From a virus (lineage: Duplodnaviria > Caudoviricetes), in the IMG/VR virus record IMGVR_UViG_3300037313_001148, positions 1-64,000 of that record: a stretch of DNA of 64,000 nucleotides. One strand, written 5' to 3'. Shown piece by piece: positions 1 through 64,000 of the stretch. Made by a program: the position numbers and the translations under genes. Positions within the stretch are counted from its first letter, which is position 1. The number at the start of each line of letters is the position of its first letter. Under the pieces are notes generated by a model, which worked only from the letters and a program-made list of their open reading frames with translations, did not search any database and was not told the DNA's origin.

Positions 1-503
1 TGAGTCTGGCCAGGGTAATTGGCATCCGGAATCCAGTCTTTTCCAGCTTGACAGCCTTAACCAGCACGCCAGGGTATTCCGGATCCGGCTCGGCAATCAC
101 GTCGTAATCACGAAAAATATCATTCATATCATCGACCGTGAAACGCCATCGGTCAACAGGATGCTCGTGATACGGGAATCCCGGCCCGCGAGTCGTCAGT
201 ACGACATATCCACCAGTTTTGAGCAACCTGTCGATCGCAAAAATGACGATCCGCCAGTCTTCGGCGTGCTCAAGCATCTCCGTACAAATAATGATATCAA
301 AGATTTCTTCTTTAAAGTAATCACACAACTCTTCCGCCGTAATCTTCAGATCAACCGCCCATCCGCTCCCCGGAGTTTTTTCCAAATCTGTTCCTATATA
401 GATCTTTGGATTTTGGCTTTGAACATGAAACCTCAAAGTCCCATTAACATCGGCTGATCCGATTTCCAGGACGCGCTTGCTTTCGGCGTCCCGGATCATC
501 GAT

Positions 504-1019
504 TTACCGAATTCCATTACCGAGTTGTGCATGGCTGAAATGGCTCCGTTGGGGCTTGTTTACCGGCTCGACAGGCTTGAATCCGAGCGTAACACGACTT
601 TGATTAAGGACTTCCCATCCGGGTGAATCCTTGCTCCATTCTTCCCTGACCGCCTCGTCTTCCATGAACTGCAATGCCTGGATTAACGCCTCGGTGGCCG
701 ACCGGGACATTGCGGTTGACCGGCTGTCAAGCTGACCGGCCACCGTCTCGGGTCGTCCGCAGTTCTGTCTTTGCGTCTTAACCGGGATACACCATTTCTT
801 GATTACATATCTTCTTACAATTCCGAACGTAATCGCTTCCTCCGGTTGCTCCTTAAAGCCCTTCAAAGATGTACCGTTGTACATGTCTTTGACGGCATTC
901 CAGAGATGACTCTGGGATTGTAGCGGGCCATCCTTTTCCGCAGTCCTGATTGCGGCTTCGAGCCGTTTTCGATCGACGTGCATACCCATCCAGATAGCCT
1001 TTATCTCGACAACTAGCAA
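504..1019 (-). CDS. hypothetical protein, paralog of 11020..11529
   Basis: VDRKRLEAAIRTAEK..LWNAV..IT..V..KT..GR aligns with VSATELQAEIDLAEK..LFDAV..IT..KT..GR; start uncertain (TTG 1019 or downstream ATGs). Confidence 0.6.
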   Translation of the reverse strand: MLVVEIKAIWMGMHVDRKRLEAAIRTAEKDGPLQSQSHLWNAVKDMYNGTSLKGFKEQPEEAITFGIVRRYVIKKWCIPVKTQRQNCGRPETVAGQLDSRSTAMSRSATEALIQALQFMEDEAVREEWSKDSPGWEVLNQSRVTLGFKPVEPVNKPQRSHFSHAQLGNGIR

Positions 1020-1055
1020 GGACTTTCGATTCCATAGTGGTTCCCCTATCCGGCT

Positions 1056-1084
1056 AGTATACCGGAAGCATGACGAATTTTCAA
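1056..1084 (-). promoter_or_regulatory. sigma70-type promoter
   Basis: minus strand TTGAAA-17 nt-TATACT, with TCCGG directly before the -10 box. Confidence 0.7.
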
Positions 1085-1172
1085 GCTTTTTCAGAACTAG
1101 GCCCTTGACTTGACTGAAATCGCCTCTCTCGCACTAACCCGAAACACGGATACCCGTCTATGACGCAGCCCA

Positions 1173-1219
1173 CGACACTCCCCTTTCTCCGTCGTCCCCC
1201 TTGCCCGCGAAGCGGGCAA
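1173..1219 (+). repeat. dispersed motif+GNA hairpin element, copy 1 (intergenic)
   Basis: cgacactcccctttctccgtcgtcc + ttgcccgc-GAA-gcgggcaa. Confidence 0.9.
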
Positions 1220-1248
1220 CTCAGTTCCCATAAATTGCCACCTTGGCG

Positions 1249-1500
1249 TCACAGACGAACCTCAGAGCCATCAGCGATTGCTTGCATAGCCTTGAGTGCA
1301 AGCGGCCCTGGATTTCTTGTTCCTGCTTCGATCTTTTCTACCCATGACACACTATAACTCACATCGATATTATAGCGATCGTGGATGAAATTAGAAATAA
1401 TTGTGGCGAACTCCTGGGTGTTAATTGATCGGCCGAGCCGTTTTTTGAGAGTGGTTCGCCTCAGATCGCGAACAAACTTCTTATTTGATCTCGTCATCAT
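1249..1500 (-). CDS. XRE-family HTH protein
   Basis: VRDLRR..NTQEFA..SVSWVEKIEAGTRNP pattern; ATG at 1500 preferred. Confidence 0.6.
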   Translation of the reverse strand: MMTRSNKKFVRDLRRTTLKKRLGRSINTQEFATIISNFIHDRYNIDVSYSVSWVEKIEAGTRNPGPLALKAMQAIADGSEVRL

Positions 1501-1549
1501 GCTTATGACTCCGAAAAGAAGACTGGGCCGATCCATCGGCCCTTGATTA

Positions 1550-1990
1550 TTACATGATTTTTGATTTGTTCCACTGTTCAATAACGATACTGGCAATAGT
1601 TTTCCTGATATCGATTTCCTCCGCTTTGAACTTGCCTGTTGCGATATCCCCGATAAGCGCGGTAAGTTCTTCGATCTGACTCAATGCCTCTCTGTGTTCT
1701 TCCTGGAGAAGTTTCAAGGCTTGTGAATCTGCCTTGAGCCTTTCAAGGTCTTCGGCAGAGACACGCGGTTCTGTGTCGCTTGTGGCGTCGTTATTGCTTC
1801 CCTTTGGCTGCCTTCCCCTGACATTCGGATAAGGGATTTCAAAATCCCTACTGTACTCTCTGTAGGCAATCTCCGACACTCCAGCCCTTCTAGTCGCCTC
1901 GAATACGGTGTACCCGCTTTCGCGAAGACGGTTCACTTCCTGGACCAACGACTTCTTTTTACTGTCGCTTCTGCCTCGTCTTCCCATCAC
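1550..1990 (-). CDS. HTH-like DNA-binding protein
   Basis: VNRLRESGYTVFEATRRAGVSEIAYREY followed by a coiled coil; similar to the next gene. Confidence 0.55.
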   Translation of the reverse strand: MMGRRGRSDSKKKSLVQEVNRLRESGYTVFEATRRAGVSEIAYREYSRDFEIPYPNVRGRQPKGSNNDATSDTEPRVSAEDLERLKADSQALKLLQEEHREALSQIEELTALIGDIATGKFKAEEIDIRKTIASIVIEQWNKSKIM

Positions 1991-2658
1991 TCGCTCTCCA
2001 GAAACACAAGGGGCCGCTCGTATCGCCCTGTCCGGTCGCTTCCACAGGCTCCCGGCTCTCTGGGGATTTTCGATTTATGGATAGGAACAGGGCCGCTCCA
2101 ATCCCAGTCCTCCACGGTATCAACAGTTCCGTAGATCTTTGATCGATCTGGCGACAGGATCGCACCTCCGGAACTCACGATTGCGTAAACTGTTCCCCCT
2201 CTCAGAACGATTGCCTCTCGATCTCCGTTTCTCACTTCAACAAATGAAATCCTGTCTAATTCCTCCCTTGGTACGCTTGCTGTTACCTGAAAGTCCATGC
2301 CTGCCGCAATCTTTTTCTCGAGGATATGCCGACGCCTCGCATGTGCTTCGAGTGTTTGGGCCAGGAACTCGACCCCTTCCGTATCCTTGGCCATTTCGGA
2401 TCGCTTGAAGCAGATACGTTTTCGCGGCAGGGAATCCGGAGGATCGATTCCAAAGCTTTTCATGTATTTCCTATAAGTTGTTACATTTGTATGGATCTTC
2501 CTGCAAGATTCTTCGATCGTCATCCCTGACGATCGAAGCTGATTGACCCGAAGCACGATCGACCGCATTTTTTCCTCGGAAGGCTGGCCGCGTTTTCTCA
2601 CGAAATCATTCCTTATTTTTCTCGGTGTGCCCTTCGGACCACGCCGCTTACAACCCAC
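1987..2658 (-). CDS. HTH-like DNA-binding protein
   Basis: VNQLRSSGMTIEESCRKIHTNVTTYRKY, paralogous to 1550..1990; 4-nt overlap with it. Confidence 0.55.
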   Translation of the reverse strand: MGCKRRGPKGTPRKIRNDFVRKRGQPSEEKMRSIVLRVNQLRSSGMTIEESCRKIHTNVTTYRKYMKSFGIDPPDSLPRKRICFKRSEMAKDTEGVEFLAQTLEAHARRRHILEKKIAAGMDFQVTASVPREELDRISFVEVRNGDREAIVLRGGTVYAIVSSGGAILSPDRSKIYGTVDTVEDWDWSGPVPIHKSKIPREPGACGSDRTGRYERPLVFLESE

Positions 2659-3089
2659 GCGAGAAATGCGTCTCGCTGAATGGCTGGAAGCTTCCGATAA
2701 ACATTGGACAAAGAGTCAATGTTTTCTTCAACTTCCTTGTACTTGTTTTTGGTCGCCTCATTCTTGTTCCTGGCGATCGTCTCGAGAGTGCGAACTTGTG
2801 CCTGCCACTTCATTACCTCTTCTTCGCATTTCCATCTTTCGATGGAACCCAGATTGTTCCATGTTGAGCTATTCTCGCCTTTATTCTCCCGAAATCTGAT
2901 GACCAGGCCGATTGAAGCATAGCCGACCGGCTTCTTGAAGCCAACGTCTCTAAGCCCCTTTCCTTCAGTGGATTCCCCGTTGTTTGGTGTGTCCCCGAGA
3001 AGCCGATAGAAATGGAAGAACCCGCCGCTCGCTCCTTCGTGTTTGCCGATGTAGATTGCTCTATGCTCAATCTCTTTGGCATCCATCAT
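2613..3089 (-). CDS. hypothetical protein
   Basis: 158-aa ORF, aggaggagc RBS, coupled to neighbours. Confidence 0.65.
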   Translation of the reverse strand: MMDAKEIEHRAIYIGKHEGASGGFFHFYRLLGDTPNNGESTEGKGLRDVGFKKPVGYASIGLVIRFRENKGENSSTWNNLGSIERWKCEEEVMKWQAQVRTLETIARNKNEATKNKYKEVEENIDSLSNVYRKLPAIQRDAFLAWVVSGVVRRAHREK

Positions 3090-3340
3090 GCTCCTCCTTT
3101 CCAGGCTAGGTAATCCGCTTGAAGCCTCTGAAGCACAGCGTACGCCACGTCGATATTCCCCCTGGCGTCCCTCGGAGCCAATTGGAGCGATGCCCGGAAA
3201 GCCACGTCTTCTCCGTTGTCGATGCGGTCAATCAGATCGTTTCCACGATTAATCATGTATTCTTTTGGCCCGGTTACACTCTCTTCCGTAGCCATAAAAA
3301 CTCCGACACGCTTGACAGGAACGTCGAATCCGAAGTACAT
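3086..3340 (-). CDS. hypothetical protein
   Basis: ATG 3340 after aaaggaaa; 4-nt overlap with the downstream gene. Confidence 0.6.
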   Translation of the reverse strand: MYFGFDVPVKRVGVFMATEESVTGPKEYMINRGNDLIDRIDNGEDVAFRASLQLAPRDARGNIDVAYAVLQRLQADYLAWKGGA

Positions 3341-3394
3341 TATATGATTTCCTTTGCGTGTTGTCTGACAAGCCGAATTAGTTGCACGTCTCAT

Positions 3395-3628
3395 TCAATT
3401 AACAGGCAGATACTTGATCTGAACATCATCGGTGCATGATTCAGGCTTGGCCCACTTCCAAAGCTTCCCCTGGCGATCGATCATCCAATGAGACCGGAAC
3501 CGGCTTGGCTGTTTGTCGGTAGCCGTCCAGCTTGCGAGATGCAAGAGATAGATCGGCCGTTGTTCGCTGATAGCTTGGCGTTGCAACTCTATCACGAGCT
3601 TCATGGGAAATTGCGGAGCTTTGGTCAT
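3395..3628 (-). CDS. hypothetical protein
   Basis: 77-aa ORF co-oriented with the block. Confidence 0.5.
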   Translation of the reverse strand: MTKAPQFPMKLVIELQRQAISEQRPIYLLHLASWTATDKQPSRFRSHWMIDRQGKLWKWAKPESCTDDVQIKYLPVN

Positions 3629-3696
3629 TGTCGGAATCTCCCGGCGCCCCTGGATTTGATTCGAGATAAGGGGCCGTCCGTGGCCCCATCCCCCAT

Positions 3697-4614
3697 TCAG
3701 GCCGTTGCGGTTTCCGCTTCCTTCGCTTCTGCTTCAGTTCGTGAGAAATTGAGAATATATTCAGTCACTTGCGATGCTCGGTACGAAGCTTTAAGAATCC
3801 AGGAGTTATCTCGCTTCATGCGGTCAATCCACGATCCCAGGTAGTCAACCGAGTCGTCCCATCGCTTACCTGCCGGGATCTCGCATGCATCCGCGAGGTA
3901 ACATGCTGAGATTTCGGCAACCAATTCGCCAAAGAAGTAATCTTCATCCCCGAATCGCTTACCCATGACTGAGCCGATGGCATGGTCTGCCCAATGCGAC
4001 AACTCATGAAATAGTGTTGTGTAGTAGTTTTCCTCTGTGTCAAACTTGGACTTCCAAGGAATCGAGATCTCGCGACCTGACGTTGCGAAGTGGGCCGAGT
4101 TTCCGCCGTGACTGATCTTTGCTCCGGTTTTCTCGATCACTGCATCCGCTGTTGCGTAGTCAGCCACGCCGTCATTGGTTCCGTTGGGATCGGGCCGAAG
4201 ATGGTCCAAGGAATCCCCGTTGACTTGATCGATGCAAAACACTGGAAACATTCTCATAAGAGAATATCTATCCACTTCTTCGTTACCGTTGGAGTCCGTT
4301 TTCCCGGTGCGCTTGACGATCGGCTTATAGAGGGTAATCCAGGTTGCTTTCGCACCAGACTTGACCGATCCACCGTGCTCCTTCCATTGGTTGAAGGTTG
4401 CCCACCAACGACCCGACAGGCCACCGCACAAGGCCGTCAGATCCAACAGGATCGGGTTGATTCCCCGATAGGGCTTGCGTGTTACCAGCGAACTGGGATG
4501 ACCCATGTTCGGATCGAGGGACCAGGGTCGGACCCACGGCTTGACCCCCTTTTCCAGTGCCTCAAGGATCCGCGAGGTAATCAGGGTTCGCATCTGATCG
4601 CTTGACAGGGCCAT
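3697..4614 (-). CDS. ardC: ArdC-like ssDNA-binding antirestriction protein (DUF1738 + zincin-like domain)
   Basis: LEKGVKPWVRPW, YRGINPILL, WATFNQW, VFCIDQ, TLFHELSHW, EELVAE-like motifs. Confidence 0.9.
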   Translation of the reverse strand: MALSSDQMRTLITSRILEALEKGVKPWVRPWSLDPNMGHPSSLVTRKPYRGINPILLDLTALCGGLSGRWWATFNQWKEHGGSVKSGAKATWITLYKPIVKRTGKTDSNGNEEVDRYSLMRMFPVFCIDQVNGDSLDHLRPDPNGTNDGVADYATADAVIEKTGAKISHGGNSAHFATSGREISIPWKSKFDTEENYYTTLFHELSHWADHAIGSVMGKRFGDEDYFFGELVAEISACYLADACEIPAGKRWDDSVDYLGSWIDRMKRDNSWILKASYRASQVTEYILNFSRTEAEAKEAETATA

Positions 4615-4664
4615 ATAGAAGTGCTCCGGATTCCAAGGGGTTTGTATTCAGTCGATCCAGGGTA

Positions 4665-4693
4665 ATGATATTGCACAATGTCCGGTAAGTCTA
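4665..4693 (-). promoter_or_regulatory. sigma70-type promoter for ardC
   Basis: minus strand TAGACT-17 nt-TATCAT; ATCCTGAAAA upstream. Confidence 0.55.
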
Positions 4694-4758
4694 GAGGATG
4701 TTTTCAGGATTTTCACGCCAGGACTTCCGTGTCCCGGCGCCCCTGCCTTTTGACCCCC

Positions 4759-5325
4759 TTATGGACTCTGGGGAGTGGTGGTAACATTCACGAGAATGCC
4801 GGAGAACACAGTCAAATCAAGATCTTCCCATGAGAACATCATTCGCATGATTGAATCAGAGGGCACGCAATGCGTGTCTTGAGTCAGGTCACTTAGGGCT
4901 TGGCAGCGATTTTTGACCCAAGTTCGGTTGCACATTTTTCCATTCAAATAAGGTCTGATCTCTTGAACCCAAATCGCCGAGATGGGTTCCCGGAATCTGA
5001 CAGTGTATCCATAATTAACCGCAATATCAACATACGGTTTCATATGGATATTCAGAACATTGCAGTTATCCACAATAACGTAATCGGTCTCGCGCTCCAT
5101 AGCGAACCGAGCATGACTGAAACACCATTCATGCGCGGCAGGGAGTCGGGAAGGATCGAAATTCTTGACGTAGGTATATCGATCCCAGCCGAAGTAATTG
5201 TCCGCAGAGCAAACCGCCACAGAGTAAGGGATTCCCCGTGAATCCAATTCGCGACAGATCGTCCGTGCTTCGGTGGACTTCCCCGATCCAGGCAGACCAC
5301 GCATGAGATAGAGAGTCTTTTTCAT
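4759..5325 (-). CDS. AAA_33 / polynucleotide-kinase-like P-loop kinase
   Basis: LYLMRGLPGSGKST Walker A, CSADNYF, VIVDNCN, HCVP..I.RM. Confidence 0.8.
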   Translation of the reverse strand: MKKTLYLMRGLPGSGKSTEARTICRELDSRGIPYSVAVCSADNYFGWDRYTYVKNFDPSRLPAAHEWCFSHARFAMERETDYVIVDNCNVLNIHMKPYVDIAVNYGYTVRFREPISAIWVQEIRPYLNGKMCNRTWVKNRCQALSDLTQDTHCVPSDSIMRMMFSWEDLDLTVFSGILVNVTTTPQSP

Positions 5326-5343
5326 CGCCATTGCCCTCAAAAA

Positions 5344-5555
5344 ATGCATGCACTCATTGAACATGCCGAACTACTGAACAAACGTTCACAACGTCCTAGA
5401 ATCGCTTATACGGCCCGCCACGCTATCGCCGGGCGGGAAGGTAGGATCTATCTACCACACTCCAGGAGATGCCACTACAAGCCAAAGAGAGCCGATTTTC
5501 GCCCGGCCCGGCCGGCAGCCCCAAGCCGGGCCAGGCGAAGTGCATCCATGCACTC
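5344..5555. repeat. intergenic module A, similar to 8919..9129
   Basis: atgcatgcactcattg; tcctagaatcgcttatacggcccg (22/24 identical to module B); ends in gtgcat-cc-atgcac. Confidence 0.65.
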
Positions 5556-6030
5556 AATCGTATATTACGCCAACGACTCGACCGCTAATCCCATTGGGAT
5601 CACGGAAGATCCGGTATCGGTGTCCAGCGCTCAATCCTGTATTAATGTTCCGAAAACTGTCCACATGTTCAACTGCACGTTGTGCCATTTCCAGGGACAC
5701 AATCTTGAAAGTTGTTGACCATGTTTTCCCATGATCTCCCGAGAATTGCAGCACATCCATTGCGATTGGGGAGAAAATGCTATTCAAGTATCTTTCCCGC
5801 CGCGTATCGGCGTCATGCCGTTCCATCATCTCGCAAAATTCCACGGCCATTTCCGCGCCCGACTCCAACGCCAGTTGCGCGGCAAATCGGGAGATCGCAT
5901 AGACGTTGTGAATAATGCCGAAATGAAACCATTTGACGATCTCACGCCGTTTGCTCGGGTCGGAAATCCAAGATTCGAGCATGATCGCCAGGTTGTCCAT
6001 CTTCAGTTGCGAGCTAATTGAAGTTGCCAT
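5554..6030 (-). CDS. hypothetical protein downstream of a solitary CRISPR repeat
   Basis: 158-aa ORF, ggag RBS; repeat ends 27 nt before the ATG. Confidence 0.6.
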   Translation of the reverse strand: MATSISSQLKMDNLAIMLESWISDPSKRREIVKWFHFGIIHNVYAISRFAAQLALESGAEMAVEFCEMMERHDADTRRERYLNSIFSPIAMDVLQFSGDHGKTWSTTFKIVSLEMAQRAVEHVDSFRNINTGLSAGHRYRIFRDPNGISGRVVGVIYD

Positions 6031-6057
6031 TGTGATTTGCTCCGTAGGTTGTGCGCA

Positions 6058-6088
6058 GTTTCAATCCACGTTCCGCGTGAGAGGCAAC
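6058..6088 (-). CRISPR. solitary degenerate type I-C CRISPR repeat
   Basis: minus strand GTTGCCTCTCACGCGGAACGTGGATTGAAAC (31 nt), similar to the 15384 repeat; no array. Confidence 0.75.
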
Positions 6089-6123
6089 GAAAAGAAGGCC
6101 GGCAAGCCCAATGCTTGCCGGCC
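6089..6123 (-). terminator. intrinsic terminator after the helicase
   Basis: perfect 11-bp stem ggccggcaagc/gcttgccggcc followed by TTCTTTT on the minus strand. Confidence 0.75.
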
Positions 6124-6158
6124 AGTCACATCATCGCTTGCCGGCCGGTTACATCATC
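6113..6158. repeat. 23-bp tandem duplication
   Basis: gcttgccggccagtcacatcatc / gcttgccggccggttacatcatc. Confidence 0.8.
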
Positions 6159-7842
6159 GTTGGGTCAATTGCTCTTCAGTCGTCCCGTTTCGCTTAGGCT
6201 TGGGTTCGACCCAGTAAAGTTCAGACGTTGCGCGGGTGATCGCCACGTAGATCAGGTTGCTCTCTTGCTTCCGTGCCCATGATTTCTTGGCCATCGGGTG
6301 CGGCAGCAACTCGGGATGAAGGATCCAAACCCGCTCCGACTCCAACCCCTTGACACGGTGGATTGTCGAGAGCACGACTCCGGTCGTCTTGTCTGAAAAG
6401 ATCGACAAAATCTTATTCTTGACGTCGTTGATATTTTCGCATCCTTCGGCCAGGACTTTGAGAGTATCGATCCGGTCGGCCAAACGCTGAGACTTGGCTT
6501 CTTGACCGGGCTTGGCCAGCTTGGCGATTTCGCGATTTCCCCAAGCGTCGATGCGCTCCCAAACGTCGCCGTTCTTTTGTTCCCGGCCGATCTTGTCGAG
6601 AAGAGAGCACAAATTCTTGCCGATGTCGCTTCCCCGGATCGTTGCTTTAACGCCGTTGCGGATCAGCGCCATACAATGCTCGGCCAGGGGAGCAGTCGTG
6701 CGACAGATCACCATATCCCCATCTTTGACGTTCTTCATGAAATCGTCTTCCTTGACGTTTTCCACGGTTCCGGGCTTTGCGGTCGGGGACGCTTGGATAT
6801 GGGGAACGATCTCCTGGGCCGCTTCGATGACCTTGGACGGGCAGCGCCAGCAAATCGAGAGAGGGAGTTCGACGGCCGAGAAGTCTCGCACCACGCTATC
6901 GATGGCTTCCGGATCGGCACCCCTAAATCCGTAGATAGCTTGGTTCCTGTCGCCGACGAACACCGCGCGCCCACCGTTTGCCGTCAGCCGCCGGATCATC
7001 TCGACTTGGATCGGGTTCAAGTCTTGACTCTCATCGATAAACACGTACTGATAGTACGTGGGGAACGCCATGTTCTTTGCGATCGGCAAGAGCAACTGAT
7101 CGTTGAAATCGATCATGGTTTCACAATTGAAACCGTCCTCGTATGTGCGAAGAAGCACGTCGAAAAACTTGTCTGTGCTAACTTCTTTGGGATCCGGGAT
7201 GTCGATGTCGTATCGATCGCAAAGTTCCATCACGTCAGCGCGGGTCGGCAGACCACGGATCGCGCCGTAGCCGAACCCCTTGAACAGCGCCACAAGCCGG
7301 CGGATCGGCGGGAGCATCAACGAAAACTCAATCTCATCCTTGCGATTGAGCATGTCATAACCCACGACGCCCTTGGCCACGAAATCGGTCTTGGAGTCGT
7401 TGAGGGTGGGCTTGACCGTCGCATTTTTGAAAACGATCCCCGCGCCGAGGGAGTTGAGGGTCTTCGCGGTGCAGTTCGGCAGAGAGATCCGCGCCGTCAG
7501 TTCTTCGGCGATCACTTTGTTGAATGCGAGCAAAAGGATGTTCGGCCGCTTGCCACCGTAGGTCAGGGCCGCGCAGGCGTCAATCAGTGTGGATGTCTTC
7601 CCCGACCCCGCCACGGCGTTGACGACCGCGTGGCCGCGTCCTTCGAGAAGCCATTGATAGATGTTCACTTGAAAAGACGTTGGGGCGCGGCCGGTCTTCT
7701 TCGTGAGCCGGTCAATCGTGTCAAGTACCAGCGTCGAGTGTTCCGTGGCCGTCTTGCGCTTGCGGTTTTTGGCGGGAGTGATCGCGACGGGGACCGGGCC
7801 AAAGTCGATGGAAGCGTCGGCGGTCTTGCGCTTGCGTGCCAT
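6154..7842 (-). CDS. UvrD/Rep-family SF1A helicase
   Basis: AVAGSGKT, FIDESQD, GDRNQAIYGFRGA, STIHRVKGLE, YVAITRA; start MARKRK at 7842. Confidence 0.93.
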   Translation of the reverse strand: MARKRKTADASIDFGPVPVAITPAKNRKRKTATEHSTLVLDTIDRLTKKTGRAPTSFQVNIYQWLLEGRGHAVVNAVAGSGKTSTLIDACAALTYGGKRPNILLLAFNKVIAEELTARISLPNCTAKTLNSLGAGIVFKNATVKPTLNDSKTDFVAKGVVGYDMLNRKDEIEFSLMLPPIRRLVALFKGFGYGAIRGLPTRADVMELCDRYDIDIPDPKEVSTDKFFDVLLRTYEDGFNCETMIDFNDQLLLPIAKNMAFPTYYQYVFIDESQDLNPIQVEMIRRLTANGGRAVFVGDRNQAIYGFRGADPEAIDSVVRDFSAVELPLSICWRCPSKVIEAAQEIVPHIQASPTAKPGTVENVKEDDFMKNVKDGDMVICRTTAPLAEHCMALIRNGVKATIRGSDIGKNLCSLLDKIGREQKNGDVWERIDAWGNREIAKLAKPGQEAKSQRLADRIDTLKVLAEGCENINDVKNKILSIFSDKTTGVVLSTIHRVKGLESERVWILHPELLPHPMAKKSWARKQESNLIYVAITRATSELYWVEPKPKRNGTTEEQLTQR

Positions 7843-7894
7843 AATCGAAACTCCAGTGAAAGCCGTGAGAGGCGAAAACCGGCGATAGCCGGAA

Positions 7895-7937
7895 GTCCCG
7901 TCCGGGGAATCGAACCCCAGCAACGCCAGTACGGGAC
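7895..7937 (-). repeat. tRNA-like T-loop minihelix element 1 (leader of the helicase gene)
   Basis: gtcccgt-10 nt-ctgggg TTCGATT ccccgg-acgggac. Confidence 0.85.
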
Positions 7938-7947
7938 AAATGGTCCA

Positions 7948-8175
7948 TCATCGCAGCCAAAACCGAACGTCGTGCACTCCAACAGCCCATTCAATCGAAT
8001 CGGACGTCTCGATTTTGATAGGCTCTCCCCCGTGCAGGCGGGCCGCTTGTGAGGAATCGTATCGGTCAAACCAAGTGGCATGACCCACGTTATTTACCCA
8101 TCCCATTGCACGGGAAAGATCCGATTCCAAGGTTAAATAGAGATTCGTGTCTCGGTCGTATACAACGAAATTCAT
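7948..8175 (-). CDS. hypothetical protein
   Basis: gggag RBS; downstream of element 2. Confidence 0.6.
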   Translation of the reverse strand: MNFVVYDRDTNLYLTLESDLSRAMGWVNNVGHATWFDRYDSSQAARLHGGEPIKIETSDSIEWAVGVHDVRFWLR

Positions 8176-8218
8176 CGCCACTCACTCCCAGAGTTCCGTT
8201 TGTCTAATCAACCCGGAA

Positions 8219-8259
8219 GTCCCGTCCGGGTTGCGAAACCCGGTAACGCAGTACGGGAC
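8219..8259 (-). repeat. tRNA-like minihelix element 2 (variant loop)
   Basis: gtcccgt-actgcgtta-ccggg tttcgcaa cccgg-acgggac. Confidence 0.8.
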
Positions 8260-8266
8260 AGGGCAA

Positions 8267-8563
8267 TCAGCGATCACCAGCAGAGCCAGCCCGATAGCCA
8301 TCGGCAACAACGAGGATCCGTCCATTCGAGTCCACTTCGCCAACGGATCCCTTGGTTGCCGTGTGGAATTCGATCGATCTCAAGACGACTTGCAGCAACG
8401 AGGGATGAACCCATCCCCGGATCGGCCGTTTCCAGTCTTCATGGTCTGCAACCATGTGAAACGCATGCCGCAATTCTTCGACCGAGAACCAATCAACGAT
8501 CTGTTTCCTGTCAATAGCTTGCTCTTCAAGCCGTGCTTTCCGGATAGCTTCGTCGGTAGACAT
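8267..8563 (-). CDS. hypothetical protein
   Basis: 98-aa ORF co-oriented with the block. Confidence 0.65.
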   Translation of the reverse strand: MSTDEAIRKARLEEQAIDRKQIVDWFSVEELRHAFHMVADHEDWKRPIRGWVHPSLLQVVLRSIEFHTATKGSVGEVDSNGRILVVADGYRAGSAGDR

Positions 8564-8587
8564 GGCAGTTTGCTCCGAATAGGCATG

Positions 8588-8812
8588 TCACTTGGACCGT
8601 CGTTGCAACTCGAATTCGGCACGCGCTCCGCATCGCGCCATAGCTTGCGACTGAGCGATGCTTGCTCGGTTATAGGGTCCGATGGCTTCGATTTTGTTTC
8701 GATCCATCAAACACAGAACCCGATCAAGTAAGATCAGGGCGTCAGACATGCGACCCGAATCGTAGTTCTCATGAGCTTTTTTCAGGATTGGTCTGATTTC
8801 GTCGGCAGTCAT
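8588..8812 (-). CDS. hypothetical protein
   Basis: 74-aa ORF downstream of the promoter, ggag RBS. Confidence 0.55.
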   Translation of the reverse strand: MTADEIRPILKKAHENYDSGRMSDALILLDRVLCLMDRNKIEAIGPYNRASIAQSQAMARCGARAEFELQRRSK

Positions 8813-8857
8813 GAGCGGTTTACTCCAAGGGTTCCGCGATCCGATAACCGAGACAGC

Positions 8858-8886
8858 ATCTTACCGGACGATATGCGGTCAAACAA
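8858..8886 (-). promoter_or_regulatory. sigma70-type promoter
   Basis: TTGTTT-17 nt-TAAGAT with TCCGG before the -10 box; ATCCTGAAAA upstream. Confidence 0.55.
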
Positions 8887-8918
8887 CGGGAATTTTCAGG
8901 ATTACTTTGATTTTCTCA

Positions 8919-9129
8919 ATGCATGCATTCATTGTGCCGTTTCTCTGGTCATTAGTACACCATCCTAGAACCGCGTATACGGCCCGTGGCGTGATCCGCT
9001 CCGTTCAAGGCCCGATCTATCACCCCGCCATCCCAGAGCCACGCCAGCAGCCAGCCAAGCGACCCCGGATCCGACCAGCGATTCCGGCCAGATCCGGGAG
9101 CAGGACGGTTGCCGCGAGTGCATGCAATC
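8919..9129. repeat. intergenic module B, similar to 5344..5555
   Basis: atgcatgcattcattg; tcctagaaccgcgtatacggcccg; agtgcatgca. Confidence 0.65.
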
Positions 9130-9463
9130 ATCCATTCGGGTCAGGATCAATTCCCAGCCCTTCACAATGAGGACATAGACACTTGATCTCGGTTTCCCCG
9201 ATTCCGACCAGGGTATCCGGAGCCTTCACTTCAACAAATCTATATCCTTCTTCGCAAAAGTGTTCCATCGCCCGATCTCGAAATCCGATCGGATCCCGTT
9301 TTTCGTCCCACTCCCACGACTCAAACTCCTCTGTGTGAACTTCGCTGCTCGAGCAGTCACAGCGCTTTCGAGATCCATCGTTATATGTTCTCATCCATGA
9401 ATTGTCACACGACGCCACTGCTTGCAGTCGGATCCGGATTCCCATTTGCGTTCTCTCAATCAA
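9128..9463 (-). CDS. hypothetical Cys-containing protein
   Basis: 111 aa, CxC and CLCPHC motifs; coupled to the upstream gene. Confidence 0.6.
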   Translation of the reverse strand: MIERTQMGIRIRLQAVASCDNSWMRTYNDGSRKRCDCSSSEVHTEEFESWEWDEKRDPIGFRDRAMEHFCEEGYRFVEVKAPDTLVGIGETEIKCLCPHCEGLGIDPDPNG

Positions 9464-9810
9464 GGGTCGATCAGTCGCTTCAATTCAGCGATACGCTTCC
9501 CGCAAGCGCGAAGTTTCCGGCCGTCGTGAGTCTTCGACGGGTTATCTTCGTTCAGCAGTTCGCCGAACTCTTCCATGATTGTATCAGCAATCTTCTTAGC
9601 GTGAGTCACTTTTTTCAGAAACGAGCAACAGCCAAGCCCAGTCTTTATATGAGTGATATTAAATCTTTCGGTGTTGGGTTCCCCGTGGAGACGTGGATGA
9701 GTGATCGCAAGCGGTCCTTTGATCCAGGCTTCCGCTTCGACCCATTCGACTTGTCTTTTCGAGGGTCCGCATGCAATCCAGATCGTGCCCTTCTTCCATC
9801 CTTTGCTCAT
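9460..9810 (-). CDS. hypothetical protein
   Basis: 116 aa, ggag RBS. Confidence 0.65.
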   Translation of the reverse strand: MSKGWKKGTIWIACGPSKRQVEWVEAEAWIKGPLAITHPRLHGEPNTERFNITHIKTGLGCCSFLKKVTHAKKIADTIMEEFGELLNEDNPSKTHDGRKLRACGKRIAELKRLIDP

Positions 9811-9811
9811 A

Positions 9812-10222
9812 TCAATCTCCGTTGAAGATTTTCAATCCGATCGCATTGAGCCGGGTCGGTTTCTCGGTCAATTGATCCGCGTACCATTGTTGCCAGAGAT
9901 GCCATGCGATCCCGTCGCCGTCCGCAATTGCTTCCCGAACGTACTTCACACCATCGGCCGTCAGGGGGTTTTCGAGCCAAGCTCCGATTCGGCAACCGCC
10001 AAGTCCGTCAATCGCGTTCACACATTCGGATCCGCATCCGCAATGATCGGGAGAGTCCGCTTCCCCGGCATCTGGATACCATCCATTTTCGATGATATCT
10101 TTATACTCCTCCTTTTGTTCGGGGGACATCATTTTGGGGAACGTGTCGCGGATCGAAGGGATGATCTTCTCGCGAGCACAGTCTTCACAGTAGAGCGAAC
10201 AATCATAAACGAAGATTCTCAT
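9812..10222 (-). CDS. hypothetical protein
   Basis: 136 aa, LYCEDC and HCGCGSEC motifs. Confidence 0.65.
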   Translation of the reverse strand: MRIFVYDCSLYCEDCAREKIIPSIRDTFPKMMSPEQKEEYKDIIENGWYPDAGEADSPDHCGCGSECVNAIDGLGGCRIGAWLENPLTADGVKYVREAIADGDGIAWHLWQQWYADQLTEKPTRLNAIGLKIFNGD

Positions 10223-10225
10223 GTG

Positions 10226-10495
10226 TTAGTCTTTTGGTTCGATTTTGTGGATGTAGAAACGGAATTTGGGTTCCAATTCCGGAACGTCACAGTAAGACCA
10301 TTTCATGTATCCCAGGGCGTCCGCGTAATCGGTCCAGAATTGGACTTGGAAGTCCTTTCCTGTGCAATTCAAGCCCTCAAGTTTGAGTCCGCAGTCTCGG
10401 GCCGCTCGTTCTGCGTTGCCGAGGGAATTAAAAAGTCCGATTGGTTTGATAGAAAAATCGCCGCACCCGATCGGCCGATAATAGACAGCGAACAT
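10226..10495 (-). CDS. hypothetical protein
   Basis: ATG 10495 after aaggag; the longer TTG start runs through repeat copy 2. Confidence 0.6.
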   Translation of the reverse strand: MFAVYYRPIGCGDFSIKPIGLFNSLGNAERAARDCGLKLEGLNCTGKDFQVQFWTDYADALGYMKWSYCDVPELEPKFRFYIHKIEPKD

Positions 10496-10546
10496 ATGAA
10501 AATTCTCCTTCGTCAAACGGTAGTCGGATATGACGCAGAGACCAGC

Positions 10547-10597
10547 CGACACTCCCCTTTCTCCGTCGTCCCGTTTGACCGGGCGAAGCCCGGTCAA
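10547..10597 (+). repeat. dispersed motif+GNA hairpin element, copy 2 (intergenic)
   Basis: cgacactcccctttctccgtcgtcc + ttgaccgggc-GAA-gcccggtcaa. Confidence 0.9.
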
Positions 10598-10599
10598 CG

Positions 10600-10797
10600 T
10601 CAAATCTTACGCGCGGAACGTTCTTGAATGATCTGACGAAGTGTCATCGTCAGATGGGGAAAAATCGCGTACAACGTTGGCCAGTCAAAACCGTAAGGCT
10701 GATACCCCATGCCGTTAGTAATACGACGCCAGACCTGAAAGTGAAACCGGATCAATTGGTCATCAGAAAGAGACCTGATGTATTCATGGACTTTCAT
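10600..10797 (-). CDS. hypothetical protein
   Basis: 65 aa, aaggaa RBS. Confidence 0.6.
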   Translation of the reverse strand: MKVHEYIRSLSDDQLIRFHFQVWRRITNGMGYQPYGFDWPTLYAIFPHLTMTLRQIIQERSARKI

Positions 10798-10985
10798 GCC
10801 GATTTCCTTTCGTATCGAACATTGACGGTCCCGACCGTATACCCCTTGACTCTGGACTCCCGCGCGAATCGTTCGACGATCGCTCGCGATTCAGACCCGA
10901 AGACTTCCAATACCTCCGGGTCTTCCGGTCGGCGGTAGCCGACCCAATAGAACTCGGTTGCTTGAATGAGAAAAACAGCATCCAT
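10794..10985 (-). CDS. hypothetical protein
   Basis: ATG 10985 after aaaggag. Confidence 0.6.
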   Translation of the reverse strand: MDAVFLIQATEFYWVGYRRPEDPEVLEVFGSESRAIVERFARESRVKGYTVGTVNVRYERKSA

Positions 10986-11019
10986 GTTTGTTTCTCCTTT
11001 GGTTTGCCCAGCACTTCGA

Positions 11020-11529
11020 CTAGAGCGAAGGATCGGTAACAGTGTGTTCACGCAGACGCAGAAACCGCGCGGCATCTGACGTTCTCAGGAGACTCTGGCC
11101 ATGAATGCCAAACCCTTCGACGTGTGCCCGGTAAATCAGTTCGACCCAGGAAATCAGCTTTCCGTCAAGATTGTATTTCTTGATGGTTCCATTCGGGTTT
11201 GTGGGCGTTGCGACACTCGGCGCCGTTTGGGTCTTTTGCTCCGAGGTTATCGTTGGCTCTGTTGTGAGTGGCGCGGGTTCCGTCGCGGTCGGTTTCACTC
11301 CGGGGGGACGACCGCGTTTGCCGGGGACCGTCTTTGATGTCAAGCTGAATTCCTTGTATCGCAACGCGATCACGGCAGCAGTGATGCCATTAGACTTCGC
11401 CCACTTATTCGAGGCGACGGCATCAAAAAGTTTCGACAGATTCTTGTATGCTCCTTTGTTTTTCTTTTCGGCCAAGTCAATCTCGGCTTGGAGTTCCGTA
11501 GCGGACACTTGGACTTTCGCTCTTGCCAT
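11020..11529 (-). CDS. hypothetical protein with an AT-hook-like PGKRGRPP motif, paralog of 504..1019
   Basis: 169 aa, ggag RBS. Confidence 0.65.
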   Translation of the reverse strand: MARAKVQVSATELQAEIDLAEKKNKGAYKNLSKLFDAVASNKWAKSNGITAAVIALRYKEFSLTSKTVPGKRGRPPGVKPTATEPAPLTTEPTITSEQKTQTAPSVATPTNPNGTIKKYNLDGKLISWVELIYRAHVEGFGIHGQSLLRTSDAARFLRLREHTVTDPSL

Positions 11530-11559
11530 GACCGGATTCTCCGTTGGATGTAAATGTGT

Positions 11560-12210
11560 TTATTTCTTGACTCTGCTTCTCAGGAAACCGGGAGCTTCGT
11601 CGCCATCCTTGACCCATTTCGCCAGAGAATCAAGCGCCCAATCTTTGAGGTTGCTGTCAATCTCGAGGAAATCTTCCCAGCAAAAATCACGTTTGAAGAG
11701 AATCAGTCCTGCAATCATAAGTTTTTCGATCTCATCTCCTGATTCTCTTACAAGAATTTCACTGATAAGATCATGAGATTGCCAATTCACAACGATATTT
11801 TTCAGGTTGGCGGAACGAAGGTCAGTGAAACTCAGGTCAGTGGAACCCAAGTTAGTGAAACTCAGATCAGCGGAGCGAAGGTCAGCGTAACGAAGGCTAG
11901 CATAGCGCAGGTCAGCGTAACGCAGACTAGCGTAGTACAGGTCAGCGTGGCGAAGGTTAGCGCGGCGCAAACTAGCATAGCACAGATCAGCGGAGCGCAG
12001 ACTAGCGTGGTACAGGTCAGCGTGGCGAAGGTTAGCGCGGCGCAAAATAGCATAACGCAGGTCAACATAGCACAGACTAGCGTAGTACAAATCAGCGTAG
12101 TGAAGGTTAGCGGAGTGCAGGTCAGCGTAACGAAGGTCAGCGTGTTGAAGGTCATCGGAATCAACAATTTTGATTACTGTTCCATCGAAACGTTTTTTGA
12201 TTTCAATCAT
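11560..12210 (-). CDS. pentapeptide repeat protein
   Basis: about 20 A[D/N/S]Lxx repeats; start MIEIKK at 12210. Confidence 0.92.
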   Translation of the reverse strand: MIEIKKRFDGTVIKIVDSDDLQHADLRYADLHSANLHYADLYYASLCYVDLRYAILRRANLRHADLYHASLRSADLCYASLRRANLRHADLYYASLRYADLRYASLRYADLRSADLSFTNLGSTDLSFTDLRSANLKNIVVNWQSHDLISEILVRESGDEIEKLMIAGLILFKRDFCWEDFLEIDSNLKDWALDSLAKWVKDGDEAPGFLRSRVKK

Positions 12211-12253
12211 GGAAATTCTCCTATAAGTAAACCAGAAACGCATCATCGAGAAA

Positions 12254-12296
12254 GTCCCGTCCGGGGAATCGAACCCCAGTAACACCAGTACGGGAC
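12254..12296 (-). repeat. tRNA-like T-loop minihelix element 3
   Basis: 48 bp (12250-12297) identical to 13441-13488. Confidence 0.9.
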
Positions 12297-12307
12297 ATAT
12301 TTTCTTA

Positions 12308-12520
12308 TTACGATTTGGCGATATAAATCATCCCATTCGCACGCGCGGCCTTACGGATCTTGCGGCGGTCGGACTTCGGCAGCACGGCGAACAACTCGGC
12401 GGGGGGAGTGACACGGCCCGAAGATCCCAGCTTCAAGCCCGTGGGCGTGGCCAGGATGTTCTTGCCGTTGATCGACACGTTGAGATTGACGGATCGGACG
12501 CGGCGGGCAGAAGCAATCAT
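12308..12520 (-). CDS. small basic hypothetical protein
   Basis: ATG 12520 after ggag. Confidence 0.55.
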   Translation of the reverse strand: MIASARRVRSVNLNVSINGKNILATPTGLKLGSSGRVTPPAELFAVLPKSDRRKIRKAARANGMIYIAKS

Positions 12521-12572
12521 GGGGTGCTCCGTGGACAGGACAAAAAGGTTGGCCAGGAAACACGAACGGCAG

Positions 12573-12848
12573 TCAGGCAATTCGCTCGATACGTTCCTCT
12601 GGTGGTGGCAGGGGTGGATATCCGAGGGATGCGATTGCTTCAGTAGCACCCGGATCCGTATCGTCGATCCGATAGTACCAAGGGCTATTAGTCGGCGGGA
12701 TCGAAAAGATCTCTCCCGCGCCGTAGCGTGCTTCACTGTCAACTGTGTACGTACCTGTCGGTGTCCCAAGGCACAATTCCACAATCACGCTATCCAAAAC
12801 TCGATAGCGGCCCGGTTTCAAAACCATGACGATTTTCTCCCAATTCAA
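12573..12848 (-). CDS. hypothetical protein
   Basis: 91 aa, coupled to the upstream gene. Confidence 0.55.
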   Translation of the reverse strand: MNWEKIVMVLKPGRYRVLDSVIVELCLGTPTGTYTVDSEARYGAGEIFSIPPTNSPWYYRIDDTDPGATEAIASLGYPPLPPPEERIERIA

Positions 12849-13393
12849 GCAATCGGATCAATCTTATATGTGCATCCCTTACCGATGAACAGCGATGGCT
12901 GTTCAAGCATGCCGCAATACTTTTCCCATTGACTCGGTTCATCGCTCGAGGACTTCAGACGCCCCCAGCAATGCACGCCGAATTCATCAACGAATGCGAA
13001 TCCGTACCATCCTCCGGAAGTTGCAACTTCGGTCCCAGTAGCGTTTACTGCTGTTCGCCAAAGATAGGCGATCCGCCGGCCAGGACAGAAAGCGGCGTCA
13101 ACAGGTTGCGTTTCCACCCGGAAATAACGGGTTTTCCGGCCGGTGTTCGGACTTGTAATCGCAATCAGGGCATCGTGTCGAGTCACGTCGTAGGTGAGCG
13201 GTGAAATCACTGGTGCGGCCGACTTGGTTCGGCGCCGAACAGGACGAAGATCGGCGCCCTTGACGGCACCAGTCTTGCGAGTCGGCCGGCGGATCGGTTC
13301 GGCCGACGCGGCGGTCGGCGGTGGCGTTGGATCCACCGTCTTGCGGGCACGGGTTGGCTTGGCGGGAGATTCCGCCGTCTTCTTTCGGGCCAT
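12845..13393 (-). CDS. hypothetical protein with a basic Pro/Ala N-terminus
   Basis: start MARKKT after ctggagtg. Confidence 0.6.
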   Translation of the reverse strand: MARKKTAESPAKPTRARKTVDPTPPPTAASAEPIRRPTRKTGAVKGADLRPVRRRTKSAAPVISPLTYDVTRHDALIAITSPNTGRKTRYFRVETQPVDAAFCPGRRIAYLWRTAVNATGTEVATSGGWYGFAFVDEFGVHCWGRLKSSSDEPSQWEKYCGMLEQPSLFIGKGCTYKIDPIA

Positions 13394-13444
13394 GCGAGGG
13401 CACTCCAGGGGGCCGTGAAAGGCAAAGATCGGCACCAGCCGAAA

Positions 13445-13487
13445 GTCCCGTCCGGGGAATCGAACCCCAGTAACACCAGTACGGGAC
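13445..13487 (-). repeat. tRNA-like T-loop minihelix element 4
   Basis: identical to element 3. Confidence 0.9.
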
Positions 13488-13504
13488 AGGTTGTTTCACG
13501 AAGC

Positions 13505-13732
13505 TTACCAGCGTGCCCATGATGGAAGTTGATTGTAAATTCTCTCCATTTCTTTCTCACACAAAACGGCATGGCCCATGTCGCCAGTCAGACGGCTTCG
13601 CATCGACCGTTTCTTGAACTGAGCATATCTCGACAATGACAGAAAAACAACTTCTAAGGCCGCGTAATCCGTGGGATCGTTAGAGAAATCGTCCAGGTTC
13701 GGCACGTCAAAGTATTCAGTCTTGCTTGCCAT
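13505..13732 (-). CDS. hypothetical protein, first gene of the leftward arm
   Basis: ATG 13732 after gggag. Confidence 0.6.
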   Translation of the reverse strand: MASKTEYFDVPNLDDFSNDPTDYAALEVVFLSLSRYAQFKKRSMRSRLTGDMGHAVLCEKEMERIYNQLPSWARW

Positions 13733-13776
13733 CGTCGTTCGCTCCCAAGGTTCCGTGTGTCGGTCATTCACCCACC

Positions 13777-13805
13777 ATAATACCGGACACTGTAAGGTAG
13801 ATCAA
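13777..13805 (-). promoter_or_regulatory. sigma70-type promoter of the leftward arm
   Basis: TTGATC-17 nt-TATTAT with TCCGG before the -10 box; ATCCTGAAAA upstream. Confidence 0.7.
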
Positions 13806-13947
13806 CCGCGGATTTTCAGGATTACCCGGTTTTCTCAATGCATGCATGCACTCGGCTGGTTATACTGGCCATTAGTATACTATGCTGGCAGGTTTTCGGG
13901 CCGCATAGTAGGATAGAGCTTTCAACCCCATTTCAGGAGTTTTCGGC

Positions 13948-15315
13948 ATGGCCATTCTTCGTGCTCTGAACGAATTCACAAAAGAGTCAGTTGTACTTGC
14001 TCTTGAACCTTCACGTCAATGTATCTGCAACTGTACATATTGCTTTGCCTCACTTAATAGCAAATCTCAATACGAGAATAAGAAAAAGGACTTCCGCGAT
14101 CCATCTACATTTGAATTTACTCTAGAGAAAGCATATAGCCACAATTACAATCCCGAAGACTTCCTTCAGTGGGCTGTCCGAAGCCGCCTCGTCCTCGGAT
14201 ACGCCAACACGGTCGAGCCGTTCCAGGATATCGAGCAATCCAAATCTATCCTCAAGGCTTGCGATCATCACTCTATCCCTCTATTCATTCAAACTAAAGG
14301 AATTAACTTCTTTGATGTGTGGTCGCACCTGAAACCGTTCCACGACAATGCGGCCCTGTTCGTCTCGTTTCCGACGATGGACGATCGCGTTCTCCGTCGT
14401 TTCGAGATTGGTACGCCCCTCTCGCTTGACCGGCTTCGCGTGATCGAAACGGCTGCTAATGCCGGATTTCATGTTATTCTTGCACTCTCGCCTTATCATG
14501 AAAAATGGTGTTCAGATCCAGAACAATTTATTCGTATCGCCAAAGATGCTGGTGTTGGCTCCGTGTTCTTCGATCGGCTTCACCTGAATATCAGGCAGCG
14601 CAAGGCAGCCGGCGATAAGGTCATGGTAGACCTGGCTCACAAGACGGAGCATCCCAACTGGCCACCCCTGGCCCTCGAGCATTACGAGCACATCTATTTT
14701 CTGTGCGAAGAACTCGGCCTACCGATCTTCGCTAATGGATCCATCCCGATCCATTTCGGCTGGCCGAACACCCTGGCTACAATCTCTCCAGCCGGCATCT
14801 ATACACGGGGACTGCAATGGACCTATCACGACGGCGACCTGTTCCATAACCTCGATTTCAGTTTCTACGATGATGAATTTGGAGATAAGTTTGATTCACT
14901 GGACGATCCGGCCGACTATGACGGGTCCGATTCGGTTCTGGTTCGCTGGCCTGATGTCATTTCGATCATGGAATCACCAACGCCAATCAATCAGGAGTTC
15001 TCATATTCATCACTGTCTGACTTGATCTCTGTCAAGACCCTGCCGAAGATCTGGATTGATATGCTCAAGCCTCGCGCCCGCCTCTCGGAATACTATCGCG
15101 CGATTTGGAATAATCGATCTCATTCATTTGTATGGCATCATCCATTCATTAAAGTTGCCCTGAAACCTGACGGTACTCCGTGGACTGACGAAGAAGGAAA
15201 TATCATGTCTTTATACGATCCTTGGTTCCAGGTGGACGGCCCTAAAGAGCGTGTCGTGGAAACGGTTGAAGATTTTCGTGTTCTTGAGCCTGAACACGAC
15301 ACCGCTTCGCCTTAA
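13948..15315 (+). CDS. radical SAM protein (spore photoproduct lyase-like)
   Basis: CICNCTYC (CxxxCxxC), EPFQ, IQTKG, FEIGTP..RL motifs; caggag RBS. Confidence 0.8.
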   Translation: MAILRALNEFTKESVVLALEPSRQCICNCTYCFASLNSKSQYENKKKDFRDPSTFEFTLEKAYSHNYNPEDFLQWAVRSRLVLGYANTVEPFQDIEQSKSILKACDHHSIPLFIQTKGINFFDVWSHLKPFHDNAALFVSFPTMDDRVLRRFEIGTPLSLDRLRVIETAANAGFHVILALSPYHEKWCSDPEQFIRIAKDAGVGSVFFDRLHLNIRQRKAAGDKVMVDLAHKTEHPNWPPLALEHYEHIYFLCEELGLPIFANGSIPIHFGWPNTLATISPAGIYTRGLQWTYHDGDLFHNLDFSFYDDEFGDKFDSLDDPADYDGSDSVLVRWPDVISIMESPTPINQEFSYSSLSDLISVKTLPKIWIDMLKPRARLSEYYRAIWNNRSHSFVWHHPFIKVALKPDGTPWTDEEGNIMSLYDPWFQVDGPKERVVETVEDFRVLEPEHDTASP

Positions 15316-15383
15316 CTTGCTCTAGAAATTCTTTGAACAGTCAAGTAGAATCAACCTGTCCCGAGTGGAGTGTAATTACTGAT

Positions 15384-15415
15384 GTCGCCTCCCACGCGGG
15401 GGCGTGGATTGAAAC
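15384..15415 (+). CRISPR. solitary type I-C CRISPR repeat
   Basis: GTCGCCTCCCACGCGGGGGCGTGGATTGAAAC, 32 nt with 7-bp stem and ATTGAAAC end; no second repeat nearby. Confidence 0.88.
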
Positions 15416-15438
15416 AAACAAGAAAGGAGAGACGCCCG

Positions 15439-15798
15439 ATGCCAAACACCACAGGCGGCGCCGCCGTCAGGGAGGCTGTTGGAGCGGGTCTAGCTCACCG
15501 TCTGACCAGTTTCCGCAGCGAACAGGAAGCGCGAGGCTCCAAGCGGCGTGGCAAGCACGGTTACACCGCCGGCGCGACCGAAATCGGTGGCAAGCATATG
15601 ACCGGCCGTCATGAAGCGGCTGCCCGCAAGGCGGTCAAGGGAACGAAGGTTGACAGGCACGGCAATATCAACCTGCGCGGCAAGTCGTCCATGTTCAGCG
15701 AGAAGCTGCATGGCCCGAAGGCTGTCGCCCGAGTTCACAAAAACCGAGTTGCCGCGTCCAGGCGTGTCGCTCGCAAGGGTAAGAAGAAGGCTGGCTAA
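15439..15798 (+). CDS. highly basic 119-aa protein (possible nucleic-acid-binding protein)
   Basis: aagaaaggaga RBS, K/R/H-rich, biased codon use. Confidence 0.75.
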   Translation: MPNTTGGAAVREAVGAGLAHRLTSFRSEQEARGSKRRGKHGYTAGATEIGGKHMTGRHEAAARKAVKGTKVDRHGNINLRGKSSMFSEKLHGPKAVARVHKNRVAASRRVARKGKKKAG

Positions 15799-15895
15799 TA
15801 CGCACAAGCTCACCGGCAGGTGCCGTGCAAATCGGCTAATAACTTACAATTGACCTGTTCGGGACAGGGTTCGGTTACGCCGGGCTTTGCATTCC

Positions 15896-15925
15896 GCCCC
15901 TGGCTTTCCGCCGGGGGCTTTTTTT
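15896..15925 (+). terminator. intrinsic terminator
   Basis: gcccctgg/ccgggggc stem followed by T7. Confidence 0.85.
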
Positions 15926-15941
15926 GTGTCCGGAGCCTCCC

Positions 15942-16973
15942 ATGCCCGCCCAAAGCAAACTCGGCAAAGAAACTTCCCTCCCCATTCACTTGATCGATAA
16001 ATGCGATTTTAATATCAAGATTCCCATACATGGGGTCTACCGGGAAGGCTTGAAAACCTCTCTCGATTACTTCAATGTCCGGGATCGATTGAAGGTATGG
16101 CCGCATCCCAACAAAAAAGGTCGATACATCTACTTGGATGGAAACCAGAGAATTGATCTCATTATCGACCTTCGCGTCCTTGAACAAATCCATGAACATT
16201 TCAATCTAAATCCAGAGCACGAGCATTCCCGTGACCCGGCTGTCCGCAACGAGTACAAAAAGCGGCTACGTTCGATCAAGACTGACCCCGAGAATCAAAA
16301 ACTCCTGGACAGTTTCCGAATCAAAGCTAATCAATCAAATGTAGATGTAGCCATACAGGAAGATCTTGACGAAGACGACGCCCGTCTGTTTGTCGCCACC
16401 TACAACCGCAATCATTCCAAGCCTGACGAAGCCAAGATCGTTTCCCAGGTGGTTGACGTTGTGGCTCAGCACCAAAATAAAAATATGGACATGGTTCGGA
16501 GAATGATTCGCCCCGAGCAAGCCTATATCAATCCACTTCCGCCTCCCGTCAATCCCTTCACGCCTGCTGTTGCCCCCGAAAACCTGACCCCCCTTGTCAC
16601 TGAGACGCCCAAAACTCCCGAACAAATCAAGGAAGAAAAGAACCTTTACGGAGAATGGGGACCGCCGCCGCCCATCGAATCCAGGCCCGATCCTCTACAA
16701 AAAGCTTATATCCCGTTCGGCCCTCTTTCGCTTTCTCGTGAAGGGCACCGAGAAATTTCCGAGCGAATTCTTCGGTGCCAGGCTCGCATCTTCCGTGAAG
16801 AAGTCCTCAAGACGGCCCTCCGGGAGCTTGAGGAATCTCTAGAAGAATCCGGCGATCGAATCGACCCTGACGGCATCGTTTTCGAGATCGCTCTTCGCGC
16901 AATGGGAAAACATATAAAGAAAGAAGAGAAAGAGCAAACGGCACCCCGCCGACGCCGCCGTGAAAATTCTTGA
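15942..16973 (+). CDS. ParB/Srx-like N-terminal domain protein
   Basis: LKVWPHP..YIYLDGNQR..EDDARLFVATYNR. Confidence 0.6.
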   Translation: MPAQSKLGKETSLPIHLIDKCDFNIKIPIHGVYREGLKTSLDYFNVRDRLKVWPHPNKKGRYIYLDGNQRIDLIIDLRVLEQIHEHFNLNPEHEHSRDPAVRNEYKKRLRSIKTDPENQKLLDSFRIKANQSNVDVAIQEDLDEDDARLFVATYNRNHSKPDEAKIVSQVVDVVAQHQNKNMDMVRRMIRPEQAYINPLPPPVNPFTPAVAPENLTPLVTETPKTPEQIKEEKNLYGEWGPPPPIESRPDPLQKAYIPFGPLSLSREGHREISERILRCQARIFREEVLKTALRELEESLEESGDRIDPDGIVFEIALRAMGKHIKKEEKEQTAPRRRRRENS

Positions 16974-17043
16974 AAATTCCCTTGACCTGTCTCCAGATCC
17001 GTGCGAAGATACGTATGGCTCGAGTGAATCCGAGCCTTCCCCT

Positions 17044-17087
17044 GCCAGGGGGAAAGCTGGGGCGAAACAGCTTTCCCCCTGGCTTTT
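17044..17087 (+). terminator. terminator-like hairpin
   Basis: perfect 16-bp stem gccagggggaaagctg/cagctttccccctggc followed by TTTT. Confidence 0.7.
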
Positions 17088-17442
17088 AAATCGTCGCAAG
17101 CAAGCATCGCGGTTTCCCGGCCTTGGTTGGAGAGAACGTTATGCACTCACCGTTGTCAGGGCGTGGCGGCGGGCACGTCCAATCATCGGATGACGCGGCT
17201 GAGTCCCCGCCATACACTCCTTTCCCCCACAGCTTTCACGGACATATGTTCCAAGCTAGCATGTGGCGAGATTACGCGAGGATCTGGGAAGGGAAAAAGT
17301 CGTCACATGCGTCCCCAGTAGATCGGAAGTGGCTGGAGTGGGTGAAATTTCCCAGCCGGAAAGAATGCTTGCGTCGTTCCAGGCTGCACGTCGAGTTGGC
17401 TCGGCAAGCGAACATTTGTTTACGAAATCAGCAAGGAAACTA

Positions 17443-17504
17443 GGGGCGCCCGGTCGTAGCAGGACTCTCGCCCTGACTACGATGGGCCACCGGGCGCCCC
17501 ACCA
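17443..17504 (+). ncRNA. CCA-ending armless tRNA-like hairpin
   Basis: 12-bp stem ggggcgcccggt/accgggcgcccc followed by ACCA; inner hairpin cgtag-cagg/cctg-ctacg. Confidence 0.35.
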
Positions 17505-17524
17505 TCACCCAAGGAAATGTCATC

Positions 17525-17815
17525 ATGATTAATTATTTTGTTGATCGTGTTGGCCATGTTGGAGACAAGACGATCGGCATTGGGTTGACTCACGAAGAGT
17601 TATACGCCCTGGCGAGAGGAGAGATTCTACTTATCGATATGGATCGATTCGGAATGCATGGAAATATCTGTGTATTTGCAGGAAAAAATGACGAAGCCTT
17701 GAAAGAGAAGATCAGTACGACCGCCGCCAAGGATTTCGGCCTGGAAATTACCCACTTTGACGACCCTGAAGCGATGGGCCGAAGTATTCGTGAGATCAAG
17801 ACTCGCAGGAATTAA
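17525..17815 (+). CDS. hypothetical protein
   Basis: 96 aa, aaggaa RBS. Confidence 0.65.
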   Translation: MINYFVDRVGHVGDKTIGIGLTHEELYALARGEILLIDMDRFGMHGNICVFAGKNDEALKEKISTTAAKDFGLEITHFDDPEAMGRSIREIKTRRN

Positions 17816-17818
17816 CTC

Positions 17819-18352
17819 ATGGATATTCGTCAACTGAAGTCAATTCAACGGGCGATTATCTTCCTGACGATTCTATGCGGGCTTGGAATTGCAGCGTCCT
17901 TTGCATTCCTAATCACGCCATCGCCTCCCTTAGAGCCGGCCTTGCCGAAAGAAGGGAAAACTTCTTACGCGCTTCGTCAGGCTGTGAACCGGGAGCGTGG
18001 CGCGGCTGGCTTGCCTGAACTTAAGCCTCACGTCTCTCTGGCCGAAGCGGCGTTGGCTCATTCGATCGACCAGGCTCGGCACGACAATCTTGACCATTAC
18101 GGTTCTGACAAATCAACATGGGCCGATCGATGTTCCAGGGCCGGATACCCTGGCGCTTCTCTGGCAACGATTGGCGAAATCGTAGCGGAATGGCAGGTTA
18201 CGCCGGAACAGGCGATTGCCGATTGGATGCAGTCACCTGGCCACAAAGCGGCGATCTTGGATAAGCGATGGCAGCACTGCGGGGGCGGCATGGCCGAGTC
18301 ATCGGCTGGCCGGCGGTACTGGACCGTGGATTTTGGATTTATAAAAGACTGA
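17819..18352 (+). CDS. CAP (SCP-like) domain protein with an N-terminal membrane anchor
   Basis: VNRERGAAGL..LAEAALAHS..GEIVA..WMQSPGHKAAIL. Confidence 0.88.
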   Translation: MDIRQLKSIQRAIIFLTILCGLGIAASFAFLITPSPPLEPALPKEGKTSYALRQAVNRERGAAGLPELKPHVSLAEAALAHSIDQARHDNLDHYGSDKSTWADRCSRAGYPGASLATIGEIVAEWQVTPEQAIADWMQSPGHKAAILDKRWQHCGGGMAESSAGRRYWTVDFGFIKD

Positions 18353-18356
18353 TTAC

Positions 18357-18522
18357 GGCTCCGAGATGGGATACCTGGATAGCCCAATCCTAAATGAAAG
18401 AATGCCGATGCGAGTCCAAAGGATCGTGGCACGGCCGATCACGCAAAGGAACAACATTCTGTCACATGGAGGCTCCCGCCTGCGAAAGCGGGAGCGTGCG
18501 GGTTCAAATCCCGCCGGAGTCG
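18357..18522 (+). tRNA. expanded tRNA-Asp(GTC)-like gene with insertions (166 nt)
   Basis: acceptor ggctccg/cggagtc, G73, T arm gcggg-TTCAAAT-cccgc, CTGTCAC loop at 18458-18464; anticodon stem not canonical. Confidence 0.6.
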
Positions 18523-18581
18523 CCTCAAACTTACTATTCATTAATAAATGATTACATCGAGACGTTAAGGCGATTTTTTCC

Positions 18582-18899
18582 ATGTCATTCAAAAAATCCG
18601 AATTGACGTTTTCTATTCGAGATTTTACTGACAAAGACGATCTCATATCTGATTTTATCGGTGAAATGGCTCGCAAGATTGCTGAACAGCATCTTGGCTT
18701 TGTTGAAGAATTCCTCAAGACGAACAACGCCGATCCTCAGAATCAAACATTGTTATGTGTTCCGCAATATCATCCAACGGCACTTGTTTGTGAGGTTATT
18801 ATCCTAGTTCCTAACGAGACCGTGCGAAACAATTCGTTTACCGTGTCGGACCTGGCGATGCGGTTTCCAAGCGAACTCATCATCATTAATCAGAAGTGA
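18582..18899 (+). CDS. hypothetical protein
   Basis: 105-aa ORF. Confidence 0.55.
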   Translation: MSFKKSELTFSIRDFTDKDDLISDFIGEMARKIAEQHLGFVEEFLKTNNADPQNQTLLCVPQYHPTALVCEVIILVPNETVRNNSFTVSDLAMRFPSELIIINQK

Positions 18900-18906
18900 C
18901 TGACTC

Positions 18907-19098
18907 ATGAACGTCACAGTAACAATGAAAGATGGAACCAAACGCAAATTTACTGATAGACCTGGAGGATCGTACTATGTTAATCTGGAATATGTAATTG
19001 GATTCGTAGTTATCACGGAAGAATGGGGCGCGAAGACTTCGATTCCGTCTGATGAGATCAAAGAAATTCTCCAGGAACCCTCTAGAGGCGGGTGGTGA
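18907..19098 (+). CDS. hypothetical protein
   Basis: 63-aa ORF in tandem arrangement. Confidence 0.6.
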   Translation: MNVTVTMKDGTKRKFTDRPGGSYYVNLEYVIGFVVITEEWGAKTSIPSDEIKEILQEPSRGGW

Positions 19099-19099
19099 C

Positions 19100-19369
19100 A
19101 TGAAATTTTCATTTATAGATTGCCTGATCTATCGCCTTACAGCAAGGAGGTGGAATCGCCTGATTTGTTCCATTCTGCTGCGGCACTACGGGTTAAGCGC
19201 GGAGTGGACATCTCGCCTTTCGTCTGAACAACTCCACAAACTGTGTGCTGAGTTTGATCCGACTCAGAAGGCTAGGTGGACGAATATTCGACCTGACGGC
19301 TCTTTGGTGTTTCCGGAAGACGTGACAACAGAAGGAAGCTCGTTTCCAACGAACAGGCATGCGGTCTGA
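19100..19369 (+). CDS. hypothetical protein
   Basis: ATG 19100 directly after the previous stop. Confidence 0.55.
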   Translation: MKFSFIDCLIYRLTARRWNRLICSILLRHYGLSAEWTSRLSSEQLHKLCAEFDPTQKARWTNIRPDGSLVFPEDVTTEGSSFPTNRHAV

Positions 19370-19458
19370 ATTCAGAGGAAACACAGGAAAGTCAACAACA
19401 GTGATTTTAATACAATCTTATTATATGATTTAAGCAGACGTTTACTTCATTTGCCGCC

Positions 19459-19505
19459 CGACACTCCTCCTTCTCCGTTGTCCTTCTCGTCCGCGTAGCG
19501 GACGA
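19459..19505 (+). repeat. dispersed motif+GNA hairpin element, copy 3 (intergenic)
   Basis: cgacactcctccttctccgttgtcc + tcgtccgc-GTA-gcggacga. Confidence 0.88.
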
Positions 19506-19520
19506 CACAGGAATTAACTC

Positions 19521-19937
19521 ATGAATATTTTCAAGAAAATTCCATATTTCGATGTTGGGGACGGCAACGGCGATGTGTTTTTTCGTCGATGGAAGATTCT
19601 CAAAACGGCCTGGTTTTCCGTTTACCTTCACCAGTTCTTTCGTAGCGACCGATATCGTTGTCTTCACAACCATCCTTGGTGGTTCTGGGTTTTGATTTTG
19701 AGGGGTGGTTATTGGGAGCATTTGCCGACAGGCCGGGTCTGGCGACATCCCGGCTACTTTGCTCGTTACCCGGCGGATCACTTTCACCGAATCGAGATTG
19801 ATCCTGCCCAACCTAAACCGTGGTCGTTGGTTCTAGTTGGCCCCAAGTTTCAGGAATGGGGATTCAGGGCTTCCGATGGTAGTTTTGTCGCCTGGGATCC
19901 GAAACTTCCTAATCCTGTTTGTGAAACGGGAGATTAA
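19521..19937 (+). CDS. cupin-fold protein
   Basis: YLHQF..LHNHPW..ILRGGYWE..DHFHRIE. Confidence 0.65.
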   Translation: MNIFKKIPYFDVGDGNGDVFFRRWKILKTAWFSVYLHQFFRSDRYRCLHNHPWWFWVLILRGGYWEHLPTGRVWRHPGYFARYPADHFHRIEIDPAQPKPWSLVLVGPKFQEWGFRASDGSFVAWDPKLPNPVCETGD

Positions 19938-19942
19938 CACAC

Positions 19943-20422
19943 ATGGGCAACAATAACCGAGATCGCCGCCGGAACCATGATTCCGGTTATGGTCCCAGTC
20001 ATATCGAGCCGATTCGCCCCTCGCTCATGCCGAATTTTGCCGGAGCTTCAGGGGAAGTTATCATATCAGTAGACTTTGGTCGCGATTTCATCGGCCTGTT
20101 GCTCGCATCGACGCCGTACATGGTACAGTGTCCAGCCTGCAAGGAGTCGGCGTGTCTGCTGTTTAATCGGGACACCTGCCGGCCGTGTATAGACTGCCAT
20201 TGTGGAAATCAGCGTCGTCACATACGTACAAATTATGACGCGATCGCTCATGTTCGCTCGGTCCTGCTTCGGCCTGTCAATTACAACATCAAGCCAGGTG
20301 ATTACCTTTACGAAGTTTTCGGCGAAGAGAACTATGTTTCGTGGGGTGATCGGTACAGGCATTCCCGGATGGGATTTGTTCGCCTGGCGCGGCACCATCC
20401 CGAGCCTTCTGCTCTTCCCTGA
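19943..20422 (+). CDS. hypothetical Zn-ribbon-like protein
   Basis: CPAC..C..CIDCHC motifs. Confidence 0.55.
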   Translation: MGNNNRDRRRNHDSGYGPSHIEPIRPSLMPNFAGASGEVIISVDFGRDFIGLLLASTPYMVQCPACKESACLLFNRDTCRPCIDCHCGNQRRHIRTNYDAIAHVRSVLLRPVNYNIKPGDYLYEVFGEENYVSWGDRYRHSRMGFVRLARHHPEPSALP

Positions 20423-20493
20423 AAACAGTGTTGACTTTTCAGTCGTTTTCATGTTAGGCTTCCGGCAGACGGGATTTTACTGGAGTTCAAGGC

Positions 20494-20922
20494 ATGTGTT
20501 TGCCAATAGCCGTGAAACATCCTGAGCGGGTGCTTGGCAAAGGCGAGCACGCTGGGTTTGAGTGGATGGTTCTTGCCTCTCCTTTCGGGTTTCGCTGCGG
20601 CTACACCCGCGTCCCATCGGGTCATCCGTGGTACGGAAAAAAATATCCTGATATTGATGCATGCGTTCATGGAGGATTGACGTTCACCTCATACGATTTA
20701 GCGTGCGACGCGCCTGGACCTGATGACGGATACTGGGTAGGATTCGATTTTGGCCACGGCGGGGACGGTTCTGATCCTGAGATTAGCCAATCTGTTTCTC
20801 CTGTAATTCTTGACCTGTACGATTTTCCAGGGTCGCACATCTGGACACAGCAGGAGGCTGAGCAGGAGTGTCGGAGCCTGTGCGAGCAAGCCCGCGCCGC
20901 CTCGGAGTTATCTCGTACATGA
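20494..20922 (+). CDS. conserved phage hypothetical protein
   Basis: FRCGY..HPWYG..VHGGLTF..WVGFDFGH pattern. Confidence 0.7.
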   Translation: MCLPIAVKHPERVLGKGEHAGFEWMVLASPFGFRCGYTRVPSGHPWYGKKYPDIDACVHGGLTFTSYDLACDAPGPDDGYWVGFDFGHGGDGSDPEISQSVSPVILDLYDFPGSHIWTQQEAEQECRSLCEQARAASELSRT

Positions 20923-21140
20923 GCCTTCATCAATCAAAGATCTACCCCGGAGTTTACCGCGAGCCTGCCACGGGCCGCGAGATTTACGTCTCTAGTATCA
21001 GGGCGGATACTGTCAACCCTGAAATCATGATTGTTAATTTCAGTTCAATTGTAAACAGTCATATCTTGTCCAAAAACGAATCGATGCCTCTGAGCGAGTT
21101 TTCTGTTGTCGGGCGATTCGTCCGAATTAGTGGGGTCTAA
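20919..21140 (+). CDS. hypothetical protein (DUF1653-like)
   Basis: PGVYRE..GREIYV..MPLSEF..RF; 4-nt overlap with the upstream gene. Confidence 0.5.
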   Translation: MSLHQSKIYPGVYREPATGREIYVSSIRADTVNPEIMIVNFSSIVNSHILSKNESMPLSEFSVVGRFVRISGV

Positions 21141-21142
21141 CC

Positions 21143-21637
21143 ATGCCGGCCGATCGCAAGACAATCGTATTCACATTTGACGGCACGATCACAGATGATC
21201 CACACTTTGATGATGCCACGTCGATCTTTGCCGAGCCACGCCCTAACGCTTTCCTCCTTCTGGAAACCCTGGTCCGCCGGTTCAATATCGTAATCATTTC
21301 ATCTAGATTCTTCGATCTGTCTACTCGAAATGAAGCGGCTTCAGCCATTCTCAAATGGTTTACGAGGCACAATTTTACTCCAGCCTTAACCGTCAAGCGA
21401 TTTCATATCGATGACACTCCTGAAAACCCGGATCTCGATTTCTACTCAGATCAAAATATTTGGATTTCAGAAGTTATTCCGCCGTTTGCCGCTCTCGTTA
21501 CTCCTCACAATTTCAGCCTTGTGGAGTCGTTACTTCTCGATGACGCCGAACCTGTCCCCGTTGTTCGCTCCGTTCCGCAAGGCCAGCAAGGAGACCCGTT
21601 CCACGGTCCTCCCGGCTCGAAGCCACCACGGCGGTAA
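21143..21637 (+). CDS. HAD-like hydrolase-fold protein
   Basis: TIVFTFDGTI..PRPNA..IVIISSR (degenerate motif I). Confidence 0.5.
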   Translation: MPADRKTIVFTFDGTITDDPHFDDATSIFAEPRPNAFLLLETLVRRFNIVIISSRFFDLSTRNEAASAILKWFTRHNFTPALTVKRFHIDDTPENPDLDFYSDQNIWISEVIPPFAALVTPHNFSLVESLLLDDAEPVPVVRSVPQGQQGDPFHGPPGSKPPRR

Positions 21638-21799
21638 GAAAGCTCCCATATGGTGCGTTCGCGTTATGCACCCGATCGGGGTATTCTTCTATGTTCATGC
21701 ACATACGAAATCTGAAGCTCGCGCCCTCGTCAAGCGGGAGATCAATTTCAAGCGTCACTATCGGCTTCCGGTTGGCACTTTCTTCCAGAGGATACCCTA

Positions 21800-22432
21800 A
21801 TGGATTGTCGGCGGTGCGGTAAGGCTTCGTCGCCTCTATTCAAGGGAAACGGTACACGTTTTCTCGACCTTACTGCGCTGCCGATTTCTCCCGAGAACTG
21901 CATTCACGCGATCCTCTGCCTCAACTGCTACTCCGAGTTTAAGGTTCTTCGCGACTCGTATCCCCGCCTGGCGGAATACCACAACCTGATTCTCGATCTA
22001 AATATATACATCTCTTCAAATCCCAAGTATACAGACAATTTTACACTTGAAGATCCAAAAGATCTTTATATCAAAGTTCTTGAAATTCGCCGCGAGTTCC
22101 GCGTTCTCGCCCTCCGCTTCCTTGACCCCACGGTCAACCCGGCCAACCTTCTCGGCCCCACGTCGGCCGAGACTGCCACACAGTTAATCATCAACTCACA
22201 TGAGCAATCCAACGCCTCATCCGCCGGAGAACTCATCTCCTCCGTCCACGGACCCGGTTCAGCCTCCCGCGCCGCTTCCGCCGCCTCCTGCCCCTCGTTC
22301 TCAGCGGAAAGGAAAGGGGACGGGCAAGGGGCCACGGTCAAACGTGGTCAGCCCCGAAGAAAAGCTCAACCGCAAGCAACTTCGGCTTCAGAACCGCAAA
22401 AGGTTTCTCGAAGACGAAGTAAAAAACGGTAA
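21800..22432 (+). CDS. hypothetical protein with CxxC motifs
   Basis: CRRC..CLNC; the C-terminal part overlaps the next ORF by 233 nt. Confidence 0.5.
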   Translation: MDCRRCGKASSPLFKGNGTRFLDLTALPISPENCIHAILCLNCYSEFKVLRDSYPRLAEYHNLILDLNIYISSNPKYTDNFTLEDPKDLYIKVLEIRREFRVLALRFLDPTVNPANLLGPTSAETATQLIINSHEQSNASSAGELISSVHGPGSASRAASAASCPSFSAERKGDGQGATVKRGQPRRKAQPQATSASEPQKVSRRRSKKR

Positions 22433-23156
22433 TCTTTCATGGGTTGATGCTAACCGGCTGGCGACCAAATCGGGGATCGTTCTCGACGGTTTTCAACCGA
22501 CAGATGATCCCTTGCTCATGAATGATAATCAAAAGATTGAGCAAAATAGAAAGAGATCATCTGCACGTATATATCTATCAGAAAGTGAAAAAAAATCCAT
22601 TGCTGAGAAACTCCAGGCGGGGGCCAACCGCCAGCTTGCATGCGTGCAATCAAGCGTGGGTTATGAACGGTTCCTCCGGCAGTTGACTGAAGATCACGAA
22701 TTTCGCACACTTATATATACAATTGAAGGATCGACGATCGGTGTATGCGAGATGGTGGTTTTCGGTGCCGCATTAAATGGAGACGTAAACGCTGCTTCAC
22801 GTTACATTGGTTTGCGGCACAACAAGGACGAAGGACGTTTCAAGCGCAAGCTAGCCCTGGCCGAGTTCAAACTTAAAGAAAAGGCTGTAAATTCACAACT
22901 TGATACGATCAATCCGTCCCCCCGTCTCTCATTCGCCTGCCTCTCCAATGATGAACTTATCGACTATGATGAACTTCAAGATAAGATCAAATCTGGAACA
23001 GAATGCACCGCGAACGAGTTGACTCGCCTTGGCTTCTACACCGCTAAGTTGATGAAGGCTAACCAACCCCAGCCTGCTCCGGTTGTCGATTTCGTGGCCC
23101 AAGCTGCCTCTGAACCGCTCCGGCTTGAATCAACAAAGGTAGATATCAGTGAGTGA
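22200..23156 (+). CDS. possible terminase small subunit / HTH protein
   Basis: helical HTH-like segment followed by FGAALNGDVNAASRYI. Confidence 0.4.
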   Translation: MSNPTPHPPENSSPPSTDPVQPPAPLPPPPAPRSQRKGKGTGKGPRSNVVSPEEKLNRKQLRLQNRKRFLEDEVKNGNLSWVDANRLATKSGIVLDGFQPTDDPLLMNDNQKIEQNRKRSSARIYLSESEKKSIAEKLQAGANRQLACVQSSVGYERFLRQLTEDHEFRTLIYTIEGSTIGVCEMVVFGAALNGDVNAASRYIGLRHNKDEGRFKRKLALAEFKLKEKAVNSQLDTINPSPRLSFACLSNDELIDYDELQDKIKSGTECTANELTRLGFYTAKLMKANQPQPAPVVDFVAQAASEPLRLESTKVDISE

Positions 23157-23556
23157 GCTATCTCAATTCTCAGACCGTCTTGTCACCGAGCCTGACCAGA
23201 AAGAGGCTCCCCCGAAAAACTTGCCCTACCGGCTTACCGACGATTTTAAGGCCTGGGAAGAGTTTTGCAAGCAAAATAATATTACCAAAGCATATAAAGA
23301 TAAAATTCCCCAATCTACTTCCGGCAATAAGTATCACCGGCAGATTCGTCTGCTTAAAGCCTATTCTCCTGATACTCCCACCATTGATGTCTATTCGGTA
23401 CTGACCGCCTTCGCCGTCGTTTCGCCTGGCCTTCAGCACGCCGTCAAGAAACTTCTCTGTGCCGGATTGCGTGGCAAGGGTTCGGCCTTGCAGGATCTCA
23501 AGGAAGCGCGGGACGCCCTTGACCGCGCCATTGAAGACGCGGAGCATGAATCATGA
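23149..23556 (+). CDS. conserved phage protein (DUF3310-like)
   Basis: IDVYSVL.AF..LQHAVKKLLCAG.RG..QDLKEA. Confidence 0.65.
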   Translation: MSELSQFSDRLVTEPDQKEAPPKNLPYRLTDDFKAWEEFCKQNNITKAYKDKIPQSTSGNKYHRQIRLLKAYSPDTPTIDVYSVLTAFAVVSPGLQHAVKKLLCAGLRGKGSALQDLKEARDALDRAIEDAEHES

Positions 23557-23954
23557 GCAAATTTCTATGCAAAGAAGAGTACAAAAACCTTATTGCCTTT
23601 GTTGACTCCCTGAAACAGTTCCTTGAGGACCAATCGGAATACCCTATCAAGATTGGCGATGAACTGTACGATTACGTAATCGCCAAGTCGCATCTCCATT
23701 TCATCAGGCAATGCTTGGACCATTGCCTGATGTGCGATCCCCTGGCAAATAAAATCACGCCTCATCTCGCACGGGACGTCAAACCAGACCTTCACGCGGT
23801 CATCACGGAGTCAATTGACAAGATCCTTTATATCTGCAAAACAACCGAAAAAAAGAGCGTAGCCATTGGCATTGATGTCCAGCTTGGAGACGGCGAACGA
23901 ATCGAAATCCAGACATATCACGGAATGCCGAAATCCGAACCTGAAACATCCTGA
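23553..23954 (+). CDS. hypothetical protein
   Basis: 133 aa, 4-nt overlap with the upstream gene. Confidence 0.6.
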   Translation: MSKFLCKEEYKNLIAFVDSLKQFLEDQSEYPIKIGDELYDYVIAKSHLHFIRQCLDHCLMCDPLANKITPHLARDVKPDLHAVITESIDKILYICKTTEKKSVAIGIDVQLGDGERIEIQTYHGMPKSEPETS

Positions 23955-24005
23955 CTTGTGGTCAGGGTTCCCCACGGTGAAAGAAGTGACCTGAAAGGAC
24001 TTTTC

Positions 24006-24830
24006 ATGCCGACTCCTACAGAGATCAAGATTTACCGAATTGCTGAAACCAAGGTCAATCGTCCGGTTGCCCGCGAATGGCTGAAAGATCTTGGTGCAGA
24101 AGAATACCCCTTTCCGGCTCCGTCTCAAGTTACAGACCAGGCACTCCTTGTATCGCTTGCCGGCAAGCGTTGTTACAAGTCTTTCGAGGTTGGCCTGAAC
24201 CCCAACATTACCAGGATTCGCGAAAGTTACGCCGATTATTTTGAAAACATTCTTTCAAGTGGACATGGGTCAGTTCTTGAACATTCGACATATACTTACG
24301 CAATTGAAAATGTGTCTCGCGTGTTCTCGGCAGAGATGAACCGGCATCGTGCCGGCTGGGCGATCAGTGAAGGATCTCTAAGATTTATTCGTTTTGATGA
24401 GAACATTCCGTATTGGCTTCCCGATTCCATCAAGCCTAAAGCTGGCGATGACCCTGATCTTGAAGAACGGAAAGCGAAGACGCGAGACGCCTTTTACCGG
24501 GCATTTGCCCACCAGGAAAAGATCTATGCCGAACTTATCGATATTTGGGAGATGAACGATACCAACAAAAACTTTTCATATAAAAAGAAGATCACTTCAT
24601 GTCTCAGAAGAATCGTAGGCCTGGGCGTTTCGACGGGTGGCGTGTGGACTGGAAATGTTCGCGCCTTGCGGCACGTCATCACGATGCGATGCTCTCCAGT
24701 GGCCGAAGAAGAGATGATTCACGTTTTTTCGAGAATTGCGGCGGATATCGCCAGAGATGATCCTCTTTTGTTTGGAGATTTCCAGCAAGACGAAGATGGA
24801 TTTTGGTATCCTAAATATGTAAAAGTGTGA
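24006..24830 (+). CDS. thyX: FAD-dependent thymidylate synthase
   Basis: GHGSVLEH, SRVFSAEMNRHR..SEGSLRF, LRHVITMR..AEEEM. Confidence 0.93.
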   Translation: MPTPTEIKIYRIAETKVNRPVAREWLKDLGAEEYPFPAPSQVTDQALLVSLAGKRCYKSFEVGLNPNITRIRESYADYFENILSSGHGSVLEHSTYTYAIENVSRVFSAEMNRHRAGWAISEGSLRFIRFDENIPYWLPDSIKPKAGDDPDLEERKAKTRDAFYRAFAHQEKIYAELIDIWEMNDTNKNFSYKKKITSCLRRIVGLGVSTGGVWTGNVRALRHVITMRCSPVAEEEMIHVFSRIAADIARDDPLLFGDFQQDEDGFWYPKYVKV

Positions 24831-24839
24831 CTGTCTTTT

Positions 24840-24946
24840 CTGGCGTTGGTCTGAAGTGACCCTTGTTAGATTCCTCAGCATAACAGGGCGAGCGTGGCTA
24901 AGACGTGGCGAAAGCCGAGACGAAGGTTCGACTCCTTCACGCCAGA
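24840..24946 (+). tRNA. atypical tRNA-like gene (107 nt, 12-nt anticodon loop)
   Basis: acceptor ctggcgt/acgccag, T arm gaagg-TTCGACT-ccttc, stem ccttgtta/taacaggg. Confidence 0.55.
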
Positions 24947-25243
24947 CTTCAGCATAGAAACATATCATGGGAAGAAATGATCGTCTGCCGCTTTCTAGAA
25001 TTTCTCCGACGCCTCCACCCCCGCCGCCGAAGCCGCCAACCCATTATTCTTATAGCGGATCGGTATCAAGAGATAACAATAAGTTGCAAGACGTATCCCG
25101 AGAAGAAATGCCGTCTCGGGGACCGCTCTCTTGGCTTTGGTGGCTCTAGATACTTTCTTGAAGGCCATAGCCTTATGAACCTCATCGAACCTGCCATCTT
25201 CAAGGTTGTGCCGTAGCAACCTACGTGTCATAAAGGGAAACCT

Positions 25244-25334
25244 GAGCCGCTGGCGCAACTGGCAGACGCCACCGCAAGAGCGGTGTCCCAAAACTGGGAA
25301 GTAAGAGATCCGGGTTCAAATCCCGGTCGGCTCA
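25244..25334 (+). tRNA. atypical tRNA-like gene (Leu-type D arm, no canonical anticodon loop)
   Basis: gagccg/cggctc acceptor, GCGCAACTGGCAGACGC D arm, ccggg-TTCAAAT-cccgg T arm; two 4-nt-loop hairpins between them. Confidence 0.55.
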
Positions 25335-25676
25335 GATTGATTGTTTCCTTGAAAGCCCTGGCCCTCCCTGATACCATGTTGGCCACGCGGCTCGTAGCCG
25401 CTTCCGCCGCCGGGAGGGCAGCCGAAATGATAAACAGAAATGTTGATCTTTTTGTGCCGCTGTAAGTTTTCTCCCGGCGGTTTTTATGCTCATACCTTTT
25501 CCTTCCCGCAAGCCCACCTCCGCCAATCCCTGCGATCGGTGCGGCGATCCTGCCGGCTACATTCCTAGGCACCGCAAGACCCCTGTGCGGATTCGTACCA
25601 ACTGGAAGGAGGAAGGACAGATCAAAGTGGGTCACGTATGCCAAAAATGTTATTCATATATAGAAAGGCATAAGCA

Positions 25677-26567
25677 ATGAATACTAAATGGCATAACAAG
25701 ATTGGACGATACGGACAAGCCACGCATATTGATTTTGATTCATACATGAACGAGATTGGCCCTCTTCTCGATCATGTCTTGATCCCTCATTATGAAGAAA
25801 AATCCCTGATCTCCGAAGCTAAGCGTGAAATCGTCCGCTTTATCGATTCGGGGATCTCCTACTTCCCCTGTCGCGACCGAATCATCCTTTGTAACCAGAG
25901 GCTCATTTTCTCTGAAGTCCTCAAGATTCATAATCCGTTCCCCAATTTCGAGGATTACATGCAGGCTGGTACTTTCGGCCTGGTTGAAGCAATCAAAAAA
26001 TTCGACACGTCAAAACCATTCAAATTCTCGACATATGCAACTCACTGGATTCGTAGATATTTAAAAGATGAGCGAGTCAAGTCAAATACAGGGAAGCCGG
26101 TTCTAACCAACGCCGCTGTTACCATCTGGTATCACTATTCAAGGGTGCAACGGAACCAGCCTGCCCCTCTCTCTTATGCCGAAGTGTTCGCTATCATCTC
26201 ACAGCTTCCACAAATGAAGTTTCTTTCATTCGACACATTCTGTGATACGATTCGGACAATGGAGGCGATCTCTTACTCCCTAGATTATGACAGTGACAGT
26301 GGAATTGATATCCTTTCCGATCTTCCTGAATACTACGATGACGAGTTTCAGCCTGTTCGGGACGCTCTTTCGACTCTGGACCCGAGAACCCGCCGCGTCA
26401 TTTCCGCTTTCTTCGGCCTGGACTGCCAGAAGCTTTCGCTTGAGGATATCGGCCTCGAGATCGGCGTAACCCGCGAGCGGGTCCGTCAGATCAAGGAAAG
26501 GGGCGTCAAAGAAATTCGTCAATATATCTCCAGAAAACCAAAGCTCCGTTACACTGGAGTCGCCTGA
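25677..26567 (+). CDS. phage-encoded sigma-70 family factor
   Basis: region 2 DYMQAGTFGLVEAIKKFD..FSTYATHWIR; region 4 SLEDIGLEIGVTRERVRQI. Confidence 0.9.
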   Translation: MNTKWHNKIGRYGQATHIDFDSYMNEIGPLLDHVLIPHYEEKSLISEAKREIVRFIDSGISYFPCRDRIILCNQRLIFSEVLKIHNPFPNFEDYMQAGTFGLVEAIKKFDTSKPFKFSTYATHWIRRYLKDERVKSNTGKPVLTNAAVTIWYHYSRVQRNQPAPLSYAEVFAIISQLPQMKFLSFDTFCDTIRTMEAISYSLDYDSDSGIDILSDLPEYYDDEFQPVRDALSTLDPRTRRVISAFFGLDCQKLSLEDIGLEIGVTRERVRQIKERGVKEIRQYISRKPKLRYTGVA

Positions 26568-26570
26568 ACA

Positions 26571-27122
26571 ATGATCGGCCATAAACAGATCCAATCCGCA
26601 ACATTCAAGAATCATCTATACACTCTCTCAGAGCGATTCCCTGAACTCCATTTCAATACCCGTAATTGCAACATCACATCATTCTACGATGTCGCAATCC
26701 GGAGCCTCGTGCTTCGGATGGACGCCAATTTCTACTGTTCCGAGCCGAAACGCCGCGTTGTCAAAACTCAAAACATTCCAAAATATGAACATGAAAAAGT
26801 CTCGGTCCCTCAAACCCCCTGGGACGGCGTAAAGCTCTGGGCAAAAGAAATTCTTGCAAAATTCTACTATAAACATATCTCTAACATCCGGAACCCATTG
26901 TGGGGAGAGCAAACGGAACGCGACAGCCTTGTCCTGGATTGGATCTTCAATAGAATCATGTCAATTAAATCAAATGTCCGTACCGTCACACATTCCAGGA
27001 TTATCAAAACAGATACAATTAACGTGGTGACTAATGAATACCGTATCTGCCCTCATCTGGAATGCCAGCAAAGCGAGCTTCATTATCGTTTCCTTGCTGA
27101 TGCTCCCGGCTTGCGGCCCTGA
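26571..27122 (+). CDS. hypothetical protein
   Basis: 183 aa, follows the sigma factor. Confidence 0.65.
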   Translation: MIGHKQIQSATFKNHLYTLSERFPELHFNTRNCNITSFYDVAIRSLVLRMDANFYCSEPKRRVVKTQNIPKYEHEKVSVPQTPWDGVKLWAKEILAKFYYKHISNIRNPLWGEQTERDSLVLDWIFNRIMSIKSNVRTVTHSRIIKTDTINVVTNEYRICPHLECQQSELHYRFLADAPGLRP

Positions 27123-27298
27123 GCCGTGCCGATGCGGGGCCACGTCTTGCGGCTGCAAGCCTGGCTCCGGCTCTTGCATGGTTGTTCCGTCCGGTCCTCG
27201 GAAGACGATCTGTATTCCGATGAACATGGATCAGAGATCAAAGATTCGTTAATTTATTGCCGCAATTTCCCGCCTCGAGCGAATTTTCTTGAAAACTC

Positions 27299-27327
27299 TT
27301 GAAAATTCCGCCGGCTCCTGCTATGAT
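27299..27327 (+). promoter_or_regulatory. sigma70-type promoter
   Basis: TTGAAA-17 nt-TATGAT. Confidence 0.7.
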
Positions 27328-27364
27328 AGCGAAGGCTGGACAATCAAACCCCGAGGGACGGCCA

Positions 27365-27571
27365 ATGCGGCTCAAATTTTTCCGTATCAGAGGCCTCGGA
27401 GGCACTATCATCGATGCCGACGAAATCCTCATGGCAGAAGAACGAAAAAATAAATCAAAAGACAATGTATATGTTGTAGCTTATATGAGAAACGGAGAGT
27501 CATTCTTCCTCAAAACCTCAATGGCCGACTTCATCGAAGATATAAAGAAAGAAGGAATCACTGAATCATGA
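27365..27571 (+). CDS. hypothetical protein
   Basis: ATG 27365 after gaggga. Confidence 0.55.
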   Translation: MRLKFFRIRGLGGTIIDADEILMAEERKNKSKDNVYVVAYMRNGESFFLKTSMADFIEDIKKEGITES

Positions 27572-27834
27572 GCAAATCAAAACAAGATCAACCTTCAACA
27601 ATCACGCCGCCGCCGCTGTTTCAGGCAGGCGACTCGATCTCTTGCGTGATCCTGACGGACGGACTTGCGGAGCGGGACATTTTCCGTGTCGAGTCTGTGC
27701 GGGGGGACGGCGACGACATGGAGTTGGCGATCCGGCTCAAGCCCGACATGGAACCCGTGTTCCATCCGGCCTGGCGGTTCCGCAAGCTGGAAGACGAGCC
27801 GCCGAAGCTTCCCGTCAAGAAACCTGCAAGTTAA
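27568..27834 (+). CDS. hypothetical protein
   Basis: 88 aa, 4-nt overlap with the upstream gene. Confidence 0.6.
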   Translation: MSKSKQDQPSTITPPPLFQAGDSISCVILTDGLAERDIFRVESVRGDGDDMELAIRLKPDMEPVFHPAWRFRKLEDEPPKLPVKKPAS

Positions 27835-28212
27835 CATACCAAGAGAAGATCAGGTTGTCTGTTTGGCGGGCAATCGGTCTAAGGTCTGTAGGACCGCCTC
27901 AAGTGTCCTATGCCGACTCTCGGCAATGAGGGGGTTCTCGGCACCAGGCCGAGCGGTCCAACCCGGACTTTAAACGGGGGTCTAGCGGACGACCATAAAC
28001 TTCCGCCGGCGCTTCCCAGGCTAAAAGCGACCGAGAAACTACACGACTAGTCAAGTGTTGATGTTTCAAGGAAAAGGCATGCCTATCCCGGATGACCTTG
28101 ACGCATCTACACAAGATAAACCGTGGAAATCTTTGCGTGCCGCAAGCATGCTTCAAACACACCTGGGCGCGTTTTTCTCCATCTCAGGCTCAGTTTTCTG
28201 CTGGAGCTTTGC

Positions 28213-28881
28213 ATGGGCGAAGACGAACACGACTACTGGTATCCGGGAGACAACCGCGACAAAGAACCCTCAACTCCCGATCGGATAAAAAAATTACAGG
28301 AACATCTCAGCAAGCTCAACAAAATCTTTTTCAGGCTCGGACTGATCTTTCAGCGGCTCGCCCCTCAAATTGACGACAGGTGGACAGGATTGGCCGTCGT
28401 CAATCCTGTGCTCGAATGTCTAGATCCCATGGATCCTGATGATCTCGTGCGGTTATACGCCGACGTAATGGATACGGCACGGTCCAAGGTCAGGACCATG
28501 AATTCCTTGGAGTCCAAGCTTCGCGAGACACACCGGCTCGCAAAACTTGCGGGCGGTGAAAACGTTTGGATGTTGAAGGATCCCGGCCTCTCCCGTTCTC
28601 AGCCATCTCCTAAAAACGAAAACACATCTCCATCTCTCGATTACGTGGAGATATTACCGATCGACACCCCTCCTTCTCCGTCGTCCCTTTCGTCGGCGCA
28701 GCCGACGACTCAGCCAAGCTCCGATCGCCCTGGGATAGCCCTGGCCGAGATCGCCGCAATGCTTCGCGTAAATCCAGAGTCATTTAATTTCTCATTCGAG
28801 GATGTAAATAAGATGCATCACTCGATCTGGCCTCTGCTTCGTGAAGATATGTGCAAATTTCTAAATCAGCCGAGCCATTGA
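28213..28881 (+). CDS. hypothetical protein
   Basis: ATG 28213 after ggag; contains repeat copy 4 in frame. Confidence 0.6.
   Translation: MGEDEHDYWYPGDNRDKEPSTPDRIKKLQEHLSKLNKIFFRLGLIFQRLAPQIDDRWTGLAVVNPVLECLDPMDPDDLVRLYADVMDTARSKVRTMNSLESKLRETHRLAKLAGGENVWMLKDPGLSRSQPSPKNENTSPSLDYVEILPIDTPPSPSSLSSAQPTTQPSSDRPGIALAEIAAMLRVNPESFNFSFEDVNKMHHSIWPLLREDMCKFLNQPSH
28662..28708 (+). repeat. dispersed motif+GNA hairpin element, copy 4 (in frame, DTPPSPSS)
   Basis: cgacacccctccttctccgtcgtcc + tcgtcggc-GCA-gccgacga. Confidence 0.88.
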
Positions 28882-28882
28882 A

Positions 28883-29275
28883 ATGGACGCTCGAGAGCAG
28901 GCGATTTTCGATCATTTTGAACAGCTTCGGCGGGAGGAGATTCCTGTCGTGGTGCATGCGGCCCACAATTCAGGGAATCTTCGGGCGAAACAAGTCGGCT
29001 GGGTCTGGAAAGTTCATGATACGTCCAAGCCCGACGCGAAGGATAACGTCGTGCGGCGATCCTGTGAAGAGCCGGCGGTAATTATCCAATTCCCTGATGG
29101 CGTCACTCAATTTTTCTGGGCTTCTGAGGTACGCCGCGCCAATCTCCGCAACCCTCTGGTTCGTGTGCCGCGATACCACACCGAGCATTCGGGATTCCAG
29201 CAATACTCTGCCGACGACCGCCTTGCTGTTGACCGGGAAGTTCCCAAGAAAGCCTCGAGACGGAGGAAGAAATGA
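28883..29275 (+). CDS. hypothetical protein
   Basis: 130 aa, tandem arrangement. Confidence 0.6.
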   Translation: MDAREQAIFDHFEQLRREEIPVVVHAAHNSGNLRAKQVGWVWKVHDTSKPDAKDNVVRRSCEEPAVIIQFPDGVTQFFWASEVRRANLRNPLVRVPRYHTEHSGFQQYSADDRLAVDREVPKKASRRRKK

Positions 29276-29805
29276 AGGGCACGTCTCGTCCACCGAGTGA
29301 ATCCGAAGTCTCGAAAGCATTAGTTCATGATTTCATTGACGGAATCATTGTCAGATCAGTCAATGATTTCCCTGGAGCCTCAGAACAATCGCTTCTCGGC
29401 ACGGCATTCAGTGATTTCACGGCGGCTCTCAGTGCGGGCAATGTGACATCCGCCACGGCTCTTGACGGCGTTCAGACGGTCAATCTCTTGAAGGAGCGGA
29501 TCGCCTGGCTTTGCGAAAACGCCAGGGTCATGGCTGTAGAGATTCGTGCTCCTGGACAGTTGATCGGCGTTTCGCGCTACTATCCTTCTGGGTATACCCT
29601 TACAACAACGCCCAAGCAAATGTTGTGGTCGAAAGACGAGCCTCCTCCCGGCCTTTCCGAGCCGATCAGCGAGAAGGAACAAAGCCTTACGAATCACATC
29701 ATCGGCATTCTCAATGAATGCCCTGACTCGGTTCGGCTCCGCGTGGCCAACACTTACTGCGTTCGGTGCGGCTCCGAAGTGAAAGGCCATTTCTGCAATG
29801 CCTAA
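29272..29805 (+). CDS. hypothetical protein
   Basis: 177 aa, C-terminal CVRC. Confidence 0.6.
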   Translation: MKGTSRPPSESEVSKALVHDFIDGIIVRSVNDFPGASEQSLLGTAFSDFTAALSAGNVTSATALDGVQTVNLLKERIAWLCENARVMAVEIRAPGQLIGVSRYYPSGYTLTTTPKQMLWSKDEPPPGLSEPISEKEQSLTNHIIGILNECPDSVRLRVANTYCVRCGSEVKGHFCNA

Positions 29806-30052
29806 GATTAAGCCTATCGTTAAAAAATTATTCATGTTTTCAATCACGTCCATCGCTATCTCATTCTCTTTTGCTTATTCGACATCCCCTGACGACAAAA
29901 TCCTCATGTTTATCAGGGCGTTTTGCTTGTGCTCCTGGATCTTTATTGCATTCAGGAACGGCGTAAACGTGGGCATGCAATCGCTTGCTGAAAATCTCCT
30001 TGGAAGAGCGGAAGAACTCATCGAAAATTTGGAATCAATCGAAGACGAATGA
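29798..30052 (+). CDS. small membrane protein
   Basis: two hydrophobic segments. Confidence 0.55.
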   Translation: MPKIKPIVKKLFMFSITSIAISFSFAYSTSPDDKILMFIRAFCLCSWIFIAFRNGVNVGMQSLAENLLGRAEELIENLESIEDE

Positions 30053-30378
30053 AGTTATTTCAATGGCGAGAAATTGAGGCTGCCGTCGATTACGCTGCTC
30101 AAGGTGGCCAAGCACTACATATTCACAATTTCATAATTGATCGCGACAAGGCTCCCGCCTGTTTCAAGCGGGATGTTGACGCCGGAAAGCAGATTGCTCA
30201 CCTGTTCGACCAGGACAAGAATCGGCTCATCGCCACGGCTCGACGATTAGGCGTGCGGGTAATCCTGGTGGAACGCGAAGGCACCGATGGTATGCACATC
30301 GATCTTTGCGGCAAGCCACTCGAGCGTGCCGTCAAGGAATGCGAAATTCCTGGAACTAAACAAGGGAGCTTATTCTGA
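30049..30378 (+). CDS. hypothetical protein (DUF4031-like)
   Basis: AHLFD..L...ARRLGV..HIDL. Confidence 0.5.
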   Translation: MKLFQWREIEAAVDYAAQGGQALHIHNFIIDRDKAPACFKRDVDAGKQIAHLFDQDKNRLIATARRLGVRVILVEREGTDGMHIDLCGKPLERAVKECEIPGTKQGSLF

Positions 30379-30815
30379 TGGGACTTCCGGAATCCACTGA
30401 CGATCTGACCCCGGACAATCCTCGCCGCCACATTCCCAATTGGACTGTCACTGATCCTCACGAGTGGGCTAAGAAATTTGCCGCCTGGATTTCGTATTGT
30501 CTTGGCGAGTTCACTTCTCATCGTTTCTGGGAAAATGATTACGCCGAGTGGTTTGAGATGGCGATCTTTTCCGGGAAGGAATCTTATCGGCTGGAGAAGT
30601 ACCCGTTAAAAACAGGAACACTTGAAGAAGTTATCAAGGGACGACGTTTCGCGGTCCTGCAACGTAAGTCATGGACGGACAAAAGAATCTTTGTTATCTA
30701 TTTTGATGGAAACTGGAACGTCAAAATGGGAAGCGACGGAAGTCAAATCACCACTCTGACCAAAATTGAAGATATCTTGGCGGATGACTGGGAGCACGTT
30801 ACCCTGCCGGCCTGA
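30378..30815 (+). CDS. DUF2829 / Tad2-like domain protein
   Basis: C-terminal LEEVIKG..QRKSW..EDILADDWE pattern. Confidence 0.5.
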   Translation: MGLPESTDDLTPDNPRRHIPNWTVTDPHEWAKKFAAWISYCLGEFTSHRFWENDYAEWFEMAIFSGKESYRLEKYPLKTGTLEEVIKGRRFAVLQRKSWTDKRIFVIYFDGNWNVKMGSDGSQITTLTKIEDILADDWEHVTLPA

Positions 30816-30830
30816 TTTTCAGGATTTCTC

Positions 30831-31064
30831 TTGCCTTCCCCTGCTTTCCCTGCTAGGATCTGGCGACCCGGAGGCTCCACGATGCTTTTTGCCCTCCTTT
30901 TTCTGCCACCCCTGATCGTTCTTGGGGTAATGGTAGAAATCGTCTGCCGCATCCAAGACACAGAAACAAAAGCATCCGAATATATAAACAGCAACCTCCG
31001 GATCGACCAACCTCATTCCCGGAACGTCCAACCAGAAGGAATTCGGCATGTCTTTGAACGATGA
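30831..31064 (+). CDS. small membrane protein
   Basis: hydrophobic N-terminus. Confidence 0.45.
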   Translation: MPSPAFPARIWRPGGSTMLFALLFLPPLIVLGVMVEIVCRIQDTETKASEYINSNLRIDQPHSRNVQPEGIRHVFER

Positions 31065-31788
31065 GAACGTTATCTGCGTATCCACGCAAGTTCTCGAGAC
31101 GGCCCTTAAGAGCTTGACTGGCTGGGGGCGATTCAAGGACCAGCGTGATTCGTCCTTTTACCCATCCGATCAGATTCCGCTCTATCAAGTCCTGAACATC
31201 TTTAACTACACCGAGTCTCGTTCTCCGATTGTCCTGCCTCGATCGGAAGCCGAGACTCACAAGTATTTCCGTCACCTGATCGCCTACAATGTTCTATCAG
31301 TAAATGGACAGATCTTCAACTATCGACGTGGCAAGGCTGGCTCTGAAGGCCGGCTTCATGATCTCCGTTCTCTGGGGATTGGGGGTCACGTCAACGACGA
31401 GGATTGTGAAGGGCCGCTCACGGCTGACAAGCTGTTTAATGCGGTCCTGCGTGAAATTCAAGAAGAGATGTTGATTCTTGGATACAATCATTGCGGGCCT
31501 GAAAACCTGCGATACTCTCATACGGTCAACTATCGCGGCCTGATCGTGGATTCATCCAACGAGGTTGGCAAAGTTCACGTCGGAGTTGTCTACGAATTCT
31601 CATACTTCTTCCCATTGCAGACCATTTTTAGCGCCTCCAATTTGTTTGGTTCGCGGGACCACGGGCTAGAAGACGGCAAGTTCTCCGATTTCCCTTCACT
31701 GTCCTCTCCAGAGAACAAAGAAACATATGAATCCTGGTCAAAAATCCTTATTAATGCAATGAGGGTGCCGGTGCCAACCCTCTTCTGA
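31048..31788 (+). CDS. NUDIX-like phosphoesterase (YmaB-like)
   Basis: YRRGKAGSEGRLH..SLGIGGHVN..REIQEE..NEVGKVHVG. Confidence 0.8.
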   Translation: MSLNDENVICVSTQVLETALKSLTGWGRFKDQRDSSFYPSDQIPLYQVLNIFNYTESRSPIVLPRSEAETHKYFRHLIAYNVLSVNGQIFNYRRGKAGSEGRLHDLRSLGIGGHVNDEDCEGPLTADKLFNAVLREIQEEMLILGYNHCGPENLRYSHTVNYRGLIVDSSNEVGKVHVGVVYEFSYFFPLQTIFSASNLFGSRDHGLEDGKFSDFPSLSSPENKETYESWSKILINAMRVPVPTLF

Positions 31789-31824
31789 GAGACACCAGTG
31801 TCATCCCGATCACCTGGAGACGTA

Positions 31825-32091
31825 ATGAGGTTCCGTAAAAAGCCAGTCGTGATTGAGGCGATACAGTGGACTGGATACAACATTATGGACGTGATGACGT
31901 TCATGGCTCCAGTTGAACCAGTCCACATGTCTGGCTTCGCAAATTCTGATGAGATCATCGGCATCGACACGCTGGAAGGCCGCATGACTGCGAAGCGTGG
32001 CGACTGGATTATCAAGGGCGTGAAGGGCGAGTTCTACCCGTGCAAAGACGATATTTTCAGGGCGACATACGATCCAGTTGATTATGAATAA
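31825..32091 (+). CDS. conserved phage protein
   Basis: RKKPVVIEAIQW..TLEG..GDWIIKGVKGEFYPCK.DIF.ATY. Confidence 0.8.
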   Translation: MRFRKKPVVIEAIQWTGYNIMDVMTFMAPVEPVHMSGFANSDEIIGIDTLEGRMTAKRGDWIIKGVKGEFYPCKDDIFRATYDPVDYE

Positions 32092-32103
32092 GTTCAAAGC
32101 GAA

Positions 32104-32182
32104 CACGCTTTGTAAGCCGTGAGTGGAAGCGTGAACCTGGCTACTGTTTGTTCTCCTTTCAGTGGCCAGGGTTAACCACGGT
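32104..32182 (+). ncRNA. pseudoknot RNA motif, copy A
   Basis: P1 cacgctt/aagcgtg, loop GTAAGCCGTGAGTG, 11-bp hairpin, GTTAACCACGG. Confidence 0.6.
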
Positions 32183-32199
32183 GGGTTTGAGCTTGATTT

Positions 32200-32234
32200 G
32201 AAGGCCGGGGAGTTTCTTCGGCTCCCCGGCCTTC
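32200..32234 (+). terminator. 13-bp hairpin (terminator-like, no U tract)
   Basis: gaaggccggggag/ctccccggccttc. Confidence 0.5.
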
Positions 32235-32273
32235 CTTAAGACATCCAACGTAAACACAATTCAGGAGATAATC

Positions 32274-32642
32274 ATGGGACGAGAATTAACCTCACATAAA
32301 GTGGGCGACCTGAATGATGTGCTCAAGATCGAAGTTCTGGACAAACCTGGCCCCGGCGGCGCAAATCATAGCTATATGATTACGCCAACCATCGGAAACG
32401 CGGTGGGTCTAAAGATCGATTTTCAGAATGGGCCTCTAAAGGAAACGATCTACCCAAACGGGTTGACCATCGAATCTCTTCTGGCTATCGCTGAGGATCG
32501 ACTCAAGGGCTTTCAGTCTGGACCTTTCGCCTGTCGGGAAAATGCCTTAGCATTGACTCATATTCAGAAATCAATGAATTGGCTTCACCATAGGACACGC
32601 GACAGATTGCAGCGTGGTGTCGAAGGCACGAATCAAGCCTAG
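32274..32642 (+). CDS. tad1: Tad1-family anti-defence sponge protein
   Basis: GPGGANHSY..FQNGP..G...ESLL.I..DRLKGFQSGPFACRENALALTHI...MNWL..R..DR..RGVEGT matches the Tad1 pattern throughout. Confidence 0.85.
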   Translation: MGRELTSHKVGDLNDVLKIEVLDKPGPGGANHSYMITPTIGNAVGLKIDFQNGPLKETIYPNGLTIESLLAIAEDRLKGFQSGPFACRENALALTHIQKSMNWLHHRTRDRLQRGVEGTNQA

Positions 32643-32689
32643 GATATCCAAGCACATTAATGTATAAGCAATCGTAAATATTTAGATAC

Positions 32690-32772
32690 ACACAGGGTAA
32701 GCCGTGAGTGCCTGTGTTTACTTGGCTTCAGGATTCTCCGCTCATCACCTGGAGTTCAAGGTTAACCACGGC
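32690..32772 (+). ncRNA. pseudoknot RNA motif, copy B
   Basis: P1 acacagg/cctgtgt, same loop and same GTTAACCACGG as copy A. Confidence 0.6.
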
Positions 32773-32798
32773 CGATCACTCGGAGTTGTCTCCAGTCG

Positions 32799-32839
32799 GA
32801 GTAGGGCCGGAAGGCATCACACTTCCGGCCTTACTCTTT
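32799..32839 (+). terminator. 15-bp hairpin followed by TTT
   Basis: gagtagggccggaag/cttccggccttactc. Confidence 0.55.
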
Positions 32840-32853
32840 GCCAAGGATCCATC

Positions 32854-33543
32854 ATGATTACTCGAGTTCTTGCTGTCCCCGTGATTGTCTCTGAGGGTCG
32901 GATCACATTTCACACCGCTTACATTGAAACAGGTGTAAATAATTGCGTCTTATCTTTGGTTCCCGGTGAACCTGTCATCATCTACCTTGATCCATCAAAA
33001 GAACCACAATTCTCCAAGCATCCGCAAGGAGGCTGGGTTTCTCCTGTCTGGGACCGCCTGGCGGAAGCTGAAGCGGCGGAAACAGAGATTGATTATATTC
33101 ACATTCATTGCCGTTGCCACAAGCGGGAAACTCTGACCGGGGACGACCTATATTCCCTCGAGCAGACCGGCCACACGGCGGATTGCCGCCATGGCATGCC
33201 TGTCTCCGGCTCACCCATCAACAAATTATTTCCCAGTGCTGCGAATGTTCTGACACAAGCCCGCAACACTCCCCTTCCTCCGTCGTCCCCTTCGTCGGCG
33301 AAGCCGACGACAGACGCACAGAACCCGATGAACGCGATCGCCAAGTGGCTGAACGGAACATGTGGAAGTATTCAGGATGCGTGTAAAGAGCTTGGTCTGG
33401 CCGTCGAAACTGATTCGACAAGAGATATTCTCAAATCAGAATACCATTTCATGCCTTGTACTGGTTGCGCGACGTGGGGATTCTTCCAGAACTCAACCAA
33501 TCCCATGTGTCGCGCCTGTGCTGCGGAAGTAGAATCAGCTTGA
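32854..33543 (+). CDS. hypothetical Cys/His-rich protein
   Basis: ATG 32854 after aagga; contains repeat copy 5 in frame. Confidence 0.6.
   Translation: MITRVLAVPVIVSEGRITFHTAYIETGVNNCVLSLVPGEPVIIYLDPSKEPQFSKHPQGGWVSPVWDRLAEAEAAETEIDYIHIHCRCHKRETLTGDDLYSLEQTGHTADCRHGMPVSGSPINKLFPSAANVLTQARNTPLPPSSPSSAKPTTDAQNPMNAIAKWLNGTCGSIQDACKELGLAVETDSTRDILKSEYHFMPCTGCATWGFFQNSTNPMCRACAAEVESA
33264..33310 (+). repeat. dispersed motif+GNA hairpin element, copy 5 (in frame, NTPLPPSS)
   Basis: caacactccccttcctccgtcgtcc + tcgtcggc-GAA-gccgacga. Confidence 0.88.
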
Positions 33544-33627
33544 CATCTTTACCTCCTTATTAACAAACATTAACCAGACAGTTACGCTTGTCTTGACGCA
33601 GTATCACGATTTCCCATAAAATCTCTC

Positions 33628-35304
33628 TTGAGAAATCAAGGGGGTTTTTCTTTGAGCGTTGCAACTTTTCCGATCCCTGGCTCCTCTTACCATGATCTCG
33701 CCATCAAGGCTGAGCGGTGTCGGCGATCGCTCGCCTACTTCACGCGAACCTTCTGGGATGAGATTGTCCCCGAGAAACTAACCTGGAATTGGCACATGGA
33801 TGCCGTGTGCGATCATCTCCAGGCTGTTTCCCAAGGATCAATACAACGACTTATAATCAATATTCCCCCTGGATCCGCGAAGTCTACGTTAGTAAGTGTG
33901 ATGTGGCCTGCATGGGAATGGATCGACCGGCCGGGTGAGCAATCTCTTTTTGGTTCATATGACGAGAAGCTTGCCCTTCGTGACTCGGTGCGCTGCCGCA
34001 AGGTCTTCGATTCTGAGCGATACCGGACGATCTTCCAGCCGGACTGGAAGATGGCAAAAGACCAAAATGCGAAAGGTTTCTACACTAACACGGCCAACGG
34101 GAATCGTTACACGTTCGGTCTGAACTCCTCCGGCAAGATGGGCTGGCGCGGAAACAAGGTTGTCCTGGACGATCCTAACGATATCAAGGCTCGGTTTGAC
34201 ACGCGGATCAAGGCGGATGCCTGGGACGTGTTCGCCAGCGTGCTTCAGACCCGCGTCAACGACCTGCCGACCGCGAAATTTCTGATTGTCCAGCAGAGAA
34301 CATCTTTTGATGATTTCACTGGCCGAATTCATGACATGGAATCCGACCCCGAAGTCATGGCGGTAATGGAGAAGATCGGCAAATGGGAAACGGTCGTGAT
34401 TCCGGCCGAGTTCGACCCTTCCCGGCGGTTCTTCACGAGCATTGGTTGGACTGACCCTCGCAAGGAAGCGGGGGAGAACTTCTTCCCCAAAAAGTACCCC
34501 GACGAATCTCTCGAGGGAATGAGGCTAGTCCTTGGAGACGAAGGGTACGAGGGTCAGTTCAACCAATCCCCGGCTCCCGCCGGAGGGCAAAGATTATCGC
34601 GTGATCTCTTCTGCAAGTATAAGCGAGTTTCCGGCGACATCATCGAGCTTACCAACAAATTCGGCAACAAATCTATCATCAAGCTTGGATTATGCTGGTC
34701 GTTCGTCTCGGTAGATCTCGCCGCCTCTGAGAAGCAAACAGCCGACTACACCGCATTTTCGGTCTGGGCCGTCACGCCTACCTATGATATGATCCTTCTC
34801 AATGTTGTTAATGAAAGAATGGGAGAACCTAAGATCATTGAGAAGGCTATTGCACTACACGCCTTTACTGGATATAACGGGCGGAAGCATCTTGCCTTTG
34901 TCGTTGAAGACAACGGTTTAGGACTGCCGATTGCTCAGAGCATGGCCAAACATGGACTTCCGGTCATGCAAGTCCATATTCATAGGACTGACAAGCTTGT
35001 GCGGTCGGCAACCGCCGTGATTCGCGCCAATGCCGGCGGGATCTACCTTCCCGAAGACGGACCAGAGTATCCCTGGAAAGAACCCTGGCTTCGTCAACAC
35101 GAGCGATTCCCTGGAGACGAGCACGACGACATGGTGGATGCGACATCGCTAGCCGCATCGGCTCTCTTCGACATGGGAATCGCTGGTTTGCATGGCGGGG
35201 AGTTCCTGAAGCATTCAAAGAAGAGTGCTCACGAGGTAATGGAGCCTCAGAAACAGGAACTCCCCGCCGCGACCAAACAAAACAAAAGATTATTTGGCAC
35301 ATGA
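33628..35304 (+). CDS. terL: terminase large subunit
   Basis: LIINIPPGSAKST Walker A, VVLDDP Walker B, SVDLA nuclease motif, FPGDEHDDMVDA; start codon uncertain. Confidence 0.93.
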   Translation: MRNQGGFSLSVATFPIPGSSYHDLAIKAERCRRSLAYFTRTFWDEIVPEKLTWNWHMDAVCDHLQAVSQGSIQRLIINIPPGSAKSTLVSVMWPAWEWIDRPGEQSLFGSYDEKLALRDSVRCRKVFDSERYRTIFQPDWKMAKDQNAKGFYTNTANGNRYTFGLNSSGKMGWRGNKVVLDDPNDIKARFDTRIKADAWDVFASVLQTRVNDLPTAKFLIVQQRTSFDDFTGRIHDMESDPEVMAVMEKIGKWETVVIPAEFDPSRRFFTSIGWTDPRKEAGENFFPKKYPDESLEGMRLVLGDEGYEGQFNQSPAPAGGQRLSRDLFCKYKRVSGDIIELTNKFGNKSIIKLGLCWSFVSVDLAASEKQTADYTAFSVWAVTPTYDMILLNVVNERMGEPKIIEKAIALHAFTGYNGRKHLAFVVEDNGLGLPIAQSMAKHGLPVMQVHIHRTDKLVRSATAVIRANAGGIYLPEDGPEYPWKEPWLRQHERFPGDEHDDMVDATSLAASALFDMGIAGLHGGEFLKHSKKSAHEVMEPQKQELPAATKQNKRLFGT

Positions 35305-35651
35305 TTACTCATCCATACTGTTCCACCTGCCCGTGCTACGTGGAGAAGCCGAAGGCTTCGTGTGCCCTGGAACCTACCTGGCTGCCGATCTCGAATCCAA
35401 AAATCCATTTCTGTTCACATCATCCTAATTGGATTCTTTACATCGACTCTCTCAAACGCGGCTCCGAGAGCCGAGTCGATTCATTTCAGATTCCCAATTG
35501 CGAATGTGTAAAAATCGGCATGTCATTTCACATGCCTCCCCTCTCTGTTCTGCACACCGACAACAGTGGCACCCCTTACGTGGCGATGACGGACTGCGAG
35601 CATTGCCACGGCTCGGGCCGAATCCCCGGCAAACCTGCACGGAAATTCTAA
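35301..35651 (+). CDS. hypothetical Cys-rich protein
   Basis: 116 aa, 4-nt overlap with terL. Confidence 0.55.
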   Translation: MITHPYCSTCPCYVEKPKASCALEPTWLPISNPKIHFCSHHPNWILYIDSLKRGSESRVDSFQIPNCECVKIGMSFHMPPLSVLHTDNSGTPYVAMTDCEHCHGSGRIPGKPARKF

Positions 35652-35912
35652 TGGGACACGGATTAGGAGATCTTCATACTTTCTGGTTTGATTTCTCCGT
35701 ACTCGGCCTCGGTCAGACCGAGTATGAAATCCGCGATCGCCGGTTTCAGAATTTCATGCGCTGCGCCCGACTTCAAGACGGATCTCAGATTTGGCTCTCC
35801 GATCAGGTTGACCGCATCCTCTCCACGATCCGTCTCGAGTCTAATCGTTTCCCCGTCCTTACTGTCCACTGGGGCACGATTCAGCCGGTTGTTGTCAGCG
35901 GAAGGAGGTAAA

Positions 35913-36218
35913 ATGTTTGAGTTCTTTCATAAGCTAATTCACAAGGGGTACACCCCCAAGGATCCTCCCCGGTACACCAAGAATTCCAACGGTGGATTGA
36001 CACCCTCCGCGAAATTCGATCTCAGTAGATCAGAGTATGCTGATCTAATCTCTCTTCCAAAGGATGTGCCTGGAACCAACTGTTCAAATTGTCTTTACAT
36101 CAACAACGGTATCTGTCATAATTCGCGGCTCTATGGAATTCAAGTAAACGAACGTATGTGTTGTATTTATTGGGACCACGAAGGATCGATTCGTCCCTGG
36201 GAGGACATCGATGGCTGA
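35913..36218 (+). CDS. hypothetical Cys-rich protein
   Basis: aaggaggt RBS; CSNC..C..CC. Confidence 0.65.
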   Translation: MFEFFHKLIHKGYTPKDPPRYTKNSNGGLTPSAKFDLSRSEYADLISLPKDVPGTNCSNCLYINNGICHNSRLYGIQVNERMCCIYWDHEGSIRPWEDIDG

Positions 36219-36594
36219 CGCTCCATTGAAAGCGGCTTCTGGAGTCGATCTCTTTGACAAGACGGAGGCTGCCCCTGGACTGGTGAACGTGGATGCACAT
36301 GTTCATTCCGCCGGGATGGGGCCTCCCAACGTTACGCCTCACACCTTCCGGTTTGCCTGTCCGTCGTGCGGCAAGGTCAATGTTCTCGAGGTTACGGCAG
36401 ACATTCTAATTGTCGCATATATCATCGGAACAAAACTTCTCCATATTGATTCCCTCAGCCTTCTCAAGCCGATCATTACGACGTGTTGCGGCTGGAAGGG
36501 CATGCTGACCGCCGGCCAGTTCATTGCGGAGCCACAAGCCGCCCCTGTTGTTGTTTCTGAGTCGTCTCCTCCCCAAGAACCTTCTCAAGTATAG
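36211..36594 (+). CDS. hypothetical Zn-ribbon protein
   Basis: CPSC..CCGW; ggagga RBS. Confidence 0.6.
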   Translation: MADAPLKAASGVDLFDKTEAAPGLVNVDAHVHSAGMGPPNVTPHTFRFACPSCGKVNVLEVTADILIVAYIIGTKLLHIDSLSLLKPIITTCCGWKGMLTAGQFIAEPQAAPVVVSESSPPQEPSQV

Positions 36595-36604
36595 GAGTTT
36601 AACC

Positions 36605-36889
36605 ATGTCTGTCAGAGCGAAGTTTAGTGTTTCTTCTATCACATGGAGAATGGGCACCGGAAAAACTGGCCAAAAAGACGATCATGGCCGAGATATCTAT
36701 GGTCCATGCAGGATGGCTACAATTGAGATGCATCCGGTTTACGGCAATGGCGACCCCAGCCACGAGAACACGAAGCTCTGGAATGCTTCCCCTGGAGGCA
36801 AACTTGAACTGAACTGCGTCAATGTGGCGACTGTCGAGCAATTCGAGCTTGACCGAGAATACTACATCGACTTCACGCCTGCACCTTGA
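36605..36889 (+). CDS. conserved phage hypothetical protein
   Basis: MSVRAKF..ENTKLWNASPGG.LEL..F..EYYIDFTPA; aggag RBS. Confidence 0.7.
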   Translation: MSVRAKFSVSSITWRMGTGKTGQKDDHGRDIYGPCRMATIEMHPVYGNGDPSHENTKLWNASPGGKLELNCVNVATVEQFELDREYYIDFTPAP

Positions 36890-36925
36890 GCATTCACTAA
36901 CAAATTGAGAGATTGAGAATTTCTT

Positions 36926-37426
36926 ATGTCGTCCCACCGTCCGATCATCTTGGGGCTGGACGGCCAGCCTCTTTTCAAGTCCTTCGCCCAAGTCTCGGCC
37001 GCAAAGAATCCGGACGGATCGGTGACGATCCCACGTCCCAAGCTTCCACAAATCCAGAAGAAAGTCATGGAAGACTTCTTCACTTTTATGAAGGAAGGCG
37101 CGACTTCGCCTCGCGATCAAGAAGAGAGGTTGACCAGTGACAATCCTCTCCTGTTCTTCCTTCGCGATCAGATTTTCGAGGGAATTAATCAGGCTTCACG
37201 GATGCGCCAGGCAGCAGGCAAGACGCCAGATATTCCACGAGGACAAGCGATGTTGATGGTATGGGAGGCGATGCTAGCCACCTACACGGTCCTTGACCTT
37301 CAGCTTTCCTTTGACGCTTACACATTAACACAACAGGAGATGAACAAAAATGCCTTACAAGATCAAGAGGCTGGGGAACGGGAAGTTCAAGGTGATAAAC
37401 AAGGAAACAGGCAAGGAATACTCTAA
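36926..37426 (+). CDS. hypothetical protein
   Basis: 166-aa ORF. Confidence 0.6.
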   Translation: MSSHRPIILGLDGQPLFKSFAQVSAAKNPDGSVTIPRPKLPQIQKKVMEDFFTFMKEGATSPRDQEERLTSDNPLLFFLRDQIFEGINQASRMRQAAGKTPDIPRGQAMLMVWEAMLATYTVLDLQLSFDAYTLTQQEMNKNALQDQEAGEREVQGDKQGNRQGIL

Positions 37427-37498
37427 GAAACCTCAGACTCTTGAGATGGCGAAGAAACAACTCGCGGCCCTGGAAATCCACGCACCAGATAAATAATC

Positions 37499-37882
37499 AT
37501 GAAAATCTTCATGTGTGCAAATTACGGGGAAAACTCCCATTTCCTCGATCTCATGATCTATACCCGGCTGGCCCGAACGGTGCCAGCCGGTTGCACGTCC
37601 CTGGAAGACGTTGGTCGCTCGCTCAATGGCGCCCAGTTAACGCTTCAGAACCGGGCGAAGCTGATGGGCGAAACAAAAAGAAATCCAAATCTCTCAATAT
37701 TAGTCGATTATAATGCATTATGCCTTCTCGCTTCCATTCCCGGAGTCGGACGGGACGGCCTCATTCTCGGATTCCCCGTCCATGACATCCGAGATCTTCC
37801 CGAGATGACTTCCAGCCACAACTTTCAGATGATCGCTGCCACTCTCTCGGAAGCCCTTGCCAAAAATCCCGCGACAAGCTAG
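37499..37882 (+). CDS. hypothetical protein
   Basis: 127-aa ORF. Confidence 0.5.
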   Translation: MKIFMCANYGENSHFLDLMIYTRLARTVPAGCTSLEDVGRSLNGAQLTLQNRAKLMGETKRNPNLSILVDYNALCLLASIPGVGRDGLILGFPVHDIRDLPEMTSSHNFQMIAATLSEALAKNPATS

Positions 37883-37935
37883 CCTTGAAGTTTAACCATT
37901 CAATCCTGAAAATACTTGAAAAAAGCACATAAAAC

Positions 37936-40900
37936 ATGGACGCGATCACATCAAGTGTTGTAGATACAAATTCGCTCCATGAACAGCCTCAATCGCGGGC
38001 CGTAGCCGAAAGCGCCTTACTTGCGGCGGCGCAAGCCCTGCGCAATATCGCCGAGAACAAGAATCAAGACCCTTACGGCCAAATCCTCTCCCAGCAAAAA
38101 GATTACTTGGTCCCACACCAATTCACTTACGCATCCGTTTGGAATTGGTATCAAAAATATTATTATAATTACTTCGACGAATCTTTAATTAACTCTCAAC
38201 AAAACTCTCTGGCCATGTGGAGGGATGGACTTACTTGTGAACTTCACTGGCATCGAACGCTGCCTACCATGTCCCTGCCGTCCACGGTCGAAGTAGACGA
38301 TGAGGACGATCAGGATCAGGTCAAGATCAAGAAACAAGCCCAGCAAATCATCGACAGACTTCCATATTTTCAAAATCTGAAACAACAACTCCTCCAGGCG
38401 ATTTTCTTCGGCAAGAGCGGGTCACAGTTCCTCTACCACCACAAGAAGATTGCCGGCAAGGATCGGTTTACCGTCCGGTCGCACATTCCCATCCAGGGCG
38501 ATAAAATCGTTTATGGGTGGTCCGAAGGGAATGACGAGATCCCCGGAGTCTTTGTATATCGCACGTCGCCGATGTTCAAAGATCCGGAGATGAAAAAACA
38601 TCTTCGATTTCTTGATAAAGGGCCGGCGTTCTTCCTGGAGAATCCGTATCACCGCGACCAGTTCATCATCCACAATTTCAACCCGACCGATTCTGATTAT
38701 TTATTTGAGTCTGAGAAAGCCCTGATGATCCACGGCCGGGGCATGCGTGATGCCCTGTACTGGACGTGGAACATGCGGGCCGAACTTCTCGGCTGGGATC
38801 TCAATGCCCTTCAGCGGGTCGGCGCGAATGGGATGTTGTATGCGTTCTTCCAATCAGGGGACGACGCCTCGAAAAATGCAGTTCTGGATGCATTGATGTC
38901 TCTAATTCAATATAACGTTGCCGCTTTTCCCAAGAATTTCGGCGACGGCTCCGGCGACATCATTCAGAGGATTGATCCGTCTCAAGTCGGCTACGACGTT
39001 CTCTATCAACTTATCACGCATCTAGAAGAGATCATGCGTAGGTGCTACCTGGGACAAAACCTCTCATCCCAGTCAGCACCGACCGGCCTCGGTAGCGGCG
39101 TGGCCGATCTTCAGGCTGGCACATTTCAGAACATCGTTCTGTTCGACGCCGGCTGTCTCTCTGAATGCATCGACGACCAGTTATTTCAGAATATTATCAA
39201 ATACAATCTATGGGAATACCACGGCAAGGTCTATCGAGGCTCGGACCTGCCATTCTCGATGCGGTACAAGATCCAAGTTGAGCGAGAGAATGTTAAAGAG
39301 TTGATTGATGCCGCCGCCACCCTGATTCAGATGGGCGTTCCGCTTGACGTTGAAGATCTTCGAGACAAGGCCGGCTTTGTGGCTCCGAAGACCAAGGCAA
39401 CCACGGTAGCCATGCCTGGAGGGCAGTCAGGCGGCGTGGATAATCAACACGTTCTCACGTCAGAACACAAATCGGCACCCGGAAGCGGCGGTCAATCTCA
39501 GTCGCGGCCCGACACTCCCCTTTCTCCGTCGTCCTCTTTGCCCGCGAAGCGGGCAACTCAACCTGAGCAATTTGCCGCCAACGAAACAACAGGCTATTAT
39601 AACTTCACTCCATCCGAGCGGATCGGCTACGAGTTGGCGAACATGGGCGGGGATCTCGCTCTTGGCGGCTGGTATCACTCTTCGACCCGGCGGGCCTGGG
39701 TGTCGATTTCGCCTCACACGCCGATCGACAAGATTCGCCAGCTTGGCAACGCGCTCGAGCAAATCGTCGGCCCTGACAAGTGGAAGATCGTCGTCGAAAC
39801 TCCGCCCTCCGGGCCTGGATGGCAAAAGGTTTCAACAGATGAATTTATCATCGAACCAGAATGGTTCTCAAAGGAGAACTGCGGGACTGGAGCGGGAGGA
39901 TTCCAGTCAGGGAACACCTGCGCGAAGACGAGAAGCAACGAAGAAAATCGCTCGAGACTAAAGGACTTCTCCGGATGGCTTTCTCCCGAAGGGAAGCTCC
40001 TGATTCACGCTGGTTCTCACGGAAAGACCCTTCGTGATTACGGGGTGAACGTTTCGCCAAACCGCGCGTTGAACGAGGGTTATACATGGATGAATCAAAG
40101 TGGGAGCACGCTCTACGTCGAAGTTCATCATTCCAGGGTCAGCAAGGTCAAATCTTCTCTTGAAGACCTGCTTAACGAAAACGTCAAATCTGTAATCATC
40201 GAAGTTTTCGGAGATTCTGGAAAGAAAACTAAAGAATTTAACTTCTCGTTTAAAAATGGATTCTTGCATGACGATCTGGAAAAGTTTGCCAAGGATCGCG
40301 GCGAGGATCCTGGAGTAATGATCGCCCTGACTCTTCATCCCGACCTTGCCCGCCAGCTTGCTCTGAAGGACGGCGAAGACCCCTCAGATTTCCACATCAC
40401 CCTAGCTTACCTAGGTCGCGTATCTTCGATCGGCCAAGAGGCGGTTGAGATGGTGCACAAAGTTTGCGAGCTTCTGGCATTAAATTCTGAGCCTCTACGC
40501 GGCTCCGTGGGGGGCGTTGGACGTTTTCCGGCCTCAGATTCGTCGGACGGCAAGGATGTCGTATACGCGGGCGTGGACGTTCCTCGATTGACCGATTTTC
40601 GGGCCGAACTGACCCATGTTCTCGGCCTGGCCAAAGTCCCCTACAAGGCCAACCACGGATTTACGCCTCACATCACGCTTAAATACATCGACAAACAAGA
40701 AGACATGCCAGTCTCCCGGATCGGCTCGTTCCCGGCTGAGTTCCTTTCCCTTGATCTTTACGTGGGGGACGAGGTTACTTCCTACTCTTTCTCGGAGTAT
40801 AGCGGTCCTGGCCGGGAGAATTTCGAGCCTAATCCTTGCGGGGATACGAAGGGCGGTTTTCAGCCTCACAACACCTGTGCTAAGAGTGGTGGCGATTCTC

Positions 40901-41496
40901 GCAAAAACCCCCCAAAGCTTGACCCTCAGCATCCGTCGTTCAACGAAGAAGACGAGTCTGTGTTCGCTTTGGAAGAAAAGTCCGAAGCGTGGTTTAACGA
41001 TCTCGGTAAAGATGAAAAACATGCAATAAGAGAATATATTCATTCAATGGATTATAAGGAGGTTGGCAAGAGGTTTCGATCCGGGGACACGACCAAAGAG
41101 GACATAGCTTTGGTCGATGCGATCAAATCGGCTCCGATCACAGACAAGATTGCGTGGCGTGGCCTGGACAGCGAATTCGGAGGAACCCGGAATGAACTAA
41201 AAGACAAGATGAGGAATTCCATTGGACAGGTTCTCGAGTGGAAAGCCCCGACTTCCGCCTCTCTGTCCGAAAGAATTGCCGGGACATTCGGTGACGTACT
41301 ATTTAAGATTGTAAGCAATAATGGAAGATATATAAACCAGGCAAGCCCGACATTATACAAAGAAGAGAAAGAGGTAATGTTCCTCCCCGGTTCCAAGTTT
41401 AAGGTGACTGACGTTAGAGAGGATGTAGTTTTTGACAATGATATGTTTGGTTCTAAAAATTTTGTTGTTTTACTGAAGGATGTTACCGATGAATGA
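37936..41496 (+). CDS. portal protein (DUF935-like) fused to a 2H phosphoesterase (Acb1-like) and an ADP-ribosyltransferase domain
   Basis: follows terL; N-terminal ~500 aa portal-like (LGQNLSS..GLGSG); two HITL motifs; WRG / TSAS / EEKEV ART triad. Confidence 0.82.
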   Translation: MDAITSSVVDTNSLHEQPQSRAVAESALLAAAQALRNIAENKNQDPYGQILSQQKDYLVPHQFTYASVWNWYQKYYYNYFDESLINSQQNSLAMWRDGLTCELHWHRTLPTMSLPSTVEVDDEDDQDQVKIKKQAQQIIDRLPYFQNLKQQLLQAIFFGKSGSQFLYHHKKIAGKDRFTVRSHIPIQGDKIVYGWSEGNDEIPGVFVYRTSPMFKDPEMKKHLRFLDKGPAFFLENPYHRDQFIIHNFNPTDSDYLFESEKALMIHGRGMRDALYWTWNMRAELLGWDLNALQRVGANGMLYAFFQSGDDASKNAVLDALMSLIQYNVAAFPKNFGDGSGDIIQRIDPSQVGYDVLYQLITHLEEIMRRCYLGQNLSSQSAPTGLGSGVADLQAGTFQNIVLFDAGCLSECIDDQLFQNIIKYNLWEYHGKVYRGSDLPFSMRYKIQVERENVKELIDAAATLIQMGVPLDVEDLRDKAGFVAPKTKATTVAMPGGQSGGVDNQHVLTSEHKSAPGSGGQSQSRPDTPLSPSSSLPAKRATQPEQFAANETTGYYNFTPSERIGYELANMGGDLALGGWYHSSTRRAWVSISPHTPIDKIRQLGNALEQIVGPDKWKIVVETPPSGPGWQKVSTDEFIIEPEWFSKENCGTGAGGFQSGNTCAKTRSNEENRSRLKDFSGWLSPEGKLLIHAGSHGKTLRDYGVNVSPNRALNEGYTWMNQSGSTLYVEVHHSRVSKVKSSLEDLLNENVKSVIIEVFGDSGKKTKEFNFSFKNGFLHDDLEKFAKDRGEDPGVMIALTLHPDLARQLALKDGEDPSDFHITLAYLGRVSSIGQEAVEMVHKVCELLALNSEPLRGSVGGVGRFPASDSSDGKDVVYAGVDVPRLTDFRAELTHVLGLAKVPYKANHGFTPHITLKYIDKQEDMPVSRIGSFPAEFLSLDLYVGDEVTSYSFSEYSGPGRENFEPNPCGDTKGGFQPHNTCAKSGGDSRKNPPKLDPQHPSFNEEDESVFALEEKSEAWFNDLGKDEKHAIREYIHSMDYKEVGKRFRSGDTTKEDIALVDAIKSAPITDKIAWRGLDSEFGGTRNELKDKMRNSIGQVLEWKAPTSASLSERIAGTFGDVLFKIVSNNGRYINQASPTLYKEEKEVMFLPGSKFKVTDVREDVVFDNDMFGSKNFVVLLKDVTDE
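39510..39556 (+). repeat. dispersed motif+GNA hairpin element, copy 6 (in frame in the portal linker)
   Basis: cgacactcccctttctccgtcgtcc + ttgcccgc-GAA-gcgggcaa (same hairpin as copy 1). Confidence 0.9.
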
Positions 41497-42256
41497 TAAC
41501 AGGCCTAGTGCCCGGCTGTTCTTTGGATCATGGGAAGAGTTTGGATTTGTCGGAACCGGGAAGGCTGACAGCGAGGGTCCGGAGAAATTCGAGCCTGATC
41601 CATGCGGAGACGCTTCAGGCGGATTCCAAAAAGGGAACACCTGTGCCAAGGGCGGCAATCCGTCTGGCAAGCCTGCAAAGTCTCCTGCCGGCTGGGGTGA
41701 CGTAGGCGGCGACGACGACCACGCCGAATCTCTCGCAAAGCGAATGAAAAATATCGACAAATTCTCACTAATCGCCGCCAAGAACGGCTTTTACTTCATG
41801 AAGAAGGGAAGCGGGTTCTACGAAGCCTACGACGCCGCACAGGGAACCGGCAAAGCGGCGACCGCCATTGCATCGTTCTACGCCAATAAAAATGCGATCA
41901 TATTTAATGAAAAGAATGAATTCTACTCCGATCCCAAGGGGTACATGGAGAGAATGGGAGATACCGGCTGGTTCAGTACGAACCATGAAGATCATGTCAT
42001 TGTTCACGAAATTGGACACGGCAAGCACTACAACACGGTTGGCGAGAAGCGATATCGCGAGATTAAGGCGTCGGTCATTCCCGACGACGTGCTTCCCCTG
42101 GTAAAATCGGAAGTGAGCCGTTATGCCGGCGGTAAACAGGGAAACCCGCTCGAGGTTGTGGCGGAAATGTACACGGCCATGAACCTGACCGGCAAGAAAT
42201 TCAGCAATACTCTCATGAATTACTATAAATCACTAGGTGGCCCTGAATCCGATTGA
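41480..42256 (+). CDS. zincin metallopeptidase-like effector
   Basis: CG..GGF..GNTC motif, VHEIGH, VSRYA..NPLEVVAE. Confidence 0.75.
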   Translation: MLPMNDNRPSARLFFGSWEEFGFVGTGKADSEGPEKFEPDPCGDASGGFQKGNTCAKGGNPSGKPAKSPAGWGDVGGDDDHAESLAKRMKNIDKFSLIAAKNGFYFMKKGSGFYEAYDAAQGTGKAATAIASFYANKNAIIFNEKNEFYSDPKGYMERMGDTGWFSTNHEDHVIVHEIGHGKHYNTVGEKRYREIKASVIPDDVLPLVKSEVSRYAGGKQGNPLEVVAEMYTAMNLTGKKFSNTLMNYYKSLGGPESD

Positions 42257-42280
42257 CGATCAATCCCAGGACATGAACCT

Positions 42281-42517
42281 ATGACAATCTTTCCTCAATG
42301 CATGGTTTGCCGGCACCTTGAAAAAGGCAAGCCAATGCATTGCAAAGCGTTCCCGCGAGAAATTCCTGACGAGATCGTTTTCAACGAATTCGATCACAGA
42401 AAGGAATTCCCTGGCGATCATGGGATTCAGTTTGAGCCGTTGCCTGGCAAACATTCTCCATTCGAGGAATCTTCTAATGAAAAACCTTCTCGCCCTTATT
42501 CTTCTGATCGTGGCTAG
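42281..42517 (+). CDS. small Cys/His protein, putative cognate immunity protein
   Basis: CMVC..CKAFP.EIP.EI..FDH..FPGD.GIQFE, directly after the effector. Confidence 0.65.
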   Translation: MTIFPQCMVCRHLEKGKPMHCKAFPREIPDEIVFNEFDHRKEFPGDHGIQFEPLPGKHSPFEESSNEKPSRPYSSDRG

Positions 42518-42677
42518 CGGCTGTTTCGTCGAAGAAACGAAGATCGAACCGCCCAAGCTTCCTGCACCTGACCAGCCGCGCCGGCGTTGCCCTGGGCCTC
42601 GCTGTCCCAAGGAACTCGGAAAGTGTCCAGTTCATGACGAAAAGGGAAACCTCCGGTCTTCCGGCGAAATCAGTTAA
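42477..42677 (+). CDS. small Pro-rich lipoprotein
   Basis: signal peptide with lipobox VASGC. Confidence 0.55.
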   Translation: MKNLLALILLIVASGCFVEETKIEPPKLPAPDQPRRRCPGPRCPKELGKCPVHDEKGNLRSSGEIS

Positions 42678-42681
42678 TCGC

Positions 42682-42963
42682 ATGTTAAAGACTTTAATCC
42701 TTCTATTGTTCCTCTCGGTTACGGGATGCACTCAGGATCAACCGGCCATTCCTCCGGTTGATCCTGTTCGCGTTCCCCATCCCTATTCATCGCCAAATCC
42801 CCGCCCTTTCCGTTGCCTCTGCGGTGATGGCTGGTGCACTGGAAACCCCTCTGTTTGGTGCCGGTGCCAGAATCGAATCTGTGTTTGCCCCGGATCTCAC
42901 TATCCCTCTCCCGCTCCGCGCCCATACCGTCCCTGTCCCTCTCCGCTTCCCCGACGAAAATAA
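42682..42963 (+). CDS. small Pro/Cys-rich lipoprotein
   Basis: signal peptide with lipobox VTGC. Confidence 0.55.
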   Translation: MLKTLILLLFLSVTGCTQDQPAIPPVDPVRVPHPYSSPNPRPFRCLCGDGWCTGNPSVWCRCQNRICVCPGSHYPSPAPRPYRPCPSPLPRRK

Positions 42964-45714
42964 TTGGGATATTTAAAAATGAAATTATCTCAACTCTTCA
43001 ACTATCTATCTACGGAACCCATTCAATGCAAGACGACGGCAAGCCGAAAGACCCAGAGAAGCCTCGAGACGTACTCCAGGGCGGCGAACAGCCCGACCCA
43101 TATCCGGACGATGAGGAGATCCTTGATCGCGTCTGGAAGCGGATTGCCGAATCCAGAAACGTTCGCCAACCAAAAGGATCCTGACAACTGCGGAACCGGC
43201 GCGGGCGGTTTCAAGCCCGGTAACACCTGCGCCAAAGGCAAAGGTTCCAAGCGGTCATTTGGTAAAACCCAACGCCCCTTCGGTGTCGCCCGCGATTACC
43301 AAAAAGAAGAAACATTCCTAAATAACACCAAACGTATCTTCGGTAAGCCGTTACCCGAAGAAGACGCAATGTCTCTGGCCGGCATCCTTGACGGGATGTC
43401 GGTCAGATTCAGTATGTATGACGAATATTCAGGTAAAAAGTTTCTCAAACACATCGAAGTTGAAGGAACTGATCTAGATACCCAGACATATACGCATCGA
43501 AAAATCGGTATCGATCATCGTGGTAAAAAATACATTTACAACGCAGTATTCGTTATCGATGACCCGAACGCGCGAGGCAAAGGAATCGGCATCGAAGTTC
43601 TCGGCCGGCAAATCGAGAACGCGATCGAGCAGGGTTTCGTCTACATGGAGACGGATGCCGCCCGGCTCGACCACGAAGATCCTAAACGTCAAATGATCGG
43701 TTACAAGGTATGGCCCAAATACGGATACGACGGAGAAATTCCCTGGGAAGAGATCGAAGACTGGAATCCTGACCTAGAAATCCCAGAAAAGTTCAGAGAC
43801 ATGAAAATGATCTCTGAACTTTATATGTCCAAGGAAGGCCGTGACTGGTGGGAGAAGTACGGAGGGACGGTCACTCTTCGATTCGACCTGACGGAAGGCA
43901 GTTTAAGCCGTCAAATCTGGGATGCGTACCTGGAAGAGCGTCAGAATCGGGCGCCCAAAGAGACAAGCCCCGCCATCTCCTCAGAAGAACGCCGCAAAGA
44001 CGAGGAAAAAGTTCTCCAGGCACGCGCCGATATGCTCATGTATAACATGAGAAGCCCAAACTTCCTGAAATCGATCCGCTCCGACCCTCGGACCCTCAAA
44101 TCAGTTGTCCGAGAATTCCAGACCGTAAGCCACCTGATCCCGGCTGACATTGCCGACGATATTGAAGACATCCTAGGTCTCAAGAATTACCCCGACTCCT
44201 ACTCTCGTAATCCTTGCGGCGACAGCGAAGGCGGATTCGAGAAGGGTAACACCTGCGCCGCCTCAAACTCCGGTGCGGCCGGAGGCCGCACGGTGACGAC
44301 GGAGGAAAGGGCAGTGCGGGAGGGCGAACATATTAAAAGACAAGCGGATCTAATTAGAAAACTCGCGCCCAATCTCGGGGTGGGCATGAAAGGTGGCAAG
44401 TTCTTTCAGGCGGTTTTCGATCGCGAAGCCGACGACGTGATTGCCGCCTTTTACCCCGAGAAACGGACGATCTTTTTCAATGATCTTCATCCGACATTTT
44501 GGAGTGATCCGGCCTCGGAGATGGCGCGGATTCACGACACGGGATTTCTCGGCTCGCCCGACCCCAACCACATCGTTTATCACGAAATCGGCCACGCCAA
44601 ACATTACGAGAGTGCCGGCCACGAATTCTACAACGAGATGCGGACAGAGCCGGTCGATCCAAAATATCGCGATATTATTAAAGAGCATGTATCACAATAC
44701 GCAACCATGAACCCCCTGGAATTTGTTGCGGAAGTTTACGCGGGCATGATTTCAGGCATCGATTACAATGAACGTGACCCGATGATTATGATTTACTACG
44801 ACATGCTTGACGGGCCTTCCGCCGAATTTCAAGATCAAGAATCATACATCAAAACATTCAATTTCCTTCTTGAACAATTCGCCAAGTCGGCCGACAATTG
44901 CGGTGACGGCGCCGGCGGATTTAAACCAGGCAATACCTGTCAGCGCGGCAATGGCCGATTCAAACCGCCGGCCGGATCGTCAAAATCAGCCGCCAACACC
45001 CCTCCTTCTCCGTCGTCCCATTCGCGGCCGAAGGCCGCGACTTCATCCAAGTCGATTACTAAACTGCTTTCCTCTCCTCACGTCAAATCTCAAGCCAAAA
45101 CTCTGGCGGGGGGAGCGGAACCTTCAATGCAGACCGAGCTTTCCTCTCGCGCGGTGACAGCCTTGAAGTTTTACAAGCCGGTAACAGGCGACAAGCGAAA
45201 ATCGGCCAACGAAAAAGAACAGGAAGTGGCCTCAGCCTTGGGTGGCGAATGGCTACCAAACCACGAGCCGGCTGACGCCTTGATTCCTGTGGGGAAGCGT
45301 AAGATCGGCCTCGAGATCAAGACGATGTTCGAGAACGAGAAGGGAGAGATCCGGATCGACGATGGCGCCATGAAGAACAAGGTCAACTGGGTTCGTCAAA
45401 AGATGTGTGATCGTTTTGACATGGTTGTCATCAATCATCAGACCGGAGAGATGTGGTATCGTCGTGGAATCGGCAATTTCTCAATCAATTCTATGTACAA
45501 AGTTAAAGACTATAACGAACTCAAGAAATTGATCGAAGCGAAGCCGAGTAGCCTTCCTGCATCCGCCCAGTACAAGGAAGATACCGAGTATCATCGCGCG
45601 TTGACTCACGGTCCCTCTTACGCCCGCCTTCTCGAGCGTGCCGCCGCCGCCGACGCTGCCAAAAAGGCTCGTCGGGACAAGTCTCGAGCTAAAGCTAAGG
45701 AAGCAATCGTATGA
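42964..45714 (+). CDS. multi-effector polyprotein: GNAT-like + zincin + PD-(D/E)xK nuclease-like
   Basis: ARGKGIG..GY.VWPKYGY; YHEIGH..SQYA..PLEFVAE; ADALI..GLEIKT; three CG..GGF..NTC motifs; start uncertain (possibly TTG 43123). Confidence 0.75.
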   Translation: MGYLKMKLSQLFNYLSTEPIQCKTTASRKTQRSLETYSRAANSPTHIRTMRRSLIASGSGLPNPETFANQKDPDNCGTGAGGFKPGNTCAKGKGSKRSFGKTQRPFGVARDYQKEETFLNNTKRIFGKPLPEEDAMSLAGILDGMSVRFSMYDEYSGKKFLKHIEVEGTDLDTQTYTHRKIGIDHRGKKYIYNAVFVIDDPNARGKGIGIEVLGRQIENAIEQGFVYMETDAARLDHEDPKRQMIGYKVWPKYGYDGEIPWEEIEDWNPDLEIPEKFRDMKMISELYMSKEGRDWWEKYGGTVTLRFDLTEGSLSRQIWDAYLEERQNRAPKETSPAISSEERRKDEEKVLQARADMLMYNMRSPNFLKSIRSDPRTLKSVVREFQTVSHLIPADIADDIEDILGLKNYPDSYSRNPCGDSEGGFEKGNTCAASNSGAAGGRTVTTEERAVREGEHIKRQADLIRKLAPNLGVGMKGGKFFQAVFDREADDVIAAFYPEKRTIFFNDLHPTFWSDPASEMARIHDTGFLGSPDPNHIVYHEIGHAKHYESAGHEFYNEMRTEPVDPKYRDIIKEHVSQYATMNPLEFVAEVYAGMISGIDYNERDPMIMIYYDMLDGPSAEFQDQESYIKTFNFLLEQFAKSADNCGDGAGGFKPGNTCQRGNGRFKPPAGSSKSAANTPPSPSSHSRPKAATSSKSITKLLSSPHVKSQAKTLAGGAEPSMQTELSSRAVTALKFYKPVTGDKRKSANEKEQEVASALGGEWLPNHEPADALIPVGKRKIGLEIKTMFENEKGEIRIDDGAMKNKVNWVRQKMCDRFDMVVINHQTGEMWYRRGIGNFSINSMYKVKDYNELKKLIEAKPSSLPASAQYKEDTEYHRALTHGPSYARLLERAAAADAAKKARRDKSRAKAKEAIV
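44273..44318 (-). repeat. inverted degenerate copy of the motif+hairpin element
   Basis: minus strand cactgccctttcctccgtcgtca next to the 8-bp hairpin gtgcggcc/ggccgcac. Confidence 0.5.
44994..45040 (+). repeat. dispersed motif+GNA hairpin element, copy 7 (in frame, NTPPSPSS)
   Basis: caacacccctccttctccgtcgtcc + tcgcggcc-GAA-ggccgcga. Confidence 0.88.
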
Positions 45715-46022
45715 GCACAAATATTGTATTTGATAATCACTACAACGTGGCTGTTGCTTCGTCAGGCGGCTGGATGGATTTCACGGATTGGATTAGTTCG
45801 CTGCCTGTCCATGAATTTCCCAATCTTTGTCACTTAATCAAGTATGGATGGACCGGAAACCTCCGTTCGCTCGCGACAGAGATTGACCACGCTCTCCGCA
45901 ATTATCCTCCGAGGAAGATTGGAGTACGATCGACAACTCAGGGAATTCTCCAACAGATCAAATCTCAAGAACATAAAGCTCAACTAGTAATGGTCGGAGG
46001 GGGAATTGTTCCTCCGCGTTGA
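45711..46022 (+). CDS. putative immunity protein
   Basis: 4-nt overlap directly after the nuclease-like C-terminus. Confidence 0.5.
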   Translation: MSTNIVFDNHYNVAVASSGGWMDFTDWISSLPVHEFPNLCHLIKYGWTGNLRSLATEIDHALRNYPPRKIGVRSTTQGILQQIKSQEHKAQLVMVGGGIVPPR

Positions 46023-46043
46023 GAAAAATTTTTCCGATCGGCA

Positions 46044-46072
46044 TTGACATTGCAACCCTGCTAACGTTAACT
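46044..46072 (+). promoter_or_regulatory. sigma70-type promoter of the capsid operon
   Basis: TTGACA-17 nt-TTAACT. Confidence 0.5.
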
Positions 46073-46152
46073 TGAAATTGTCCGTGGAAGATGCTCAATT
46101 AAAGCTAAGTCTGAATTGATCCTGAAAAAACATTTAAAAGTTCATAAATAAG

Positions 46153-47655
46153 ATGGCAACGGACACACTTCCCGCCTCTCGCGTCACACCGCCGCGCCTC
46201 GAAGATCCACGTCATTACGTGCGGGTTCCGCGCGTGCCGATCCTCGACCGCCATCTCCGTCAAATCACTAATCCGGAGACTGGAGAAACTCGGGTCACGG
46301 CTGTCGATAAAGACCAATTGCAAGTTATCTGCAATAATTCAAATAATCGTGCCAATCGAGGCGATCTCGCCCTGATTACGATCGGGCACACCGACCGCAG
46401 AAAGCCCGAGCACGAACAACCACCATTGGTCGGCTATCTCAAGGATTTCATTGTCGGCCAGCACAACGGCGAGCCGACAATTCTTGCCGATCTCTACATT
46501 AAAGCAGAAGAGAATCAGAGAGAAGTTCTGGCCAACTTCCCTCGCCGTTCGGTCGAAGTCTGGAATAAGACGCTTCCAAATGCATATATCGATATTCTTG
46601 CACTTCTTCGACGCGCGCCCGAACGTGACCTTGGACTGGTCACTCATCACTCGAAGCCATATGATCTAGAATACTTTGAGTGTTCATGTGATAAACAGGA
46701 GAAAACCACGATGCCGTTGCCTCCCTCGCCTGATTCCGACGTTGATCCGACCGAAGGGAAGCCGGCCTCTCCTTCCGATCCTGATCCGAATCCGGATCCG
46801 GCCAACCCGCCGCAAGACAACCCGGCAGAGCCTAACGAATCGGAGCCGAGCGAAGAGGCTGTGACTCGGTTTGCGGACGCCATCGCCGATCGGATGGTGG
46901 GCCGACTAATCGAACATGATGATTTCCATCAAAAGATTGCCCAGGCGGCTGCCAAGTTTCACGCCAGCAATCAAGAAATGATTGATGCGATCATCATGCG
47001 AATTTCTGAACTCCTAGAAACGGCGTCCGAGCAGTCCGAAGGATCGCCGCCGAAAAACGAACCGGAAAAACTAGAAGGCGGAACGCCGATGGCTTCGCCT
47101 CCTTCTGGAACGAATACTTATGTCCCTTCGTCTGGAAATGAAGAGGTTGAAAAAATGAGCAAGGAAACAGACAATCAGATTGCTGTTCTGACCAAGCAGG
47201 TTGAGGATCAGCAGAAGCTAATCAATCAACTCCTTGATGCAAATAAGGCCCAGCAAGAGCAGTTCTCGAAGAATTCTCGTCGGATCCGGCTCGAGGGGAT
47301 TCGTCGAAGCGGTGTCGATGTGGATGTGGACGGCCAGCTTGAGCTTATGGAAAAGCTCGATGACTCCACCTTTGAGGCGTTCGCGAAGAACATCGAAACC
47401 AATTTCCCGAAGATCCCTGTCAACAACGCTCGCCTTGAGACGGCGTATTTCTCCATGATTCCGGAGAATCCGGCGGCAGAAACATTGGACAGCGAACTGA
47501 CCAAGCAGGAGTTCCTTGACGGTGCGGTGGAGAAGTTCCGCAAGGAAAACAATATCCCTATCGCCAATTCGACTGACGGTGGAACGGAACTCCTGAATCA
47601 GTATTTCGAGAAGGCCGACCGGAGCAAGTACGGCGTCAAGAAGAAGACCGCCTAA
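46153..47655 (+). CDS. prohead protease/scaffold (Mu gpI-like)
   Basis: ITIGHT..PLVG..FPRRSVE..ALL..PER N-terminal domain; acidic Pro-rich linker; coiled-coil C-terminus; position before capsid genes. Confidence 0.75.
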   Translation: MATDTLPASRVTPPRLEDPRHYVRVPRVPILDRHLRQITNPETGETRVTAVDKDQLQVICNNSNNRANRGDLALITIGHTDRRKPEHEQPPLVGYLKDFIVGQHNGEPTILADLYIKAEENQREVLANFPRRSVEVWNKTLPNAYIDILALLRRAPERDLGLVTHHSKPYDLEYFECSCDKQEKTTMPLPPSPDSDVDPTEGKPASPSDPDPNPDPANPPQDNPAEPNESEPSEEAVTRFADAIADRMVGRLIEHDDFHQKIAQAAAKFHASNQEMIDAIIMRISELLETASEQSEGSPPKNEPEKLEGGTPMASPPSGTNTYVPSSGNEEVEKMSKETDNQIAVLTKQVEDQQKLINQLLDANKAQQEQFSKNSRRIRLEGIRRSGVDVDVDGQLELMEKLDDSTFEAFAKNIETNFPKIPVNNARLETAYFSMIPENPAAETLDSELTKQEFLDGAVEKFRKENNIPIANSTDGGTELLNQYFEKADRSKYGVKKKTA

Positions 47656-47696
47656 AATTATCAACCTATAAACATTCTTAAAACAGGAGAAGATAA

Positions 47697-48119
47697 GTGA
47701 ATTTTCTAAATGGCCTTAAGCTCGTTGCGACAACAACTATTTATCCGTCCACGTTCTGCACGATCGATTCCGCGTCCAACTTTGGCGTGAAGCCGGCGAC
47801 CCTTGCCACGGATTTCCCGATCGCCGTGAGCCAGCCGGGTACAGCGCAGTTCCCTGGTGCGGCCAATGCGATCGACGGAAGCACGAGCGCTCAACCGGCT
47901 GCACAGTCAGGCCAAGAGCTTGGTCTGTTCGGCGTGGGAGACATTTGTGACATCACGGTCGGGTCGGCTGCCGTGACCGCCGGGCAACGGCTCACGAACG
48001 ACGGCAACGCCAATGCGATCCCAGCCACTTCGGGTAAGTATTACGGCGCGATCGCGCTTCAGTCGGGTGCTGTCGGCGAGTTGATTCAAGTTCTCGTGAT
48101 CTACAATTACAACACCTAA
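47697..48119 (+). CDS. capsid cement/decoration protein (DUF2190-like)
   Basis: Gly/Ala-rich, V.AG..L.ND.N..AI..G.Y.GAIAL..GAVGELI.V. Confidence 0.75.
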   Translation: MNFLNGLKLVATTTIYPSTFCTIDSASNFGVKPATLATDFPIAVSQPGTAQFPGAANAIDGSTSAQPAAQSGQELGLFGVGDICDITVGSAAVTAGQRLTNDGNANAIPATSGKYYGAIALQSGAVGELIQVLVIYNYNT

Positions 48120-48169
48120 TTTTTCCACCTATCGGCGGATAACTACCGCCCATGTAGGAGTATATTAGA

Positions 48170-49243
48170 ATGGCTTATCAGCCTTACGCGGGTTATCCGT
48201 CTGGAACTAACACATATGTTCCTAATTTTGCCGCTTCTCAATCGCTAGTTGTCGGCTATAGTCGCCAGCCGAACACATTTCAGCTTCCTCGCTATACTCA
48301 ATATGTGATGGCGAAGAACAATACCGGATGGTATTTCGTCTGGACTTCGCGTCAAGCCGCGAGAATCCTTACGTCGGACGACCGAGAGCATGTCTGGTCT
48401 GACGGGGACGCCGCGCCGACCGGGATCAACAACGTGGATTCCGGACAGTGGTATTTGTTCGGAACCACACGGCGAGCTTATCCGTTTATGCTTGGCCAGA
48501 TGGCTGTTGAGCAGGCGGAATACCCCCTGATCGCGGCCGTCGCGGGTGATGCGGCTCAACAGTGCATGACCGCGCGAACGTTGCTCACCTACAATGCTCT
48601 TTCAGGCGCGTCGTGGGGGAGTAATACTGCCGCCGTCAACGGCACGATCCTTGGCGCCGGCCAGGGCTGGAACACGGGACAGGACGGCCTCGGAACCAAT
48701 CCCGGACCCAATATCAAGAAATCATTCCAGTATGCCGATAAGATTATCAATCTTCAGACTATCGGCGTTGTTCAGCCTCGCGACACAACTGTCGTGGTTA
48801 ATCCCACCACGGCTATGGCGATGGCGGCGTCCGGGGAAATCCAGGATTATATCAAGCAGTCTCCATTTGCTCTTGCCCAGCTTCGGGGTGACGTGCCGAA
48901 CCAGAACGGCAGATGGAACCTGCCGGATACACTCTACGGCCACCCGATCGCCGTTGAAGACGCGGTGCGAGTATCAACGAACAAGGGTGCGTCCTCCACG
49001 ACGATTGGATACGTCGTTCCTGACGGCGAAGCCTACATGCTGGCCCGCCAAGGCGAGCTTGAAGGTCTCCAGGGAACTCGGTCGTATTCAACTGTTCAAA
49101 TCTTCTTCTATCAAGATGAAATGACAGTTGAAACGATGTACGACGCGAACAATCGTCGGTATTCGGGCCGGGTCGTTTCCAACTTCTCGCCGGTCGTTGT
49201 CTCGACGATTAGCGGGTTCAAGTTCACGAGTTGCCTGGTCTGA
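48170..49243 (+). CDS. major capsid protein
   Basis: 357 aa after scaffold and cement genes, aggag RBS. Confidence 0.8.
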   Translation: MAYQPYAGYPSGTNTYVPNFAASQSLVVGYSRQPNTFQLPRYTQYVMAKNNTGWYFVWTSRQAARILTSDDREHVWSDGDAAPTGINNVDSGQWYLFGTTRRAYPFMLGQMAVEQAEYPLIAAVAGDAAQQCMTARTLLTYNALSGASWGSNTAAVNGTILGAGQGWNTGQDGLGTNPGPNIKKSFQYADKIINLQTIGVVQPRDTTVVVNPTTAMAMAASGEIQDYIKQSPFALAQLRGDVPNQNGRWNLPDTLYGHPIAVEDAVRVSTNKGASSTTIGYVVPDGEAYMLARQGELEGLQGTRSYSTVQIFFYQDEMTVETMYDANNRRYSGRVVSNFSPVVVSTISGFKFTSCLV

Positions 49244-49273
49244 TAGCGGGTTCGCCGTCGTTCCGTTCGCCGC

Positions 49274-49323
49274 CGACACTCCTCCTTCTCCGTAGTCCAT
49301 CGTGGCCGGCGCAAGCCGGCCAC
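49274..49323 (+). repeat. dispersed motif+hairpin element, copy 8 (intergenic)
   Basis: cgacactcctccttctccgtagtcc + gtggccggc-GCAA-gccggccac. Confidence 0.88.
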
Positions 49324-49345
49324 CTGTTTATGAAGGGCTAGACAT

Positions 49346-49888
49346 ATGACACAGACTCCAAATTCAAGTCTGACTCCATATGTCACGGTCAATGATGTCA
49401 TTGACCGAAAGGACGTTCGTACTCTCGGGCAACTAGCAACGGACAACGGAACCCAGCTTACCTCTGCCCAACTTCAAACCAATCCTCGGATGCTGGCGGC
49501 GATCAATGATGCTTCTGGATATGTAGAATCATATCTGGTCGCATCAGAGCGATACCTTCCTGATGATCTCCAGGCGATCATCTCTCAAGGTGGAATGTCT
49601 GGCGATTTCCTCAAACGGATCATTTCAAATATTGCTTTCTATTTCATGTTTGGTGGGCGTGACGCTCCGAATCCGCCTGAGACAGTGACTACCGACTATA
49701 ACATGGCGATGAAGGATCTGGAGTCGCTTGGAAACGGCTCTTTGGTCCTGTCCTTTCAGCAGGCAGAAGCGGCCGGAGTTGCGTCAAACTTCAACATGAC
49801 TCAATCTCAGATTCTCGCGCTGAATCAGTTCACCGACCGATGCCAGCGCGTGATGGGAATCCGCAATTATCTGAGACGAGGATTTTGA
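49346..49888 (+). CDS. head-tail adaptor (Mu gp36 / DUF1320-like)
   Basis: YVTVND..AAINDASGYVESYL..RY.L..NIA.Y..Y..AMKDL. Confidence 0.75.
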   Translation: MTQTPNSSLTPYVTVNDVIDRKDVRTLGQLATDNGTQLTSAQLQTNPRMLAAINDASGYVESYLVASERYLPDDLQAIISQGGMSGDFLKRIISNIAFYFMFGGRDAPNPPETVTTDYNMAMKDLESLGNGSLVLSFQQAEAAGVASNFNMTQSQILALNQFTDRCQRVMGIRNYLRRGF

Positions 49889-50547
49889 ATAAACTCATTG
49901 AATGGAGTAGAATGTTCTCCAAACAGTTCTTTTGCTTTTTCATTATAAGCTTTTGCTGCATCTTCTTCATTGCCAAATGAACCAATATGAATTCTTTTGT
50001 CTTTGTATTTTATAGCAGCTACCCATTTCCTTTGTCTTTTATGAAAGCAAACGCCAATATATTTGCTAGTTTTCTTGATATGTTTTCTTCTGTATGTATT
50101 ATTTTGTCTTGTAGTGCAAATTTCAAGATTGGCGAGAGTGTTGTCAAGAGTGTCAAAGTTTTTATGATTAACAACTTCTCCGGATTTTGCGTTGACAATT
50201 ACTCTGCTCATATTTATACTTGTATTTTTATAGTGCCTATGAGCGTAGTAGCTCCTGGTTCCTTTGGACCACCTGGCGCTCCAACATTTATCTCGAAGCT
50301 CAGGAATAGCATCCCAAGATTCTCGGCTGACTTTCGCCCATTGGCCAAGAGACAGAGGAATCAGAACGGTATCACCTTCAAAGATAGGGTCGGTAGGAGT
50401 TCCAGATTTCAGCCTTTTTCTCCTTCCTTTATCCGAGCATGAACGAGAACAAAAAACGACCCCTCCGTTTTTTTTGAATTCGTACATGGACAGATTGGAA
50501 CGATTCTTAATTTCTTCTTTACAGAAATTACAGAAGAAAACGCTCAT
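49867..50547 (-). mobile_element. HNH-AP2 homing endonuclease gene
   Basis: VNHKNFDTLDN..NLE.CT..N HNH motif; KYIGV..KW.A.I..IHIGSF..EDAAKAY AP2 domain; AT-rich, antisense to the operon. Confidence 0.88.
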
Positions 50548-50655
50548 TGACGCAGTGTCCTGTTTTCGAGGAAACGACTAAACCAAGACCAAGTTTACCT
50601 TGTACTGAGAAAATTTTCAATAGCCCTGAAGCTTTAATGAAAGGATGGACATAAA

Positions 50656-51216
50656 ATGTCACAAGGATATGTTCCTGGACCCTGCGCAATCTTTACGGGA
50701 ACAGGAACTTCGGCAGCCTGGGAATTCCTGGGATGGTCCGAGGACGGTGTTCAACTTCAGATCATTGCCACATACGAAGATATTGTCAGTGATTTTGGTG
50801 GTCCTAGCGTACCTGTTGACGCTCAGTTCATGGGCGAGCAAGCTTACGCTTCGATGACTCTCAACAAGTACAATCAAACAGTTCTTGATAAGATCGCTAA
50901 ACGTCGTGTCGGCGCGGGGGTCACGGCTGGAGCAGTCGAAGCGAACGGCCTCGGATCACTAATGATCGCACAGGGATATTATTTCCCTATGCTATATCTG
51001 AATCCGTACCGTGCCCTCACATTCCAAAACACGACAGTCACCCCCTGTTATCAGTTTGGCGTGTCGTGGCTCCATGACGACTATACGGTGCCTCAGAGCG
51101 TTCGCTTGAAGAGGCCCCGTATCGTGATCCGCCACATTCCTCTCTGGAATTCCATCAACCTGACCGCCACGCTCTACTCTAACACCGTTCCTTCTCCTGT
51201 TCCCAGTACGGACTAA
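50656..51216 (+). CDS. tail tube protein
   Basis: 186 aa, FLGWSEDGV; position before chaperone and tape measure genes. Confidence 0.65.
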   Translation: MSQGYVPGPCAIFTGTGTSAAWEFLGWSEDGVQLQIIATYEDIVSDFGGPSVPVDAQFMGEQAYASMTLNKYNQTVLDKIAKRRVGAGVTAGAVEANGLGSLMIAQGYYFPMLYLNPYRALTFQNTTVTPCYQFGVSWLHDDYTVPQSVRLKRPRIVIRHIPLWNSINLTATLYSNTVPSPVPSTD

Positions 51217-51217
51217 C

Positions 51218-51733
51218 ATGAGCACGCGAAAGATTTTTAAGTATTTCAATGGCGAAAAAGAAGTTTTCGCCGATCCGATGGTGATTGAACGACGATTCCA
51301 GAAGGCGTGCGAATCTGTTGATATCAACACCATTATCGGTATGGTTGCTGGCCCCGAATGGCTTGGACAGATTGCCAGGACAGACGAAGAAGGCAAGTCC
51401 TACGATTCGGCTGGAAACTTCCTCCCGGAAGTGACTGCTGCCAGCGTCAAGATTGCCATCGATCGCCAGAACGAGGGGATTGAAGAACTCCTCCCTGTCC
51501 TTTACGAAACGTTCGGACTCAAACCTCTCCAGGGAGACGGCACCGGAACTACAACCGAAGAGATCTTGGACGCATACTCATCTTACAATGAGTTCGTTGC
51601 TTCGTTAAAAAAAAATACCGAGAACGAGCCGAGCTTGCCGCCATCTTCGGGCACCGGCCCCGCTCCTACCGAGAATGGCTCGGCTTCTGGTACAATCGAG
51701 AGCGCGCCGTTGCCGTCAATGCCGTCAGTGTGA
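51218..51733 (+). CDS. tail assembly chaperone (gpG-like)
   Basis: position; contains the A9 slippery run. Confidence 0.7.
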   Translation: MSTRKIFKYFNGEKEVFADPMVIERRFQKACESVDINTIIGMVAGPEWLGQIARTDEEGKSYDSAGNFLPEVTAASVKIAIDRQNEGIEELLPVLYETFGLKPLQGDGTGTTTEEILDAYSSYNEFVASLKKNTENEPSLPPSSGTGPAPTENGSASGTIESAPLPSMPSV

Positions 51734-51888
51734 TGAAAGGCATCCAAGCGGCCTTCGTCAAACCAGACAAGGCAATGTTCGACGCGATGGCTCCGAACAA
51801 GGAATGGGCGCAAGTTCTCGAGCAGGCTCACGACGTAGCCGCCGCCGAACAGGAGTCGATTGCGACCGGACATGGTAAACGGTACTAA
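51607..51888 (+). CDS. -1 frameshift extension (gpGT-like)
   Basis: A AAA AAA at 51607-51613; the -1 frame is open to TAA 51888 (YRERAELAAIFG..GHGKRY). Confidence 0.75.
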   Translation, partial: KKKYRERAELAAIFGHRPRSYREWLGFWYNRERAVAVNAVSVMKGIQAAFVKPDKAMFDAMAPNKEWAQVLEQAHDVAAAEQESIATGHGKRY

Positions 51889-53662
51889 CCAGAACGAAAA
51901 CGCGCTCCTCCAGGCCATCGAGCGACTTCGCCAGTCGATCGCTGGCCTGGCGGGCAATTTCCTTGGCGGAATTGGGGGAACCCAGTCTCAGTCTGGTACT
52001 CAGCAATTCTCTGTAACCCAGACAATCACTAAAGCATTCTCTGATGCATTAAAAAAAGCATTTTCTCAACTCTCATCTCAAAACCAAAATCAGCAACAAA
52101 CATATCAAAACAACAACTACTCTCCAGGATTTTTCAGCCGGCTTTTTGGGAAGAATTCCGGCAGCCCATCCGGAACCCCCTTTGCTCCTGGACAGAATTC
52201 CAATCAGTCAACTCTCCCGTCTCTGAGATCCCAGGCAGGGTCAATCACGGGAAATATTTTCGGAAAACTATCCTCACATATCATTGAGTCTCTTCCTGCC
52301 TTCGGAAAGCTCCGCAACGAAGTCTTATCTACCACGGAGTTTTTCCGCAAATTCCGTCAATCCAAGGCAACAGCGGCTCAACTTGCAACAACGTCGCCAC
52401 TTGGAGAAGTCGGCCTCCAGAAACTCCGCGAGTTCGCCAAGAATCCCTTTCTTCGGCCATCTCAGCGTCATCAGATTGAGACTCAGGTTGATCTCGCCAC
52501 CTTTCAGGCTCGTCAGGCAGCCAAGCTCCAAAAAATTGCCGTGCGTGCCCAGGCCGACACGGCTCAGGCCGGCGAAGAATACCGCGAATCTCTTACCGCA
52601 GAATCAACAGCTTCAAATATTCTGAAAAGAAGGCAGGTTCAACAGGCCCGCGCATTCAGGGCCAGAGATTCTATTTATCAACAGTATCGCCATATGTTAA
52701 ATCAGCATATGGGATATACGGCCGGAACCTCCCCTTACGGTCCTCATCTTGCGGCTCTCAGGGCGCGTCACAGGCAAGCCAGTCGGGTAGCCAATCGGAC
52801 GGCAACGCAGTACCGGAAGGCAGCTCAAACATTCCGTGCGGCTCAAGCGAACGTTGCGACCAGATACCAGAACTTTCGATCCGTTGCGAATCGCGGAGCA
52901 GCCGCGAAGGTTGCGGCTCGAGGGGCAGCCCAGGCCGCACGCAGCACAGCACAAACTGCCCAGTCCACCGCCGCAGCAGCAGCCGGATCGGTTGCCGTGC
53001 GTGCCCTTGGTGCCGCCGCCGGATCGGCTGTTGCTGGTCTCTCACTGATGGTTTCTTCTATTTCGGCTGCCCGGTCTTCTCTCCTGTCTTTCGCGGAATC
53101 GACCAACGAAAATAATCGAGAATTCCAGGCATATTCAGGTAAACTTTCTCAGGCATTTGCACGTCTTGAATTTGGTAACATTCGTCGGAACTTCGCTATT
53201 GCCGGTGGGACAGAAAATACGTCAACCGCCCTGGTTGATGCAATTAATCGAATGAGAGATAATCAAGTTGAATTAAATATAAGTATCAGGAATATTGCTA
53301 ATACATCTGCAATTTTAACAGCAGGCGCTGTCGGAGGATTCGATAAGTCTCTCGGGAAGCTGACAAGTCAGATTAACCGGATCATTCAAGGCTCTGGGAT
53401 TGGCGGCGCAGGTGGCGTGATCGAATCGCTTACCGAAAAATTTACTGACCAATTATTGTTACCACTTCAGGCTCTCGTTGACTTGGTTGCCTGGTTCTTT
53501 CCGGCAGTCAAAGGCGATCCCGGAAAGATGCTTCCTGCTGATGCCCTTGCAAACCAATGGGCCAAAAATGCGGCTGACCGTGGCGCCGGGATTCGTGATC
53601 CTCGCGGCCCTCTGCCTGGTTTTGGAGAGATCGGAAAGGGACCGCGAAGGCACGGACCTTGA
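51872..53662 (+). CDS. tape measure protein
   Basis: ~597 aa Ala/Gln-rich helical protein after the chaperone. Confidence 0.75.
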   Translation: MVNGTNQNENALLQAIERLRQSIAGLAGNFLGGIGGTQSQSGTQQFSVTQTITKAFSDALKKAFSQLSSQNQNQQQTYQNNNYSPGFFSRLFGKNSGSPSGTPFAPGQNSNQSTLPSLRSQAGSITGNIFGKLSSHIIESLPAFGKLRNEVLSTTEFFRKFRQSKATAAQLATTSPLGEVGLQKLREFAKNPFLRPSQRHQIETQVDLATFQARQAAKLQKIAVRAQADTAQAGEEYRESLTAESTASNILKRRQVQQARAFRARDSIYQQYRHMLNQHMGYTAGTSPYGPHLAALRARHRQASRVANRTATQYRKAAQTFRAAQANVATRYQNFRSVANRGAAAKVAARGAAQAARSTAQTAQSTAAAAAGSVAVRALGAAAGSAVAGLSLMVSSISAARSSLLSFAESTNENNREFQAYSGKLSQAFARLEFGNIRRNFAIAGGTENTSTALVDAINRMRDNQVELNISIRNIANTSAILTAGAVGGFDKSLGKLTSQINRIIQGSGIGGAGGVIESLTEKFTDQLLLPLQALVDLVAWFFPAVKGDPGKMLPADALANQWAKNAADRGAGIRDPRGPLPGFGEIGKGPRRHGP

Positions 53663-53689
53663 TCGAAATATTTGTTTTGGGATAACCAT

Positions 53690-55462
53690 ATGAGAGGCGC
53701 ATATTTAATCTATAACGGAATCAAGATCGCTCTTACCAAGACCAATCAAATTTCCGTTGAGCCTCAGTACACTCCTGACGGCGTGGATTATCTGTGGTCT
53801 AAGGTAACAATTAATGTAGATGGGATTATTAATCCTTTAGAGATGGCTTATGCCGGTTCCCCTCCCGTAGAATCTCCGGGATCGTTGCCGTCTACTACAT
53901 TTGTTGCTGTTCGCGGCTCTCTTATGGCACCCAAAGGGAATCTTACGTTTGATTCATGGAATCAAAATGTACTTACTTCTCCTTTACCAAACACTCCTGT
54001 AGATGCAAATAACGGTCCAGTTCCCCAGTCTTGCACGATCACTCGTCTCGCCGGAGATCAGACCTGGCATGTCAATTACGTAATCACTACTTATATTTAT
54101 GAATGTTTAGAATCGGCTCCGGTCCTGATTTCTAACCGATTTTCTCAGTCTCAGGATATCGATTGGCAACAGAAAACCGTGCTTACAACAACCGGAGTTG
54201 CTTACTTCCGGATCGATCTTCTCGCCCAACAAAAAGCCGTTGCTGATTCGTTTCGGGATTCAGTGCTTCCTCCTGTCCCTTTTGGATATCACAGAAAACG
54301 TGTTCGGGTCGGTGTCAATACTGAAGGAAATGCGCTTCAATATGAAGCTATAGACGAAGAAGTTCTCCTTAATCTAGGCGACACCAGCGAAACAGGCTCG
54401 GGAAGCTATATCGTAAAAATTGATGGAACATTCAATGTATCAACCGTAAAGGCTCCAAAATCTGATTTTCCAGGGGGATGGACCGCCCAAACAATGAACG
54501 TCAAGCTCTGGGGTTCCCTTCGTGCCTCGAATTGGGTTCTTACTCAGCTTGCCTTCCAAGTTCTTCAGTCCAAGCTCACTTTCGGTAATCCAAATGTTGC
54601 AAATATTATGCATATGAGCATTACTCAGGGAATCGCCGATCGATATGTTGATGTGACCGTCGTTCAACGAGTCTACCAAACCAACGGCACTGACGAGATG
54701 GGAACCATCAACACAAACGGACTTAAACAAGATAATATTCTTGGATCAGATTTTGGCGGAAGAAATCCAGGCCCTCCGCGAGATCAGGGAACACGGGGAT
54801 ATAACGCCCTTCTCCTTCTTTCATCATCTATCAAGTCGTCAATCTGTGACAACTTTCCTGATCCCGGTTGCGTTAAGGAGGGTGGAGCAGTCTACCCTGT
54901 TCCTTATTGCGGTCCCCCGCCTGTCGTTCAAGTTTTCCCGGCGAACATTCTTCCTTCGTCATCCAACCGATATTCAAGCAAAAGCAACGAAGGAATGTAC
55001 ACTCAGGTTAAAATTGACTCATACATCGAAACTCACCACGGAAACTATCAAGCCCCTCTAGCGGACCAGGGCGATTCCAACGAAACATGCTCAATCGTAT
55101 CACTTCATCAGCCCTACACTCGCCGTGTGGTCGAATGGGAAGCGGAACGAATCGGCAGTGTTCCCAAGATCCCCTCATTTGTTTCCAGCGATCCAAATCA
55201 AGTGTTGATGGAATCATTAATCAATCCTGCCGAACTTCTCATCATCGAAGATGGTCAAACGCCCACATTTAAAGTTACGGGAAGATATCTGTATGCAATG
55301 AGAACTGCAATGCCTGACCTTGAACAGATTGCCTTTGACGTTCCTCAATGGATTAATTATCCTTATGGGGGCACCGGAGCGACCCTGACGCTCCCCTCAT
55401 CTGGTAGCAGTGACGGCGGCAGCTTTACCCACGGAATCATCGATCCGGGGAATCAAAGTTAA
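53690..55462 (+). CDS. minor tail protein
   Basis: ~590 aa beta-rich protein after the TMP. Confidence 0.65.
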   Translation: MRGAYLIYNGIKIALTKTNQISVEPQYTPDGVDYLWSKVTINVDGIINPLEMAYAGSPPVESPGSLPSTTFVAVRGSLMAPKGNLTFDSWNQNVLTSPLPNTPVDANNGPVPQSCTITRLAGDQTWHVNYVITTYIYECLESAPVLISNRFSQSQDIDWQQKTVLTTTGVAYFRIDLLAQQKAVADSFRDSVLPPVPFGYHRKRVRVGVNTEGNALQYEAIDEEVLLNLGDTSETGSGSYIVKIDGTFNVSTVKAPKSDFPGGWTAQTMNVKLWGSLRASNWVLTQLAFQVLQSKLTFGNPNVANIMHMSITQGIADRYVDVTVVQRVYQTNGTDEMGTINTNGLKQDNILGSDFGGRNPGPPRDQGTRGYNALLLLSSSIKSSICDNFPDPGCVKEGGAVYPVPYCGPPPVVQVFPANILPSSSNRYSSKSNEGMYTQVKIDSYIETHHGNYQAPLADQGDSNETCSIVSLHQPYTRRVVEWEAERIGSVPKIPSFVSSDPNQVLMESLINPAELLIIEDGQTPTFKVTGRYLYAMRTAMPDLEQIAFDVPQWINYPYGGTGATLTLPSSGSSDGGSFTHGIIDPGNQS

Positions 55463-55465
55463 ATT

Positions 55466-56851
55466 ATGAGCATTCCATTAACCGGCACCGAAGGCTTGTT
55501 CACCCGCCTCGGTAAGATCTTCGGGCTTACAAACCTGCTCAACACGCAACGGGGAACCGACGTTCCTCCGCACGTTGATTCTATCAATGCTCAGTACGAA
55601 AATACCGATCAAAATTTAGTTACTAATCTTTACAGTAATCTTCTTTCATATCAAAATTCAAACGGTGGATTCCCGTCCAATCTTCAGCAGCTTGCCCAGG
55701 GCACAATTACTCAGATGGCGAATGACGCCATCCCGCAAACCTCCCTATCTTCTCTTCAAGTATGCATGAATGCGGTTATCAATCAGATGCTTACATCTGG
55801 TTCGACCGTCCAGGCATGCACTGTCTCCGGGTCCGTGGCTGCCGGGGCCAGCAACTCCGGCAATGCCGTTGTTGCCGTGAGTCTCTGGAACGGACTGGGA
55901 TATATCCAGGAGAATTCCTTCGCCGAACTGATCCGGGGAACGGTCACAAATGATGCTCAGTCAGGCTCGGCGACCGCCGGTCGCGAGCAAATCACGTTTC
56001 TTGGCCAGTATCCCGTCAGTGATCCTCTTTCGTGGTTGTACCCAGTTGGCTCCGGTGCGTCTCAGTCTGTAACCTGCATCGACGCGACTCAAAGCCAGGG
56101 AAGGGGGATTCAAAATAATCTCAACAACAGTAATTTTGAATCTTGGACATCGACCAATATTCCGTCGTCCTGGAATATCCTTGTCGGTACAGCCGGATCC
56201 ACGGTTTTCCAGTCGTCCGGACAAGTCTACGATGGAACGTGGTCTCTGGAATACGCGGGAGACGGATCTGAACTCACATCTTTATATCAGCAATTTGCAA
56301 CCAAAACGGCCTCTGGCGACACGTCCGCGATCATCGCCCCTCTGACCCAATATGCCATTAACGCATTCGTTTCTGTAAACTCAGCTCCGTCTCAAGGTGT
56401 CATTGAATTTTCACTTACTGATAACAGCAACGCCATCATCAACAGTGAAACCGGAGTTCCAAACCTTGTTTCGGCAGACCTAACTTCCCTTTCTTCGGCG
56501 TTTGTTCCGGTTACAGGGTTCTTTCAGACGCCGCGTGTCCTGCCGACCGCCATTCGTCTTCGGGTTCGCCTTTCGACCGCTTTACAGGCCGGTCACAACG
56601 TTTTCATCGATCATCTGGCGATGGCGCAGCCGGCCATTTTCTATCCCGGTGGACCGTCGATTGCCGCGTTCTCGGCCTCCAAAAATCTTATTAACGGCGA
56701 TACATATAATATCACAATCAGCAACAACTATTCCGGTCAATTCCAAAGACTCTTTGATAGATTCTTTAACATGAAGAGCCTATCTCAGTCTTACGGACTT
56801 TTGCTCCCCTCGAGCCAGTCTCCAACAATCCCTGATTCATTGATCTCTTAA
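55466..56851 (+). CDS. tail protein with a carbohydrate-binding-like domain
   Basis: LNNSNFESW..P.SW..YDGTWS CBM-like motif. Confidence 0.65.
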   Translation: MSIPLTGTEGLFTRLGKIFGLTNLLNTQRGTDVPPHVDSINAQYENTDQNLVTNLYSNLLSYQNSNGGFPSNLQQLAQGTITQMANDAIPQTSLSSLQVCMNAVINQMLTSGSTVQACTVSGSVAAGASNSGNAVVAVSLWNGLGYIQENSFAELIRGTVTNDAQSGSATAGREQITFLGQYPVSDPLSWLYPVGSGASQSVTCIDATQSQGRGIQNNLNNSNFESWTSTNIPSSWNILVGTAGSTVFQSSGQVYDGTWSLEYAGDGSELTSLYQQFATKTASGDTSAIIAPLTQYAINAFVSVNSAPSQGVIEFSLTDNSNAIINSETGVPNLVSADLTSLSSAFVPVTGFFQTPRVLPTAIRLRVRLSTALQAGHNVFIDHLAMAQPAIFYPGGPSIAAFSASKNLINGDTYNITISNNYSGQFQRLFDRFFNMKSLSQSYGLLLPSSQSPTIPDSLIS

Positions 56852-56886
56852 TATATTAAAAAATAAAGAAATTATCGGGGATTACG

Positions 56887-64000: not shown

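Follow-up and report, generated by a model that had tools for sequence, protein, structure and literature searches.

A 31-nt element that resembles a type I-C CRISPR repeat stands alone in the genome of an uncultured soil phage, shortly before the start codon of an open reading frame (ORF) for a protein of 158 aa. What is this element, and does its position say anything about the protein encoded behind it? The sequence-only reading of this DNA took the element for a solitary I-C-like repeat in a deliberate repeat-in-leader design, and the protein for an anti-CRISPR or Cas-regulated candidate. Here the window means the whole stretch of 64,000 nt that was analysed; it belongs to a virus record of 90,669 bp.

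Solitary repeat units (SRU) of viruses have been described (Faure et al. 2019). Such units have been shown to act as RNA anti-CRISPRs (Racrs), and RacrIC1 is one that belongs to type I-C (Camara-Wilpert et al. 2023, PMC10651486). In the case of RacrIC1, a solitary I-C repeat can inhibit I-C immunity; it sits 11 nt downstream of acrIC5, and predicted acr genes have an excess of Racr candidates within 1 kb (PMC10651486). Viruses also carry crRNA-like repressors (Cracrs), I-C ones included (bioRxiv 10.1101/2024.10.29.618823). In prokaryotic hosts, I-C solitary units make regulatory RNAs of 48-50 nt that control defence genes (bioRxiv 10.1101/2024.12.27.630466). The search criterion for such crRNA-like units was 7 nt of repeat-derived handle at the 3' end; the I-C ones have a palindrome in the repeat part and a conserved 3' end (bioRxiv 10.1101/2024.12.27.630466).

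The locus is made up of the following features.

6154..7923, minus strand: UvrD-type SF1 helicase gene upstream of R1 (PF00580, 3.8e-28; phrog_1967, 4.9e-96)
6113..6158, minus strand: tandem 23-nt duplication (copies 6158-6136 and 6135-6113, 21/23 identical)
6097..6123, minus strand: intrinsic-terminator-like hairpin of the helicase gene, 11 bp, 9 GC
6058..6088, minus strand: R1, a degenerate solitary type I-C repeat unit of 31 nt
6058..6068, minus strand: 11-nt segment equal in sequence to the I-C crRNA 5' handle, intact in R1
6040..6043, minus strand: GGAG ribosome-binding motif, 9 nt upstream of the P0001 ATG
5554..6030, minus strand: P0001, an orphan ORF of 158 aa with its ATG at 6030
5489..5509, minus strand: terminator-like hairpin that closes the R1-P0001 unit

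When the sequence was re-read, the minus-strand 31-mer at 6088..6058 was the same as that quoted earlier, and its placement right behind the helicase terminator and 27 nt ahead of the ATG of the ORF 5554..6030 was likewise correct. The T-rich tail of the terminator (6096-6089) abuts the start of R1 (6088), and the GGAG motif falls within the 27 nt between R1 and the ATG. R1 is thus intergenic in this IMG/VR virus contig, with the helicase stop (6154) on one side and the P0001 ATG (6030) on the other. The 23-nt duplication spans the stop codon of the helicase gene and also contributes the terminator's 5' arm. As this arm is present in both copies of the duplication, two alternative hairpins with a common 3' arm are possible. 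No relatives of the helicase were found in the viral contigs searched. An Rfam scan of the window returned no family; ARAGORN reports a tRNA-like gene of 93 nt at 25243-25335 on the plus strand, with a two-base anticodon that the program left undetermined.

The 31-mer of R1 has no second match in the window at up to 3 mismatches (0 matches in 100 shuffles). Its 12-mer GTGGATTGAAAC occurs 4 times in the 90,669-bp record vs 0.01 expected. A profile search of the record with nhmmer gave four copies with E <= 2e-7 each, and the next match had E = 0.5. The copies are R1 (6058-6088, minus strand), R2 (15384-15415, plus strand), R3 at 70.5 kb and R4 at 85.8 kb; the latter two lie past the window end, within the 90.7-kb virus record. 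A candidate fifth copy at genome position 67836 was dismissed (nhmmer E = 44). All four copies end with the same 13 nt (CGTGGATTGAAAC). The sequence over R1 is identical, with no variation, in DNA contigs from four soil/rhizosphere runs.

The closest relative of R1 is R2, which has a layout of its own.

15323..15351, plus strand: promoter-like site TAGAAA-17-TAGAAT upstream of R2, for which R1 has no counterpart
15384..15415, plus strand: R2, an intact I-C repeat unit of 32 nt
ATG at 15439, plus strand: P0002, a basic protein of 119 aa that starts 23 nt beyond the end of R2

R1 and R2 align with 27/32 identities, four transitions and one 1-nt deletion, and R1 has the same T-variant stem and loop letters as R2. 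In the favoured reading, R1 and R2 go back to one repeat variant. All five differences fall outside the last 13 nt. This could mean that the handle is still under selection, the probability of such a distribution by chance being P = 0.07, which makes the signal weak. The two units are inverted relative to one another and frame a 9.3-kb block with a radical-SAM gene and the leftward early genes. We note this symmetry, but with repeats so short and so diverged an inversion cannot be argued from it.

R2 agrees in every letter with the CRISPR array repeat of two MAGs, of a Kiritimatiellia bacterium (L005) and a Granulicella sp. (L006), and is the exact repeat of at least 120 metagenome arrays. This supports the I-C-like identity proposed for R1, which has 27/32 identities to a real array repeat and a 13-nt 3' end typical of I-C. 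Of the two repeats that the earlier reading proposed to compare with host I-C repeats, R2 is identical to these array repeats, and R1 is 27/32 identical to R2. Arrays with the repeat of R2 are present in the same soil/rhizosphere runs (X8-X11) as the phage: these runs contain repeat-spacer-repeat contigs with ten different spacers of 32-34 nt, so a matching I-C array co-occurs with the phage. Of the spacers compared with the phage, 111 from the MAG arrays and 1,850 distinct ones from metagenome arrays that use the repeat of R2, none matches. An array repeat like R1 was absent from 401 sampled genomes of the phylum of the Kiritimatiellia MAG. A host locus like R1 plus its leader was absent from 401 sampled genomes of the phylum of the Granulicella MAG, a sample that takes in two unpublished genomes (G026 and G051) on which no conclusion is based. 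The arrays of the two MAGs, which belong to different phyla, have two variants of the repeat in common, one with T and one with C at position 7, arranged in blocks; this suggests a horizontally shared I-C locus.

R1 is not part of an array. Its nearest copy is 9.3 kb away on the opposite strand and no second repeat occurs within 150 nt; as a single copy it falls short of even a mini-array, which takes at least two repeats and a spacer of about 33-36 nt. A search of the 90.7-kb phage record for a Cas5d gene, the cas family that was looked for, gave no match. Since R2 is a real array repeat and the phage has no Cas5d, the four copies are virus-borne type I-C solitary repeat units.

The processing of I-C repeats depends on a hairpin. 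Cas5c acts on a substrate with a 7-bp stem, a pentaloop and an 11-nt 3' overhang, and cuts at the stem's 3' base; recognition centres on UGG just past the cut, plus the handle, and altering the base of the stem or the overhang blocks processing (PMC8524198). R2, R3 and R4 fold into a canonical stem of 7-8 bp with an 11-nt single-stranded tail (-11 to -13 kcal/mol), i.e., into the stem-loop that is characteristic of an SRU. Their stem letters differ, yet all of them pair, which argues that pairing has been maintained.

R1 has lost this fold. Two G-to-A changes and the 1-nt deletion break its stem, and the minimum-energy fold is a shifted helix of 4-6 bp (-4.3 kcal/mol, z +0.37) in which the cut site is buried; the stem in the canonical register would have +2.6 kcal/mol. 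The weakened stem that had been noted from the sequence is thus confirmed. The 3' handle had been called retained, and so it is: the last 13 nt are those of all four copies, and the UGG trinucleotide is identical to that at the cut site of the canonical repeat. The Cas5c cut would, by analogy, fall between 6069 and 6068. Two base pairs remain at the stem base, as U-G and G-C. In the canonical register, three of the four substitutions relative to R2 retain pairing; by our own count, random transitions in a stem of this kind would do so about as often. Compared with the canonical I-C array repeat (7-bp stem, pentaloop, overhangs of 2 nt and 11 nt; PMC8524198), R1 has the same 11-nt handle and UGG, and it is 27/32 identical to a repeat that occurs in real arrays; unlike the canonical repeat, it is solitary, lacks spacer-repeat periodicity and has a disrupted stem.

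R1 also differs from the other copies in its upstream region. A promoter-like (sigma-70-like) site lies upstream of each of R2, R3 and R4; that of R3 is TTGACT-17-GATATT. A scan of both strands of positions 5400-6500 for sigma-70-type sites, the only type that it covered, found none for R1. In place of the promoter within about 250 bp upstream that is expected of an SRU, R1 has a terminator directly upstream. In sum, R1 has the sequence, the solitary state and the intergenic location of an SRU, without its structure and its promoter.

On balance we favour the reading that R1 is a degenerate, hairpin-less copy of a Racr-type set of RNA decoys of this phage, weak or inactive and in decay. The solitary type I-C units of the phage would mimic the host repeat as RNA decoys. 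R1 is in sense orientation, with the terminator of the helicase gene before it and the ribosome-binding site of P0001 behind it; its transcription would thus depend entirely on read-through into the leader of P0001. Because it keeps UGG and the 11-nt handle that are recognised by Cas5c/Cascade subunits, some Cas binding is possible; without the stem that Cas5c cuts at its 3' base, R1 is unlikely to be cut and is most likely a member of the set with weak activity or none. The surviving pairs at the stem base, together with the three substitutions that retain pairing, mean that protein-assisted folding and cutting may still occur, which qualifies the view that R1 is decaying.

R1 resembles the Racrs, and RacrIC1 in particular, in being a single I-C repeat-like unit between genes of a phage that lacks Cas5d, and presumably also in being co-transcribed with a neighbouring gene. 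As in a Racr setting, the same phage has further intact units behind promoters. Unlike RacrIC1, R1 has neither the repeat hairpin nor a promoter-like site, and it lies upstream of an ORF rather than downstream of a gene such as acrIC5. The phage itself differs from the Racr cases in having four dispersed units with three different stems. The sequences of R1-R4 are absent from the text supplements of the Racr paper (PMC10651486).

The position of two repeats just ahead of a ribosome-binding site was the basis for regarding the arrangement as deliberate. Two of the four phage units end 23-27 nt ahead of a start codon (chance P about 0.02-0.05). We scanned viral contigs for the handle followed by AAACAA and obtained 32 contigs. 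In most of them a solitary hairpin repeat, whose stem varies, is followed by an A/C-rich leader of the (AAAC)n type, a ribosome-binding site and an ATG 18-45 nt downstream of the repeat, which is the layout of R2. The units that have (AAAC)n or a similar A/C-rich stretch directly behind them are from unrelated viral contigs, namely L012, L014, L016-L021, L027, L028, L030, L031, L035-L040 and L045. We found no description of such a leader behind solitary I-C-like repeats in the literature consulted. A second sample, taken without selection on the downstream sequence, consists of 36 distinct solitary hairpin units. The layout was scored as a ribosome-binding site and a start codon 8-45 nt downstream, followed by an ORF of at least 40 aa. 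It is present in 8/36 units (22%) vs 9.3% at random positions (P 0.016) and 6.7% at intergenic-like positions (P 0.002). The downstream stretch begins with AAAC in 4/36 of these unselected units (P about 1e-5). The repeat-in-leader layout is thus real and moderately enriched, yet it is found in a minority of units.

The 3' 22 nt of R1 have no real relatives in the viral contigs. Two matches to its handle plus downstream bases were dismissed, as their upstream part is not repeat-like. Its leader folds no more stably than shuffled sequences (z -0.08). The idea of a deliberate repeat-in-leader design thus holds in so far as the layout recurs above the controls of 7-9%; R1, with neither the hairpin required by Cas5c nor any promoter-like site, appears to be a copy in decay rather than a second device placed by design.

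The main rival to the decayed-decoy reading assigns a function to this layout. Cas5c/Cascade subunits would bind the intact handle in the leader of P0001 (and of P0002), and Cas7 would then spread over about 34 nt, covering the ribosome-binding site and the AUG. Translation or stability of the downstream message would follow the I-C status of the host, and the mRNA would soak up Cascade subunits. The spacing of two of the four units, the enrichment of the layout among viral I-C solitary units and the unstructured (AAAC)n leader behind many of them all speak for it. So does the fact that Cas5c remains on the 5' handle, at the end of Cascade opposite to that of Cas6 in other type I systems (PMC8524198). 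Against it, R1 is without the stem needed for making the 5' end of the handle, its leader has no special structure, and in compact phage genomes any intergenic element comes to lie near a start codon. The genes behind such units elsewhere are, moreover, of mixed functions. For R1 we regard this reading as unlikely.

A broader version of the same idea, to which we give a small chance, is that leader-embedded I-C repeats are a distinct use of solitary repeats, with the 5' end of a phage mRNA as a Cascade assembly site. As Cas5c, the processing enzyme of I-C, remains attached to the 5' handle downstream, a repeat before an abundant phage mRNA would create such a site. The unstructured (AAAC)n leader would serve as a landing pad for Cas7, whole Cascade sets would be sponged, and downstream translation would be tied to the Cas status of the host. 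R1 would then be a handle-only variant that is bound without being cut.

The functions of the genes behind leader-type repeats could be assigned in several contigs.

L017:3831-4457, minus strand: lambda-like tail tube protein
L067:2963-4558, minus strand: Gp23-like (capsid-like) protein, just under the Pfam cut-off
L016:414-911, plus strand: SLT transglycosylase (lysin)
L035:508-1032, minus strand: RuvC-type resolvase
L090: tail-chaperone, a weak match

Several further genes in this position have no assignable function. In L016, identical I-C repeats at 357-389 and 954-986 bracket the whole SLT-domain gene (414-911), an arrangement that resembles a mini-array with a gene as its 'spacer'. Since the genes behind leader-type repeats are of such mixed kinds, the position says little about the protein, and the layout is no marker of anti-CRISPRs. 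The distance from R1 to the start codon is one at which such units commonly stand in phage leaders, and it is not informative on the function of P0001.

This bears on the proposal that P0001 is an anti-CRISPR protein and that R1 marks an acr-racr operon, as in acrIC5-racrIC1. The proposal is compatible with the other readings, and the enrichment of Racr candidates within 1 kb of predicted acr genes (PMC10651486) is in its favour, as is the fact that P0001 is small, an orphan and flanked by terminators on both sides. P0001 has a pI of 6.6, and none of the other five frames reaches the codon score of its own. It has no match in Pfam, PHROG or PDB. Among 1.84 billion representatives, only P0001 itself and two marginal partial matches to much longer proteins were retrieved; the viral contigs searched contain no relatives, and a search of the ESM Atlas gave nothing usable. 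The AlphaFold model (pLDDT 49.6) is too poor for a fold search. With no homologue, family or usable fold, the anti-CRISPR or Cas-regulated role suggested earlier gains nothing from the protein, and the argument from position fails where the same layout precedes tail tube, capsid-like, lysin and resolvase genes, i.e., structural and DNA-metabolism genes. In acrIC5-racrIC1, besides, the repeat is downstream of the acr gene, not upstream (PMC10651486). We regard an anti-CRISPR function of P0001 as unsupported and quite unlikely.

The weakest reading is that R1 and the next ~30 nt form a guide of the Cracr or crlRNA type that steers host Cascade onto the promoter of a cas or other defence gene and represses it. 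The repeat part of R1 keeps the handle, as do Cracr, CreR, CreA and the host I-C units, and the retention of a repeat-derived handle in crRNA-like units, the 48-50-nt RNAs of host I-C units (both bioRxiv 10.1101/2024.12.27.630466) and the viral I-C Cracrs (bioRxiv 10.1101/2024.10.29.618823) are points in its favour. A single repeat-like part can suffice in I-C, and R3 of the same phage follows the TTC PAM logic of Cracrs: the 22 nt after R3 have a 21/22 match inside the promoter of R3 itself, next to a TTC PAM (genome 70515-70596; L003:1453-1534). For the sequences that follow R1, R2 and R4, no partial match turned up in the phage. The guide part of a Cracr is expected to show PAM-flanked partial complementarity, with at least 9 PAM-proximal bases, to the promoter of a cas, toxin or defence gene. 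For the sequences after R1-R4, no PAM-flanked target was found near the cas loci and arrays of the two MAGs whose repeat is identical to R2, nor in 361 kb of metagenome array flanks. The guide reading appears very unlikely for R1. Unlike that of a Cracr, its downstream stretch has no target in the phage and the loci compared, and it consists of the leader and first part of a protein gene; the would-be guide thus runs over the ribosome-binding site and start codon of P0001. Its repeat part, unlike that of the published I-C crlRNA units, has no palindrome, though its 3' end is conserved.

With R1 read as a decayed member of the decoy set, the locus is mostly ordinary: phage RNA decoys are a known class, and R1 is one more copy of this kind, an impaired one. 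With four I-C units scattered over its genome, three different stems among them and one unit in visible decay, this single phage offers a snapshot of the birth and death of such counter-defence elements. The succession of repeat, A/C-rich leader and start codon before many kinds of genes warns against calling anti-CRISPRs by position. The same layout suggests a testable, I-C-specific mode of decoy in which the mRNA itself bears the handle. The leads that go beyond R1 are the family of (AAAC)n leaders and the I-C units placed before structural genes.

Follow-up and report, generated by a model that had tools for sequence, protein, structure and literature searches.

The window, a 64,000-nt stretch of a 90,669-bp virus record whose completeness is estimated at 78%, carries in its leftward arm four co-oriented copies of a short element built like the upper half of a tRNA, which are listed with the neighbouring genes and signals in Table 1. 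The host of these elements is an uncultured soil phage, and they are placed between early genes. All four sites proposed in a first-pass annotation were found again on the minus strand, and a search for the pair of 7-nt arms separated by 20-40 nt returned these 4 sites and no others, where shuffled sequence would give 0.01 (3 sites against 0.00 when the T-loop was included in a stricter pattern). No further copy was present across the full 90.7 kb of the record, and all copies lie within one 6-kb stretch. The significance of the family derives from this repetition, as folding energies alone are unremarkable (z -0.9 to -2.3). The two copies previously described as identical over 48 bp are elements 3 and 4, whose shared sequence runs from the T at -1 through +4.

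Table 1. Elements, genes and predicted signals of the two leftward operons (window coordinates)
Feature	Position	Strand	Remarks
Sigma-70-like promoter match	13777..13805	-	Within ~130-nt promoter-leader cassette with a second copy at 8.9 kb; leftward operon 1 (elements 4 and 3) is proposed to start here
Element 4	13445..13487	-	tRNA-Glu-derived minihelix; 78.5 bits
Companion 5-bp hairpin, U-rich tail	13429..13442	-	2 nt after element 4; weakly terminator-like (terminator scan)
182-aa protein, basic N-terminus, no family match	12845..13393	-	Gene downstream of element 4
Element 3	12254..12296	-	Same as element 4 across 48 nt
Pentapeptide-repeat protein	11560..12210	-	Gene downstream of element 3
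Promoter-leader cassette, second copy	8892..8919	-	Proposed start of leftward operon 2, holding elements 2 and 1
Element 2	8219..8259	-	Variant copy; 65.1 bits
Element 1	7895..7937	-	Two connector substitutions relative to element 4
Companion 5-bp hairpin, U-rich tail	7879..7892	-	2 nt after element 1
UvrD-like SF1 DNA helicase	6154..7842	-	Gene downstream of element 1
Strong intrinsic terminator	6097..6123	-	11-bp stem, T-rich tail; 3' of helicase gene; proposed end of operon 2

Two elements lie in each of the two leftward operons, in the same orientation as the genes. Given as the distance from the preceding stop codon and then to the following ATG, the spacings are 17 and 51 nt for element 4 (between a 75-aa ORF and the 182-aa ORF), 11 and 43 nt for element 3 (between a 70-aa ORF and the pentapeptide-repeat gene), 7 and 43 nt for element 2 (between a 98-aa ORF and a 75-aa ORF), and 10 and 52 nt for element 1 (between the 75-aa ORF downstream of element 2 and the helicase gene). 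Each gap to the next ATG contains a GGAG-type ribosome-binding site. The spacing of about 43-52 nt before leftward start codons agrees with the initial description; the accompanying label of 5' leaders is incomplete, in that the elements are intercistronic and follow an upstream stop codon by 7-17 nt. Additionally, the companion hairpins after elements 1 and 4 are homologous to each other, with the outer pair C-G in one copy and U-A in the other. Among the element and companion structures, the terminator scan flags only the small hairpin after element 4; the elements themselves are absent from its 15 terminator-like sites and have tails of 2-3 T only, and a role as intrinsic terminators was rejected.

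At the structural level, the minimum-free-energy folds of all four copies, computed in 60-nt and ~100-nt contexts, place a 7-bp stem on an inner arm (-20 to -26 kcal/mol), with only 9-10 nt between the acceptor strand and the T-arm, which matches the architecture first reported, namely a 7-bp stem stacked on a second stem, a 9-10 nt connector and neither a D arm nor an anticodon arm. Elements 1, 3 and 4 combine the 7-bp acceptor-like stem with a 6-bp arm and a canonical 7-nt T-loop with a closing G-C pair, the connector of element 4 being 10 nt long. The T-loop described earlier therefore holds for these three, while element 2 has no T-loop, rather than a variant of one, because its inner arm extends to 7 bp with a 4-nt loop. 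The coaxial stack thus measures 13 bp, or 14 bp in element 2; the canonical stack is 12 bp.

Sequence constraint is unevenly distributed over this fold. The acceptor stem is invariant in 4/4 copies, the changes of element 2 affecting 0/14 positions of the acceptor sequence against 8/29 elsewhere, and the T at -1 and the T at the discriminator and +74 are likewise invariant despite unrelated flanks. Such invariance hints at sequence-specific recognition or at recent copying; to our knowledge, it is needed by neither RNase P nor RNase Z. In the inner arm of element 2, by contrast with the acceptor stem, the sequence has changed with pairing kept (G-C to U-A, U.G to C-G). Furthermore, the U.G pair of the arm is strand-specific, since the opposite strand would have an A/C mismatch, and together with the pair-preserving changes it favours a fold of the RNA, on the transcribed strand. 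Covariation is statistically weak, with one compensatory pair in four sequences, equalled in 120/500 shuffles.

The origin of the elements can be traced by alignment to bacterial tRNA-Glu(UUC), from which they differ by the loss of one internal stretch of ~30 nt, comprising the D arm and most of the anticodon arm, by one additional base pair and by the lack of an encoded CCA. Global alignment to tRNA-Glu opens just one long gap, and the connector aligns with the 3' strand of the anticodon stem and the variable loop. Bacterial tRNA-Glu genes have the 15-nt T-arm core and the 7-nt acceptor strand together at their 3' end; ARAGORN assigned 28 of the 34 exact matches elsewhere to tRNA-Glu, and the remaining six are mostly tRNA-Glu genes that are visibly partial. 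Judged from these alignments, the resemblance to tRNA is homology, not loose similarity, and the elements classify as tRNA-Glu derivatives.

Several established classes were rejected. The elements are not canonical tRNA genes, as ARAGORN called 0/4 even at a relaxed threshold and the Rfam tRNA model gave no match at E up to 5. A tmRNA tRNA-like domain is defined by the G3.U70 alanine identity pair and a tag reading frame between the halves; here ARAGORN reported none, position 3-70 is C-G and 10 nt separate the halves. A tRNA fragment derived from attP or integration is contradicted by the presence of the 5' acceptor strand, by the four copies and by the lack of any match to the tyrosine integrase family (PF00589) in the record, estimated as 78% complete. 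The C4 antisense RNA and its a1-b1 targets (Rfam RF03163, c4-a1b1) scored 18 bits against a gathering threshold of 46.7 (E = 1.8), which is chance level.

Taken with this ancestry, operon position, orientation, the U at -1, the missing CCA and the strand-specific U.G are compatible with a processing or stabilisation signal, as was first suggested, and the reading tentatively preferred here, at a probability of roughly 0.4, is that the elements punctuate the messages in the manner of t-elements and are cut by the RNase P and RNase Z of the host. Within two predicted polycistronic early messages, each tRNA-Glu top half, an acceptor stem on a T-arm, would be recognised by the tRNA-maturation enzymes of the host: RNase P would cut at the 5' base of the acceptor stem, and RNase Z, whose cut is possible because no CCA is encoded, would cut after the unpaired U on its 3' side. 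The operon message would thereby be split into separately stable or separately translated pieces, with release of a tRNA-like small RNA of about 44 nt, a logic that would correspond to that of mitochondrial tRNA punctuation and of plant-mitochondrial t-elements. Their location, flanked by ORFs and bounded by promoter-like and terminator sites, agrees with the predicted embedding in a longer transcript. The cutting would fall to enzymes of the host, since neither an RNase Z-like nor a CCA-adding nor an RtcB enzyme is encoded in the record. Bacterial RNase P efficiently cuts model substrates in which acceptor stem, T-stem and T-loop form one helix (review PMC11143913), and the T-loop motif of elements 1, 3 and 4 is the one used by Forner et al. 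to find t-elements (PMC1920247). Of the structural features of a t-element-like signal, an acceptor-like stem and a T-loop-bearing T-arm, elements 1, 3 and 4 have both, while element 2 has the stems only. The T-loop loss in element 2, the 13-bp stack, the missing 3' CCA and the weak covariation count against the processing reading, as does an acceptor sequence more invariant than RNase P and RNase Z need; a 3' CCA aids bacterial RNase P. The small terminator-like hairpins after elements 1 and 4 suit other models too.

Another role, rather unlikely on balance, is that of passive, REP-like intercistronic hairpins, in which the interrupted 13-14-bp stem would block 3' exonucleases or partly terminate transcription and so set differing levels of the cistrons on either side with no tRNA enzyme involved, the tRNA ancestry being incidental. 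The stability of the folds, their position directly after stop codons, the strong stem without a T-loop in element 2 and the conserved small hairpins with U-rich tails that follow elements 1 and 4 would all suit such a role. However, just 2-3 U follow the acceptor stem and the terminator scan omits the elements themselves, and a plain stabiliser needs no canonical T-loop, no 10-nt unpaired connector and no invariant acceptor sequence.

A further explanation operates at the level of DNA. Homology between elements 1 and 4 starts exactly at the 5' edge of the element, spans the leader and extends ~10 codons into the helicase gene and the 182-aa gene, which are otherwise unrelated, showing that the element is carried along within a cassette. 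A 48-nt unit could accordingly be a module-boundary or selfish repeat, spreading by recombination with leader and gene start, having little or no RNA function and marking junctions of exchangeable gene cassettes, as in T4-type promoter-stem-loop cassettes. Sharp copy borders within unrelated flanks, the similar reuse of the ~130-nt promoter-leader cassette by the phage and the clustering of all copies in one short stretch agree with this idea, which is nonetheless distinctly unlikely: neither target-site duplications nor terminal repeats are visible, the tyrosine integrase family is missing from the record, and the retained pairing of element 2 and the strand-specific wobble point to selection on an RNA fold. 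Recombination between copies, as initially suggested, is unsupported so far, with no deletion or joint between copies in four DNA runs (low-depth contigs only).

The released RNAs might also be the functional product, a possibility that we consider quite improbable. Here, minihelices would be excised, CCA-tailed and used to titrate a host reader of the tRNA acceptor end or of the tRNA-Glu acceptor stem, for example a defence toxin, in parallel to the RNA anti-CRISPR idea for solitary CRISPR repeats of the same arm. The inner arm has drifted but the acceptor stem has not, four copies lie within early operons, and the leftward arm of the phage also encodes proteins of anti-defence type (ArdC-like, pentapeptide repeat) and has, at an equivalent position, a solitary type I-C-like CRISPR repeat. 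Moreover, the phage has no canonical tRNA but three further tRNA-like genes in which the acceptor and T arms are good and a normal anticodon arm is missing. In its widest and speculative form, to which only a small probability is attached, a phage without a working tRNA would produce an anticodon-less mimic set, four minihelices and three larger odd-core tRNA-like RNAs, as abundant small RNAs through host RNase P, RNase Z and CCA-adding enzyme, which would serve as decoys for a defence system or toxin that reads acceptor ends. This set would be a tRNA counterpart of RNA anti-CRISPRs, which are apparently represented in the same arm by solitary type I-C repeats. The case is purely circumstantial, however, and would depend on a prior processing step. 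GluRS itself is an unlikely target, because the major glutamate identity elements are in the anticodon loop and D arm (PMC9976931).

Cis-acting transcription control, by a nut- or put-like antitermination signal that allows readthrough of weak terminators after elements 1 and 4 or by an operator, is highly improbable: element 4 does follow the first small gene past the promoter and precede a weak terminator-like hairpin, and the genes downstream of elements 1 and 4 do start with arginine/lysine-rich peptides, but elements 2 and 3 have no terminator-like hairpin after them and the tRNA-Glu ancestry is left unexplained. The first-pass annotation also raised binding by a phage regulator; a DNA-binding regulator is disfavoured, as is a dimeric operator, because of the unequal spacing of the outer arms (27 vs 29 nt) and the strand-specific wobble pair.

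If host tRNA-maturation enzymes cut the elements, as the processing reading proposes, the phage would use mitochondrial-style "tRNA punctuation" on early messages and would regulate its genes via essential enzymes that the host cannot easily lose; if they are decoys instead, they would represent a new class of anti-defence RNA. Origin by one deletion from a tRNA-Glu gene illustrates how such signals can arise, and this ancestry supplies a simple search rule for more of them. Short, portable and modular, the element is also a possible tool for cutting synthetic operon transcripts, and t-elements have reportedly been put to comparable use in Haloferax. No published account of such elements in phages was found in the literature, and new here are the tRNA-Glu deletion origin, the intercistronic placement, the RNA-fold evidence, the T-loop loss of element 2 and the invariant acceptor stem.

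Among known systems, plant-mitochondrial t-elements are likewise non-canonical tRNA-like folds with a T-arm motif, located beside coding regions in longer transcripts (the transcript being predicted in the phage), and are proposed or shown to direct the RNase P and RNase Z cuts that make mRNA ends (Forner et al. 2007, PMC1920247). A census of the common T-loop motif finds both; the phage elements differ in occurring in a bacteriophage rather than an organelle, in being much smaller (43 nt, no D or anticodon arm) and in forming four near-identical copies of one tRNA-Glu deletion derivative. Synthetic minihelix substrates (McClain, Guerrier-Takada and Altman; review PMC11143913), in which the top half alone is cleavable by bacterial RNase P, share the coaxial acceptor/T stem closed by a T-loop, whereas the phage elements have a 10-nt bulge-like connector, the longer stack and no 3' CCA. 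RNase P also processes the phage C4 antisense RNA (P1/P7) and affects polycistronic operon mRNAs (PMC11143913, refs 222, 223), a precedent for non-tRNA phage and operon transcripts as substrates, although these are not tRNA-gene derivatives and show no sequence or model relationship to the elements.

Partial tRNA genes left by integration (van der Gulik et al. 2023, PMC9897764) are also tRNA-derived fragments in mobile DNA, and 3' fragments of tRNA-Glu genes are present among the genome matches (L179, L185, L187, L198). These, however, are 3' parts only, in single copies at element ends, whereas the phage elements keep both acceptor strands around an internal deletion. Around distant helicase homologues, no similar elements were found in 2.3 Mb. 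A further parallel is a tRNA-Glu-like RNA without an anticodon arm from a phage-like element in a metagenome-assembled bacterium (locus L197, 375-449), where the first gene of an early-type block starts 30 nt downstream of it. Although its carrier is unrelated to the window phage at the protein level, and although it retains a D-arm and a 21-nt linker and is single-copy in its genome, it shares with the window elements, and not with tRNA-Glu, an A at 8, a U at 49 and two nucleotides instead of one between T-stem and acceptor strand.

Four tRNA-minihelix elements (E1-E4) had been reported in the leftward arm by the first-pass annotation, and their positions are borne out by a pattern built from the two 7-nt arms, which matches exactly these four sites against 0.01 expected from shuffles; with the T-loop included, the pattern matches three sites against 0.00 expected. 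The virus record is linear, 90,669 bp long and estimated to be 78% complete, the window being its first 64 kb, with genes running leftward from about 13.9 kb to position 1 and rightward over the remainder; no further copy occurs in the whole record. E3 and E4 are the pair described as identical over 48 bp, and indeed are, E1 departs from them by two substitutions, both in the connector, and E2 departs from the other copies in the connector and the inner arm. Each element begins 7-17 nt after the stop codon of the upstream leftward ORF and is followed, after 43-52 nt, by an ATG with a GGAG-type ribosome-binding site.

Elements, genes and other features of the phage record
Feature	Position	Strand	Remarks
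E4	13487-13445	(-)	gene downstream: 182-aa protein, basic N-terminus, no family match
E3	12296-12254	(-)	gene downstream: pentapeptide-repeat protein
E2	8259-8219	(-)	gene downstream: 75-aa protein
E1	7937-7895	(-)	gene downstream: UvrD-like SF1 helicase
Promoter-leader cassette	13720-13900	(-)	
Promoter-leader cassette	8800-8980	(-)	
Promoter-leader cassette, partial third copy	near 5336-5417		
Terminator	6123-6097		strong; after helicase gene
Start peptide, 182-aa protein	13290-13393	(-)	arginine/lysine-rich
Start peptide, helicase	7740-7842	(-)	arginine/lysine-rich
Pentapeptide-repeat gene	11800-12170	(-)	about 20 tandem 15-nt DNA repeats
Solitary CRISPR repeat	6058-6088	(-)	type I-C-like; just past helicase terminator, 27 nt ahead of ATG of ORF 5554-6030
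Solitary CRISPR repeat	15384-15415	(+)	type I-C-like; weak Rfam CRISPR-DR9 match, 21 bits vs 45
tRNA-like gene	18357-18522	(+)	sound acceptor stem, canonical T-arm
tRNA-like gene	24840-24945	(+)	sound acceptor stem, canonical T-arm
tRNA-like gene	25243-25335	(+)	sound acceptor stem, canonical T-arm
ArdC-like anti-restriction protein	3697-4614	(-)	zincin peptidase domain; same arm as elements
AAA_33 P-loop kinase	4759-5364	(-)	same arm as elements
Radical-SAM	13948-15315	(+)	weak match
Sigma-70-family factor	25677-26567	(+)	phage-encoded; regions 2 and 4

In every copy, in both 60-nt and roughly 100-nt contexts, the minimum-free-energy structure stacks a 7-bp outer stem directly on the inner arm, with the 9-10 nt connector unpaired on the 5' side. 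The annotated stack of acceptor stem and T-arm with a T-loop holds for E1, E3 and E4, in which a 6-bp inner arm closes a 7-nt loop of canonical T-loop sequence, whereas in E2 the inner arm has 7 bp and a 4-nt loop and the T-loop is gone. Folding energies are by themselves unexceptional (z -0.9 to -2.3). Standard pairs fill 52 of 52 pair cells over the four copies, E2 contributing one double change from G-C to U-A and one change from U.G to C-G; with four sequences this covariation is statistically weak, 120 of 500 shuffles reaching the same level.

The ancestry of this structure can be traced by comparison. A scan with the T-arm core and the 3' acceptor strand, covering about 185,000 prokaryotic species, each represented by one genome, together with IMG/VR, returned 33 loci in prokaryotic genomes and one more in IMG/VR. 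ARAGORN called tRNA-Glu in 28 of the 34, and the remaining six can for the most part be recognised as partial tRNA-Glu genes, like those at the ends of integrated elements (compare PMC9897764). The 5' acceptor strand is the same 7-mer in these tRNA-Glu genes and in the elements, and global alignment of E4 with the tRNAs requires a single gap of about 30 nt, which starts at position 8 and takes in most of the anticodon loop; the connector then falls on the last part of that loop, the 3' strand of the anticodon stem and the variable loop of 4 nt. Because the alignment has this one gap and the acceptor and T-arm sequences are shared, the element is, on sequence evidence, a deletion derivative: a tRNA-Glu gene without the D arm and most of the anticodon arm, evidently copied after the deletion. 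Relative to tRNA-Glu, it has U rather than A at the first T-stem position, one added G, paired to the final base of the variable loop, which brings the stack to 13 bp, U rather than G as discriminator, and no CCA.

A related intermediate is represented by a tRNA-Glu-like RNA at 375-449 (+) of L197, a locus from a metagenome-assembled bacterium. It comprises an acceptor stem, a D-arm, a 21-nt linker and a T-arm, lacks an anticodon arm, and has derived bases in common with the window's elements. It is present in a single copy in its genome, with 30 nt separating it from the first ORF of a downstream gene block whose products include an Ant-like anti-repressor, a D5-like regulator and a primase of 1352 aa. 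Separately, tRNA-Glu 3' fragments reaching from the anticodon stem to the CCA were found at L179, L185, L187 and L198, in Acetobacteraceae, Magnetococcales and Puniceicoccales assemblies, and look like duplications from elements integrated into tRNA-Glu genes.

The reading that we tentatively prefer, at a probability of roughly 0.4, is that the elements are top-half tRNA mimics recognised by host RNase P and RNase Z within early polycistronic RNAs; cleavage there would cut the cistrons apart and set free a small RNA, about 44 nt long. Bacterial RNase P is favoured by a U ahead of the cleavage site, and RNase Z by an absent CCA and a U following the discriminator. Among the proven model substrates of RNase P is a helix made up of acceptor stem, T-stem and T-loop (PMC11143913), and in plant mitochondria the t-elements identified through the same T-loop motif fall at mapped mRNA ends (PMC1920247). 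Such t-elements, or tRNA punctuation more generally, are the closest known kind, their structural feature being present in three of the four copies and cleavage here being predicted only. We counted against RNase P and RNase Z processing the missing T-loop of E2, the stack length of 13-14 bp, the lack of CCA, and the invariance of the acceptor sequence (0 of 14 positions changed, vs 8 of 29 in the rest of E2), which neither enzyme calls for. Glutamylation of the released RNA is unlikely, since the anticodon loop and D arm, which hold the major glutamate identity elements (PMC9976931), are missing. The record has no match to an integrase, a CCA-adding enzyme, RtcB or an RNase Z-type beta-lactamase fold.

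Among the alternatives, passive stabiliser or attenuator hairpins are the best placed, if still unlikely, and a module-boundary repeat devoid of RNA function we hold to be less probable again. Decoy small RNAs acting against a host factor that reads the acceptor end are doubtful, and would need a processing step too.

Both leftward operons are headed by a promoter-leader cassette, about 130 nt long and containing a sigma-70-like match, its leader being common to the two copies down to the ribosome-binding site, and the first genes behind it show no paralogy. Given these cassette promoters, the terminator after the helicase gene and the location of the elements between ORFs, the elements, two to an operon, have the look of internal punctuation. 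The homology that E1 shares with E4 begins exactly at the base preceding the element, spans a conserved, U-tailed small hairpin, whose outer pair changes from C-G to U-A between copies, and runs into the first ~10 codons of two genes whose proteins show no paralogy beyond that point; the element therefore travels at the front of a leader cassette. The start peptides of the helicase and the 182-aa protein are homologous, and the basic motif is repeated about 70 nt further into the helicase. Alignment with helicase homologues sets in only at about residue 35-55, so the basic N-terminus is an added tail.

Least probable of all the alternatives is a nut- or put-like transcription-control site or an operator. 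The DNA-operator form was rejected, and a DNA-binding form of the phage regulator suggested by the first-pass annotation is disfavoured, because the outer arms are spaced 29 nt in E1, E3 and E4 but 27 nt in E2, and because the U.G pair of E1, E3 and E4 becomes an A/C mismatch when read on the plus strand. Both features point to a predicted RNA fold, formed on the transcribed (minus) strand, rather than to a DNA site. The elements belong to none of the tRNA genes, tmRNA domains, intrinsic terminators, integration fragments or C4-type RNAs.

Scanning IMG/VR for the exact two-arm pattern gave ten matches, all by chance, in coding sequence and lacking the inner arm, so that the exact motif was found in no other IMG/VR contig. 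The adjacent helicase has homologues of 55-65% identity (P0002-P0007); a single-protein scan with it found nothing, and two alignment-based collection scans gave, among the matches listed, relatives of at most 45% identity. Across about 2.2-2.3 Mb of the latter loci, a structural scanner made eight minihelix-like matches vs four in reversed controls, none resembling the elements. The covariance model built from the elements (R1) recovered only their own four copies (65-78 bits) and a weak partial match in L197, with no related element in ~2.3 Mb of helicase-relative loci, and Rfam gave nothing at gathering thresholds and, with E allowed up to 5, only chance-level matches. Against cultured phages, the large terminase reaches no more than 32% identity, so cultured relatives give no clue to host or taxonomy. 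Eleven soil and rhizosphere sequencing runs, all DNA, carry the stretch; in the four runs examined the sequence is identical, on short, low-depth contigs that break at the repeats, and no joints between copies appear, so that these runs carry no information on recombination or variation. In the literature, we found no account of intergenic tRNA minihelices in phages.

Of particular interest are the descent from tRNA-Glu by one clean deletion, the organisation in cassettes, and the presence in the same phage of other tRNA mimics without an anticodon and of solitary CRISPR repeats. ARAGORN detects no canonical tRNA gene in the 90-kb record, and the three larger tRNA-like genes have abnormal cores, in that they carry extra hairpins and lack a normal 7-nt anticodon loop, and they do not encode the CCA, the third scoring 23.9 bits with the Rfam tRNA model vs a gathering score of 29. 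The leftward CRISPR repeat is placed equivalently to the minihelices. Owing to its tandem 15-nt repeats, the pentapeptide-repeat gene could be prone to length variation.

Follow-up and report, generated by a model that had tools for sequence, protein, structure and literature searches.

The genome of an uncultured phage (Caudoviricetes; IMG/VR record IMGVR_UViG_3300037313_001148) raises the question of why a virus should carry an intact type I-C CRISPR repeat, set by itself in front of a small gene. The record is linear, comprises 90,669 bases and is estimated to be 78% complete; the window analysed here is its first 64 kb, and coordinates are window positions unless "genome" is stated (Table 1). 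Solitary repeat units (SRUs) have been found to inhibit CRISPR-Cas systems by acting as RNA anti-CRISPRs (Racrs), an activity shown for nine such units covering several CRISPR types (Camara-Wilpert et al., 2023; PMC10651486), in an article whose cited literature attributes the first listing of SRUs to Faure et al. (2019). The repeat considered here, SRU1, is on balance probably a viral unit of the Racr kind directed against type I-C systems and placed in the 5′ leader of a small mRNA.

Table 1. Coordinates of the SRU1 unit and of the other repeat mimics of the phage.
Feature	Position	Strand	Description
Radical-SAM gene	stop at 15315		upstream of the SRU1 unit
Promoter-like site	15323-15351	+	TAGAAA-17 nt-TAGAAT (-10 box at 15346-15351); 9/12 consensus matches
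Inverted repeat, 5′ arm	15355-15364	+	CCTGTCCCGA; perfect, 10 bp; partly upstream of the inferred transcription start
SRU1	15384-15415	+	GTCGCCTCCCACGCGGGGGCGTGGATTGAAAC, 32 nt; stem 15386-15392/15398-15404, loop 15393-15397, handle 15405-15415
Ribosome-binding site	15424-15431	+	AAGGAGAG; 7 nt before the ATG
ORF119	15439-15798	+	119 aa, pI 11.8; orphan rich in A, G, R and K
4-bp hairpin	15822-15836	+	gccg-TGCAAAT-cggc; weak
Inverted repeat, 3′ arm	15859-15868	+	TCGGGACAGG; perfect, 10 bp; overlaps hairpin 15865-15889
Hairpin in 3′ UTR	15865-15889	+	11 pairs; predicted
Intrinsic terminator	15896-15925	+	9-bp stem with 8 G-C pairs (hairpin 15896-15918), then seven T
ORF158	5554-6030	-	158-aa orphan led by SRU2; no family match
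SRU2	6058-6089	-	decayed copy of an SRU1-type repeat
Possible fifth mimic	genome 67817-67847		more diverged
SRU3	genome 70542-70574		perfect 8-bp stem, 4-nt loop
SRU4	genome 85785-85817		perfect 8-bp stem, 4-nt loop

SRU1 is present as a single copy in the window and in the record as a whole. An exact-match scan over one genome per prokaryote species located sequences identical to it at all 32 of 32 positions only as repeats of two CRISPR arrays: that of a Kiritimatiellia MAG, where the stretch examined contains 26 exact copies, and that of a Granulicella MAG, with 33 exact copies, giving 59 over both arrays; the two MAGs belong to different phyla. Both arrays lie downstream of a Cas8c/Csd1 gene, 3-4 kb away, whose Pfam score is far above the cut-off. 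Since identical repeats sit in arrays beside Cas8c/Csd1 genes, SRU1 is a genuine type I-C repeat, and the preliminary description of an intact 32-nt repeat at 15384-15415 was correct. Against the array-bearing genomes the repeat yields BLAST scores of 54-69 bits, above the threshold of at least 41.1 bits that SRUFinder applies to matches with a known repeat of defined subtype (PMC10651486), and it retains both the repeat hairpin and the expected processing site that characterize SRUs. Its match to the Rfam family CRISPR-DR9 is weak (21 bits, under the family cut-off).

The repeat is intergenic in the virus record, between the stop codon at 15315 and the ATG at 15439; an in-frame ATG at 15382 lacks a ribosome-binding site, and it is the ATG at 15439 that is served by one, AAGGAGAG. 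No partial or degenerate second repeat occurs within 100 nt on either side of SRU1 or of three further units of the same genome (SRU2, SRU3, and SRU4), which rules out a mini-CRISPR array in which two repeats flank a spacer. The nearest of the other mimics is at least 9 kb from SRU1. The repeat had been described as solitary, which is accurate for its surroundings but not for the genome, where there are three more clear mimics and possibly a fifth. Profile searches of the 90.7-kb record, 78% complete, found no gene for Cas8c, Cas5d or Csd2, so that cas5c, cas7c, and cas8c are absent from it, and the Cas8c model, used as a control, does score in both array-bearing MAGs. Within a 661-nt region containing the unit, the repeat alone is common to the array-bearing genomes, neither spacer nor leader being shared, and a captured leader or array end is thereby ruled out as the origin of SRU1. 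The matching arrays of the two MAGs supply 109 spacers, none of which matches the phage.

Folded alone, SRU1 forms a 7-bp stem with a 5-nt loop and leaves free an 11-nt tail, UGGAUUGAAAC. Tails of this type become the 11-nt 5′ handle of type I-C crRNAs after Cas5c/Cas5d processing. Because published I-C processing leaves an 11-nt 5′ handle, Cas5c would be expected to cut SRU1 RNA between 15404 and 15405, i.e., after G15404. In its native context the canonical hairpin has a predicted probability of only about 2%, and the minimum-energy fold of the transcript replaces it by pairing the 5′ arm of the repeat with 15470-15476. This low value is not special to SRU1, since the hairpin fares alike when the flanks are shuffled (median 3.9%) and in genuine copies of the same repeat in the two arrays (n = 57; median 5.7%). 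An anti-repeat pairing of the SRU1 arm with 15459-15476 and with the leader was likewise considered and set aside as nothing special, shuffled flanks and genuine array repeats being equal in this respect.

The transcription unit in which the repeat is embedded had been portrayed as self-contained and closed upon itself, with a -10 box, a terminator, ends joined by an inverted repeat, and a T-loop-like hairpin. The terminator at 15896-15925 is borne out, with its hairpin at 15896-15918 and seven T. The TAGAAT at 15346 is present, and TAGAAA stands 17 nt upstream of it, but as a promoter the match is no better than chance, one promoter-like match being found in the region against 1.3 expected by shuffling. 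If this site is used, transcription would begin near 15358, about 7 nt beyond the -10 box; transcripts may also reach the unit from the radical-SAM gene, because no terminator lies between the stop of that gene (15315) and the promoter-like site. The perfect 10-bp inverted repeat exists as described. A perfect inverted repeat of at least 10 bp is found somewhere in the unit in 17% of dinucleotide shuffles, and one between the first 40 nt and the last 110 nt in 0.5% of them, a frequency that is suggestive but attached to a definition chosen post hoc. A start near 15358 would moreover delete about the first three bases of the 5′ arm (15355-15364), and the 3′ arm overlaps a predicted local hairpin. 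The hairpin at 15822-15836 also exists, but it is weak, comprising four pairs, bears a G in place of the second T of a T-loop in its loop TGCAAAT, and has no second copy above chance level in the window. As a whole, the 568-nt transcript folds unremarkably (z = -1.37; 10 of 100 shuffles fold at least equally well), and the 3′ UTR (15796-15925; z = -2.77) is the sole part more structured than its shuffles. The picture of a closed, end-paired RNA is consequently not upheld. The unit does stand out as a GC-rich island, with about 62% GC compared with 47-50% in both flanks, and the repeat could thus be a passenger on acquired DNA, a reading that is taken up below with the sister copies.

The gene that SRU1 precedes encodes a very basic protein of 119 aa, and the statement that the repeat ends 23 nt before its ATG at 15439 is confirmed, as is the basic nature of the product (pI 11.8). 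ORF119 has no match in Pfam, PHROG or the PDB; a word search of 5.8 billion clustered proteins and a full HMMER search of 1.8 billion representatives recovered only the protein itself and one weak partial match, to residues 42-83 in comparison with a 5070-aa protein (E = 6.7e-8, 33% identity), which was read as compositional. The identical ORF119 is encoded on four other contigs. Searches of viral contigs, and of a phage database by protein and by DNA, revealed no relative, and a protein atlas held sub-threshold look-alikes only. The atlas model of ORF119 is of low confidence (pLDDT 0.42), and the product is predicted to be disordered. At 0.178 per codon, ORF119 has a codon score in keeping with long phage ORFs (0.19 +/- 0.045); the two other sense frames across the same stretch score about -0.3. 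The in-register antisense frame (107 aa) has a coding-like score equal to that of the sense frame and possesses neither ribosome-binding site nor promoter; the case for ORF119 therefore rests on its ribosome-binding site, on the orientation of promoter and terminator, and on the strand of its neighbours. No family matches were obtained for the other reading frames over the SRU1 unit. Taken together, ORF119 is quite likely to be a real gene. Neither it nor the neighbouring genes match a known family, and it resembles no known Acr; it is likely co-transcribed with SRU1 and, by analogy with acr-racr operons, may be its protein partner.

The preliminary description had also proposed that Cas5c opens the closed RNA and so switches on the basic protein. 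This is unsupported, as the ribosome-binding site of ORF119, which is strong and among the clearest in the region, already occupies a mostly unpaired loop in the minimum-energy fold, and as the pairings between repeat and flanks equal those of shuffled flanks and genuine array repeats. The layout instead suggests that Cas proteins on the SRU1 leader would cover the ribosome-binding site and not expose it, which reverses the sign of the opening model.

SRU1 has sister copies elsewhere in the genome. The record contains exactly four copies of GGATTGAAAC, where simple arithmetic leads one to expect about 0.2, and all four lie inside CGTGGATTGAAAC, each preceded by repeat-like sequence. The phage thus has at least four dispersed type I-C repeat mimics that share an invariant 13-nt 3′ end, CGTGGATTGAAAC. 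SRU2 has GCCTC(T)CACGCGG and CGTGGATTGAAAC in common with SRU1; its 3′ arm and stem have been lost, and it folds no better than its shuffles. Beginning directly after the terminator of a helicase gene, it stops 27 nt short of the ORF158 start codon, an ATG. SRU3 and SRU4 have stems that differ from that of SRU1, and from one another, by paired, compensatory changes (the third pair has gone from C-G to U-A, and the two loop-proximal pairs are U-A versus C-G), and their hairpins are predicted in context at 96-100% probability. Both are preceded by a promoter-like site of the form TTGACT-17-nt. Repeats of the SRU3 or SRU4 type were absent from 802 sampled genomes of the two MAG phyla, and the exact SRU3 repeat was not found in viral contigs. 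A set of mimics with one handle and different stems looks like a means of raising dosage or of covering several I-C variants.

These copies bear directly on whether SRU1 is a neutral passenger or relic, acquired along with GC-rich foreign DNA or by recombining with a host array, and devoid of any function of its own. Such an origin would suit the compositional island (62% against 47-50% GC) and the 10-bp inverted repeat at the borders of the unit, and the decayed SRU2 demonstrates that copies do decay in this phage genome. Yet SRU1 is itself 100% intact, the repeat is all that is common to the array-bearing genomes, with no spacer or leader having accompanied it, and the three other mimics keep the same 13-nt end, two of them with perfect stems maintained through paired changes. 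Compensated stems and a conserved end are hard to obtain without selection and count against a relic, which is accordingly an unlikely explanation.

A 23-nt direct repeat, its two copies differing at one position, flanks SRU3, which lies outside the window. On the upstream side the copy covers both the spacer and the -10 box of the promoter-like site of SRU3 itself, and consists of TTC followed by 22 nt that match the sequence directly after SRU3 with one mismatch, at position 3. Judged from its sequence, the guide-like stretch of SRU3 has a partial protospacer beside a correct I-C TTC PAM in its own promoter. The downstream copy, combined with the TTGAAA of SRU3 itself as a -35 element, makes a second promoter-like site. 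The 18-nt core of the direct repeat, taken from the SRU3 promoter, had 12 matches in metagenome contigs, all with unrelated flanks and hence attributed to chance. The self-match of SRU3 is the oddest feature seen in the genome.

By analogy, the layout of SRU3 would correspond to the partial-match repression logic of the CreR type, here aimed at the phage's own promoter (10.1101/2024.10.29.618823). It is conceivable, though improbable, that the phage employs host I-C proteins as regulators of its own genes, in a circuit that would sense free Cascade and throttle the decoys and certain proteins. The grounds for this idea are that I-C handles directly precede the ribosome-binding sites of ORF119 (SRU1) and ORF158 (SRU2), that the guide-like sequence of SRU3 matches its promoter beside a TTC PAM, and that the TTGAAA of SRU3 would be the -35 element of a duplicated second promoter.

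A related and narrower proposition for SRU1 is that host Cas proteins control ORF119, so that its translation would be confined to conditions in which I-C proteins are lacking or exhausted: the cut mRNA would begin with the handle, and a Cas7 filament extending over the following 35-40 nt would mask the ribosome-binding site and ATG. It agrees with the position of two of the four mimics, whose ends lie 23 and 27 nt upstream of a start codon and which have a ribosome-binding site in the would-be guide, and with SRU3, whose guide-like match to its own promoter, complete with TTC PAM, indicates that a mimic can be wired to gene control. However, the intergenic regions of phages are short, so that closeness to a start codon is expected by chance, and SRU3 and SRU4 lie 87 and about 200 nt, respectively, from the next gene. 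The leader, furthermore, has no excess structure and no closed ribosome-binding site, and ORF119 has no known function that would give such sensing a meaning. We regard control of this kind as doubtful at best.

The handle of SRU1 could also be the beginning of a one-repeat guide RNA, in which the sequence following the repeat would serve as a crRNA spacer, either in a Cracr-like regulator directed at a host cas or toxin promoter or in an inter-phage weapon directed at sibling phages that have a PAM where the repeat sits here. The 11-nt handle is intact, viral crRNA-like regulators do exist for type I-C (preprint 10.1101/2024.10.29.618823), and SRU3 in the same genome fits the design. The search for a target speaks against it, as in the phage the sequence downstream of SRU1 finds at best a 16-nt run, at 20592 (-), when one real mismatch is tolerated and each sixth position is disregarded, and no TTC PAM adjoins this run. 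Neither the cas loci nor the whole genomes of the two candidate-host MAGs, from which the true host may differ, gave a PAM-flanked seed match, and no target and no sibling with the SRU1 junction sequence was found among metagenome contigs. There is also no second repeat, which type I Cracr arrays appear to have (10.1101/2024.10.29.618823), and the would-be guide is simply a ribosome-binding site plus start codon. A guide function for SRU1 is therefore very unlikely.

Of the readings considered, the Racr-type decoy, which the preliminary description had offered as one of two alternatives, explains the locus best: the repeat is exact and intergenic, has neither a partner repeat nor cas genes, is preceded by a promoter-like site, and has sister mimics elsewhere in the genome. 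On this model, the phage would transcribe SRU1 as the first part of an mRNA of about 570 nt that ends at the terminator (15896-15925), with initiation at the promoter-like site (15323-15351) or, alternatively, with transcription reading through from the radical-SAM gene. As the phage is without cas genes, host proteins alone could recognise the SRU1 RNA. Host Cas5c would bind the hairpin and tail and cut after G15404, yielding a 5′ fragment with the hairpin at its end and a 3′ fragment headed by the 11-nt crRNA handle. Cas5c, Cas7, and Cas8c would then assemble on these RNAs, devoid of a useful guide, and so be diverted from the phage-targeting crRNAs of the host. The decoy reading is strengthened by the sister mimics, with their compensated stems and invariant handle. 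It is weakened by a promoter match at chance level, by a canonical SRU1 hairpin at about 2% in context (though genuine repeats are likewise low), and by the position of SRU1 ahead of a 360-nt ORF, unlike described Racrs. The host side also detracts from it, given that 0 of 109 MAG spacers match the phage and the two MAGs span different phyla. No syntenic relatives of the phage were recovered when the radical-SAM gene, the downstream gene of 343 aa, the helicase, and ORF158 served as queries.

RNA anti-CRISPRs were demonstrated only in 2023, and few have been examined in their native genomes. This phage offers a series that runs from one exact copy through two variants with compensated stems to a single decayed copy, in three layouts: an mRNA leader, a unit with its own promoter, and a unit that possibly represses its own promoter. 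It would therefore make a test bed for establishing which parts of an I-C repeat Cas5c needs and whether phages link decoys to the regulation of genes of their own. Should the ordinary reading alone be true, SRU1 is one more candidate on a list of more than 2,000; it is the multi-copy set, together with the self-matching SRU3, that makes the genome stand out for bench tests.

Among known systems, the closest likeness is to the Racrs. RacrIF1 is processed by Cas6f and titrates Cas proteins in an aberrant Cas6f-Cas7f complex, and the type I-C representative, RacrIC1, from a Bifidobacterium prophage, is co-transcribed with acrIC5 (PMC10651486). Described Racrs are small non-coding RNAs or lie downstream of an acr gene; a nearby acr gene is a reported enrichment for SRUs and not a requirement (PMC10651486). 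Many I-C units from IMG/VR viruses appear in the supplementary table of that study, and the exact SRU1 sequence was not found among those I-C units in the part of the table that was covered. SRU1 shares with RacrIC1 and other Racrs a lone, host-type repeat that is intergenic and viral, without cas genes or an array, and with a promoter-like site upstream; with RacrIC1 in particular it shares the I-C type and a place on a predicted common transcript with a small protein gene. It differs in that RacrIC1 lies 11 nt downstream of acrIC5, whereas SRU1 is upstream of ORF119 as a 5′ leader, and in that its partner is a very basic orphan and not a known Acr. The phage moreover has its I-C mimics dispersed over four or five sites, with stems that differ.

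A second point of comparison is provided by Cracrs, viral crRNA-like regulatory RNAs that mimic host CreR/CreA (Liu et al., bioRxiv 10.1101/2024.10.29.618823), and for which the screen, as we read it, required a match of 9 PAM-proximal bp to the spacer portion of known CreA/CreR RNAs. The likeness consists in a repeat-derived RNA, encoded by a phage, with which host Cas proteins would be loaded, and in the partial, PAM-flanked 22-nt promoter match of SRU3. The differences are that SRU1 has no second repeat or detectable target, and that the target of SRU3 would be a promoter of the phage itself, as opposed to a cas or toxin promoter of the host. Virus-borne mini-CRISPR arrays (PMC11656645) resemble the present case in placing CRISPR repeats on a virus without cas genes, and differ in their repeat-spacer-repeat arrangement, the units of this phage having no second repeat within 100 nt. 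The SRUs of this phage are thus most likely a well-formed type I-C example of the known decoys of the RNA anti-CRISPR type, and not a new kind of element.

Two variants of the type I-C CRISPR repeat (…GCCTCCCACGC… and …GCCCCCCACGC…) are mixed in the arrays of both the Kiritimatiellia and the Granulicella MAGs, the bacterial genomes whose arrays contain repeats identical to SRU1, the exact repeat in the phage. The variants occur there in similar proportions (26:14 and 33:20, respectively) despite the assignment of the two MAGs to different phyla, a pattern suggesting either that the I-C locus was transferred recently or that the binning is wrong. In the Kiritimatiellia MAG there is, in addition, another I-C locus, whose repeats represent a third variant.

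In the phage, the SRU1 unit is followed by a gene whose 343-aa product has no family match and contains a YLDGNQR motif, which we see as recalling N-terminal domains of the ParB/sulfiredoxin type. The sequence GCCTCCCATGC (window 15935-15945) lies at the start codon (ATG at 15942) of this gene and agrees with the 5' arm and loop of SRU1 (15387-15397) in 10 of 11 bases, a likeness that is probably due to chance. The repeat mimic SRU2, on the minus strand, begins directly after the T-run of the helicase terminator and is therefore without a promoter of its own; upstream of it, a tandem duplication (gatgatgtaaccggccggcaagc / gatgatgtgactggccggcaagc; window 6097-6160, minus strand) runs into this 11-bp terminator.

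Coordinates of the gene following SRU1 and of repeat mimics in the phage record
Feature	Position in locus	Position in record	Remark
343-aa gene after SRU1 unit		window 15942-16973	
Possible fifth I-C repeat mimic, diverged	L027:3817-3847	genome 67817-67847	outside window
SRU3 region with 23-nt direct repeats	L006:1443-1540	genome 70507-70604	outside window
SRU4 region	L007:1381-1510	genome 85688-85817	outside window; I-C repeat mimic

SRU4 has a perfect stem of 8 bp closed by a GCGA loop, with a promoter-like TTGACT-17-TACAAT approximately 70 nt upstream and the next ORF approximately 200 nt beyond; for the sequence downstream of it, the search for a guide target gave no match. Judged by its sequence, a further candidate is possibly a fifth, diverged mimic, with a 7-bp stem (CGTCCTT/AAGGGTG) and a tail, CGAATTGAAAC, in which the crRNA 5' handle is altered at two positions.

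A 23-nt direct repeat lies on either side of SRU3. Its upstream copy consists of TTC, the PAM of type I-C, and then 22 nt that agree, except for one mismatch at position 3, with the sequence directly 3' of SRU3. This copy covers the -10 box of a putative promoter, TTGACT-17-GATATT, that would drive SRU3, and a second promoter-like site is formed by the repeat's own TTGAAA together with the downstream copy. This arrangement of motifs gives the SRU3 unit the appearance of a guide unit that represses itself in the manner of CreR.

What the first reader, a model, noticed from the sequence alone, without database searches (positions are those of the whole stretch)
32095..32839. Duplicated covarying pseudoknot motif flanking tad1
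Seen: two copies sharing GTAAGCCGTGAGTG and GTTAACCACGG, with entirely different yet perfectly paired P1 stems and different long hairpins; GCCGTG can pair with CACGG(C/T) as a pseudoknot. Each is followed by a 13-15 bp hairpin and then a gene. Copy A has a competing hairpin caaagcg/cgctttg (32095-32112). I could not match it to hammerhead, twister, pistol, hatchet or HDV cores or to common riboswitches. Inference: a new riboswitch, ribozyme or protein-binding RNA, possibly controlling anti-defence expression.
Basis: partly seen in the sequence, partly recalled or inferred. Interest (0 to 1): 0.78.

Follow-up and report, generated by a model that had tools for sequence, protein, structure and literature searches.

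The report
New pseudoknot RNA family in phages
The two look-alike stretches are real copies of a folded, pseudoknotted RNA, absent from the RNA catalogues searched, that many unrelated uncultured phages keep between genes, usually just before a strong hairpin; its job is unknown, and it is not specifically tied to the anti-defence gene next to it.

Summary
Observation confirmed. Both copies (32103-32185 and 32688-32775, + strand) have the anatomy described. With 28 further copies from about 22 other phage, prophage and metagenome contigs they form one RNA family. It has no match in Rfam 15, and a text search for its core sequence found no paper describing it.

The core is an H-type pseudoknot: P1 (variable), loop (GUA)A-GCCGUG-AGUG, P1', a variable P2 hairpin, then AAC-CACGG(C). 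The five core pseudoknot pairs form in all 30 aligned copies, with compensating variants (GCCAUG/CAUGGC, GCUAUG/CAUAGC). Most relatives add 'CAG' plus a conserved bulged hairpin, P3 (99% paired, 7 of 9 pairs covary). One contig carries at least six tandem copies.

The RNA lies on the coding strand and starts within about 15 nt of the preceding stop codon. It is usually followed by a long GC-rich hairpin, often a canonical terminator, and then by the next gene's ribosome site.

The flanked ORF is a true Tad1 homologue. However, relatives flank unrelated genes, and three Tad1 loci in cultured phages lack the RNA, so a specific anti-defence link is not supported.

Function is unknown. My best guess, at moderate confidence, is a cis-acting module that controls read-through of the downstream hairpin. 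Ligand sensing, self-cleavage and a decoy role remain open.

The parts
32095..32112 (+). Copy A, 5' hairpin P0 (CAAAGCG-AACA-CGCTTTG). Its 3' arm overlaps the P1 5' arm, so P0 and P1 exclude each other. It starts 4 nt after the TAA stop at 32089-32091.
   Evidence: present in the MFE. Hairpins abutting P1 recur in relatives L027, L029, L031, L032, L041, L042 and L046.
32103..32185 (+). Copy A, pseudoknot core. P1 32106-11/32126-31; L1 GTAA 32112-15; PK 5' strand GCCGTG 32116-21; L2 AGTG 32122-25; P2 32136-46/32160-70; GTTAAC 32171-76; PK 3' strand CACGGT 32177-82.
   Evidence: Covariance model R1 57.6 bits, E 5e-15; constrained fold; pseudoknot covariation in the family.
32192..32240 (+). Copy A, downstream hairpin. 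A 15-bp GC-rich stem (32200-32234) is extended by CTTGA/TTAAG. There is no U tract. The Tad1 ATG lies 37 nt after it.
   Evidence: not flagged by the terminator scan.
32274..32642 (+). Flanked gene: a Tad1 (Thoeris anti-defence 1) homologue, 122 aa. It is context, not part of the RNA.
   Evidence: phmmer against PDB entries 7UAV, 8KBG and 8KBH, E 1.4e-22; phrog_2428 at E 7e-27 and a weak Pfam Acb2_Tad1_hairpin hit.
32688..32775 (+). Copy B, pseudoknot core. P1 32690-96/32711-17; L1 GTAA 32697-700; PK 5' strand GCCGTG 32701-06; L2 AGTG 32707-10; P2 32721-32/32748-60; GTTAAC 32761-66; PK 3' strand CACGGC 32767-72.
   Evidence: Covariance model R1 57.1 bits, E 8e-15; constrained fold.
32778..32796 (+). 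Copy B, small bulged hairpin (ACT(C)GGAG-TTGT-CTCCAGT) between the core and the long hairpin. It sits where relatives have P3 but lacks the P3 signature (CAG, GA bulge).
32798..32837 (+). Copy B, downstream hairpin. A 16-bp stem followed by CTTTGCC (only a weak U run). The ATG of the next gene (32854) lies 17 nt after it, which leaves no room for a promoter.
   Evidence: not flagged by the terminator scan.

Best explanation
Shown: the two copies belong to a conserved family of structured RNAs in tailed phages that matches no catalogued family. The RNA is read from the coding strand as part of the operon transcript. Its core is an H-type pseudoknot. A hairpin P1 has a 13-14 nt loop whose central GCCGUG pairs with CACGGC lying 3' of a second, variable hairpin P2. 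The flanking loop residues A, AGUG and AAC are conserved. Most relatives add CAG and a bulged hairpin P3.

Inferred: the folded pseudoknot is a cis-acting control module for the strong hairpin or terminator that almost always follows it. It would set how much transcription, and with it translation, continues into the next gene. Here that means first Tad1, then the 229-aa gene and the terminase. The most likely route is action on the elongating RNA polymerase or a conserved host factor, as in the HK022 put or Tn916 canT antiterminator RNAs. Classical antiterminator/terminator re-pairing is less likely. Because the RNA begins within the footprint of a ribosome stopping at the preceding ORF, its folding may also report whether that ORF is being translated.
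For: Family and structure.
- 30 copies align to one model.
- The five core pseudoknot pairs form in 30 of 30 copies, with two positions changed on both sides (C-G to U-A five times, G-C to A-U nine times).
- The search patterns did not force this compensation: they allowed uncompensated combinations.
- Five of the six copies in the L006 array were found by position, not by pattern.
- P3 is 99% paired and 7 of 9 pairs covary. No shuffle out of 500 reaches the observed score.
- P1 and P2 are present but unrelated in sequence.
- G-U pairs occur only on the coding strand.

Cis-control reading.
- The RNA is always on the strand of both flanking genes.
- A long GC-rich hairpin follows in about 85% of lineages (my count).
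- About 10 of these are canonical terminators with U tracts: L005, L021, L028, L029, L031, L046, L014, L041 and L006 unit 1.
- The next gene's Shine-Dalgarno and ATG follow within 17-40 nt in the window, L039, L041 and L046. That leaves no room for a promoter, so downstream genes need read-through.
- Two copies with covarying stems, each before a hairpin, is the layout of putL/putR.

Against simple re-pairing.
- In minimum-energy folds the hairpin coexists with P2 and the GCCGUG/CACGG helix.
- I found no consistent antiterminator complement in the relatives' sequences.

Conserved host target.
- The loop residues are the same in phages of 40-68% GC.
- No protein family is shared by all 11 RNA-bearing phage records.

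Translation link.
- The upstream stop lies 15 nt or less from the first helix, or inside the loop's UAA or UGA, in most lineages.
- Two related lineages (L030/L027/L035 and L034) with a distant upstream gene carry mini-ORFs with Shine-Dalgarno sites (MPPP*, MQPP*) that end 6-7 nt before the RNA.
Against: - There is no expression, 3'-end or termination evidence of any kind.
- Neither window hairpin has a U tract. Several relatives have no hairpin before the next start codon (L003, L010, L008, L006 units 4-5).
- A processive antiterminator would not need two copies 585 nt apart in one operon, let alone six in tandem (L006).
- The RNA does not resemble put: the model finds nothing at the HK022 put sites.
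- The small, highly conserved core fits a riboswitch aptamer or a self-cleaving ribozyme equally well.
- Members were found with sequence patterns that fixed parts of the core, so conservation of L2 (AGUG) is poorly tested. L1 and the UAA box did vary once they were left free.
Confidence: 0.35

Rival explanations
1. It is a riboswitch. The pseudoknot core, with P3 where present, is an aptamer for a small molecule or ion. Ligand binding changes termination at the following hairpin or access to the next ribosome site.
For: About 12 unpaired residues are conserved around a 6-bp pseudoknot, with variable peripheral helices. This is typical of H-type pseudoknot aptamers (established knowledge of SAM-II and preQ1-II; anatomy). 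The RNA is frequently followed by an intrinsic terminator. In L008 the pseudoknot 3' strand can instead join a local hairpin that ends in a U tract, giving pseudoknot-versus-terminator logic. In copy A, P0 and P1 are mutually exclusive.
Against: Neighbouring genes share no function. No conserved alternative pairing links the aptamer to the terminator, and the two are separated by P3 or by 20-60 nt. Six tandem copies exceed any tandem riboswitch arrangement I know of. There is no Rfam riboswitch match.
Confidence: 0.2
2. It is a self-cleaving ribozyme or another RNA-processing module. It cuts the polycistronic phage transcript between genes, and the neighbouring hairpin protects a new end.
For: The size and conservation pattern resemble small nucleolytic ribozymes. 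The RNA occurs in phages, between genes of any function, sometimes several per transcript and once as a six-unit array. The following hairpins are long (15-21 bp in the window, L021 and L014) and often lack U tracts, so they look more like stability or RNase III elements than terminators. Adjacent array units use different pseudoknot sequences, as expected if each unit must fold on its own within one transcript.
Against: There is no match to any ribozyme model in Rfam, even at E<=10. The loop between the PK 5' strand and P1' is only 4 nt, too short for an HDV-like P3/L3. The helix order differs from pistol. No candidate cleavage site can be named.
Confidence: 0.17
3. It is a stable trans-acting RNA that acts as a decoy or sponge. 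It would bind a conserved host protein or a nucleotide signal, possibly for counter-defence. It would be released from the operon transcript and ended by the hairpin.
For: Multi-copy tandem arrays suit titration. P0, the core, P3 and the hairpin together form a compact RNA of about 150-200 nt that fills the whole intergenic space. In the window the copies sit in an accessory cluster next to Tad1, itself a sponge for immune signals. No dedicated phage protein partner was found.
Against: No promoter precedes the copies, and several start inside or right after the upstream ORF. There is no association with defence or anti-defence genes elsewhere. There is no expression evidence.
Confidence: 0.12
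4. It works at the DNA level, or is a mobile or selfish element: a packaging site near the terminase, a partition site after a ParB-like gene, a single-strand initiation signal, or a miniature mobile cassette.
For: The window copies lie just upstream of the packaging genes. The L006 array follows a ParB-like gene (Pfam HTH_ParB). HNH or other endonuclease genes are adjacent in L004, L040 and L046.
Against: Compensatory changes keep four helices and a pseudoknot. Many pairs are G-U on the coding strand only, which would be A-C on the other strand. The orientation always matches transcription. Other copies are far from terminase genes or lie inside structural operons.
Confidence: 0.05

Closest known systems
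HK022 put RNA (putL/putR), a cis-acting RNA that makes RNA polymerase termination-resistant (PMC9378689)
   Same: About 70-nt phage RNA with two stem-loops. It is present twice per genome with covarying stems and conserved unpaired residues, is transcribed as part of the operon, and lies upstream of terminators. No dedicated phage protein partner is evident.
   Different: There is no sequence or structure match: the model scores 8.9 bits in an unrelated HK022 tail gene and nothing at the put sites. The put RNA is not described, to my knowledge, as having this loop-to-3'-strand pseudoknot; that is recollection, I did not read the paper's structure section. Here both copies lie in one operon, 585 nt apart, and a relative has six in tandem, which a processive device would not need. 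RNAP binding is untested.
canT of Tn916 and EAR of Bacillus eps operons (RNA-based processive antiterminators; PMC11658703)
   Same: A cis-acting, orientation-specific RNA in a mobile element or operon that lets transcription pass internal terminators.
   Different: These are unrelated elements of Firmicutes, and no homology was tested or expected. The function of the present RNA is only inferred.
H-type pseudoknot riboswitches with terminator platforms (preQ1-II, SAM-II/V, fluoride, ZTP)
   Same: A hairpin loop pairs with a 3' strand. Loop residues are conserved. preQ1-II also has an embedded hairpin in loop 3. A terminator is often downstream.
   Different: There is no Rfam match, no coherent gene association, no conserved antiterminator pairing, and a 4-nt L2 (AGUG) between the two stems.
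Pistol self-cleaving ribozyme
   Same: The loop of the P1 hairpin forms a 6-bp pseudoknot with a downstream strand preceded by UUAA-like residues. It occurs in phage-associated contexts.
   Different: The helix order differs: here a closed P2 hairpin lies between P1 and the PK 3' strand, and P3 follows it. The P1 loop keeps 4+4 unpaired conserved residues. The Rfam pistol model gives no hit at E<=10.
The 10,006 candidate structured RNAs of viruses and phages from IMG/VR (PMC10690425)
   Same: The same kind of object from the same database: covariation-supported intergenic phage RNAs, many overlapping terminators.
   Different: Whether this motif is in that list could not be checked, because no supplementary files are held. 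The paper's text describes nothing like it.

Membership tests
Any Rfam 15 family | Score at or above the family's gathering threshold | tested here: not met
   No hits in the whole window. Only noise of 17 bits or less at E<=10 in 31900-33000. No hit on the RNA in seven relatives' loci at E<=1.
HK022 put RNA | Sequence and structure similarity to putL/putR | tested here: not met
   Model R1 searched over the whole HK022 genome gives one 8.9-bit hit (E 0.3) inside a tail gene and none in the early-region put sites.
HK022 put RNA | Binds RNAP (beta' zinc-binding domain) and suppresses pausing and termination without protein factors | not testable with these tools
   This needs in vitro transcription or structural work.
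HK022 put RNA | Located in the nascent transcript upstream of terminators, two copies per genome | tested here: inconclusive
   There are two copies, each before a strong hairpin. However, both lie in one operon, the hairpins lack U tracts, and the other phage records carry one copy each.
Riboswitch (generic) | Conserved aptamer plus an expression platform with mutually exclusive pairings | tested here: inconclusive
   An aptamer-like core is present. Alternative pairings appear only in single cases (copy A P0/P1; L008). No conserved antiterminator was found.
Riboswitch (generic) | Association with genes of one pathway that points to a ligand | tested here: not met
   Flanking genes are heterogeneous or unknown.
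Pistol / HDV-like / other small self-cleaving ribozymes | Class-specific helix order and conserved core | tested here: not met
   No Rfam ribozyme model matches. Only 4 nt lie between the PK 5' strand and P1', which leaves no room for an HDV P3/L3. P2 is a closed hairpin, unlike pistol P2.
Pistol / HDV-like / other small self-cleaving ribozymes | Site-specific self-cleavage | not testable with these tools
   This needs an in vitro cleavage assay.
Type III toxin-antitoxin antitoxin RNA arrays (ToxI-like) | Tandem 34-45 nt pseudoknot repeats directly upstream of an endoribonuclease toxin gene | tested here: not met
   The array units in L006 are 140-175 nt. In the window the copies are single and flank Tad1. 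No ToxN-like gene was seen among the neighbours.
Tad1 (Thoeris anti-defence 1), for the flanked ORF only | Significant full-length sequence similarity to structurally characterised Tad1 | tested here: met
   phmmer E 1.4e-22 over residues 18-120 against 7UAV, 8KBG and 8KBH.

The most novel reading that the evidence does not exclude
The RNA is a phage-made aptamer that works as a sponge or decoy, an RNA counterpart of Tad1/Acb2-type protein sponges. It would bind a conserved host factor or an immune signalling nucleotide, and would be deployed singly beside counter-defence genes or as multi-copy arrays to raise capacity. A less exotic but still novel alternative is a new class of riboswitch, ribozyme or RNAP-binding antiterminator.
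Probability: 0.07. Interest if true: 0.95.

Novelty: new member of a known kind. Interest (0 to 1): 0.6.

Why it matters
If confirmed, this adds a well-defined, covariation-supported RNA class to the few phage RNAs with a conserved tertiary core. It occurs in phages from 40% to 68% GC and in at least one Desulfamplus MAG (locus L015; I did not check whether that contig is a prophage). This suggests it engages something universal: RNA polymerase, the ribosome, a host factor or a common metabolite. RNA-only control of transcription read-through is known from very few systems (put, EAR, canT). A widespread phage module of that kind would be a useful discovery and a compact, portable part for synthetic biology. 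If it is instead a riboswitch or ribozyme, it would be a new class. For this phage, the module brackets the Tad1 gene and sits at the entry to the packaging genes, so it probably sets their expression level or timing.

Tried and rejected
- Rfam at gathering and permissive thresholds on the window and on seven relatives: nothing.
- Literature searches by sequence string and by topic: no description. Supplements of the IMG/VR structured-RNA catalogue are not held.
- Expression: no RNA holder is listed among public runs; only soil and rhizosphere DNA contigs appear. Laying four of these on the region showed identical sequence over the RNA, with no variants or joints there.
- The search for related loci with the ParB-like neighbour of the array found no relatives.
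- Terminase synteny: TerL of the window's family is present in only one of five other records tested, so the RNA is not tied to the packaging module.
- Partner protein: all-against-all BLAST of ORFs from 11 RNA-bearing phage records plus 8 shorter loci found no family common to all. A small HTH or sigma-like gene and a 70-aa gene sit near the RNA only in one related subgroup.
- Antiterminator pairing: I looked by eye for complements of the hairpin's 5' half within the aptamer. Some cases exist (pyrimidine-rich P3 or P2 loops against purine-rich stems), but nothing is consistent.
- Pattern matches rejected as chance: L016 (inside an actinobacterial coding region, no P1), L033, L036, and L037/L038 (a probable homing-endonuclease ORF with a non-complementary 'pseudoknot'). 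L043 is left as doubtful. The near-matches in the window at 7858 and 43834 lie in coding sequence without the 3' box.
- HDV-like, pistol, group II domain 5, K-turn and T-box resemblances were considered and dropped on helix order, spacing or lack of Rfam hits.
- All collection-scan quotas were used, so the family could not be enlarged with the covariance model.

Full report
**What is in the window.** The window is the first 64 kb of a 90.7-kb uncultured virus record. Near-identical DNA occurs in soil and rhizosphere metagenomes. On the + strand, between an 88-aa ORF (31825-32091, phrog_419) and the large terminase gene (33628-35304), lie two copies of one motif.

Copy A reads as follows:
- P1: CGCUUU (32106-11) with GAAGCG (32126-31)
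- loop: GUAA-GCCGUG-AGUG (32112-25)
- P2: an 11-bp hairpin (32136-46/32160-70)
- 3' box: GUUAAC-CACGGU (32171-82)
- then a 15-bp GC-rich hairpin (32200-34), extended by five more pairs
- then, 37 nt later, the ATG of a 122-aa ORF

Copy B has the same loop (32697-710) and the same 3' box (32761-72). Its P1 (ACACAGG/CCUGUGU) and P2 are entirely different. A small hairpin and a 16-bp hairpin (32798-837) follow, and 17 nt later comes the ATG (32854) of a 229-aa ORF. It shares six bases with the P1 5' arm and appears in the minimum-energy fold.

One wording needs care. Neither downstream hairpin has a U tract, and a consensus terminator scan does not list them.

**Is it known?** Rfam 15 gives nothing at gathering thresholds over the whole window. 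At E<=10 over the region it gives only noise. It finds nothing on the RNA in seven relatives' loci. Full-text searches for the core sequence and for the topic found no description. A 2023 catalogue of about 10,000 candidate structured RNAs from IMG/VR could contain it, but its supplementary lists are not held.

**Relatives.** Pattern scans of viral, metagenome and genome collections recovered the motif in about 22 further lineages. I checked each hit by eye and with a covariance model, R1, built. These lineages are phage contigs of 40-68% GC, a complete provirus (G007), and a Desulfamplus MAG contig. Five pattern hits were rejected as chance.

P1 and P2 are present almost everywhere but share no sequence. 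P1 is 2-7 bp long and uses two registers.

The pseudoknot is the decisive point. Besides GCCGUG/CACGGC, the family contains GCCAUG/CAUGGC, GCUAUG/CAUAGC and two G-U variants. In a 30-sequence model-based alignment the five core pairs form in 30 of 30 copies, with 5 and 9 doubly compensated cells at two positions. The search patterns allowed uncompensated combinations, so the compensation is not built in. In contig L006, five of the six tandem copies were found by position rather than by pattern, and they show three different matched pairs.

When parts of the core were left free in the pattern, they varied. L1 can be GUAA, GUUA, UA, CCA or UGA, with the last A kept. The box before the 3' strand can be UUAAC, UAAC or AAAC. 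L2 (AGUG) did not vary, but that test was small.

**An extended form.** In most relatives the 3' strand continues with CAG and a third element, P3. It consists of a 6-bp outer stem that starts with the G of CAG, an inner stem that opens with an invariant G-U pair followed by C-G, and a 2-nt GA bulge on the 3' side (GG in L006). In 13 sequences P3 is 99% paired, 7 of 9 pairs change on both sides, and none of 500 shuffles reaches the observed covariation. The window's copies lack this P3 signature. Several members also have a hairpin (P0) abutting P1, as copy A does.

**Context.** The RNA is always on the strand of both neighbouring genes. A strong hairpin follows in roughly 85% of lineages (my count). 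About ten of these are textbook intrinsic terminators with U tracts; the others, including both window copies, have long stems and no U run. The next gene's ribosome site often follows within 17-40 nt, which leaves no room for a promoter.

The 5' edge is equally tight. The stop codon of the preceding ORF lies 15 nt or less before the first helix in most lineages. In L004, L006 and L012 it is the UAA inside L1. Two related lineages (L030/L027/L035 and L034) with a distant upstream gene carry a mini-ORF with a Shine-Dalgarno site (MPPP-stop, MQPP-stop) that ends 6-7 nt before the RNA. I did not test the significance of this pattern statistically.

The neighbouring genes have no common function. 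They include structural proteins, HNH and other endonucleases, a replication initiator, a ParB-like protein, a Sak4-like protein, a gamma-glutamyl cyclotransferase and many unknowns. No protein family is shared by all 11 RNA-bearing phage records. Only one related subgroup keeps a small HTH or sigma-like gene and a 70-aa gene nearby.

**The Tad1 link.** The ORF at 32274-32642 is a real Tad1 homologue (E 1.4e-22 to PDB Tad1 structures). No other member of the RNA family sits beside a Tad1-like gene (phrog_2428 never recurs). Tad1 loci in Agrobacterium phage OLIVR5 and Bacillus phages BSP36 and Mater have short intergenic spacers and no model match. The adjacency is therefore best read as one of many contexts, not as a dedicated anti-defence regulator.

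**Mechanism.** The following is shown:
- it is a transcribed-strand RNA structure, because G-U pairs occur only on that strand
- it has a compact pseudoknot core with conserved unpaired residues
- its position is intergenic and within operons
- it is frequently coupled to a downstream hairpin or terminator

The rest is inferred. I favour a cis-acting module that sets read-through of the following hairpin (confidence about 0.35). Downstream genes often have no promoter of their own. The layout of two covarying copies, each before a hairpin, parallels putL/putR. The conserved residues are the same across very different phages, with no shared phage protein, which points to a universal target such as RNA polymerase or a Nus-type factor. 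Minimum-energy folds show the hairpin coexisting with the RNA rather than competing with it, which argues against a classical antiterminator switch. The closeness of the upstream stop codon, and in copy A the P0/P1 exclusion, suggest that folding may depend on a terminating ribosome.

Several points count against this reading:
- the RNA is not a put homologue
- processive antitermination needs neither two copies in one operon nor six in tandem
- several members have no hairpin
- no expression data exist

The rivals are a riboswitch (0.20), a self-cleaving or processing module (0.17), a trans-acting decoy or sponge (0.12) and a DNA-level or mobile element (0.05). The tandem array fits the ribozyme and decoy readings best. 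Its adjacent units carry different pseudoknot sequences, as if to avoid cross-pairing within one transcript.

**Verdict.** This is a genuine family of phage RNAs, well supported by covariation and absent from the catalogues and papers I could search. Its function is unknown. I class it as a new member of a known kind, namely structured RNAs inside phage operons. The scan has flagged other uncatalogued phage pseudoknot RNAs on other DNA. None shares sequence with this one.

Noticed in passing
L006:710-1632 (metagenome contig Ga0170475_110325625); L012 is a second strain: There is a tandem array of at least six units of the RNA (core plus P3), 140-175 nt each, directly after a ParB-like gene whose stop codon is the UAA of the first unit's loop. 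Adjacent units use different matched pseudoknot sequences. The contig ends inside the array.
   Followed up: partly
L030:1340-1380 (with identical sequence in L027 and L035) and the L034 homologous site, just 5' of the RNA: Mini-ORFs with Shine-Dalgarno sites, ATG CCT CCA CCA TAA (MPPP*) and ATG CAA CCA CCT TAA (MQPP*), end 6-7 nt before the RNA. In L028 a 25-codon ORF ends at the UGA inside loop L2. In L003 a 5-codon ORF ends at the UAA of L1. This may be a leader-peptide or ribosome-sensing arrangement. Significance was not tested.
   Followed up: partly
window 32274-32642 (+): This ORF is a clear Tad1 (Thoeris anti-defence 1) homologue, E 1.4e-22 to PDB 7UAV/8KBG. It lies in an accessory cluster just upstream of the packaging genes.
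   Followed up: yes
window 31825-32091 (+): This 88-aa ORF (phrog_419, phrog_1810) has a segment that stays 72-76% identical at the DNA level to genes of Burkholderia, Gordonia and Microbacterium phages. In soil metagenome contigs the segment 31999-32045 is shared by many otherwise unrelated contigs. It looks like a very widespread small phage domain.
   Followed up: no
window 33593-33644 (+): A sigma-70-like promoter match (TTGACG, 18 nt, TAAAAT) is immediately followed by a terminator-like hairpin with a U tract, at the annotated start of the large terminase ORF. The true TerL start and the origin of late transcription here are unclear.
   Followed up: no
G008:C1:33800-34020 (- strand), a complete 48.5-kb, 68% GC phage: An iteron-like region carries four copies of GGGGACTGAT and three of GGTCAGTCTC around a chance CGTTAACCACGG match. 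It may be a replication origin.
   Followed up: no
L032:4973-5416 (-), L030:953-1285 (+), L034:1180-1464 (-), L040:2015-2350 (-), L031:1917-2348 (+): A family of small proteins with a C-terminal helix-turn-helix lies next to the RNA in one related subgroup of phages, together with a conserved 70-aa protein. One member hits Pfam Sigma70_r3 at E 2e-5, just under the curated cutoff (25.2 vs 25.3 bits).
   Followed up: partly
L037:5884-5944 and L038:3275-3335: A chance pattern match falls at the start of an ORF that begins MVSIEWLAGFFDGEG. From memory this resembles a LAGLIDADG-type homing endonuclease; no family search was run on it.
   Followed up: no
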